From assembly GCF_058153355.1 (NCBI RefSeq), contig NZ_CM177019.1: a stretch of DNA of 64,000 nucleotides. One strand, written 5' to 3'. A program made the translations under genes and the position numbers. Below are positions 1 through 64,000 of the stretch, piece by piece (positions within the stretch are counted from its first letter, which is position 1; each line of letters starts with the position of its first letter). The notes under the pieces were generated by a model. The model did not search any database and was not told where the DNA came from. It was given only the letters and a program-made list of their open reading frames with translations.

Positions 1-24570: not shown

Positions 24571-25773
24571 ATGCGCATCCTTCACACCTCAGACTGGCAC
24601 CTCGGCCAGAACTTCTACAGTAAAAGCCGCGAAGCTGAACACCAGGCCTTTCTTGACTGGCTGCTGGAAACAGCGCAAACCCATCAGGTGGATGCGATTA
24701 TTGTTGCCGGTGATGTTTTCGATACCGGATCACCGCCCAGTTACGCCCGCACGTTATACAACCGTTTTGTTGTCAATTTACAGCAAACGGGCTGTCATCT
24801 GGTGGTACTGGCAGGAAACCATGACTCGGTCGCCACGCTGAATGAATCGCGCGATATCATGGCGTTCCTCAATACTACCGTGGTCGCCAGCGCCGGACAT
24901 GCGCCGCAAATCTTGCCTCGTCGCGACGGGACGCCAGGCGCAGTGCTGTGCCCCATTCCTTTTTTACGCCCGCGTGACATTATTACCAGCCAGGCGGGGC
25001 TTAACGGTATTGAAAAACAACAACATTTGCTGGCGGCTATTACCGATTATTACCAACAACATTATGCCGATGCCTGCAAACTGCGCGGCGATCAGCCTCT
25101 GCCCATCATCGCCACGGGGCATTTAACGACCGTTGGTGCCAGCAAAAGTGACGCCGTGCGTGACATTTATATTGGCACGCTGGACGCCTTCCCGGCACAA
25201 AACTTTCCGCCAGCCGACTACATCGCGCTCGGGCATATTCACCGCGCACAGATTATTGGCGGCATGGAACATGTTCGCTATTGCGGTTCCCCCATTCCAC
25301 TGAGTTTTGATGAATGCGGAAAAAGTAAATATGTCCATCTGGTGACATTTTCAAACGGCAAATTAGAGAGCGTGGAAAACCTGAGCGTGCCGATAACGCA
25401 ACCGATGGCGGTACTGAAAGGCGATCTGGCGTCGATTACCGAACAGCTGGAACAGTGGCGCGATGTATCACAGGAACCACCTGTCTGGCTGGATATCGAA
25501 ATCACTACTGATGAGTATCTGCATGATATTCAGCGCAAAATCCAGGCATTAACTGAATCACTGCCTGTCGAAGTATTGCTGGTACGCCGCAGCCGTGAAC
25601 AGCGCGAGCGTGTGTTAGCCAGCCAACAGCGTGAAACCCTCAGCGAACTCAGCGTCGAAGAGGTGTTTAATCGTCGTCTCGCACTGGAAGAACTGGATGA
25701 ATCACAGCAGCAACGTCTGCAACATCTTTTCACCACGACGCTGCAGACCCTCGCCGGAGAACACGAAGCATGA
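24571..25773 (+). CDS. sbcD: Nuclease SbcCD subunit D
   Basis: ORF track 24529..25773; start refined to [27 protein letters not shown]; Mre11-like phosphoesterase motifs; 400 aa. Confidence 0.95.
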
Positions 25774-28700
25774 AAATTCTCAGCCTGCGCCTGAAAAACC
25801 TGAACTCGTTAAAAGGCGAATGGAAGATTGATTTCACCCGCGAGCCGTTCGCCAGCAATGGGCTGTTTGCGATTACCGGCCCAACCGGCGCGGGGAAAAC
25901 CACCCTGCTGGATGCCATTTGCCTGGCGCTGTATCACGAAACTCCGCGCCTTTCTAACGTTTCACAATCGCAAAATGATCTAATGACCCGCGATACCGCC
26001 GAATGTCTGGCGGAAGTGGAGTTTGAAGTCAAAGGTGAAGCGTACCGTGCATTCTGGAGCCAGAATCGGGCGCGTAACCAGCCAGACGGTAATTTGCAGG
26101 TGCCGCGCGTAGAGCTGGCGCGCTGTACCGATGGCAAAATTCTCGCTGACAAAGTGAAAGATAAGCTGGAACTGACGGCGACGTTAACCGGACTGGATTA
26201 TGGGCGTTTCACCCGTTCGATGCTGCTTTCGCAGGGGCAATTTGCTGCCTTCCTGAATGCCAAACCAAAAGAACGCGCGGAATTGCTCGAGGAATTAACC
26301 GGCACCGAAATCTACGGGCAAATCTCTGCGATGGTCTTTGAGCAGCACAAATCGGCCCGCACTGAGCTGGAGAAACTGCAAGCGCAGGCCAGCGGCGTCG
26401 CGTTATTAGCGCCAGAACAAGTGCAATCGCTGACAGAAAGTTTGCAGGTACTCACTGTCGAAGAGAAACAGTTACTCGCCGCGCAGCAGCAAGAACAACA
26501 ATCGTTAAACTGGTTAACGCGTCTGGACGAATTGCAGCAAGAAGCCAGCCGCCGTCAGCAGGCATTGCAACAGGCGTTAGCCGAAGAAGAAAAAGCGCAA
26601 CCTCAACTGGCGGCGCTCAGTCTGGCACAACCGGCGCGAAATCTTCGTCCGCACTGGGAACGCATCGCAGAACACACTGCGGCACTGGCGCATACTCGCC
26701 AGCAGATTGAAGAAGTAAATACTCGCTTACAGCGCACAATGGCGCTTCGTGCGAGCATTCGCCACCACGCGGCGAAGCAGTCTGCAGAATTACATCAGCA
26801 GCAACAAAGCCTGAATGCCTGGTTACAGGAACACGACCGCTTCCGTCAGTGGAACAACGAACTGGCGGGTTGGCGTGCGCAATTCTCTCAACAAACCAGC
26901 GAACGCGAGCATCTGCGGCAGTGGCAGCAACAGTTAACCCATGCAGAGCAAAAACTTAATTCACTTCCGGCGATCTCGTTGACGTTAAGCGCCGATGAAG
27001 TTGCTAGCGCCCAGGCGCAACATGCTGAGCAACGCACGCTGCGTCAGCGCCTGGTCGCGCTGCATGGGCAGATTGTTCCCCAACAAAAACGCCTGGCGCA
27101 ATTACAGGTTGCTATCCAGAATGTCACGCAGGAACAGACGCAACGTAACGCCGCACTTAACGAAATGCGCCAGCGTTATAAAGAAAAAACGCAACAACTT
27201 GCCGATGTGAAAACCATTTGCGAGCAGGAAGCTCGTATCAAAACGCTGGAAGTTCAACGTGCGCAGTTACAGGCGGGTCAGCCTTGCCCACTTTGTGGTT
27301 CCACCAACCACCCGGCAGTAGAGGCGTATCAGGCACTGGAACCGGGTGTTAATCAGGCCCGCTTACTGACGCTTGAAAACGAAGTGAAAAAGCTCGGGGA
27401 GGAAGGCGCGGCGCTGCGCGGGCAACTGGATGCATTAACGAAGCAGCTTCAGCGCGATGAGAACGAAGCGCAAAGCCTCCGACAAGATGAGCAAGCACTT
27501 ACTCAACAGTGGCGAGCTGTCACAGCCAGCCTCAATATCACCTTGCAGCCACAGGACGACATTCAACCGTGGCTGGATGCACAAGATGAACATGAACGCC
27601 AGTTGCGGTTACTCAGCCAACGACATGAATTACAAGGGCAGATTGCTGCGCATAATCAACAAATTATCCAGTATCAACAGCAAATTGAACAACGCCAGCA
27701 GCAACTCTCTGCGGCATTAGCGAGTTACGCGCTGGCATTGCCACAGGAAAATGAAGAAGAGAGCTGGTTAGCGACACGTCAGCAAGAAGCGCAGAGCTGG
27801 CAACAGCGTCAGAACGAATTAACCACGCTGCAAAACCGTATTCAGCAACTGACGCCGATTCTGGATACGTTACCGCAAGGTGATGAGTTACCGCACAGCG
27901 AAGAAACAGTGGCACTGGAAAACTGGCGGCAAATTCATGAACAATGTCTCGCGTTACAAAGCCAGCAGCAAACGTTGCAGCAGCAAGGCGTTCTGGCGAC
28001 ACAAAGTCTGCAAAAAGCCCAGGCGCAGTTTGACACCGCGCTACAGGCCAGCGTCTTTGACGATCAGCAGGCGTTCCTTGCAGCACTGATGGATGAACAA
28101 ACACTAACGCAACTGGAACAGCTCAAACAGAATCTGGAAAACCAGCGCCGTCAGGCGCAAACGTTGACCGCTCAGACAGCAGAAACGCTGGCACAGCATC
28201 AGCAACACCGACCTGACGGCCTGGATCTCAGTGTGACGGTGGAGCAGATTCAGCAAGAGTTAGCGCAAACTCACCAAAAGTTGCGTGAAAACACCACCAG
28301 TCAGGGCGAGATTCGTCAACAGCTGAAACAGGATGCGGAAAACCGTCAGCAACAACAAACCTTAATGCAGCAAATTGCTCAAATGACGCAGCAGGTTGAG
28401 GACTGGGGATATCTGAATTCGCTAATAGGTTCCAAAGAGGGCGATAAATTCCGTAAGTTCGCCCAAGGGCTGACGCTGGATAATTTAGTCCATCTCGCTA
28501 ATCAGCAACTTACCCGGTTACACGGGCGCTATCTGTTACAGCGCAAAGCCAGCGAGGCGCTGGAAGTCGAGGTTGTTGATACCTGGCAGGCAGATGCGGT
28601 ACGCGATACCCGTACCCTTTCCGGTGGCGAGAGTTTCCTCGTCAGTCTGGCGCTGGCGCTGGCGCTTTCGGATCTGGTCAGCCATAAAACGCGTATTGAC

Positions 28701-28913
28701 TCGCTGTTCCTTGATGAAGGTTTTGGCACGCTGGATAGCGAAACGCTGGATACCGCCCTTGATGCGCTGGATGCCCTGAACGCCAGCGGCAAAACCATCG
28801 GTGTGATTAGCCACGTTGAAGCGATGAAAGAGCGTATTCCGGTGCAGATCAAAGTGAAGAAGATCAACGGACTAGGCTACAGCAAGCTGGAAAATGCATT
28901 TGCAGTGAAATAA
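25770..28913 (+). CDS. sbcC: Nuclease SbcCD subunit C (SMC-like ATPase)
   Basis: 1047-aa ORF; Walker A (GPTGAGKTT), long Q-rich coiled coil, zinc hook CPLCGS, C-terminal signature ([18 protein letters not shown]); ATGA overlap with sbcD. Confidence 0.95.
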
Positions 28914-29038
28914 CTATTCAGCAGGATAATGAATACAGAGGGGCGAATTATCTCTTGGCCTCACTGGTCGTTATCCTGCAAGCTATCACTTTATTGGCTA
29001 CGGTGATTGGTAGCCGTTCTGGTGGTTGTGATGGTGGT

Positions 29039-30223
29039 ATGAAAAAAGTTATTTTATCTTTGGCTCTGGGCACGTTTGGTTTGGGAATGGCCGAATTTGG
29101 CATTATGGGCGTGCTTACGGAGCTGGCACATAACGTAGGTATTTCGATTCCTGCCGCCGGGCATATGATCTCGTATTATGCGCTGGGGGTGGTGGTCGGT
29201 GCACCAATCATCGCACTCTTTTCCAGCCGCTACTCGCTCAAACATATCTTGTTGTTTCTGGTGGCGTTGTGCGTTATTGGCAATGCCATGTTCACGCTCT
29301 CTTCGTCTTACCTGATGCTCGCCCTTGGTCGTCTGGTATCCGGTTTTCCGCATGGCGCTTTTTTTGGCGTCGGGGCGATTGTGTTATCGAAAATTATCAA
29401 ACCCGGCAAAGTCACCGCCGCCGTGGCGGGGATGGTTTCGGGGATGACAGTTGCCAATTTGCTGGGCATTCCGCTGGGGACGTATTTAAGTCAGGAGTTT
29501 AGCTGGCGTTACACCTTTTTATTGATCTCTGTGTTTAATATCGCGGTGATGGCATCGGTCTATTTTTGGGTGCCGGATATTCGCGACGAGGCGAAAGGAA
29601 AGCTGCGCGAACAATTTCACTTTTTGCGCAGCCCGGCCCCGTGGTTAATTTTCGCTGCCACGATGTTTGGCAACGCGGGTGTATTTGCCTGGTTCAGCTA
29701 CGTAAAGCCATACATGATGTTTATTTCCGGTTTTTCGGAAACGGCGATGACCTTTATTATGATGTTAGTTGGGCTGGGGATGGTGTTGGGGAATGTGCTA
29801 AGTGGCCGGATTTCAGGACGTTATTCACCACTACGCATTGCGGCAGTGACTGATTTCATTATTGTGCTGGCATTGCTGATGCTCTTTTTCTTCGGCGGCA
29901 TGAAAACAACGTCGCTTATTTTTGCTTTTATTTGTTGCGCGGGATTATTTGCCCTCTCTGCACCGCTGCAAATATTGTTACTGCAAAATGCCAAAGGTGG
30001 AGAATTATTAGGTGCCGCAGGTGGGCAAATAGCGTTTAACCTCGGTAGCGCCGTCGGCGCATATTGCGGAGGTATGATGCTGACGCTGGGGCTGACTTAT
30101 AATTACGTGGCGCTGCCTGCCGCCCTGCTCTCGTTTGCTGCGATGTCGTCGTTGCTGCTGTATGGTCGCTATAAGCGCCAGCAAGCGGCGGATAGTCCGA
30201 TGCTGGCGAAACCACTGGGATAG
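29039..30223 (+). CDS. araJ: MFS transporter AraJ
   Basis: ORF track 28955..30223; start refined to MKKVILSLALGTFGLGMAEFGIMGVLTELAH; 394 aa. Confidence 0.85.
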   Translation: MKKVILSLALGTFGLGMAEFGIMGVLTELAHNVGISIPAAGHMISYYALGVVVGAPIIALFSSRYSLKHILLFLVALCVIGNAMFTLSSSYLMLALGRLVSGFPHGAFFGVGAIVLSKIIKPGKVTAAVAGMVSGMTVANLLGIPLGTYLSQEFSWRYTFLLISVFNIAVMASVYFWVPDIRDEAKGKLREQFHFLRSPAPWLIFAATMFGNAGVFAWFSYVKPYMMFISGFSETAMTFIMMLVGLGMVLGNVLSGRISGRYSPLRIAAVTDFIIVLALLMLFFFGGMKTTSLIFAFICCAGLFALSAPLQILLLQNAKGGELLGAAGGQIAFNLGSAVGAYCGGMMLTLGLTYNYVALPAALLSFAAMSSLLLYGRYKRQQAADSPMLAKPLG

Positions 30224-30243
30224 GTTGCAGTCACTGCTTGTTG

Positions 30244-30330
30244 TCGGATGCGGCGCGAGCGTCTTATCCGACCTACGCGGGCTGCTCATTTTGTAGGCCT
30301 GATAAGACGCGGCAAGCGTCGCATCAGGCA
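30244..30330. repeat. REP elements downstream of araJ
   Basis: GTCGGATGCGGCG...CTTATCCGACCTAC and TAGGCCTGATAAGACGCG...CGCATCAGGC motifs. Confidence 0.7.
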
Positions 30331-30354
30331 TGATGCACCAATTGCCTGGTTTTT

Positions 30355-31263
30355 TTACTCTTGTGGCCATAACCACGCAGCGCCGCGTACGCCGCTGGAA
30401 TCACCATGTTTCGCCTTACGCACCGGCGTTTCACATTCGCCGCCGAAGACAAATTGTTTAATCAACTGCGGAACCGTTTGATATAAACGATCTACATTGC
30501 TCATCCCGCCCCCCAACACAATCACATCCGGATCGAGAATATTCACGACATGTGCCAGCGATTTTGCCAGCCGCAGCTCGTAACGACGCAATGCCAACTC
30601 CGCTACCGGATCGCTTTCTTCAACAAGGCGGATAATTTCACTACCTTTCAGCGCATGTCCGCTCAAACGATGATAATCCGTCGCAAATCCCGTACCCGAA
30701 ATAAAGGTTTCAATGCAGCCTTGTTTGCCGCAATAACAAGGGACTTCCTCGCGATAACGCAGTTCATCTTCGTCCATCCACGGTAGCGGATTGTGTCCCC
30801 ACTCGCCTGCCGTGCCATTGCCGCCGATATGCGCTCGACCATTGAACGCTACGCCCGCGCCGCATCCCGTGCCGATAATCACGGCAAATACCGTCTGCGC
30901 TCCCGCAGCTGCGCCATCTACCGCTTCCGAGACCGCCAGACAGTTGGCGTCATTTGCCAACCGCACTTCCCGTTGCAACCGCGCGCTTAAATCTTTATCA
31001 AATGGCTGACCGTTAAGCCAGGTTGAATTGGCATTTTTCACCACGCCAGTGTAAGGCGAAATCGAGCCTGGAATGCCCATGCCTACCGTTCCGCGCTGCC
31101 CTGTCGCCTGCTCCGCCATATCAACCAACGTGGCGATCGTTTCGATGGTCTGATGGTAATCATCACGCGGCGTGGGCAGACGATGACGATACAACTGCTC
31201 CCCTGCATCGCCCAGTGCAATCACTTCAGTTTTAGTGCCGCCTAAATCGATACCTATACGCAC
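30355..31263 (-). CDS. mak: Fructokinase (manno(fructo)kinase), ROK family
   Basis: ORF track 30355..31401; start refined to GTG giving [23 protein letters not shown]...; ROK motifs; about 302 aa. Confidence 0.85.
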
Positions 31264-31387
31264 GGTACTCTCCTTATTTTTTTCAATATCAATAGCGTAG
31301 AGACGGACAACCGGATTGGCAATGCAAGGCCGCCGACAATTCGTTATCATGCCCGCTAAATTTAACGACAAGGCCGTGGAAATTATC

Positions 31388-32299
31388 ATGCTGTGGTTCA
31401 AAAATTTAATGGTTTACCGTCTTAGCCGCGAGATTTCGCTGCGTGCAGAAGAGATGGAAAAACAGCTAGCCTCGATGGCATTTACCCCATGCGGCAGCCA
31501 GGACATGGCGAAGATGGGCTGGGTTCCTCCGATGGGATCGCACAGCGATGCGTTAACGCACGTTGCCAATGGTCAAATTGTTATCTGCGCACGCAAAGAA
31601 GAAAAAATCCTCCCGTCTCCGGTGATTAAACAGGCGCTGGAAGCAAAAATCGCCAAGCTGGAAGCGGAACAGGCGCGCAAGCTGAAGAAAACCGAAAAAG
31701 ATTCGCTGAAAGATGAAGTGCTGCACTCTCTTCTGCCGCGCGCTTTCAGCCGTTTCAGCCAAACCATGATGTGGATCGACACGGTAAACGGTTTGATTAT
31801 GGTGGACTGCGCCAGTGCCAAAAAAGCAGAAGATACGCTGGCATTACTGCGTAAAAGCCTGGGGTCGTTACCGGTTGTACCATTGAGCATGGAAAACCCG
31901 ATTGAACTGACGCTGACCGAATGGGTACGCTCTGGTAGTGCGGCACAAGGCTTCCAGCTGCTTGATGAAGCCGAACTGAAATCGTTGCTGGAAGATGGCG
32001 GCGTGATCCGCGCGAAGAAACAAGATTTGACCAGCGAAGAAATCACCAACCACATTGAAGCAGGAAAAGTGGTGACTAAACTGGCGCTCGACTGGCAGCA
32101 GCGCATTCAGTTTGTGATGTGCGACGATGGTTCACTCAAGCGTCTGAAGTTCTGCGACGAGCTGCGCGATCAAAACGAAGATATCGACCGTGAAGATTTT
32201 GCCCAACGTTTTGATGCCGATTTCATCCTGATGACCGGTGAACTGGCAGCATTAATCCAAAACCTGATCGAAGGATTAGGTGGCGAAGCACAACGTTAA
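31388..32299 (+). CDS. rdgC: Recombination-associated protein RdgC
   Basis: ORF track 31316..32299 (TTG-initiated frame); start refined to [31 protein letters not shown]...; 303 aa. Confidence 0.9.
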
Positions 32300-32318
32300 T
32301 TGCTGATTTGCCTTTAAT

Positions 32319-32353
32319 GCCGGATGCGACGCCTGCGGCGTCTTATCCGGCGT
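32319..32353. repeat. REP element downstream of rdgC
   Basis: GCCGGATGCGACGCCTGCGGCGTCTTATCCGGC palindromic unit. Confidence 0.7.
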
Positions 32354-32376
32354 ACGAATCCACACCAGGCATATAA

Positions 32377-32832
32377 TCATTCGCTACGGCGGGCAATAAT
32401 TTTTAGCGCAGCAATATTATGCGTTTTACGCCGTAACTGATCCAACCGTCTCATCCCTATTCGCCTGTCAGCGGCACGCAGAATATTCACTAACCCCCAT
32501 TTATCGCTGGTAAATTGTTTCGTTAACAGCTCCGCTTTTGGGGTATCAATATATTCACGCAATAAATCAGAAATTGAACAAATATCCGTCAGATAAGGAT
32601 ACCAGCAAGTTTCACCATGAAAATTACGCACTCCACCATTGCCTGCCATAAAGTCTTTTGGGTAATCCCAGATTACGTCTTTATCCAACGTGATCCAATA
32701 ACGTGGTAAATCGGTGCTTCCACCATTTTGGCTGCGCATGGGATAACGGGTACAGTGAATTTGCAGGTTGATCGTTGGCGTCAGTAAGTCATAAATCTCC
32801 CTCTGTAACTTGCTCCAGGGGCGTTGTGTCAT
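32377..32832 (-). CDS. Hypothetical protein (151 aa), downstream partner in a two-gene accessory module
   Basis: ORF track; start overlaps the stop of the upstream 762-aa ORF by 4 bp (translational coupling); no signal peptide; not recognised. Confidence 0.65.
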
Positions 32833-35117
32833 TGTTTTTCCTCAAGCCGGTTACGCGCTTCACTGCGAATTTGCCGCGTTGCCCCGGTTTTCACTAAATC
32901 ACGTAACTGCGAAAGATCGGGCTGATCGACAAATAAGATTAATGATGGATCCTCTTTTAACCACGCCGTTTTCACATCGGCAGCCAACTGTGGATTATTA
33001 ATAGCCAGCGCCCGATCCTGTGACTCAGTCAATGTCGTTAACAAAGAGGCTGGGGTATGTACATTGCGCAACGCCGTCTGCCGCAAATGATCATTGTGAC
33101 TTTTCAGCAATCCGCACCACCATTCATCATCTGATTTATCTTTTATCGTATCCAGCTCCGCAAAAATATCGCTTTCCTCATGATTCCAGCGGAGTAATCC
33201 TCTTTCACTTTGTCTACGGGTGCTATTTTTCATACTGACAACAGACAACGCCCAGTCGGAGTTAAAACGATACTGTTGATCGAGTTTGTTGATAATTCCG
33301 GAGGGTAAATCTTCATTATCAAATAGCTGGTTTCGCATCCGATAGCGGTATTCAGCAGGTAAATAAACCAGTAAATCGATGGCATTATTAAACATCTCTT
33401 CGTCAATAATACCATTATCAATCAGCGCCAGCTGTACTTCGTAGGCTTGCTCTTGATCTTCTTGCCGTTTACTCATCATTAATTTTAAGGTGTGTTGCCA
33501 TAATTGTTTCTTATACTCCAGAGGTAATAATTTATCGCGTGCCAGCTCATACCAGATGCTGGGAATGTCATGCTGATTCAGTAGATAACTAATCACTTCC
33601 TTCGAGGTCAGATAACGCATGCCGTCACGTAAGTTGTGCACATCTTCTTTTGCCAAAGTCAGTTGACGCGACTCCGGCAAAGCGACCAATAACGCCTTCA
33701 CGATATTTTTATTTTCTTTATTATCCAGATACATTTGTTCTGCGATACGTTCAACATCCTCTGTACTCAGGGTCGCTGACAGTTGGGTGATTTTTAGTTC
33801 AGTAAGCGTCCGGGCTAATGCTTGACGAACTTTCAGCGATTTATCTTTACTCAACAACACCGCTTGTTGTGCGGTTAAATCGGCTCCGGTAATTCTTTCG
33901 CGTAACTCCGGATCTTCGCTATTTATCAATTCATCAACCACTGCAGTTGGAACCAGCCAGGCGTAATCGTAATGGCTGATTAATGTCTTGCGCACACTGA
34001 GAAAAGGGCTTTGACTTAACGACACAACAATATCAGGAGAAAGATTATCCTGTCTGGCCTGCTCCAGCTGTATGCTCTCGACGGGTACAGACATTAATTT
34101 TTTATTCACTTCGGCGGATATATTGCTGTTTTTAACCAGTCCTCTGGCAACAGCTTCATCTTTAATTAATTCATCGGTAAGCAAATGCATGTGTTGAGCA
34201 GGCCAGGACTGCGCCATTGATTCACGCGTCTGGTCATCAGGGTGCTGTAACAATTGCAGCATAACAGCGGGTGACAAACGCTCTATATGTGTCAGAAAAC
34301 GTGCCATCAGTGGATCTTCATGCTTTATTTTATCCGCAGGGAAATTGTCGAGTTTACCCGCTTCAATCCACTGTAATTTCTCATTAATTTTAGAATCAGC
34401 TTTATCTCGAAAAACAGGTAACCCCTGAATTATATTATCTGCGACGCTATCATAGTCAGGATACGCATTAAAAATATTATCAGTTTCGATTTCAGTATGA
34501 TCGTAAAAGTCGGGATTCACCAGTGAATAGGCTTTCTTAATATTCTCATCCCAGCTATATCCTTCACCACTTGCATCTTCATTGATATAAAATTCAGCTT
34601 TGATGGACTCAAATTGCGTTGCTTTATCGGAAACAATAATTCCTCGTGCGCTAATTCCCTTCATCACTTCAAAATTATGATCATTATAATCAGCATAAAC
34701 TAAACCTTTTGCTGTCATCTGCCCTTTGACATACGCGAAATCATGATTAATAAAGTTATCGACAATAACATTACCTAGTACAATCAGATGACCATTACCT
34801 GACAGATAATCATCATAATCGCCGGAAATCGTTAAATTACCGTTCACCACCAGTTTATGCTGATTGCTGAAGTTAGTGGGTAATGATAGGTCACCATTAT
34901 GATAATACCAGCGGATATTATCTTTTAGCATATAAGCAGCTTCCATACTATCGTTGGTTGCCGCTTTAACCACGTTGCGCTCATCTGCCGTCATAAGATG
35001 AAAGTCAGAGGTGATAAGGTCCTCGCTACTGATCCACTCTGTGGCACATGCATTGCCAGTCATAAAAAATACGACCATACAGATGACCAATATATTAATT
35101 CTATTCATAATCTTCAC
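32829..35117 (-). CDS. Hypothetical exported protein (762 aa) with N-terminal signal peptide
   Basis: ORF track; N-terminus [25 protein letters not shown] is a Sec-type signal peptide with an A-x-A site; N-terminal Asn/Gly/Asp-rich region followed by a long helical region; not recognised; no such genes recalled between rdgC and ppnP in K-12. Confidence 0.7.
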
Positions 35118-35290
35118 TGATATTTATATCAACCTTGATGAATTATGAATATATCGGAAATCGAAAAAATCGCAGCAAAGGAAATATTATTATGGGTTAA
35201 AGAGAGGATATTTCAGAAAAATGCCCTCCCGTTCATGGGGAAGGCGAGGAATTACAGATAGCGGCACAGATAAGAGGTGGGTTCGGCAAC

Positions 35291-35536
35291 TTACAGATGA
35301 AACTCGCTGTGACCGGGAACATTAAACACCGAACCGGCTTCATACACTTGCCAGTCGGTCGCGTCAGGCAGTAACACATTCAGCGCACCACTGATTACCG
35401 TCATCTCTTCAGGCTCAGCGGTGCTGAAGGTGTATTCGCCTTCAACCATAACACCCACGCTGGCGCGGCCAGTGCTACTGCTGGAAAAGCCGATCGATTT
35501 CACTTTGCCGGAAAAGTACTCATTACTTTGAAGCAT
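35291..35536 (-). CDS. ppnP: Pyrimidine/purine nucleoside phosphorylase PpnP (YaiE), truncated by an in-frame TAA at codon 82
   Basis: 81-aa ORF ([37 protein letters not shown]...GHSEFHL*); the same frame continues after the TAA as VAEPTSYLCRYL*, which is the C-terminus I recall for the 94-aa protein. Confidence 0.8.
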
Positions 35537-35607
35537 AAACTGGCCCTGTCTGGTAGTTGAACATCTACTTCACTATAGGGGCCAGAGGCGCTGGCTGTCA
35601 CGCAAAA

Positions 35608-36285
35608 TTACACCAGCAATTCCGCAGCTAGCCGTGCAATCAATACGTTAGAGAGCAAGACAGGAACATCGAGCTGTTTTTGCAGTAAATCGCGATGACG
35701 CTGGTTAAATCCCAAACAATCCAGCATGATGACATCTGCGCCTTTTGCCAGTAATTCTTTCCCGGCATCAATGATTTTTTGTTCCGAATCATGAATGGGG
35801 TTACCCAATGAAAATACTGGCGGTTTCTGCAAAATTTGCCATTTTTGCGCCTGAACGGTCAGTAGCTCTTCAACCGGTACGATAACCCCCACCTGATGAT
35901 CTTCAATAATAGAGGAAACCAGCGGTGGCAATATTCGCAACGGCTCAAGAAAGATCGTATTACGCTCAGTCATACTCCTAATGTTTGCTGTACTCATTAA
36001 TATAATGACGTCGTAGCCCTGATTATCGAGCACTTCAACCACACCTTGCAGGTCTCGCTCCACTTTGCGACGCGAAACATGGGCCAGTTGGTTGTCATTT
36101 AATAATGTGAGAATTGTGTCTTCGCCTGCTTCTGGCGCGTACTCTGCCATCACTTCTTCACGGCTTAACTTTCCCAGCAGGCTATGATGGGAAATATTAT
36201 CTTCGTCAATGTATTCTGTCAGGAGCGGCAAAACTTCCTGCATAGGTACAATGCCGATGGTCAGAATCGCCAACGACGCACTCAT
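35608..36285 (-). CDS. aroM: Protein AroM
   Basis: 225-aa ORF ([34 protein letters not shown]...); aroL-yaiA-aroM order. Confidence 0.85.
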
Positions 36286-36542
36286 TGTTCTTCCACCTTA
36301 CTTTTATTTCGTCGTTAATTACCGGGCAAGTGTTAAGCACCACTGCTGACACTTACTTGTGCTACAAATGACAAAAAGCGTAGCAGCAGACCTGCTCGGC
36401 ATAATGTAAAGATTCCAAATGATTCCAGTAATGGATTGTTATTGTTTAATATTCTAATTATTTGAAAAACATGAATTGTGAAAAATGTGACGCAGATCCC
36501 TTGTGGTGGCACTCAGAATCCCTTCCGAGCAGTCTGATGCGG

Positions 36543-36743
<201 letters not shown>

Positions 36744-36783
36744 TTATTTCACGGGATGAACGTTAAGTATAGGCGCTCGAAAA

Positions 36784-37308
36784 TCAACAATTGATCGTCT
36801 GTGCCAGGGCGCTGCGAATTTCAGAAATCACCTGGCTGGGTTCGTTTGTTGCGTCGATGATAATATGCGCAACTTCGCGATATAGCGCATCGCGTTCTTC
36901 CAGCACTTCCTGAACTTCTTCGCTCAGCGGTTTCCCCGTTAAGGTTGGCCGTAAATCTTCTTCCGGTGCAGCTTGCAGTCGGTTAACCAGGACTGATACT
37001 GGCGCACACAAATAAACCACGATCCCGTTATTTTGCATAAAGTGACGATTAAATTCCGTCAGGATAATGCCGCCGCCCGTGGCGATAACGGTGGATGGCG
37101 CAGTTACCGCTTCCAACGCCGCCGTTTCTCTGGCGCGGAATCCCGCCCACTCTTCCCTTTCGACGATCTCCGCGACCGTCATATTGAGCTGTGATTGCAA
37201 CCACTGGTCGGTATCGACAAACCGACGGTTAAGTGAATCGGCAAGGGCCATTCCGACCGTTGTTTTACCACAGCCCCGAGGCCCGATCAGAAAAAGAGGT
37301 TGTGTCAT
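36784..37308 (-). CDS. aroL: Shikimate kinase II
   Basis: 174-aa ORF with Walker A ([11 protein letters not shown]); recognised AroL. Confidence 0.95.
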
Positions 37309-37461
37309 CGTGGGTTTTCCCCAATAGGTCGCAATGCGGCGAAAGCCGGTGTCATGAGAATAGCGATCATACCATCAAACTAGTACAATTTCGATTGTAA
37401 AGAAAAAATTCCACTTAAAGTGAAAATTTTAATACATCCCTTACTATACCAATAAATTTTC

Positions 37462-37479
37462 AAGAATGAAGTGTAAATA
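37462..37479. promoter_or_regulatory. Candidate TyrR box in the aroL promoter region
   Basis: TGTAAATAATAAATTACA matches the TyrR box pattern TGTAAA-N6-TTTACA; an ACTAGT core (possible TrpR site) lies about 90 bp away at roughly 37378. Confidence 0.5.
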
Positions 37480-37490
37480 ATAAATTACAT

Positions 37491-37949
37491 TCAGCCACGA
37501 CTACGTTGCACTTCCAGCCACCACTTCTCCAGCTCCGCGGCAAAGGCCTGGCGGTCACGTTGTGAAAGGCTATCTGGTCCCCCGGTCTGGATCCCACTGG
37601 CGCGTAAGGTATCCATAAAATCGCGCATCGTCAGGCGCTCACGAATGGTCGCTGGTGTGTAACGTTCGCCGCGTGGATTAAGCGCCGCAGCGCCTTTCTC
37701 GATGGCTTCAGCAGCCAAAGGAATATCTGCGGTGATCACCAAATCGCCCGCTTCACACTGCCGGACAATTTCGTTATCGGCAACGTCGAAACCTGCCGCG
37801 ACGCGCAGCGTTCGAATAAATCGCGAAGGTGGTACGCGTAAACTCTGGTTTGCTACCAGTACCAGCGGCATCTGCATACGTTCAGCCGCGCGATACAAAA
37901 TCTCTTTAATTACATTGGGACACGCGTCGGCATCCACCCAAATTGTCAT
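37491..37949 (-). CDS. yaiI: UPF0178 protein YaiI
   Basis: ORF track 37491..38069; start refined to [26 protein letters not shown]; 152 aa. Confidence 0.8.
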
Positions 37950-38068
37950 AAAGTCATCCTTTGTTGGGTAATTCTCTATTGTGTCGCGCTTTTGCCTTCC
38001 GGCATAGTTCTGTTTATGCTTCTGCCAGCGATTATCAAAACAATGAATTTCACGGCAGGAGTGAGGCA

Positions 38069-38878
38069 ATGGAAAAGAAAATCGGTTTTATTGGCTGCGG
38101 CAATATGGGAAAAGCCATTCTCGGCGGTCTGATTGCCAGCGGTCAGGTGCTTCCAGGGCAAATCTGGGTATATACCCCCTCCCCGGATAAAGTCGCCGCC
38201 CTGCATGACCAGTTCGGCATCAACGCCGCAGAATCGGCGCAGGAAGTGGCGCAAATCGCCGACATCATTTTCGCCGCCGTTAAACCGGGCATCATGATTA
38301 AAGTGCTTAGCGAAATCACCTCCAGCCTGAATAAAGACTCTCTGGTCGTTTCTATTGCTGCGGGTGTCACGCTCGACCAGCTTGCCCGCGCGCTGGGCCA
38401 TGACCGGAAAATTATCCGCGCCATGCCGAACACTCCCGCACTGGTTAATGCCGGGATGACCTCCGTAACGCCAAACGCGCTGGTAACCCCAGAAGATACC
38501 GCTGATGTGCTGAATATTTTCCGCGGCTTTGGCGAAGCGGAAGTAATTGCCGAGCCGATGATCCACCCGGTGGTCGGTGTGAGCGGTTCTTCGCCAGCCT
38601 ACGTCTTTATGTTTATCGAAGCGATGGCCGACGCCGCCGTGCTGGGCGGGATGCCACGCGCCCAGGCGTATAAATTTGCCGCTCAGGCGGTAATGGGTTC
38701 CGCAAAAATGGTGCTGGAAACGGGAGAACATCCGGGGGCACTGAAAGATATGGTCTGCTCACCGGGAGGCACCACCATTGAGGCGGTACGCGTACTGGAA
38801 GAGAAAGGCTTCCGTGCCGCAGTGATCGAAGCGATGACGAAGTGTATGGAAAAATCAGAAAAACTCAGCAAATCCTGA
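38069..38878 (+). CDS. proC: Pyrroline-5-carboxylate reductase
   Basis: ORF track 37961..38878; start refined to [21 protein letters not shown] (Rossmann motif); 269 aa. Confidence 0.95.
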
Positions 38879-38894
38879 TGACTTTCGCCGGACG

Positions 38895-40010
38895 TCAGGC
38901 CGCCACTTCGGTGCGGTTACGTCCGGCTTTCTTTGCTTTGTAGAGCGCCAAATCTGCCGATTTCAACCACTCCCGATAGTGACTCATTTGTGGATTCAGC
39001 GGCGCGACACCCACACTAATCCGTAACATCACCTGCGGTGTATTCGGCAAACGTAACGTATTTAGCCCTTCATGTACCCGTAACATGGCGGTAATGGCGC
39101 TCTCAGCTGGCGTACCGGACATGATCACCGCAAACTCATCGCCACCAAACCGACCAATCACATCGCTACCGCGCAGGGTAATTTGTAATTGTCGGGTAAG
39201 CGCCACAATCGCTTCATCGCCCACATCATGGCCCCAGGTATCGTTGATGCTCTTGAAATGGTCGATATCGATAATCAGTAACGTCGCATCGCGGTTATGC
39301 CGCCGACAGTTATCAAATTCATTGCGTAACATAGTTTCCCAATGACGTCGGTTATACACGCCCGTCATACCGTCGCGGGTACTCATGACCTGCAACCTGC
39401 GTTTATGTTCCGCCAGTTTAGTCGCCGTCTGGTAGCTGACCCAGCCAAACAGCATAGGATAAATGACGATAATGGGAAGGGAGAGCCACCATTCCAGCGG
39501 CGCACTATTGAACGACACGGTGATACCCGTCAGTTCGAGGGTGACAAGGCAGGAAACCACCATCAACACCAGACCCGCGACAAACAGACGGGGGCCGCCT
39601 GCCCCCATCAAATTCAGACACATAATCATCAACATCGCGGTGGAAGGCAGCACGTTTACGCCCATTACGCCTACCCACATTCCCGCTAATACTGCATCGG
39701 TTTTTAAGTTATAAATTTCCCGGCTAAGCGGATCGACAGCCCTACTCGCAATCTGCCAGGCTAAATGCGGCCAGACGAACGCCCAGCCGACCAACACCAG
39801 CCACCACCAGCCCGGCGGCGGGTGCGAAACCAGCGTTGAAGCAATCGGTAAGAACATGCCAGCCAGGCCAACCGCGCGGGGTAGTCTGACGCGACGGGCG
39901 AAGCGCAGCCCGGACCGCTGATGTTCGTTTTGAGGAGTTAAAGGAGGTTCCTCCCCATGCGCCGCCGCTTTTTTGAAAAAGTTTTCATCATTCATTATTT
40001 TTGGGAACAT
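38895..40010 (-). CDS. dgcC: Diguanylate cyclase DgcC (AdrA/YaiC)
   Basis: 371-aa ORF; N-terminal membrane domain and C-terminal GGDEF domain (RFGGDEF motif present). Confidence 0.9.
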   Translation of the reverse strand: MFPKIMNDENFFKKAAAHGEEPPLTPQNEHQRSGLRFARRVRLPRAVGLAGMFLPIASTLVSHPPPGWWWLVLVGWAFVWPHLAWQIASRAVDPLSREIYNLKTDAVLAGMWVGVMGVNVLPSTAMLMIMCLNLMGAGGPRLFVAGLVLMVVSCLVTLELTGITVSFNSAPLEWWLSLPIIVIYPMLFGWVSYQTATKLAEHKRRLQVMSTRDGMTGVYNRRHWETMLRNEFDNCRRHNRDATLLIIDIDHFKSINDTWGHDVGDEAIVALTRQLQITLRGSDVIGRFGGDEFAVIMSGTPAESAITAMLRVHEGLNTLRLPNTPQVMLRISVGVAPLNPQMSHYREWLKSADLALYKAKKAGRNRTEVAA

Positions 40011-40111
40011 TCAGAAACAATTTTCCCAAATTATAGAGACGGGGCTAAAGGCAGAAGTATGAAATTTCGGGTGAGCCATTTTCGTAGCTCACCCGTTAGC
40101 ACTATCAGGTA

Positions 40112-40432
40112 TCAGGCGGCTTTCTTGAGGCAGGCGCTCATAAACTTATTACGATCATCACCTTTCAGAGATTGTTGCGTTGCTTGATTATTACATTCGC
40201 GCATCTTTTGCTGCTGTGGCGTCAAACTTTTTTCATCAGGCGCAGACTTGCTGTTCTTCAGGCAATCACTCATGTAGGTCTTACGAGCATCCCCTTTCAA
40301 CGCCTGCGCCGTCGCCTGCTGATTACAGGAGGTCATACGCTGTTGTTGCGGGGTTAAGGTTCTCTCGGCAGCGCCGACGGTGGTTAAAAAAACCAGTCCG
40401 AAAAGCAAGGTAACCAGTAATGTTATTTTCAT
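40112..40432 (-). CDS. psiF: Phosphate starvation-inducible protein PsiF
   Basis: ORF track 40112..40450; start refined to MKITLLVTLLFGLVFLTTVGAA signal peptide; tandem internal repeat (LTPQQQ(R/K)M..CN(Q/N)QAT); 106 aa. Confidence 0.85.
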   Translation of the reverse strand: MKITLLVTLLFGLVFLTTVGAAERTLTPQQQRMTSCNQQATAQALKGDARKTYMSDCLKNSKSAPDEKSLTPQQQKMRECNNQATQQSLKGDDRNKFMSACLKKAA

Positions 40433-40550
40433 AGCACCATCCCTCTTCATGTTTTAACCATGAGCGTTTGCGCCCGTGATTTGCCATTAAGTCTGGTTGC
40501 TAACCGCAAAAAAACCACCCGACAGCGAGAATTCACCGCCGGGCGCGGTT

Positions 40551-41966
40551 TTATTTCAGCCCCAGGGCGGCTTTCATGGTGTAGAAGAGATCGGTCTGGT
40601 CGGTCAGTCCAACGACATTGGCGGCATGTGGGCCATACGCCGCAATACGCAGCTGACTACCGGTATGTTCTTGTGAATCCTCTTCGGAGTTCCCGTAACT
40701 CATCACCATCACTGCGCCATCTTTGGTATTTAGCGCCTGGGTGAGGCCCGGCGCTTTGGTGTCCGGCGCGACAATCTGGCTGGCGTGGGCGTGATCAGCG
40801 GTGACTATGACCAGCGTGTTGCCATCCGTTTTAGCGAATTCCAGCGCCCGTTGTACGGCTTCGTCGAGATCGACCGTCTCGCCAATTTGCCCACAAGGAT
40901 TCGCAGCGTGATCCTGTTTATCGATTGATGCACCTTCAACTTGCAGGAAAAAGCCTTTCTCATTTTTACTCAACAATTCAATGGCTTTATCAGTCATCTG
41001 CGCCAGGGTCGGTACGCTGTCATTACGTTGCGGATTAGGCGTACAGGTAACGGCGGGCTTGTCGATATTGCCGTGGTACGTTGCTTTCGGTCCTTGCCAG
41101 CGCACTGGCATATTGCCGTCAGCAAACAGGCCAAGCAGGGGTTTTTGCTGGTTCGCTTCCGTCACCGCGTTCAGCGAGGCAGCATCGTTCACTAACTGAT
41201 AACCACGCACCTGCGCCTGTTCACGCAGCGTTTTTCCCTGCCATTCACCAGCGGTTGCCGTTTCCGCAAAGGTTTTTGCGCCGCCGCCAAGCGTAACATC
41301 GGCACGGGCGTTAAGCAGCTGTTCGGTAATCGATCCTTTTCCGCCTTTTTCCAGCGCGTTACCCGGACATTTTTCACTGGTCGCGCTCGGACCGTAGCAT
41401 TTGCGCGAAGTCACATGCGCCACCAACGCGGCGGGAGTGGCATCCTGCAACTCTGCGGTAGAAATGTTACCGGTCGCCAGCCCTGCGGCTTTTGCCATTT
41501 CCAGAATCGTTGGGTGATCTTTTTCATGAATATCGACACCTAATGCGCCATTATAGGTTTTGACACCGGTTGACCAGGCAGTTGCTGATGCAGCCGAGTC
41601 GGTAACGTAGTCCGGTTTGCCGGTTTTTTTATTCAGCGCATAGTGAGTGTATTGCCCGGTAAGCGGTAAGGCATCAATACCTTTAAAAAAGCCGCCCGCA
41701 CCTTCGGCATAATTACGTGCGGCAGTAATTTCCGAATCCCCCATCCCATCGCCAATCAGCAAAATAATATTTTTTGCAGGCTTATCGCTAAGAGAATCAC
41801 GCAGAGCGGCGCTCTGATCACCCGTTAAGCGGCGAGCACCGCCGGGTGCAGTAATATCGCCCTGAGCAGCCCGGTTTTCCAGAATAGGCATTTCTGGTGT
41901 CCGGGCTTTTGTCACAGGGGTAAACAGTAACGGTAAGAGTGCCAGTGCAATAGTGCTTTGTTTCAC
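40551..41966 (-). CDS. phoA: Alkaline phosphatase
   Basis: ORF track 40551..42008; start refined to GTG ([21 protein letters not shown] signal peptide); 471 aa; near-identical to remembered K-12 PhoA with a few substitutions. Confidence 0.95.
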
Positions 41967-42028
41967 TTTATTTTCTCCATGTACAAATACATTAAAAAAT
42001 AAAAACAAAGCGACTATAAGTCTCAGCC

Positions 42029-42046
42029 GTGACAGCTTTATGACAG
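42029..42046 (-). promoter_or_regulatory. Pho box of the phoA promoter
   Basis: Minus-strand CTGTCATAAAGCTGTCAC (two CTGTCA half-sites) about 60 bp upstream of the phoA GTG start. Confidence 0.75.
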
Positions 42047-42066
42047 CTGTTGAAAAGATTACCTTT

Positions 42067-42327
42067 TTACTGACGAGGATGCTTCAATAACTTCTTTACA
42101 TAATCGCGCAGCAGCTCCGTATCGTCGTCAGGAATGCTGGCATCGGGCTTTACCTCGTAAAGTGCCCCCTCTACCTGATCAATCAACCGCTGTTGGTCAT
42201 TTTGCGCCATATTACGAAGCATTGCAGTGACGATAATCTCCAGTGCTTCTACCTGCGCGCACAGTTCTTTCGACTCTTCTTCTTTTTGGGCAAGCTTAAA
42301 TAACAACTCAGCAATGAGATTTTTCAT
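42067..42327 (-). CDS. iraP: Anti-adaptor protein IraP
   Basis: 86-aa ORF ([40 protein letters not shown]...); recognised IraP. Confidence 0.9.
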
Positions 42328-42789
42328 GTCTGTATTTCCTTATCCAAAGTATGGAGAAGTTAACATTATGCTTCACAACTTCATAGTGTCTGGAGGTAGT
42401 ATTTTTATGACGAATGAAATACTTTGCGCAAATATTTTTTCCATATTTATCAGCGAAACGTTTCTCTTATTTAAATAAGTAACCATACAAAGTATAGGTT
42501 TTTAATTATCAACCTTTATTATAAGTAAAAGTTATGAAATATATTCTCTTTGCTAACTTATAATTAAGAGAAAAAAACTCACTGCATGGCCATTTAAACC
42601 AGGAATAAATTAGCTTCCCGTTCATCATTTTTGTGATCTTGCGCACATCTTTGAGATAACGCACTTTCTTCACCAGTACGTTGCACACTTTGTCAGTAGA
42701 AGATTGCAACATTCTGTCAGAAGGCCGCGAATCCCCCGTTTTGTCGTGGTAATGTATGCACTTTGTGTTAGACGGGATAGGTTTTCAAG

Positions 42790-43884
42790 ATGGAAAAACT
42801 GCGGGTAGGAATCGTTTTTGGTGGTAAATCAGCGGAACATGAAGTGTCTTTGCAATCGGCAAAAAACATTGTCGATGCCATTGATAAAAGTCGCTTCGAC
42901 GTTGTGCTGCTGGGCATTGATAAACAAGGGCAATGGCACGTCAGCGATGCCAACAATTATCTGCTAAATGCAGACGATCCTGCCCATATTGCGTTGCGCC
43001 CTTCGGCGACCAGTCTTGCGCAGGTGCCTGGTAAACATGAGCATCAGCTTATCGACGCGCAAAACGGTCAGCCATTGCCGACGGTGGATGTCATTTTCCC
43101 GATTGTTCACGGTACGCTAGGCGAAGATGGTTCCTTGCAGGGAATGCTGCGGGTCGCCAATTTACCGTTTGTGGGTTCTGATGTTCTGGCGTCAGCAGCC
43201 TGTATGGATAAAGATGTCACCAAACGTCTGCTACGCGATGCCGGGCTGAACATTGCGCCATTTATTACCCTGACACGCACCAATCGTCAAAACATCAGTT
43301 TTGCCGAAGTGAAGTCAAAACTGGGGTTACCGCTGTTTGTAAAACCCGCTAACCAAGGCTCTTCTGTTGGTGTCAGCAAAGTAACCAGTGAAGAAGAGTA
43401 CGCAATTGCCGTCGATCTGGCGTTCGAGTTCGATCATAAAGTGATCGTTGAGCAAGGGATCAAAGGTCGTGAGATCGAATGCGCGGTTCTGGGCAACGAC
43501 AATCCGCAAGCCAGCACCTGTGGCGAGATCGTACTAACCAGCGATTTTTATGCCTACGACACCAAGTACATTGACGAAGATGGCGCGAAAGTGGTAGTTC
43601 CGGCAGCCATTGCGCCAGAAATCAACGATAAGATCCGGGCGATTGCCGTTCAGGCTTATCAGACGTTGGGATGCGCAGGCATGGCGCGTGTAGACGTGTT
43701 TTTAACCCCAGAGAACGAAGTGGTGATCAACGAGATCAACACACTGCCAGGCTTCACCAACATCAGTATGTATCCGAAGCTGTGGCAAGCCAGCGGTTTG
43801 GGTTACACCGACCTGATCACACGTCTGATCGAGTTGGCGCTGGAGCGTCACGCTGCGGATAACGCATTGAAAACCACAATGTAA
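42790..43884 (+). CDS. ddlA: D-alanine--D-alanine ligase A
   Basis: 364-aa ORF ([42 protein letters not shown]...); ATP-grasp fold. Confidence 0.95.
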
Positions 43885-43889
43885 TTTTT

Positions 43890-43919
43890 AAATGCCCAAT
43901 AACTGTAATTGGGCATTTA
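43890..43919 (+). terminator. Putative ddlA terminator hairpin
   Basis: Inverted repeat AAATGCCCAAT...ATTGGGCATTT immediately after the ddlA stop. Confidence 0.55.
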
Positions 43920-44066
43920 AGACTGTAAGATTGCCTGATGCGCTTTGCTTATCAGGCCTACAAGATAATTGCAATATACTGATTTTGTAGGCAGGATAAG
44001 GCGTTCGCGCCGCGTCCGGCAAAAACAACGAGCACTTTGTCAGCCCCCAGAACGCCCAATCCTCTG

Positions 44067-44279
44067 TTATTGGGCGTTTTCAGTTTCTTCATCGCGACGA
44101 CGAATAATCAGCCCCGCGAGCCAGAAACTAATCACCCACGTCACCAGACCAACGGCATAGGTCTGCCAACCTTTTGCTTCAAATCCCAGTAACCCCACCA
44201 CGCCATTAAGAATGAATATCAGGCCAATGGCGAACGCATAGTAGTGCCAGTCACGGCGAATTTTTACAGGCAGACTCAT
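44067..44279 (-). CDS. yaiZ: Small inner-membrane protein YaiZ
   Basis: ORF track 44067..44306; start refined to MSLPVKIRRDWHYYAFAIGLIFILNG...; 70 aa, two predicted TM helices. Confidence 0.75.
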   Translation of the reverse strand: MSLPVKIRRDWHYYAFAIGLIFILNGVVGLLGFEAKGWQTYAVGLVTWVISFWLAGLIIRRRDEETENAQ

Positions 44280-44537
44280 GGCAGCTCCGTTAACGAAAAA
44301 TAACATCTTCGCATAATCGATAACTTACGTCTGTGGGGTAGACAGCATTTCCCGTATCGTTAAAAAGTTTAACTTAAAGTTACCGTTTTGTGACTCGTGA
44401 CAAATATTCCCGCTTCGGGAATATTCCCAACATCAATTTACCATGATTCTGATATTGACAATCTAAATGACCTGTCAGACTTGCCATAAGCCGCTGGTAT
44501 CACACCAGAAGAGAAGCAGATGACTTCCGGAGGTTTT

Positions 44538-44846
44538 ATGGCTGATTTCACCCTGTCAAAATCGCTGTTTAGCGGAAAATATCGCAATGCCTCTTCTACG
44601 CCTGGCAACATTGCCTATGCGTTGTTTGTGCTGTTTTGCTTTTGGGCTGGGGCGCAATTGCTGAACCTGTTAGTGCATGCGCCCGGCGTCTATGAGCGTT
44701 TAATGCAGGCTCAGGAAACAGGCCGCCCACGGGTGGAAATTGGTTTAGGTGTCGGTACCATTTTCGGACTGATCCCATTTTTAATTGGCTGCTTCATTTT
44801 TGCAGTGGTGGCGCTATGGCTGCACTGGCGACATCGCCGCCAGTAA
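44538..44846 (+). CDS. yaiY: Inner-membrane protein YaiY
   Basis: ORF track 44520..44846; start refined to [20 protein letters not shown]...; 102 aa. Confidence 0.75.
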
Positions 44847-44903
44847 GAGTAGGTTGCCAGATGCGGCCTAAAATGCCTTATCTGGCCTGGCGTTGCCTTT
44901 TGC

Positions 44904-45998
44904 TTACTGTTTCATACAACGCGCCCGCCGTTCGTCTACGCGCTTCGCAAACCAGGCCGTAGTCAGATTGCGGGTAATTTTCGGGCTTTCCAGTTGGATG
45001 CCGGGCAACATTTCGCGGGGTAGTGATCTACCCGTTTTCGCTTCGGCAAGTTGATAAACTTTCTTGTACAGCGCCGTCTCCTCAAAAGAGAAGCTGTCCC
45101 CTTTCTCTAACTGACGGCGAATTTCGCTGTCGCTCATCCCCAGTTTGCCTGCCAGTTTGCGCGTTGCCAGCTCTGTTTTCCCAGGTTCTTTACTGTCGTA
45201 ACGAATTAAATCACCGTCCAGCGCCAGCTTCATGCCAGTGGCCTTACTGACCGCGTTCTGAAAAGCGGCATTACGGCTGGCGTACCAGCCAGCGTTAAAA
45301 TCGGCAAAACGGTATATCGGCGCGCTATAACTGGCGGGATAATTCAGTAAATGGTAAGTACCGAACCACAATCCGCCGCGGCGACTGAAGACTTCCTGAC
45401 GGACTGTACCGTCCATTTTCCACGGATACCCTTTAGTATGCTGTTCGGCAAACGCAATGCTGACCTGCATCGGTCCACCGGTACGTACCGGATTAAGCGA
45501 ACCAAACAGCGTCTGCCCCATTGGCACCATGCTGATCAAATCGTCAAAAATCGCGCTTAATTGCTTTTCTGTACGCACAGAATCTAACCGCTCACTATAA
45601 CTTTTGCCGTTTGGCGATTTGATTTTTAGCGCGGTATGAACCAGAAAAGCAGGGATGTGCATCCGTTCGGCACGACGGTCAATCTCTTGCCATGCTATCT
45701 TGCTTAAGCCCGGAACGGGCGGATCTGCCTGATAATTTGACTCCTGCTGCGCCACCGCCAGCACCGAGCAGACATTTTCCAGCGTCGGTGCCAGCCCCTG
45801 ACTTTCAAACGTGGTGGCAAGATCTTTCGCCCAGGCATCGCGGTCTTTCACACTCGCGGGCATCTTCTGCCGCACGACGCTCGCCACATCTATCGCTTTT
45901 TCGCCCTTTTTCAACGGTTGCGGAGCCTGACTACTACACCCTGCTAAAACCAGAACCGCCAATAACGAAAGCGAAGATAGATGATTGACGCGCGACAT
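44904..45998 (-). CDS. yaiW: Lipoprotein YaiW
   Basis: 364-aa ORF with signal peptide and lipobox (LLAVLVLAGCSS). Confidence 0.85.
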   Translation of the reverse strand: MSRVNHLSSLSLLAVLVLAGCSSQAPQPLKKGEKAIDVASVVRQKMPASVKDRDAWAKDLATTFESQGLAPTLENVCSVLAVAQQESNYQADPPVPGLSKIAWQEIDRRAERMHIPAFLVHTALKIKSPNGKSYSERLDSVRTEKQLSAIFDDLISMVPMGQTLFGSLNPVRTGGPMQVSIAFAEQHTKGYPWKMDGTVRQEVFSRRGGLWFGTYHLLNYPASYSAPIYRFADFNAGWYASRNAAFQNAVSKATGMKLALDGDLIRYDSKEPGKTELATRKLAGKLGMSDSEIRRQLEKGDSFSFEETALYKKVYQLAEAKTGRSLPREMLPGIQLESPKITRNLTTAWFAKRVDERRARCMKQ

Positions 45999-46010
45999 TA
46001 CTTCTCCTTT

Positions 46011-47231
46011 TTAACTCAAGGTATGGGTTACTTCCTGAATTTTGTCACCATCCAGCTCATGTTCAAAGCTGCGCAGACGTTTGTAGATAGACATCAACTC
46101 AACCAGCGTGGTCCATGAGTTAATCAGGTACTGAAAAGCACCGCGAACCTGACCAAAAACGTTGGTAATCTGCGTCATCAGGCCGAGCGTAATCGTACCG
46201 GCAACAATCGACGGAAACAGCAAGAACAAACCGAAAACGTTATCGACCTGCAAATAGAGAATGCGGGCGATGTTGAAATACATATAGTGAAAATAGAGGC
46301 GGAAATAGTTTTTCCGCACGGCGCTAAACAGCTCGCGTACCGTAGGCGGCGTCGCGCGCGATGCATCGTCTTCACCATAAACCAACTCTTTACGGTAGGC
46401 AGCTTCTACACGCTGATTTTTAAACTCCAGTCCCGGCAGTTTGATCCCAACCACTGCCAGTAATCCGGTCCCCATCAACGACCATACGATAGCAGCAATC
46501 ACCAGACCATACGGAATATGCCCGACAATCGGCAGCTCTGGCACATGCGCAGAGAGCGTTACCAGTACCGGCAGGAAGGCGATCAACGTCATAATAGCGT
46601 TGATAAAACTGACGCCCATATTCTCAAGCGTTGAAGCAAAACGCATGGTGTCTTCCTGCACACGCTGGGCGGCACCTTCGATATGACGCAGTTGTTGCCA
46701 GTTCGCCATGTAATATTCGTTCATCGCCGTACGCCAGCGGAACACGTAGTGACTGACAAAGAAGTTGTTCAGCACACTGATCACCACCGCGATCAGCGCA
46801 ATCCCCAGAAAGACGCCCACTTCGCGGTAAAATTGTTCGATAGTGACTTTATGCGGCGAACTTAGCGCAGTTTGAATCAGATCATAAAACGGCGCATACC
46901 AGGCGTTGACGGCAACTCCAACTTCCACCAAAAACCAGGTGACGAAGATAATCAACGCAGTACCGAGTATTGACCAGTATTGCCAACGATGCGGGCTATA
47001 AATAAACCAGAACAGTGCAAAAAGCCCTACGCAAACAATGTAGTAAGCGTAAAAAATCAGGAAATCTAACGACCAGAAACGCGCGGCGCTAATTGGGATC
47101 TGCCCGGAAGCTCCGGTGATGCGCGCCACCCAATCCCCCCCACCGGCTTGCCAGAAGATAACGGCAATCAATGCCCAAACAAAGGCCGAGAGAAAAAACG
47201 TTCCCGGCTTTGGGAAAAAAGACTTAAACAT
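46011..47231 (-). CDS. sbmA: Peptide antibiotic transporter SbmA
   Basis: ORF track 46011..47237; start refined to [32 protein letters not shown]; 406 aa. Confidence 0.9.
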
Positions 47232-47582
47232 ATGCACTCCTGCTAACTTCTTATCGTTTTAACAACTGCTGTGTATTAACCGCATGACCGCTACAAAGAA
47301 TCAGCCAAATGAAACCGCCCATTGTGACCCATAGCAAGGCGCATAGTTCGCCAGCCTGACCATAAGAATTGTTTCGACGGATTTCACAAACCAAAGATTA
47401 TTTACATTAGCGGATTAACACGCGCAGGATCACAAATGCAGGCATTGGTGAGCAGGAAAAAGATCGTGTTTACGCGCCGTTACGTTTTTAACACTATTAT
47501 TGCACTAATTCGCCCTTTGCAATCCATCAATGAGTAGTATAAATACGCTCAGTTACCTTCATTCAATCTATGGACACCACCG

Positions 47583-48740
47583 TTGAAACGTAGTCTGCTT
47601 TTTTCTGCCGTGCTTTGTGCGGCGTTATTGACCCCCGTCCATGCGGCGCAGCCGATCACTGAACCGGAGTTCGCCTCTGATATTGTCGATCGTTATGCCG
47701 ATCATATTTTTTATGGCAGTGGTGCCACGGGGATGGCGCTGGTTGTTATCGACGGTAACCAGCGCGTCTTTCGCAGTTATGGCGAAACGCGCCCGGGTAA
47801 TAACGTTCGCCCGCAGCTGGATTCGGTCGTGCGTATTGCTTCGCTCACCAAGCTAATGACCAGTGAGTTGCTGGTGAAATTGCTCGACCAGGGGACCGTG
47901 AAGTTAAACGATCCGCTAAGTAAATATGCTCCACCAGGCGCACGCGTGCCGACTTACAATGGCACGCCTATTACCCTGGTGAATCTGGCAACCCATACCA
48001 GTGCCTTGCCACGTGAACAGCCGGGAGGCGCGGCACATCGTCCAGTGTTTGTCTGGCCAACGCGCGAGCAACGCTGGAAATACCTTTCTACGGCGAAGCT
48101 GAAAGCCGCGCCAGGCAGTCAGGCGGCATATTCTAACCTTGCGTTCGACCTGCTGGCAGATGCACTGGCGAATGCTTCCGGCAAGCCTTATACCCAGTTG
48201 TTTGAAGAGCAGATTACCCGTCCATTGGGGATGAAAGACACCACCTACACCCCCTCGCCGGACCAGTGCCGCCGTTTAATGGTTGCAGAGCGCGGTGCCA
48301 GTCCATGCAATAACACGCTGGCGGCAATTGGCAGCGGCGGAGTCTATTCCACGCCTGGCGATATGATGCGCTGGATGCAGCAGTATTTGTCATCTGATTT
48401 TTATCAGCGCAGTAATCAGGCGGATCGCATGCAGACGTTGATTTATCAGCGCGCGCAGTTTACGAAAGTGATTGGCATGGATGTCCCCGGCAAAGCGGAT
48501 GCGCTTGGTTTAGGCTGGGTATATATGGCCCCGAAAGAGGGTCGTCCGGGGATTATTCAGAAGACAGGTGGTGGTGGCGGTTTCATTACCTATATGGCGA
48601 TGATCCCGCAGAAGAATATTGGCGCGTTTGTGGTGGTTACTCGTTCGCCATTGACGCGCTTTAAAAATATGAGCGATGGCATCAATGACCTGGTGACCGA
48701 ACTGAGCGGGAATAAACCGTTGGTCATCCCCGCGTCCTGA
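47583..48740 (+). CDS. ampH: Class C beta-lactamase-like penicillin-binding protein AmpH
   Basis: 385-aa ORF (TTG-initiated frame MKRSLLFSAVLCAALLTPVHA signal peptide); SxxK motif (SLTK). Confidence 0.9.
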   Translation: MKRSLLFSAVLCAALLTPVHAAQPITEPEFASDIVDRYADHIFYGSGATGMALVVIDGNQRVFRSYGETRPGNNVRPQLDSVVRIASLTKLMTSELLVKLLDQGTVKLNDPLSKYAPPGARVPTYNGTPITLVNLATHTSALPREQPGGAAHRPVFVWPTREQRWKYLSTAKLKAAPGSQAAYSNLAFDLLADALANASGKPYTQLFEEQITRPLGMKDTTYTPSPDQCRRLMVAERGASPCNNTLAAIGSGGVYSTPGDMMRWMQQYLSSDFYQRSNQADRMQTLIYQRAQFTKVIGMDVPGKADALGLGWVYMAPKEGRPGIIQKTGGGGGFITYMAMIPQKNIGAFVVVTRSPLTRFKNMSDGINDLVTELSGNKPLVIPAS

Positions 48741-49427
<687 letters not shown>

Positions 49428-49449
49428 TATTTCTTCGGAGTGAAGAATA

Positions 49450-52338
<2,889 letters not shown>

Positions 52339-52863
52339 TTGTCATCCCTCCTCAGGGACGTAATAAGTTGATCCATCAATTATCAATGCATAGAAAACAT
52401 ATTATGTTTCGCGTTTACGATTATGCGGCGTTATAGAGGAATGGTTCAATTATTCTTTCCCCTAAGTCCGATTGCGGACATATATAAAGCACGTGAACAC
52501 ACATAAAGAAATAAATAACAAAAACACATTATTTCAATAGGTTAATGAAAGCGCCAATTTTAAAACATAGACCATAAAAATATAAAAACACCAAACCAGA
52601 CAAATAATGTATCAATAAGCAATGAACTTTACGTTATTCACTTTTTGAAAACGTCACCAAATCCCCAAAAACAATAATCTATAGCTATAAATAAAAATTA
52701 AAAATATTTTCAATGAATATAAATTTATTGCTATTTCTATTACAAAGATGTCCTGACCTCTCATTCATTCTCTTCTTATCAACATCACGACAACTTTCGT
52801 AAAACATCCCCACCCTGCTTCAGGTATACTATGCCCCTCGATTCCACAAACATCAGGCAGACC

Positions 52864-64000: not shown

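Follow-up and report, generated by a model that had tools for sequence, protein, structure and literature searches.

The intact ykiA-ykiD gene pair between ppnP and rdgC, an uncharacterised accessory module reduced to deletion remnants in K-12

Introduction

Two overlapping minus-strand genes lie between ppnP and rdgC in the window, the 64,000-nucleotide stretch of contig NZ_CM177019.1 (assembly GCF_058153355.1) that was analysed. The pair raises the question of what its products do and whether they do it together. An earlier note, made from the sequence alone, had seen in it a candidate undescribed system that would fit a toxin/immunity pair or an exported enzyme with its chaperone, and had asked whether ykiA of K-12 is a remnant of either gene.

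Results

Layout and boundaries of the locus

Both ORFs of the earlier note, 32829..35117 (762 aa from a GTG) and 32377..32832 (151 aa), are present and intact between ppnP and rdgC, beside the REP element that the note had placed on the rdgC side.

32829..35108, minus strand: large gene, intact ykiA, DUF2773/YdbD family, 759 aa (ORF and conserved ATG)
32377..32832, minus strand: small gene, intact ancestral ykiD, SF0329 family, 151 aa, Arg-rich, cytoplasmic by sequence
32829..32832, minus strand: ATGA stop/start overlap of the large and small genes, read from the sequence
32319..32351, unstranded: REP element flanked by the stop codons of SF0329 and rdgC, inverted repeat GCCGGATGCGACGCC/GGCGTCTTATCCGGC

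The junction of the two ORFs reads gaggaaaaacaATGAcac, with a 4-bp ATGA overlap and a GAGG Shine-Dalgarno sequence 7 nt upstream, which suggests translational coupling of the two genes. The 762-aa ORF can be read from the GTG at 35117, but this codon is ATT in O157, whereas the ATG at 35108 is kept in both O157 and Escherichia sp. E4930, and the RefSeq CDSs of the large gene are 2,280 nt long in three records (L001, L002, L105). Therefore, the large protein is most likely 759 aa long and begins with MNRINIL. The GC content of the two-gene interval is 0.37-0.46 versus about 0.50-0.57 in the flanks, and no mobility genes were seen between ppnP and rdgC, as the earlier note had stated. The REP arms (32319-32333 and 32337-32351; 15 nt each, 87% complementary, 3-nt loop) form an imperfect palindrome of the GCCGGATG...CATCCGGC type in an intergenic 3′ region, and the element is conserved in K-12; its match to the REP-derived naRNA4 in Rfam was sub-threshold (27.6 bits vs a gathering score of 59.5).

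The following elements were located upstream of the large gene.

35109..35251, minus strand: conserved upstream regulatory region, 97% identical to K-12
35223-35245: terminator-like hairpin of ppnP
35213-35220: match to the BglJ-RcsB core wwTTCykA, TTTTCTGA, candidate site
35142-35147 and 35189-35194: -10-like CATAAT boxes

One promoter-like site was predicted in this region, which includes an AT-rich leader and which in E4930 is better conserved than the coding region. K-12 ykiA is activated by BglJ-RcsB, and the bases TTTTCTGA are the putative site of this activation. The paralog of the large gene, ydbD, was up 3.9-fold upon sigma-E induction (PMC2731931).

K-12 remnants and decay of the locus

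The K-12 interval is short, as the earlier note stated, and holds just the ykiA pseudogene and ykiD, which are deletion remnants of the large gene and the SF0329 gene, respectively. K-12 retains window positions 32803-33170 and 35110-35290 (blastn against L003), and two segments are lost in K-12-type genomes.

33171..35109: about 1.94 kb, with the ATG of the large gene and roughly its first 646 codons (blastn and junction)
32439..32802: codons 12-135 of the SF0329 gene, lost in frame, creating ykiD (blastn)

The blastn map and the junctions identify ykiA (b0392) as a C-terminal scrap of the large gene, and comparison of translations showed that the pseudogene consists of the last 113 codons with no in-frame start. 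The DUF2773 part recognised by Pfam falls inside this remnant. An in-frame GTG fusion was also considered for ykiA and rejected, the GTG being out of frame with the remnant. YkiD (b4732; 27 aa), the sequence of which is that of an experimentally detected K-12 small protein (PMC6001520), is SF0329 residues 1-11 fused to residues 136-151, and the deletion junction lies between the imperfect repeats AGTTACAG/AGTTACGG. The remnants still overlap by 4 nt (ykiA end 408950, ykiD start 408947 in annotation coordinates).

Among 5,426 complete E. coli genomes, the body of the large gene was detected in 446, mostly O157:H7, and that of the small gene in 920; the large gene is thus dispensable in 92% of them, in line with the expected absence from most E. 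coli. All three of the sampled E. coli lacking the large gene carried a frameshifted SF0329. The locus decayed independently many times, via several lesions, which include the double deletion of K-12, a +1 C, a -1 change, a 3′ frameshift, and IS insertions.

The large protein

As claimed earlier, a Sec signal peptide can be read at the N-terminus of the large protein: MNRIN forms a polar/basic n-region, a hydrophobic core follows, and an A-C-A cleavage motif stands ahead of TEW. The protein is probably exported to the periplasm; a comparable hydrophobic N-terminus is found in 29 of 45 full-length family members and also in YdbD. A motif check found no lipobox and, in agreement with the earlier note, no Walker A, HExxH, or GxSxG motif.

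35043..35108, minus strand: Sec (SPase I) signal peptide without lipobox (sequence reading and motif check)
34581..34907, minus strand: small beta-helix domain, aa 71-179 (762-aa numbering)
32835..34337, minus strand: alpha-solenoid of LRV/HEAT-like repeats, aa 261-761
32832..33074, minus strand: DUF2773 match, aa 682-762, the sole part of the large protein known to Pfam

The structure model was confident (pLDDT 94, pTM 0.86). The Asn/Gly/Asp-rich stretch, which had been thought possibly beta-rich, was modelled as the beta-helix, and the C-terminal region, described as helical and repeat-like, as the alpha-solenoid. Most of the near-invariant residues of the family sit in the predicted beta-helix (G75, G93, L95, G99, Y101, D103, G109, V113, and G115). 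PF10971 (DUF2773) matched the C-terminus with an E value of 7.5e-39, covering the whole model. LRV, LRV_2, and HEAT_2 matches were found in relatives, and the protein itself gave a HEAT match at E 9.9 at best in Pfam. Thus, the large protein is a member of the ~760-aa YdbD/YkiA (DUF2773) family with a Sec signal, a bactofilin-like beta-helix, and an LRV/HEAT-like alpha-solenoid. The family, YdbD included, forms about 180 representative clusters.

PL-like beta-helices that bind carbohydrate (4phb, 3lyc, and 5nxk) could be superposed on the modelled beta-helix at 2.4-2.5 A, a carbohydrate link that holds at the level of the fold. Searches of the large protein revealed neither a toxin or enzyme domain nor a T5/T6/T7/Rhs/LXG trafficking domain, and no enzyme-fold match beyond generic beta-helix neighbours. 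The 'EstV lipase' NCBIfam match (E 0.024; 14 bits vs a cut-off of 300) and the PRESAN and MgtE_N Pfam matches were regarded as noise. The dN/dS of the large gene was 0.13-0.25 between intact alleles, and this coarse estimate showed no diversifying selection.

The small protein

The small protein, which has a polar N-terminus, matched the SF0329 model (PF25753 / NF049912) over aa 6-148 with 93.9 bits in NCBIfam (cut-off 60) and an E value of 5e-22 in Pfam, and it contains 19 of the 19 invariant columns of the family. Because of these matches, the earlier statement that the 151-aa partner has no recognisable motif is outdated. SF0329 was found in 87 species of about ten phyla, and its dN/dS was 0.05-0.13; the values for the large and small genes indicate that both are real genes under selection. 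Relatives are about 45-70% identical across phyla (best tblastn segment), which is unusually high for an immunity protein.

Sequence searches of the PDB gave no match, and neither protein had a significant hit in PADLOC or PHROGs scans. In AFDB50, DUF4304 proteins were the sole structural neighbours with an annotation (E 2e-11 to 1e-9, TM about 0.75, 31-32% identity), and the Pfam DUF4304 model did not match the small protein. SF0329 has a fold without a solved structural relative, and the family is strongly conserved and patchy, mostly as a stand-alone gene. As no match was obtained in 50,697 phage records and only two in plasmids, one of which is a 1.2-Mb 'plasmid' record of E. coli, SF0329 is not a phage or plasmid cargo gene. 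Two further candidates were discarded: paralogy with a conserved 227-aa upstream neighbour in Campylobacter (hhalign probability 0.7%), and an N-terminal SF0329 'fusion' at L024, an ORF-caller artefact with a low-complexity extension.

At some loci, in Bacteroidales and Paenibacillus, SF0329 stands in same-strand arrays with SUKH-1, Imm34/DUF2314, DUF4240, and LRR proteins and an orphan Rhs-core cassette. This company may hint at an immunity-like role, which is a weak lead. No recurrent toxin domain preceded SF0329 in 63 loci, and the ORFs ending just upstream in these loci shared no toxin-like C-terminus beyond single genera. NCBIfam searches with the neighbours in the Bacteroidales arrays were mostly empty, and most SF0329 genes of Bacillota adjoin housekeeping genes. 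SF0329 is fused to KptA/Tpt1 in one genome, GltX and QueA lie immediately upstream of it in two genomes, and RtcB was matched among the pooled neighbours (locus not identified).

Linkage of the two genes

The order ppnP-large-SF0329-rdgC also occurs on two contigs from other enterobacteria (L102 and L010), the PpnP and RdgC of which share 82-89% identity with those of K-12, whereas the large protein is 29-48% identical between genera; L010 carries three co-oriented genes, including tandem paralogs. The linkage predates Escherichia and, with the ATGA overlap kept in E. coli, could be a sign of joint function instead of common ancestry. All of the enterobacterial pairs occupy the same syntenic position, however, and thus count as a single historical juxtaposition.

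Each gene also persists without the other. An intact large gene is found at the same locus in Escherichia sp. E4930 (L012), where SF0329 is deleted, beside a frameshifted SF0329 in L001, and, with no SF0329, at a different locus (L009) and in five distant family members. Conversely, E. albertii and Escherichia sp. MOD1-EC7003 have a dead large gene next to an intact SF0329, the dN/dS of which is still about 0.05. When 80 SF0329 loci, taken from species-representative genomes, were scanned with the HMM of the large family, only that of Escherichia matched. The two genes are never neighbours outside Enterobacteriaceae, and no conserved SF0329 neighbour was found across phyla. That each gene occurs intact without the other, and that they never adjoin outside Enterobacteriaceae, argues against both a toxin/immunity pair and an enzyme with its chaperone.

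Discussion

Since neither homology to a characterised family nor core-genome status was found, the description as an uncharacterised accessory module stands, at much lower novelty. The pair is functionally uncharacterised but not undescribed: both families are named in Pfam and NCBIfam and annotated in RefSeq, and K-12 has the paralog YdbD; both genes are already catalogued and there is no new kind of system here.

The explanation that we favour, if only by a little over even chances, is that the locus is the intact ancestral enterobacterial ppnP-[ykiA-ykiD]-rdgC accessory operon, encoding two independently acting proteins, neither of them a toxin. Both genes would be co-transcribed from the conserved BglJ-RcsB-activated promoter and translationally coupled, and their products would act independently in different compartments. 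The large protein would have a binding role in the periplasm, as a non-enzymatic scaffold or sequestering protein, its partner being either a glycan or protein of the envelope or an effector that enters and acts in the periplasm. SF0329 would remain in the cytoplasm, where its conserved Arg-rich surface suggests binding of one well-conserved macromolecule; an orphan-immunity-type protective role is the leading guess, from the company that it keeps in Bacteroidales and Paenibacillus arrays. Neither protein would be toxic, or be required to tolerate or mature the other.

Alternatively, the large protein may be a housekeeping-type envelope scaffold in the Rcs and sigma-E stress responses, its beta-helix binding peptidoglycan or envelope polysaccharide, with no role in inter-bacterial conflict and with SF0329 as an unrelated passenger. 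The predicted periplasmic location, the superposition on carbohydrate-binding PL-like folds (4phb, 3lyc, 5nxk), the activation of ykiA by BglJ-RcsB, and the induction of ydbD by sigma-E are consistent with such a scaffold. However, 92% of complete E. coli genomes do without the gene, which is low in GC and shows tandem duplication and paralog turnover, its product is 29-48% identical between genera whose flanking proteins are 82-89% identical, and the carbohydrate link is one of fold level alone; we therefore consider a housekeeping scaffold unlikely.

A functionally coupled pair, with SF0329 as a dedicated cytoplasmic regulator, assembly factor, or export factor of the YkiA-type protein, would explain why the ATGA overlap is kept in E. 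coli alleles and a 4-nt overlap in the K-12 remnants, why the gene order is identical on two contigs from other enterobacteria although the large proteins are only 29-48% identical, and why the sampled E. coli lacking the large gene carry a frameshifted SF0329. Nevertheless, all enterobacterial cases trace to one juxtaposition at one syntenic site, 79 of 80 SF0329 loci lack a large-family gene, seven large-family loci elsewhere and the paralog YdbD lack SF0329, E. albertii SF0329 is under strong purifying selection without the large gene, and the large gene is intact without functional SF0329 in E4930 and L001. Such a dependence is accordingly rather improbable.

A joint reading would make the ppnP-rdgC interval an ancient enterobacterial mini 'polyimmunity' islet, in which YkiA/YdbD-type proteins form a new class of large proteins that sequester effectors in the periplasm (immunity/decoy) and diversify by duplication and turnover, and SF0329 is a new-fold cytoplasmic immunity/repair-type protein against a highly conserved, possibly RNA-directed toxin. 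The layout is of this kind, with co-oriented, closely spaced genes, no toxin between them, and variability between strains, and the RNA-directed toxin would fit the KptA/Tpt1 fusion and the tRNA/RNA-related neighbours GltX, QueA, and RtcB. We regard it as speculative and give it little credence.

The two proposals of the earlier note fare worst. A toxic role for the exported large protein, with SF0329 as its immunity protein, is suggested only by the large-then-small coupled arrangement and the strain-variable distribution, and it is very improbable: no toxin, enzyme, or trafficking domain was detected, the C-terminus is modelled as an alpha-solenoid, the predicted compartments differ, PADLOC gave no matches, and, where a toxin should be kept only with functional immunity, the large gene survives deletion (L012) or frameshift (L001) of SF0329. 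An exported enzyme with a maturation factor or chaperone, a reading that likewise draws on the coupling of an exported large protein to a small cytoplasmic one, is equally hard to credit, given that the search for catalytic motifs was empty and the only matches to enzyme folds were generic beta-helix neighbours, that SF0329 occurs in 87 species, overwhelmingly without such a client and with the large family adjoining just in Escherichia, and that distant family members and YdbD lack SF0329.

The locus is of value chiefly for annotation and interpretation. YkiD seems to be an in-frame deletion scar of a 151-aa gene and not a dedicated small-protein gene, an origin that bears on the reading of 'new small proteins'. 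DUF2773 covers just the last ~80 residues of a ~760-aa predicted periplasmic beta-helix/solenoid family, and both this family definition and the transferred name 'methylglyoxal detoxification' are misleading. The activation of 'ykiA' by BglJ-RcsB in K-12 is control of a dead gene; the biological target can be studied in O157:H7 and in a few further lineages that retain it intact. With its strong conservation in about ten phyla, SF0329 would be a sensible choice for a function screen.

Comparison with known systems

The closest K-12 relative, YdbD (b1407), is colinear with the large protein (29% identity, E 5e-87, aa 32-757 vs 35-766 in BLASTP) and resembles it in its equal size, N-terminal signal peptide, and C-terminal DUF2773 match. 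It differs in its locus, pdxI-ydbD-ynbABCD, with no SF0329 neighbour, and in lacking the near-invariant Y-D-D-Y stretch of the beta-helix; hints to its role are limited to expression and phenotype ('induced by methylglyoxal' and up on sigma-E induction). The resemblance of the modelled beta-helix to bactofilins (BacA; 2n3d, 6ria) is one of fold, with no match to the Pfam bactofilin model (DUF583), and, unlike the cytoplasmic bactofilins, the large protein is predicted to be exported and is fused to a 500-aa solenoid. Residues 261-761 share their predicted fold with LRV/HEAT-repeat alpha-solenoid proteins, the large protein being periplasmic by sequence. DUF4304, the structural neighbour of SF0329, is itself uncharacterised.

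The polyimmunity loci of polymorphic toxin systems (Zhang et al. 2012, PMC3482391) are alike in their tightly packed co-oriented genes with no toxin between, strain variability, and tandem paralogs (as in L010), but neither of the two families here counts among the recognised immunity families, a search for a cognate toxin gave none, and SF0329 is mostly solitary. K-12 ykiA/ykiD occupy the orthologous site, with the flanks, promoter region, and 4-nt overlap of the intact pair. The nearest counterpart is ECs_0442/ECs_0443 of O157:H7 Sakai (DUF2773 domain-containing and SF0329 family in RefSeq), where both genes are intact at the identical site; this allele differs from that of the window, being 93% identical in nucleotides over the 2,991-base interval (window 32300-35290) and about 90% identical in the amino acids of the large protein.

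Locus layout and gene starts

The earlier note had described two minus-strand ORFs overlapping by 4 bp and a REP element on the rdgC side, and all of these were found in the sequence:

32829..35117, minus strand, large ORF
32377..32832, minus strand, small ORF (SF0329)
32319-32333 and 32337-32351, arms of a REP palindrome between the small gene and rdgC

At the junction (gaggaaaaacaATGAcac), the large-gene stop and the small-gene start overlap as ATGA, and a GAGG Shine-Dalgarno sequence lies 7 nt upstream of the small-gene start. The G+C content of the module is 37-46% versus ~50-57% in the flanks, which carry araJ, mak and rdgC on one side and ppnP, aroM, yaiA, aroL and yaiI on the other. The REP palindrome generated a sub-threshold match to the REP-derived naRNA4 model. 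A weak Rfam match to RAGATH-28 inside the rdgC 3' end (32205-32289; 23.8 bits against a gathering cut-off of 45.3, E 0.49) is most likely due to chance.

The large product had been described as an exported protein of 762 aa; the signal peptide stands, but the length probably does not. Three observations make a 759-aa large protein with MNRINIL as its N-terminus most likely: the ATG at 35108 is kept in O157 and Escherichia sp. E4930, O157:H7 has ATT in place of the GTG at 35117, and the RefSeq gene length is 2,280 nt. The signal peptide, ending in an A-C-A cleavage motif, is unchanged by this correction. Motif checks detected no lipobox in the signal peptide and, as previously noted, no Walker A, HExxH or GxSxG motif in the protein. 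A structure predicted from a 60-sequence alignment (pLDDT 94, pTM 0.86) bore out the suggested beta-rich N-terminal and alpha-helical C-terminal regions (762-aa numbering):

N-terminus, signal helix
aa 71-179, beta-helix
between beta-helix and solenoid, linker
aa 261-761, alpha-solenoid

Family identity and K-12 remnants

In other E. coli, RefSeq names the products "DUF2773 domain-containing protein" and "SF0329 family protein"; the O157:H7 Sakai counterparts are ECs_0442 and ECs_0443. In the large protein, Pfam recognised residues 682-762 alone, as DUF2773 (E 7.5e-39). The small protein, previously thought to lack a recognisable motif, matches both PF25753 (E 5e-22) and NCBIfam NF049912 (93.9 bits, cut-off 60).

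By blastn, K-12-type genomes retain window positions 32300-32438, 32803-33170 and 35110-35290, and are without about 32439-32802 and 33171-35109. The latter gap removes the large-gene ATG and ~646 codons, leaving the last 113 codons, annotated as pseudogene ykiA; the GTG further upstream lies in another reading frame than this remnant. Of the two genes in the module, it is thus the large one of which K-12 ykiA is a remnant, a point the earlier note had put up for checking. DUF2773 represents just the C-terminal ~80 residues of a protein of ~760 aa and so covers only part of the K-12 remnant; it is under-scoped in Pfam relative to the family. The former gap takes out SF0329 codons 12-135 without breaking the frame and is bounded by two imperfect repeats, AGTTACAG and AGTTACGG. 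The predicted product matches exactly YkiD, which was detected by epitope tagging in K-12 (PMC6001520), identifying YkiD, at the sequence level, as a deletion scar of the SF0329 gene.

Decay and turnover of the locus

By its flanks, which match several strains at 99.1% identity, the window is from E. coli. The large-gene interior is present in 446 of 5,426 complete E. coli genomes and the SF0329 interior in 920. O157:H7 and O145 account for most of the 446, with an allele 92.5% identical to that of the window; the window-type allele occurs in 18. Lesions are diverse and include, besides the K-12 double deletion, IS3 and IS1 insertions, an SF0329 -1 frameshift next to an intact large gene (L001) and an SF0329 frameshift close to the 3' end (L105). 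A 2.28-kb large-gene deletion accompanies an SF0329 +1 C frameshift at L004:3078-3534, L103:1431-1887 and L104:1431-1887 (equivalent to window ~32818-32822), in a C-run at codons 4-5 (CGCCCCTGG to CGCCCCCTGG). This insertion, common to all three large-gene-less E. coli sampled out of ~470 such genomes, probably marks a single lineage.

State of both genes at this site in other Escherichia
Escherichia sp. E4930: large gene intact (72% aa identity); SF0329, last 20 codons only
E. albertii: large gene, last 29 codons only; SF0329 intact
Escherichia sp. MOD1-EC7003: large gene, 123-aa remnant; SF0329 intact

The order ppnP-large gene-SF0329-rdgC was also found in two contigs from other enterobacteria, with PpnP and RdgC 82-89% identical to K-12, the large protein 29-48% and SF0329 70-79% identical to the window. 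One of these, a Logan contig (L010:323-5914), carries two tandem full-length YkiA-type paralogs between ppnP and rdgC, which share 48% and 30% identity with the window protein, followed by SF0329 and an N-terminal remnant of a third. This arrangement points to local duplication and turnover. The ppnP-rdgC interval is a fast-turnover enterobacterial locus. Selection on intact alleles of both genes is purifying (dN/dS: large gene, 0.13-0.25; SF0329, 0.05-0.13; flanks, 0.01-0.15), and no region of the large gene showed elevated dN/dS.

Two flank features were also recorded. In ppnP, codon 82 (35291-35293, minus strand) is changed from CAA to TAA (Q82*), dropping the last 13 residues. The change is private to the window, K-12 and L105 (the strain closest by SF0329) having CAA and the full 94-aa PpnP; it may be genuine or may stem from a sequencing error. 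The araJ-mak-rdgC flank (28955-32299) is 90-95% identical to 3,604 of the 5,426 genomes and at least 99% identical to only 12, therefore representing an uncommon lineage or divergent flank alleles.

Distribution of the two families

Exhaustive phmmer found 178 representative clusters of the large family, versus only 8 by word-indexed search. About 40 of the 178 are full-length (750-820 aa, 23-34% identity), and the N-terminal domain is also found alone and in other architectures. Signal-peptide-like N-termini were present in 29 of 45 members. At the loci examined outside ppnP-rdgC (L009, L011, L093-L097), there was neither a common neighbour nor SF0329.

For SF0329, ~550 homologs were found, those among the matches listed being 55-97% (mostly 55-68%) identical to the query. 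Scanning one genome per species placed it in 87 species of Pseudomonadota, Campylobacterota, Bacillota, Bacteroidota, Spirochaetota, Deferribacterota, Desulfobacterota, Cloacimonadota and others; phage records gave no match and plasmids essentially none. The large-family HMM, run over 80 SF0329 loci, matched at the Escherichia locus only. At 63 loci, the ORFs ending just upstream of SF0329 shared no C-terminal domain beyond the level of single genera, and neighbour clustering gave no conserved partner except in Campylobacter. There (L037-L077, L090; ~27 uncultured species), SF0329 is vertically conserved across many MAG species, always in one fixed setting downstream of conserved uncharacterised 227-aa and 177-aa proteins; in no other clade does it look like stable core content.

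A housekeeping gene (GltX, ArgD, QueA, Ada/Ogt or a histidine kinase) precedes SF0329 in many Bacillota. Co-oriented small-gene arrays surround it in Bacteroidales, Paenibacillus and Leminorella, with partners including SUKH-1, DUF4240, LRR proteins, DUF2314 (Imm34; Zhang et al. 2012, PMC3482391) and an orphan Rhs-core cassette. This company, an association, is the only functional lead for SF0329.

An uncultured Bacilli MAG (L078:2162-3199) encodes an in-frame fusion of SF0329 with a KptA/Tpt1 RNA 2'-phosphotransferase domain (PTS_2-RNA E 2.7e-43; SF0329 E 1.3e-17). The gene immediately upstream is GltX in L026 and QueA in L080, and among the neighbours of all loci, scanned as one pool, a single ORF matched RtcB; together these may reflect an RNA or tRNA theme, or coincidence. 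Defence-island-type surroundings were seen on a Photobacterium plasmid (L101:4998-10420; DEAD/DEAH helicase with DUF1998) and in Bradymonadia (L007:1-5356; TerB, BrxC/BrxD-like protein, helicase).

Regulation

The promoters of ykiA and ynbA are both among ten activated by BglJ-RcsB (PMC3950696), and in K-12 (L100:7145-14202) ynbABCD directly follows the paralog ydbD, so both family members are at BglJ-RcsB-controlled loci. Expression of ydbD rose 3.9-fold upon sigma-E induction (PMC2731931). The region upstream of the large gene is 97% identical between the window and K-12, and in E4930 it is better conserved than the coding sequence. It contains:

35213-35220, TTTTCTGA, match to the BglJ-RcsB core wwTTCykA
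35142-35147, CATAAT, putative -10-like element

TTTTCTGA may be the BglJ-RcsB site, ~80 nt upstream of the transcription start that CATAAT would set.

Possible functions and relation to known genes

The best-supported reading is two independently acting accessory proteins encoded in one BglJ-RcsB-controlled operon. The large protein would be an exported, non-enzymatic beta-helix/solenoid binder with its target either in the envelope or among incoming effectors, and SF0329 a cytoplasmic protein, possibly of orphan-immunity type. A dedicated partnership between the two is improbable, and keeps some weight because their linkage is older than Escherichia and their coupling is conserved. The toxin/immunity and exported enzyme/chaperone proposals of the earlier note fail because no toxin or catalytic domain was recognised, each gene persists alone (the large gene where functional SF0329 is missing, and SF0329, still under selection, where the large gene is lost), and in the loci examined the families co-occur at one syntenic enterobacterial site only.

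Nor is the module an undescribed system, as had been proposed: both genes already have catalogue entries and annotations, and K-12 ykiA carries a pseudogene flag, which makes the module ordinary as a system. What is new lies in the interpretation: YkiD as a scar, the under-scoped DUF2773, the fast-turnover site, and the conservation of SF0329 across phyla despite its lack of a solved structural relative. In K-12, the large protein has a full-length paralog, YdbD (b1407, 768 aa; 29% identity, E 5e-87, residues 32-757), that likewise opens with a signal peptide; the name "protein involved in detoxification of methylglyoxal" given to the large protein in some records is, in our reading, transferred from YdbD.

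Follow-up and report, generated by a model that had tools for sequence, protein, structure and literature searches.

The pyrimidine/purine nucleoside phosphorylase PpnP of Escherichia coli K-12 (YaiE; WP_000941942.1) is a protein of 94 residues, whose gene lies between aroM and the rdgC-side genes and for which two solved structures, 7EYJ and 7EYK, are available. The AlphaFold2 model of the full-length chain, which comprises ten β-strands and has a mean pLDDT of 94.7, agrees closely with 7EYJ (TM 0.98, 0.7 Å, 94 residues), and its more distant structural neighbours are cupins. In the nucleoside catabolism of E. coli, DeoD, XapA and Udp have overlapping substrates. PpnP itself has been treated as an isoenzyme of Udp, and an E. 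coli production strain deleted for both genes (Δudp ΔppnP) showed no adverse growth effect (PMC13090712).

The ppnP locus and its premature stop

In the window, by which we mean the whole stretch of 64,000 nucleotides analysed here, ppnP occupies the same position as in K-12 and residues 1–81 of its product are identical to those of K-12 PpnP, but residues 82–94, with the last β-strand and the invariant Y89-L90-C91, are missing. The truncated frame, recognised from the list of open reading frames, the sequence itself, Pfam and NCBIfam, lies on the minus strand (35291..35536, read from the ATG at 35536 to 35291) and encodes 81 residues with the C-terminal end ...VPGHSEFHL. It is closed at codon 82 by a premature ochre stop, TAA (35291..35293, minus strand), whose first base, at position 35293, is a T on the coding strand where the wild type has a C. 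Past this stop, the same frame reads GTT GCC GAA CCC ACC TCT TAT CTG TGC CGC TAT CTG TAA, that is, 12 orphaned codons specifying VAEPTSYLCRYL followed by the original stop, which ends at 35252; these 39 bp (35252..35290, minus strand) are identical to the wild type.

The wild-type reference, a common E. coli allele, was the ppnP gene of Z0117EC0005, the complete E. coli genome closest to the window; its product (WP_000941942.1, 94 aa) is also that of K-12 J53. Over an alignment of 306 bp, the window differs from it solely by a C→T substitution at the first base of codon 82, which turns CAA into TAA. The earlier note on this DNA had described an in-frame TAA that removes the last 13 codons of ppnP, had placed it at a Gln codon of the 94-residue K-12 protein and had read it as a Gln82-to-stop nonsense mutation in an otherwise intact gene; the coordinates and the codon count are correct, and the alignment with K-12 and other E. 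coli alleles, which it had proposed as a check, shows the mutation directly, with a 94-residue wild type and a single C→T at codon 82. Because the comparison with the orthologue is made base for base, chance is not at issue for this allele, which we refer to as Q82*. The mutated C does not lie in a Dcm (CCWGG) site, as read from the sequence.

The genomic setting is that of an ordinary ppnP gene. Upstream lies aroM (35608..36285, minus strand) and downstream a gene for a DUF2773 protein of 762 residues (32829..35117, minus strand), so that ppnP follows aroM within an aroL-yaiA-aroM-ppnP neighbourhood, in the same order as in annotated genomes. Its premature stop (CAA→TAA, codon 82), where orthologues at the same locus are intact, is the lesion expected of a nonsense-type pseudogene, which the gene would be if its product has lost function. 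Consensus scans gave, as pattern matches only, a σ70-like promoter upstream of the ppnP start (GTGACA-18-TATAGT, 10 of 12 positions; 35572..35601, minus strand) and, directly 3′ of the original stop, a terminator-like hairpin of 8 pairs, 6 of them G-C, followed by ATTTTT (35223..35245, minus strand). No further decay of ppnP was found in the 306 bp compared with the wild-type allele, and the tail, the promoter-like site, the start codon and the terminator-like hairpin are in place. The wild-type tail, the intact expression signals and the lack of other lesions fit a young mutation.

Carriers and origins of the Gln82 stop

Q82* is rare. Among the 5,416 complete RefSeq E. coli genomes in which the site is present, none matches exactly a 57-mer with the mutated base at its centre, the best matches listed carrying one mismatch each, and a scan of 100,044 species-representative genomes returned no match to any Q82* allele. 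The closest complete RefSeq E. coli genome reaches 98.7% identity over 16 kb (window 28000..44000), and it is this distance of the clone from all complete genomes that explains the zero exact matches among them. The allele is nonetheless already known in the sense that it is present in public databases: the exact 81-residue product is recorded on 67 contigs, and it occupies 146 index blocks in the collection looked up. The sources name it as E. coli PpnP, with EFN3206653.1 and EFP4124581.1, for example, entered as 'pyrimidine/purine nucleoside phosphorylase [Escherichia coli]'. Given this many records, a mutation private to one genome is ruled out; likewise, an origin in Shigella, at which the name of the neighbouring SF0329 family might hint, finds no support, as the sources assign the 81-residue protein to E. 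coli.

Two of the carriers belong to the same clone as the window. One (L003, GCA_015332025.1) is 99.985% identical to it over 20,246 bp and the other (L004, the Logan assembly of SRR28786219) 99.993% identical over 15,235 bp, and both have the same TAA. The three differ from each other at 1–4 scattered sites (window positions 41019, 37373, 37370 and 33795) and are therefore separate isolates of one lineage in which the stop was inherited. Q82* is thus an ordinary strain polymorphism, real, inherited and rare.

The stop also occurs outside this clone. In a K-12-like assembly (L002, GCA_965257995.1), a single base differs from J53 in 6,001 bp, and this is the C→T at nucleotide 244 of ppnP. A third haplotype is represented by GCA_027559675.1 (L005), to which 17 further contigs among the 24 read are similar. 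Within ppnP, these two assemblies differ from each other at nucleotides 42, 189, 243 and 258, of which the differences at 243 and 258 are synonymous and flank the mutated base, at distances of 1 bp on the 5′ side and 14 bp on the 3′ side, while the haplotype of the window departs from both at 57 sites in 1,430 bp. With differences so close on either side of the stop, a transfer by recombination would need a tract of less than 15 bp. A single origin followed by spread through recombination is ruled out on these grounds, the K-12-like carrier being K-12 in everything except this base and the third haplotype having synonymous sites on both flanks, and the haplotypes indicate that Q82* arose at least three times independently.

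In the third haplotype, the stop mutation is directly adjoined by a synonymous G→T (CTG CAA to CTT TAA; positions 5230..5231 of the contig, ppnP nucleotides 243–244), and, from their placement, the two changes could have arisen together as a tandem double substitution instead of separately.

Predicted consequences for the protein and probable tolerance of its loss

The 81-residue product is still recognised by both family models. It scores 96.1 bits against Pfam PF06865 (Ppnp; cut-off 25) over model positions 2–80 of 92, and 162.9 bits against the NCBIfam equivalog NF007875 (cut-off 143) over positions 1–81 of 94. The full-length protein covers positions 2–92 and 1–94, respectively, and the truncated form falls short of this coverage by the C-terminal strand with its conserved Y-L-C motif; the tail lost to the stop accounts for 20.8 of the 116.9 Pfam bits and 33 of the 196 NCBIfam bits. 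Staying above the equivalog threshold would be the reason why the sources name the product an ordinary PpnP and attach no pseudogene flag to it, and metabolic reconstructions of the Q82* clone would then wrongly assume PpnP activity if, as seems likely, the product is inactive.

Mapped onto the AlphaFold2 model, Q82* deletes the entire last strand (residues 87–93) together with the final two residues of the strand formed by residues 77–83. An alignment of five solved homologues of 49–86% identity, from E. coli, Salmonella, Pseudomonas aeruginosa, Vibrio parahaemolyticus and V. cholerae, shows that V83, Y89, L90 and C91 are invariant. Because the last β-strand of the cupin fold, including Y89-L90-C91, is removed, the truncated chain is likely to be unstable, misfolded or inactive, and the allele is thus predicted to be one of loss of function.

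The explanation that we favour, and which we regard as quite probable when taken as a whole, is that the E. coli ancestor of the clone underwent a spontaneous C→T transition, which changed CAA (Gln82) into an ochre TAA and was then inherited by descent. Translation would end 13 codons early, yielding an 81-residue product whose small cupin barrel lacks the last β-strand and the final part of the one before it. Such a product would most likely be misfolded or inactive, which would make of ppnP a young, otherwise undecayed pseudogene or a hypomorph. Because the cell can do without ppnP and other nucleoside phosphorylases overlap with it in activity, the loss would be tolerated, and the allele may persist as a rare polymorphism that is neutral or nearly so. 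Read in this way, Q82* illustrates how a nonsense polymorphism in a dispensable housekeeping gene can be real and yet rare, and in itself it matters little.

Q82* is not the only natural ppnP nonsense allele in E. coli and Shigella assemblies; the others are lesions of the same kind in the same gene, each of them rare, but they affect different codons. Three of them were seen in the 90%-identity PpnP protein cluster, namely W62* (61 aa, 102 contigs), E78* (77 aa, 53 contigs) and C91* (90 aa, 202 contigs), and three more, Q63*, E85* and Y89*, were looked up as controls. Three synonymous haplotypes carry Q63* (375 index blocks) and two haplotypes carry E85* (132 index blocks), with real stop codons in both cases. 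Y89* was found in 111 index blocks; of the three loci inspected, one has a clean point stop (T267G), in another the stop stands beside further changes at the end of the contig, and in the last the gene is simply cut off by a contig end. All six nonsense alleles checked besides Q82* are therefore on record. In total, 31 single-base routes lead to a stop in ppnP, of which five, including that at Q82, are transitions: Q82*, Q63* and W62* arise by transitions, and E78*, E85*, Y89* and C91* by transversions. The E. coli-type 61-residue form that results from W62* is labelled 'Klebsiella pneumoniae, partial' by one source in the cluster (P0006), a record that is probably mislabelled or derived from a contaminated assembly.

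Four other explanations have to be weighed against an inherited loss of function. That the TAA is a sequencing or assembly error of a single record might be suspected of a one-base difference that no complete RefSeq E. coli genome shares, but two further assemblies of the clone, made independently, have this base too, as do unrelated backgrounds, and an error is ruled out as its source, with a residual probability that we consider negligible. Of the three possibilities left side by side in the earlier note, a real strain polymorphism and incipient pseudogenisation accordingly hold up, and sequencing error does not. A bypass of the stop, by readthrough, recoding or an ochre suppressor, would allow the full-length protein still to be made, and the 12 downstream codons are indeed intact and in frame; against this, no tRNA gene was found within the 64-kb window and no Rfam RNA family matches near the stop, and the youth of the mutation accounts for the intact tail, which leaves a bypass extremely unlikely. 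More weight is due to the view that the 81-residue protein still folds and is at least partly active, so that the gene would be no pseudogene and its product a tolerated length variant. C-terminal truncations of PpnP do circulate, with lengths of 90 (202 contigs), 88, 84, 81 and 77 residues, the Q82* allele has persisted for long enough for its carriers to diverge by 1–4 SNPs per 15–20 kb, the product remains above the NCBIfam equivalog cut-off, and the absence of any other decay fits a shortened protein that is still useful just as well as it fits a young lesion. What is lost, however, is a complete β-strand of the barrel with three residues that are invariant across homologues of 49–86% identity, and the records contain the more severe W62* and Q63* no less often, so that the frequency of an allele is uninformative as to retained function. 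On balance, we consider a functional length variant unlikely.

The last alternative accepts the loss of function and disputes its neutrality, proposing that the absence of PpnP is advantageous in some niches and that recurrent adaptive inactivation explains why the same stop appeared at least three times. Its strongest points are the three independent origins of Q82* and the many other ppnP nonsense alleles, some of them on several haplotypes, and recurrence in three backgrounds could in principle reflect selection rather than sampling depth. Each of these alleles is, however, very rare, Q82* being absent from all 5,416 complete genomes, and codon 82 is among the few transition routes to a stop. 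Moreover, the collection looked up spans, by the look-up tool's own description, 153 billion gene positions, and a collection this large should contain all accessible nonsense alleles of a dispensable gene, often more than once; the presence of all six of the other alleles fits such saturation by mutation alone. The homoplasy of Q82*, that is, the independent occurrence of the same stop in several backgrounds at the present depth of sampling, is for this reason by itself no evidence of selection or of a mutational hotspot. Codon 82 as a special hotspot is unsupported in any case, as Q63*, E85* and Y89* are also real and the former two occur on more than one haplotype. If selection in natural E. 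coli lineages acted time and again for a shortened or missing PpnP, for example as a retuning of nucleoside salvage, Q82* would be a favoured route, since one transition suffices to take away the terminal strand; we judge both this proposal and that of niche-specific inactivation to be highly improbable, and retain near-neutral persistence of an inherited ochre mutation as the explanation to be preferred.

The neighbouring DUF2773/SF0329 pair and the regional context

Downstream of ppnP, the gene for the DUF2773 protein overlaps by 4 bp with one of the SF0329 family (PF25753; 151 aa; 32377..32832, minus strand), and both are intact in the window. The earlier note had taken this pair for an accessory module whose local history might be linked to the stop, an idea that finds no support in the carriers, since the stop occurs with the full, the partial and the remnant module. 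The intact pair accompanies Q82* in the window and in the two other isolates of its clone, SF0329 alone is present in the third haplotype, and the K-12-like carrier has a K-12-type context in which only a DUF2773 fragment and YkiD are left; conversely, codon 82 reads CAA in close relatives in which the module is present. Divergence from the nearest complete genome over 16 kb is likewise mosaic and is not centred on ppnP, with 4.2% at the sbcC end, about 2.8% in DUF2773, 1.9% in aroM and three sites in ppnP. Together with the varied module contexts, this argues against a link between Q82* and the pair.

The pair itself is frameshifted in Z0117EC0005 and interrupted by an internal stop in MFDS1022581, both among the nearest complete genomes, and K-12 J53 retains only a C-terminal fragment of DUF2773 and YkiD. 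Judged by these comparisons, the 'accessory module' looks like an ancestral pair of unassigned function that often decays.

DUF2773 also ranks with the region's most diverged genes, at 2.76% relative to MFDS1022581. An sbcC segment (window 28000..28900) differs by 4.2% from the nearest complete genome, while most neighbouring genes differ by 0.3–1.9%, a pattern which suggests that the region has had a mosaic, recombinant history. Elsewhere in the window, the Rfam family naRNA4 (RF02564) has four matches of 70.9–81.5 bits, three of them in tandem, at 60013..60091 on the minus strand and 62119..62398 on the plus strand.

Follow-up and report, generated by a model that had tools for sequence, protein, structure and literature searches.

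A hairpin in the ampH transcript encoded within the last codons of the convergent gene iprA

Where do two convergent transcripts end when their genes leave no space between them? The question is raised by ampH and yaiV, now called iprA, in the stretch of DNA analyzed here (referred to below as the window), which comprises 64,000 nucleotides of contig NZ_CM177019.1 from NCBI RefSeq assembly GCF_058153355.1. The two genes meet at the sequence ...ccgcgtccTGA/TTAatactc..., in which the iprA TAA, read as its reverse complement, comes immediately after the TGA of ampH. The original prediction, made from the letters of the sequence and a list of its open reading frames, held that this arrangement leaves no room for separate terminators, so that transcripts from either gene must run into the coding region of the other, and it saw in this a chance for antisense interference between a gene for a cell-wall enzyme and one for a regulator.

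Gene ends and conservation of the junction

The claim that the stop codons adjoin directly is borne out by the sequence, by the list of open reading frames and by the RefSeq annotation of E. coli K-12 MG1655. In that annotation iprA (394506..395129, plus strand) and ampH (395130..396287, minus strand) also have zero spacing, K-12 coordinates being obtained as 443870 minus the window coordinate. The same abutment is present in a PGAP-annotated relative with 99.1% identity. With no intergenic space between the stops, each transcript does enter the coding region of its partner, as had been stated. The finding named as a possible refutation, a yaiV end that had been mis-called, fails because homology confirms the C-terminus. 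Near-full-length IprA homologues are mostly 207 aa long, and when 16 of them from about 10 genera (51-82% identity) were aligned, the C-terminus ...LP-x-[ED]-Y was found in 16/16, with an invariant last Tyr. Additionally, the Pfam winged-helix profile HTH_46 is covered in full (1-68/68) by residues 138-205. AmpH could be aligned up to residue 385, its last, in nearly all related loci.

The frame and the C-terminus of yaiV were thus right in the original prediction, but its 5' end was 45 nt too long. The minus-strand ORF in the list runs over 48741..49409 and encodes 222 aa, whereas K-12 annotation and homologues place the true iprA start at Met16 of this ORF, at window position 49364. The upstream ATG at 49409, which lies inside the 5' arm of a strong upstream hairpin, is not the iprA start.

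The locus was found in 5420 of 5426 complete E. coli genomes, nearly all of which are 95-99% identical to the segment. A further scan, using one genome per species, yielded 80 loci from other species in the genera Escherichia, Citrobacter, Salmonella, Raoultella, Enterobacter, Kluyvera, Leclercia, Lelliottia, Trabulsiella, Yokenella, Buttiauxella and others. In 80/80 of these loci ampH is convergent and lies right after iprA. Judged from the distances between the stop codons (Table 1), zero spacing is the state of Escherichia and not special per se; the old and conserved trait is the absence of a spacer.

Table 1. Features at the ampH-iprA junction (positions in the window) and stop-to-stop distances in the 80 loci from other species
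Feature	Position	Strand	Evidence and remarks
ampH CDS	47583..48740	+	385 aa, TTG start, TGA stop 48738-48740; ORF; Pfam Beta-lactamase PF00144 (E 5e-68); annotated ampH in K-12 and relatives
iprA (yaiV) CDS	48741..49364	-	207 aa; TAA stop, reading tta on the plus strand at 48741-48743; K-12 annotation, homologue lengths, C-terminus alignment, Pfam
Abutting stop codons TGA/TTA	48738..48743	.	Sequence; identical in K-12 annotation
RNA hairpin, ampH-sense	48750..48786	+	Inside iprA codons 193-205; folding energy, RNAalifold, covariation, recoding null, G-U asymmetry
Core stem of hairpin	48753-48760 : 48776-48783	+	
Inner stem of hairpin	48761-48765 : 48770-48774	+	
Loop of hairpin	48766-48769	+	
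U-rich tract UUUAUUCAUUU after hairpin	48783..48793	+	Sequence; 8 U in 11; contains mapped K-12 ampH 3' end (window 48791)
Second, weaker hairpin, last 12 ampH codons	48706..48733	.	Folds on both strands, better in iprA sense
Stop-to-stop distance -4 (shared TTAA-type tetramer) to +5 nt			66/80 loci
Stop-to-stop distance 13 to 17 nt			6/80 loci
Stop-to-stop distance 39 to 44 nt			2/80 loci
Stop-to-stop distance 77 or more nt			6/80 loci; one gene frameshifted or truncated

Structure of the hairpin and selection on it

Beginning 10 nt past the ampH stop, the ampH-sense RNA can form a stem-loop of 14-16 bp with the sequence UGAAGGCAAACGGUUG-AUAG-CAACC-A-GUUUGCCUUUA, the stem of which is AU-rich at its base and carries a bulge. 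Its folding energy is -21.2 kcal/mol, compared to -8.5 +/- 2.4 kcal/mol in dinucleotide shuffles (z -5.4). Energy, conservation and covariation agree on a stable, GC-containing stem-loop downstream of the stop codon, as a terminator would have. The hairpin and the U-rich stretch behind it together fall within iprA codons 191-205 (...EMNKGKLVAINRLPS...), and the same bases encode the C-terminal part of the IprA winged-helix domain (...KGKLVAINRLPS...). The candidate terminator is therefore located within a reading frame of the partner gene that is confirmed by homology and Pfam. An Rfam scan of 48400-49100 on both strands gave no match at E values up to 1. A simple terminator scan picked up the inner 5-bp stem alone and missed the full stem because its rules disallow bulges and long stems. 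A d'Aubenton-Carafa-type score, computed with an unverified formula, was borderline or negative; its value varies with the chosen stem end, and it is given no weight here.

The hairpin was compared in a gapless alignment of 80 sequences, 78 of them distinct Enterobacteriaceae. Over the 78 distinct sequences, pairing in the 8-bp core holds for 622 of 624 cells (Watson-Crick in 603, G-U in 19), a count that overstates the number of independent events because of shared ancestry. Compensatory double changes were detected at pair 13:43 (AU/GC 45/33) and at pair 19:37 (AU/GC 57/20), together with one change of CG to UA at 16:40, and the covarying pairs are third positions of Pro204/Lys194, Arg202/Lys196 and Leu203/Gly195. 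RNAalifold finds the core stem unprompted. When pair 19:37 was followed on a neighbour-joining tree of AmpH, at least 8-11 changes were required, among the states AU, GC and GU only, which means that the covariation is not a single inherited event. G-U pairs that are valid only in the ampH sense outnumber A-C combinations, which are G-U pairs in the iprA sense; the ratio is 19 to 1 for the core and 145 to 6 over all 16 pairs. This bias is not imposed by the genetic code, since enumeration identified four core sites that permit a synonymous transition toward either kind of wobble. These comparisons of sequences show that pairing is selected on the ampH-sense strand only.

Synonymous sites point in the same direction. 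When the last 17 iprA codons were recoded synonymously, the ampH-sense fold had a mean of -8.9 kcal/mol versus an observed median of -19.4 kcal/mol, and no more than 1% of the recodings reach the observed stability in 57 of 79 loci. Normalized codon entropy, calculated over conserved degenerate columns, is 0.43 in the hairpin codons versus 0.83 in the remaining iprA columns (Mann-Whitney p 2.5e-5). Gly195 is encoded by GGC in 73/75 and Leu203 by TTG in 67/75, while GGA, GGC and GGG occur at Gly187 in about equal shares. The last 22 ampH codons, used as a control, do not have excess structure on either strand. The recoding null, the synonymous diversity and the compensatory changes thus all indicate selection on RNA structure beyond what the protein needs.

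The U-tract UUUAUUCAUUU follows the stem in Escherichia, Citrobacter and Salmonella. The group of Enterobacter, Lelliottia and Leclercia lacks it and has the tail CCGGCUCAUAUUGAU, with a stem that is kept and even stronger (-20 to -26 kcal/mol). Because this latter group retains the stem without the U-tract, the conserved feature is the stem and not a canonical intrinsic terminator, and in some genera the stem may act mainly as a structure that protects the 3' end after termination elsewhere. In Buttiauxella, a 39-nt spacer contains a canonical bidirectional terminator (AAAGAAAGCAGGCCGGUGCACCGACCUGCAUUUUUCAUUU; about 3616-3654 of locus L082, Buttiauxella brennerae) and the in-gene hairpin has decayed to -5.6 kcal/mol, a stability equaled by 215 of 300 recodings. 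As far as the sequences go, this decay fits the view that the hairpin is needed only where it is the terminator. Salmonella enterica subsp. diarizonae does not fit as neatly with the hairpin being the sole terminator: its 44-nt spacer has an ampH hairpin of its own followed by AUUUUUGUUA (about 3625-3668 of locus L025), and the in-gene stem is retained.

Transcript ends and competing explanations

Published transcript data place an ampH 3' end directly behind the hairpin. TRS Supplementary Data 3 (PMC10687069) lists a 'Primary' ampH terminus for K-12 MG1655 in LB at 395076-395085 on the minus strand, with 395079 as the dominant position and adjusted p values of 4.8e-6, 2.4e-10 and 2.5e-10 in three RNAtag-seq libraries; the row apparently derives from the LB RNAtag-seq sheet. 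The upstream sequence folded in that study is exactly this hairpin (-20.9 kcal/mol), its re-analysis of earlier data gave an ampH end at 395078, and the ampH 3' UTR is listed as 52 nt (PMC10687069). K-12 position 395079 corresponds to window 48791, about 51 nt past the ampH stop, so that the ampH mRNA overlaps iprA by about 51 nt. The end had been predicted from the sequence at 395075-395083 before the published 395079 was found, and it lies 8 nt past the GC core, within the 7-9 nt past the stem at which a terminator would leave its 3' end in vivo.

The argument that separate terminators have no room is therefore valid for the intergenic space, but not for ampH, whose hairpin and U-rich tract are contained in the last iprA codons. 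Similarly, the read-through of ampH into iprA exists as an overlap, but in K-12 it is short and defined by the mapped 3' end and not open-ended. The check by 3'-end mapping that had been proposed could be made on published K-12 data and yielded the ampH end, but none for iprA among the termini listed in Adams et al. 2021 or in the TRS data.

Other published sources were searched as well. The curated Term-seq set of Adams et al. 2021 has no 3' end at the ampH/iprA junction, SMRT-Cappable-seq gives no ampH termination site and only ampH start sites (396318, 396319 and 396363), and the TERMITe supplements have no entry for the junction. No ProQ or Hfq CLIP literature mentioning ampH was found. 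From their BCM experiment, Adams et al. 2021 report a region of Rho termination at 395316 on the ampH strand, where reads upstream/downstream in 800-nt windows were 56/57 untreated and 98/247 with BCM, all of them low counts. These reads suggest that part of the transcription on the ampH strand extends across iprA and that Rho limits it. Expression of either gene is weak in the data sets read. A minor ampH-strand 3' end at 395130 (window 48740, the last base of the ampH stop) is present in 2/3 libraries (PMC10687069) and lies 7 nt past the second, weaker hairpin, which has a folding energy of -13.8 kcal/mol in K-12. An RNA ending at this position would leave the ribosome at its extreme 3' end, and the signal may reflect a pause, processing or an artefact.

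The second hairpin was considered as a reciprocal terminator for iprA and rejected, as its median of -16.5 kcal/mol compares with -15.7 kcal/mol for synonymous recodings; it was also rejected as a conserved element, not being conserved beyond Escherichia and Citrobacter. No conserved iprA terminator within ampH was found across the related loci. The hairpin shared with ampH is unlikely to end iprA because it precedes the iprA stop, where ribosomes would keep it open, and because its tail in that direction is U-poor. In the iprA-sense RNA 100-300 nt beyond the iprA stop, the sequence is C-rich and G-poor (C/G 2.0 and 1.65). Rho loading sites tend to be C-rich and G-poor, and iprA transcripts probably end by Rho inside antisense ampH.

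The explanation favored here, with a probability of roughly 0.8, is that ampH and iprA are an old convergent pair without a spacer in which iprA contains the end signal of the ampH message and the iprA side is probably ended by Rho. RNA polymerase on ampH would pass the TGA and transcribe the stem-loop and then UUUAUUCAUUU, and the ampH mRNA would end about 51 nt beyond the stop, with the hairpin serving as an intrinsic terminator, as a stem protecting the 3' end, or as both. The iprA codons would be held to those synonymous choices that keep the opposite-strand RNA paired. Transcripts of iprA, lacking an equivalent conserved signal, would continue as antisense RNA into the end of ampH, and Rho would most likely stop them once they are untranslated. 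The ampH end is presumably made by termination and not by trimming, and regulatory cross-talk between ampH and iprA would be a conceivable consequence.

The mapped ampH end could also be made by exonuclease trimming to the stem, with termination further downstream. The hairpin would then be a protective 3' stem: transcription of ampH would go on until it is stopped by Rho, and 3'-to-5' exonucleases would trim the RNA back to the stem. This is a possible but doubtful account. It would explain why the stem is kept even in genera without the U-tract, and it agrees with the BCM-sensitive (Rho) region on the ampH strand across the junction (Adams et al. 2021) and with the statement, cited by Adams et al. 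2021 from Dar and Sorek 2018, that Rho-terminated transcripts are typically processed by 3'-to-5' exonucleases. However, the E. coli end, 8 nt past the GC core within UUUAUUCAU, is at the position expected for intrinsic termination, and with low read counts the rise under BCM could stem from other antisense starts. That one hairpin ends both genes, as a bidirectional or collision-type terminator that positions head-on RNA polymerases, is quite unlikely. The stem does fold in the iprA sense too (-14.8 to -18 kcal/mol), a separate iprA terminator was not found, and stem-loop-dependent bidirectional termination at convergent pairs is on record (bioRxiv 10.1101/2022.10.23.513370). However, an iprA RNA ending at a stem that precedes its stop codon would have no stop codon, translating ribosomes would presumably hold the stem unfolded, and weak expression of both genes would make collisions rare. 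The G-U pattern (145 to 6) shows selection on the ampH-sense strand only and the iprA-sense tail is not U-rich, so the structure does not appear to work on both strands; among the termini listed, only the ampH end, and not those of both transcripts, is at this stem-loop.

A putative antisense device, in which read-through of one gene lowers expression of the other by interference or by cleavage of the RNA duplex and so links wall remodeling to an oxidative-stress regulator, is improbable. Such a device could draw on the obligatory mRNA overlap of at least 51 nt, on a spacer-free layout that is conserved across the family and on the Rho-sensitive transcription of the ampH strand over iprA (Adams et al. 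2021), but the conserved hairpin limits the overlap and does not extend it, spacing ranges between -4 and +17, and both genes survive where a spacer has been inserted. Little probability is also given to a putative tunable barrier, in which the hairpin in the last iprA codons would govern ampH read-through, set by Rho or stress, that silences iprA from the antisense strand; if true, this would couple peptidoglycan remodeling to a hydrogen-peroxide-resistance regulator across the Enterobacteriaceae. The remaining alternative is that the inverted repeat is an accident of the IprA peptide (KGKL...RLP) or a DNA palindrome, such as a protein-binding site, and has no RNA function. The residues involved are invariant in IprA, and any coding of the peptide has low-level pairing, as the mean of the recoded sequences illustrates. 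However, the observed stability is far beyond that of synonymous recodings, variation is specifically suppressed at synonymous sites, the AU/GC covariation and the strand-specific G-U pairs suit RNA pairing and not a fixed DNA half-site, and an RNA 3' end maps right past the repeat. This reading is largely refuted and has a very small probability.

Relation to known systems and observations around the locus

The ampH-iprA junction belongs to the kind in which a terminator lies in the CDS of the convergent partner. In E. coli, Lillo and Krakauer 2007 (PMC2174442) found 58 overlaps between convergent genes; a Rho-independent terminator in the partner CDS serves one gene in 19 of these and both genes in 2. 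Like those cases, the pair is convergent and spacer-free and has a hairpin and U-tract for ampH in the iprA CDS, with dual coding; unlike them, ampH and iprA abut without overlapping. The resemblance to a canonical intrinsic terminator consists of a stable ampH stem-loop soon after the stop, a U-rich stretch and a 3' end 8 nt past the GC core. The differences are the interrupted U-tract (UUUAUUCAUUU), which several genera with the stem do not have, the AU-rich base, the bulge and the location in coding sequence. The bidirectional terminators of Ju et al. 2019, as described in bioRxiv 10.1101/2022.10.23.513370, likewise involve convergent genes with overlapping 3' ends and a boundary stem-loop. 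Measured against that description, the ampH stem differs in being wholly inside iprA and before its stop, in being selected on one strand and in having no mapped iprA end at the stem. The trimmed 3' stem-loops of Dar and Sorek 2018, as cited by Adams et al. 2021, are matched by the stem without a U-tract in some genera and by the Rho-sensitive junction, whereas ampH of E. coli departs from that cited description in its U-rich tail and in an end position that suits direct termination.

Several elements were already on record: the reference annotation shows the abutment, a published table lists the ampH 3' end, and terminators in the CDS of a convergent neighbor have been counted in E. coli. What is added here is a quantified example of dual coding, which is incremental and introduces no new mechanism. 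One 37-nt stretch both encodes the C-terminal part of a winged helix and specifies a strand-specific hairpin, kept by synonymous-site selection in many genera. It would follow that recoding, deleting or tagging the iprA C-terminus also alters formation of the ampH 3' end, and that low synonymous variation at the 3' end of a gene can flag a signal on the opposite strand. The case has little importance for biology at large.

Other observations were made in the surroundings of the junction. An intact autotransporter ORF of 962 aa (yaiT/ehaB family) adjoins iprA at window 49450-52338 on the minus strand, and the K-12 copy is a pseudogene split by IS3. For the segment 47400-49600 the best E. coli match is 99.1% identical and most genomes are 95-99% identical, and IprA is 100% identical to a protein of 'Escherichia sp. 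E1V33' and 99.5% identical to one of 'Escherichia sp. MOD1-EC7003'. Because of these whole-segment identities and protein matches, the window may represent a divergent or cryptic Escherichia lineage and not mainstream E. coli. One ENA metagenome contig (4908 bp) encodes a protein of 259 aa, P0070, that joins IprA residues 1-126 to the last 133 residues of AmpH, both halves being identical to the versions in the window. Since iprA and ampH lie on opposite strands, this fusion requires an inversion, and P0070 is most likely a chimeric assembly.

A hairpin of 13 bp (AAUAAUGCCCGUCAAGGAUUUGACGGGCAUUA; window 49378-49412, minus strand) lies upstream of iprA and ends 18 nt before the ATG, just before the AAGGA RBS. 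Its stem is absent in Enterobacter and kept in Escherichia, Citrobacter, Salmonella, Raoultella, Trabulsiella, Yokenella and Pseudocitrobacter, and a reported CyuR site is located upstream of it. Cysteine is reported to raise iprA expression by about 4.5 log2. The TRS data include a very strong terminus labeled '5' UTR iprA' at K-12 394492(+) (p 2.6e-208; PMC10687069), which corresponds to window 49378, 4 nt past the 13-bp stem. This leader hairpin could act as an attenuator, give rise to a stable short RNA or mark where read-through from the autotransporter gene ends.

Follow-up and report, generated by a model that had tools for sequence, protein, structure and literature searches.

The AT-rich region between an autotransporter adhesin gene and hemB in Escherichia coli as a putative divergent control region, probably silenced by H-NS and StpA

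It is probable that, in the 64,000-nucleotide stretch of DNA analysed here (referred to as the window), H-NS, with StpA as a back-up, coats the AT-rich DNA between an autotransporter adhesin gene and hemB, so that the adhesin promoter is near-silent in culture and the hemB promoter escapes. For this locus, the silencing of an AT-rich adhesin promoter by H-NS has been published before, and the finding is counted as known because the region is allelic with one reported to be repressed by H-NS. Beyond the literature reached is a cross-genus footprint of the intergenic DNA, which fixes the positions of a predicted adhesin promoter and of an invariant leader. Mildly novel is a spacer of free sequence that appears constrained in its composition, length and strand bias, and that has deep alleles in E. 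coli. Adhesins of the EhaB/UpaC/SeaB group promote the formation of biofilms and binding to matrix, and their use as vaccine antigens has been suggested; it is of practical use to know the positions of promoter, leader and silenced DNA because these adhesins are hardly expressed in culture.

Gene order and base composition

The window represents a chromosome segment of the Escherichia coli type, in which the K-12 genes run in reverse order: ampH, iprA (yaiV), the autotransporter gene (minus strand), hemB (plus strand) and tauDCBA. The autotransporter gene sits at the locus of the K-12 pseudogene yaiT, EHEC ehaB and CFT073 c0478, and its product carries a Pfam Autotransporter beta-domain and an autochaperone. 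The features that define the locus are as follows.

48741..49409, minus strand: iprA/yaiV, a winged-helix regulator gene (Pfam HTH_46) downstream of the adhesin gene
49450..52338, minus strand: intact autotransporter gene, 962 aa, type Va, allelic with YaiT/EhaB/UpaC
52339..52863, no strand: whole intergenic region, 525 bp, GC 0.328
52864..53838, plus strand: hemB (porphobilinogen synthase), 324 aa

With the start of the adhesin ORF at 52338 (minus strand) and the hemB ATG at 52864, the divergent, non-coding gap between yaiT/ehaB/upaC (leftward) and hemB (rightward) extends from 52339 to 52863. The sequence-only reading had given exactly these coordinates, and the ORF boundaries agree with them. 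That reading had also described the gap as strongly AT-rich and as one of the longest non-coding stretches of the window. Both descriptions hold: in a crude ORF map, only one ORF-free gap is longer and none is richer in AT, and its GC content, compared with 0.501 for the window, falls within the lowest 1% of equal-sized windows. What had been overlooked is the active hemB promoter and the deeply conserved adhesin leader within the gap.

The GC content drops to 0.21–0.27 in the centre of the gap. The adhesin gene is itself AT-rich over roughly its first 450 bp (GC 0.375–0.415), and the AT-rich zone as a whole spans approximately 51900 to 52790.

Short motifs and predicted curvature

The A-tracts and repeated ATAAA/AAATA motifs to which the sequence-only reading had drawn attention are denser here than elsewhere: relative to the rest of the window, the motifs are about 5 times and the A/T tracts of at least 4 nt about 2.4 times as dense. 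When the gap was compared with its own shuffles, neither was in excess (P of about 0.06 for the motifs and about 0.35 for the tracts). As their counts do not exceed those of the shuffled gap, the repeated motifs reflect base composition; thus, the enrichment relative to the window stands, and a special abundance of the motifs does not.

The curvature was computed using a dinucleotide wedge model; as a check, phased A-tracts were found to bend and unphased A-tracts to remain straight in the model, as expected. The predicted curvature of the gap has a mean of 7.2 degrees per turn, corresponding to the 82nd percentile, and a maximum of 14.3, which lies below the 99th percentile of the window (16.1). 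A computed curvature profile had been proposed earlier as a check on silencing; the profile obtained is average to moderate, with no marked bend, and although the gap is AT-rich, its predicted curvature is not notable. As a separate observation, iprA is AT-rich as well (GC 0.36–0.41) and holds three of the top-1% predicted curvature peaks of the window.

The high-affinity H-NS 10-mer TCGATAAATT has no good match in the gap, where just three matches with two mismatches were found. These results are compatible with an AT-richness that has no regulatory purpose, in which the gap would be unconstrained DNA at the equilibrium of mutational bias and any effect of H-NS and StpA would be weak, incidental or indirect. 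The motif and tract counts accounted for by composition, the lack of a nucleation motif and the lack of marked curvature are all in line with such drift, which is, as a whole, judged rather unlikely for the reasons given below together with the spacer and the published expression data.

Cross-genus footprint of the promoters

For comparison, the gap was taken from nine other E. coli genomes, and species-representative genomes were scanned with the barrel domain, which yielded 49 further species with a divergent hemB-autotransporter pair. These comprise three additional Escherichia and 46 species of other genera, which include Citrobacter, Enterobacter, Lelliottia, Kluyvera, Trabulsiella and Pseudocitrobacter. 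The footprint alignment consists of 59 sequences, 13 from Escherichia and 46 from species of other genera. The gap is 371–617 bp long in all 49 species, and its GC content is 0.31–0.38 in all but one of them, the exception having 0.44. Across the 13 Escherichia sequences the length is 522–525 bp despite about 40% substitution. In a test for a xenogeneic island, the locus proved to be neither a recent acquisition nor patchy, being found in 5423 of 5426 E. coli genomes and in the 49 species. It is not a xenogeneic island because many enterobacterial genera have the arrangement, with its AT-rich gap, as an ancestral feature.

The conserved and predicted features at the two edges of the gap are listed below.

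52339..52413, minus strand: predicted adhesin 5' leader, about 75 nt, from the cross-genus footprint
52343..52360, minus strand: predicted, invariant hairpin CGUCCCU[GAGG]AGGGAUG around the Shine-Dalgarno (SD) sequence
52368..52379, minus strand: second GGA motif, in the loop of UUGA[UGGA]UCAA, a candidate upstream CsrA site
52420..52449, minus strand: predicted adhesin sigma-70 promoter, from a consensus scan and the cross-genus footprint
52789..52805, plus strand: block GACAACTTTCGTAAAAC, conserved across genera, approximately −48 to −32 relative to the hemB start site
52825..52830, plus strand: hemB −10 hexamer TATACT, conserved, 6 nt upstream of the start site (TSS) mapped in K-12
52837..52863, plus strand: hemB leader, 27 nt, its start placed by homology to the K-12 TSS

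On the adhesin side, the predicted promoter consists of the −35 hexamer TTGAAC (52449–52444) and the −10 hexamer CATAAT (52425–52420), separated by an 18-nt spacer on the minus strand. In the 59-sequence alignment, AATAATTGAAC and GCATAAT show little or no variation; a single species (L081) deviates in the −35 region, at two positions. The 18 nt between the hexamers vary freely in sequence, and an alignment gap occurs there in just one species (L036). Fixed hexamers combined with a variable 18-nt spacer form the pattern expected of a sigma-70 promoter, and the adhesin start site would lie at about 52413, judging from the position of the −10 hexamer. Promoter-like hexamer pairs are not enriched in the gap, where 5 were found and 3.7 ± 2.1 were expected.

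In K-12, where yaiT is split by IS3, the predicted promoter hexamers and the leader are identical to those of the window. The supplement of PMC3415461 has no entry for an adhesin TSS in wild-type K-12 between the hemB TSS and the next row listed, which falls inside the IS3 in yaiT.

On the hemB side, the block GACAACTTTCGTAAAAC, the TATACT hexamer and the last 15–25 nt are conserved in the 59-sequence alignment. The hemB TSS in K-12 is at 388978 (NC_000913.2), with 39 reads and a 27-nt leader (PMC3415461 supplement), and transfer of this site by alignment places the hemB start site of the window at 52837. The hemB promoter has a good −10 hexamer and is without a recognisable −35 hexamer at normal spacing; for this reason, the block GACAACTTTCGTAAAAC may be an activator site, or else an atypical −35 region.

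The adhesin leader

The last 45 nt before the adhesin ATG (52339–52383) are 83–97% conserved across the 46 non-Escherichia species, more than any other part of the gap; the stretch between these and the −10 hexamer is variable. Two hairpins are predicted, with loops some 20 nt from each other that each carry a GGA motif; one of these motifs overlaps the SD sequence, and the second is retained as GAYGGAY in nearly all species. Two GGA motifs in loops, one of them at the SD sequence, are the textbook layout of a CsrA-repressed leader, of which glgC and pgaA are examples, and CsrA opposes biofilm formation. The predicted arrangement resembles the glgC and pgaA leaders also in that it precedes a biofilm-promoting surface factor.

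These features raise the possibility that the main switch is post-transcriptional, in which case CsrA bound to the two GGA hairpins of the leader would block translation and H-NS would form a second layer only. However, any strong SD sequence includes GGA. The SD hairpin has five of its seven pairs invariant among 36 distinct sequences and shows one compensatory change; the near-absence of variation means that a constraint on structure and a constraint on sequence are not separable there. Covariation in the adhesin leader is essentially absent, with too little variation across the 36 distinct sequences, and the fold has a z-score of just −1.84.

The published data on CsrA point in both directions. 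In Supplementary Data 2 of PMC5694010, yaiT is flagged as a sequence-predicted CsrA target (Kulkarni 2014), and a csrA mutant has 1.5-fold more ribosome footprints on it (log2 0.63, significant), so that it is scored as repressed by CsrA. Against this, and unlike the glgC and pgaA leaders, yaiT is negative for CsrA in CLIP-seq, where a peak is absent; neither co-purification nor cross-linking was seen in three other datasets, and the change in translation efficiency in the csrA mutant is not significant (PMC5694010). A literature search for CsrA together with the adhesin gene by name found no paper linking the two. CsrA control of the leader is a reasonable hypothesis, not a result, and that it is the main switch of the adhesin gene is considered unlikely.

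The leader also contains the conserved palindrome TTGAT-CC-ATCAA (52368–52379), which could be read as the binding site of a local regulator. The candidate would be IprA, bound either to the palindrome or upstream of the −35 hexamer and acting as an anti-silencer or as a roadblock repressor. We know of no IprA binding site. IprA carries a DNA-binding domain (Pfam HTH_46), and its gene is syntenic with hemB and the adhesin gene wherever the adhesin gene occurs (PMC13248724). Yet this reasoning is purely positional, an RNA hairpin would explain the bases of the palindrome just as well, and no experiment on the point was found in the literature. That a local regulator of this kind sets adhesin expression is regarded as very unlikely.

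Variation of the AT-rich spacer

Between the two conserved edges lies a spacer of about 300 bp with the following parts.

52489..52788, no strand: AT-rich spacer, GC 0.26; presumed H-NS/StpA-binding DNA, a role drawn from the literature
52488..52680, no strand: hypervariable sub-core, 193 bp, with at least five allele families in Escherichia at 59–83% identity
52681..52788, no strand: most AT-rich block, GC about 0.22, 87–95% conserved within Escherichia only and not in other genera

In the 59-sequence alignment, no sequence conservation of the spacer (52489–52788) was found across genera. The spacer is nevertheless AT-rich throughout, with a mean GC content of 0.29 over the 59 sequences, and it shows a strand bias: on the hemB-sense strand, A exceeds T in 58 of the 59 sequences and C exceeds G in 54. 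The bias is far stronger than replication skew, and there is no known transcript in the spacer.

The lack of cross-genus sequence conservation is what unconstrained drift to AT-richness would produce. However, drift alone predicts neither the fixed length in the 13 Escherichia sequences despite extensive substitution nor the strand asymmetry, and the retention of the gap in 49 species within the range of lengths given above also argues against it. A long AT-rich gap kept in 49 species is unlikely to be useless spacer, which a deletion-prone genome would be expected to lose.

Within Escherichia, the core differs between families to the extent given for the sub-core, compared with an identity of 96–97.5% for hemB and 99% for the barrel. 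The families, among which are the window/CFT073, K-12, O157 and EC10 types, are in the sub-core almost free of indels, their transition/transversion ratio is near 1, and the substitutions between them show no codon periodicity. The gap of the window is 100% identical to that of CFT073 over the 149 bp next to the adhesin gene, which include the adhesin promoter and leader, 93% identical in the core and 92% identical in the hemB-proximal part. Compared with the K-12 core allele, the identity of the window core is 61–62%. The corresponding gap occupies 464953–465477 in CFT073 and 389728–390250 in MG1655 (NC_000913.3).

Among 5426 complete E. coli genomes, 14 match the window core at 95–99% and none at 99% or above; 1508 match at 90–95% (the ST131/CFT073 type), 41 at 80–90% and 1093 at 60–80%, and in about 2770 genomes, approximately half, there is no blastn match to it. 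The spacer allele and the passenger allele are uncoupled, as a CFT073-type spacer is here combined with a passenger whose identity to each of the nine sampled alleles is about 70%.

In E. coli, intergenic regulatory regions are reported to be switched horizontally (Oren et al., 2014). The present locus is similar in that the core of the gap is far more diverged between strains than the conserved segments flanking it and is uncoupled from the passenger allele. It differs in that both conserved promoters are unswitched, so that the exchange concerns the spacer alone, and in that the length of the spacer is constant. The spacer might be an ancient, sequence-free cassette, constrained in length and composition and swappable, that is under diversifying or balancing selection and tunes H-NS/StpA silencing above a CsrA-controlled leader. 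This combined reading is tentative and seems quite improbable as a whole. If it were true, the allele families would recombine independently of the passenger domain of the adhesin. Should strains with different spacer alleles differ in adhesin expression, they would be a natural case of switching of a regulatory region.

Silencing by H-NS and StpA

Allsopp et al. (2012) are reported to have found that H-NS represses upaC. A passage of PMC5012682, a paper by the group that characterised UpaC (Schembri lab, citing Allsopp 2012), lists UpaC among the UPEC autotransporters that are repressed by H-NS.

For K-12, RNA-seq data of MG1655 are available in Supplementary Table 1 of PMC12460168. The yaiT gene has about 177 normalised counts in the wild type and about 256 without hns (log2FC 0.54, 1.45-fold); without stpA, the log2FC is −0.44. 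Without both hns and stpA, the counts reach about 1900, which corresponds to a log2FC of 3.52, that is, about 11-fold derepression (p = 1.8e-192). hemB, with about 6000 counts in K-12, changes by +0.26 without hns and by −1.1 in the double mutant (PMC12460168). Netropsin, which activated the vast majority of horizontally transferred genes in that study, has no significant effect on yaiT (log2FC −0.15), and the rows listed for yaiT are without the hairpin (HIN) or horizontally-transferred-gene (HTG) flag (PMC12460168).

Taken with the report on upaC, these data indicate that repression by proteins of the H-NS family at this locus is real and that H-NS and StpA act redundantly in K-12. The deletion of hns alone is weak in K-12, and the effect in the double mutant could therefore be indirect.

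The gene-averaged H-NS ChIP-seq signals (IP/input) are 6.71 for c0478 in CFT073 and 4.67 for yaiT in MG1655, compared with 0.5–1 for ordinary genes (PMC9765446). The strongly bound gene of the neighbourhood is iprA, with 34 in CFT073 and 27.5 in MG1655, and hemB has 2.2 and 1.5, respectively (PMC9765446). Neither c0478 nor yaiT is flagged as H-NS bound, and the lowest flagged values among the rows listed are 7.72 (CFT073) and 5.42 (MG1655). The mildly raised signal of hemB is as expected for spill-over from the gap. As the ChIP values are averages over genes, the signal of the adhesin gene could also have spread from iprA at its far end. Direct occupancy of the gap by H-NS is plausible.

The expression and ChIP data all stem from strains other than the source strain, those of K-12 from a different core allele. 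That H-NS and StpA act directly on the gap DNA in the source strain, with the spacer as a binding platform, is what we infer from these orthologous loci, and a modest or partly indirect effect of H-NS would account for the published data just as well. The ChIP signal under the authors' cut-off (PMC9765446), the absence of an effect of netropsin and the small change upon deletion of hns alone would fit AT-rich drift with an incidental effect of the silencers. On the other side, the derepression in the hns stpA double mutant and the H-NS repression listed for upaC in the cited passage argue against drift.

The preferred reading remains that of silencing through the AT-rich DNA, and the following mechanism may be proposed for it. 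The gap would act as a divergent control region, with the hemB promoter on the right, the adhesin promoter and leader on the left, and the spacer between them. Filaments of H-NS and StpA would form on the unbroken run of AT-rich DNA that reaches from the spacer through the adhesin promoter to about 450 bp inside the gene. RNA polymerase would thereby be shut out of the TTGAAC/CATAAT promoter or trapped on it, while the hemB promoter, on the right where the GC content is higher, stays active.

The sequence-only reading had proposed, from a composition typical of H-NS-silenced promoters of surface-protein genes, that the gap could control yaiT through a silencing/anti-silencing switch. The silencing half of this proposal agrees with the published repression of upaC and with the K-12 double mutant. 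The anti-silencing half is left without a partner, because no counter-silencer at the adhesin gene was found in the literature searches. A search pairing yaiT with H-NS found no full text, a search for c0478 returned unrelated papers only, and a paper on excludons mentions yaiT-ytiB and not hemB-yaiT.

When the locus is compared with known systems, the closest is the upaC (c0478) region of CFT073, which has the same locus, the same family of gap alleles and the same order of hemB, autotransporter gene and iprA; in CFT073, c0478 is located at 465477–468465 and adjoins hemB (c0477) (PMC9765446 Data set S1). It differs in the passenger, to which that of the window has about 70% nucleotide identity, and in the length of the protein, which is 962 aa in the window and 995 aa in CFT073. 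The yaiT region of K-12 shares the locus, the predicted promoter hexamers and the leader, and shows H-NS/StpA-dependent silencing, but it has a diverged core and an IS3-split gene. The locus further resembles cases of xenogeneic silencing of AT-rich, horizontally acquired genes, among them those of other E. coli autotransporters such as UpaH and UpaG/EhaG, in its AT-rich promoter, its low expression in culture and its derepression without the silencers, as seen for the orthologous alleles. Unlike those cases, it is ancestral, its ChIP signal is sub-threshold, netropsin is without effect, and no counter-silencer is known.

Search for hidden elements in the gap

The unusual length of the gap and the hypervariable core could also be explained if the gap hides a small RNA, a small protein gene, the remnant of a mobile element or an invertible switch for phase variation, and another E. 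coli autotransporter, UpaE, is under the control of an invertible element (PMC6083910). The evidence from the gap itself is against each of these. At a permissive threshold, Rfam gave no match in the gap; the sole match, snoZ196 (E = 0.64), lies outside the gap and far under the gathering score. No intrinsic terminators were found within the gap, and the hemB TSS is the sole TSS among the rows listed for the K-12 gap (PMC3415461). Several small ORFs of 20–42 aa are present, none of which is conserved, and there is no codon periodicity.

Tandem repeats were not found in the gap by TRF, and its direct and inverted repeats are few, short and imperfect. An invertible promoter of the fimS/ipuS type was rejected as a candidate: no repeats flank the promoter, and all the alleles have the same orientation. 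Short, imperfect repeats alone imply that there is no invertible switch, and a hidden element of any of these kinds is extremely unlikely.

The adhesin gene and the strain background

According to PMC8281228, EhaB is also called UpaC and is found in two forms. In the window, the barrel of the autotransporter is 99% identical to those of other E. coli, and the passenger (50401–52240) has about 70% DNA identity to the nine sampled alleles, which include those of K-12, CFT073 and O157. On the basis of this comparison, the passenger may be an undescribed variant.

The flanking genes within 47583–57292 of the window are 94–97.5% identical to those of most of the sampled E. coli, with values of 96–97.5% for hemB and 94–96.6% for tauB and tauC. 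The nearest complete genome, MFDS1022581, is a mosaic with 96–99% identity. The lineage of the strain seems to be sparsely sampled. Further strongly AT-rich stretches of the window are located at 808–2347, 16287–16614, 34271–34434 and 42125–42375, the first of which is the most AT-rich part of the window, with a GC content that reaches 0.27.
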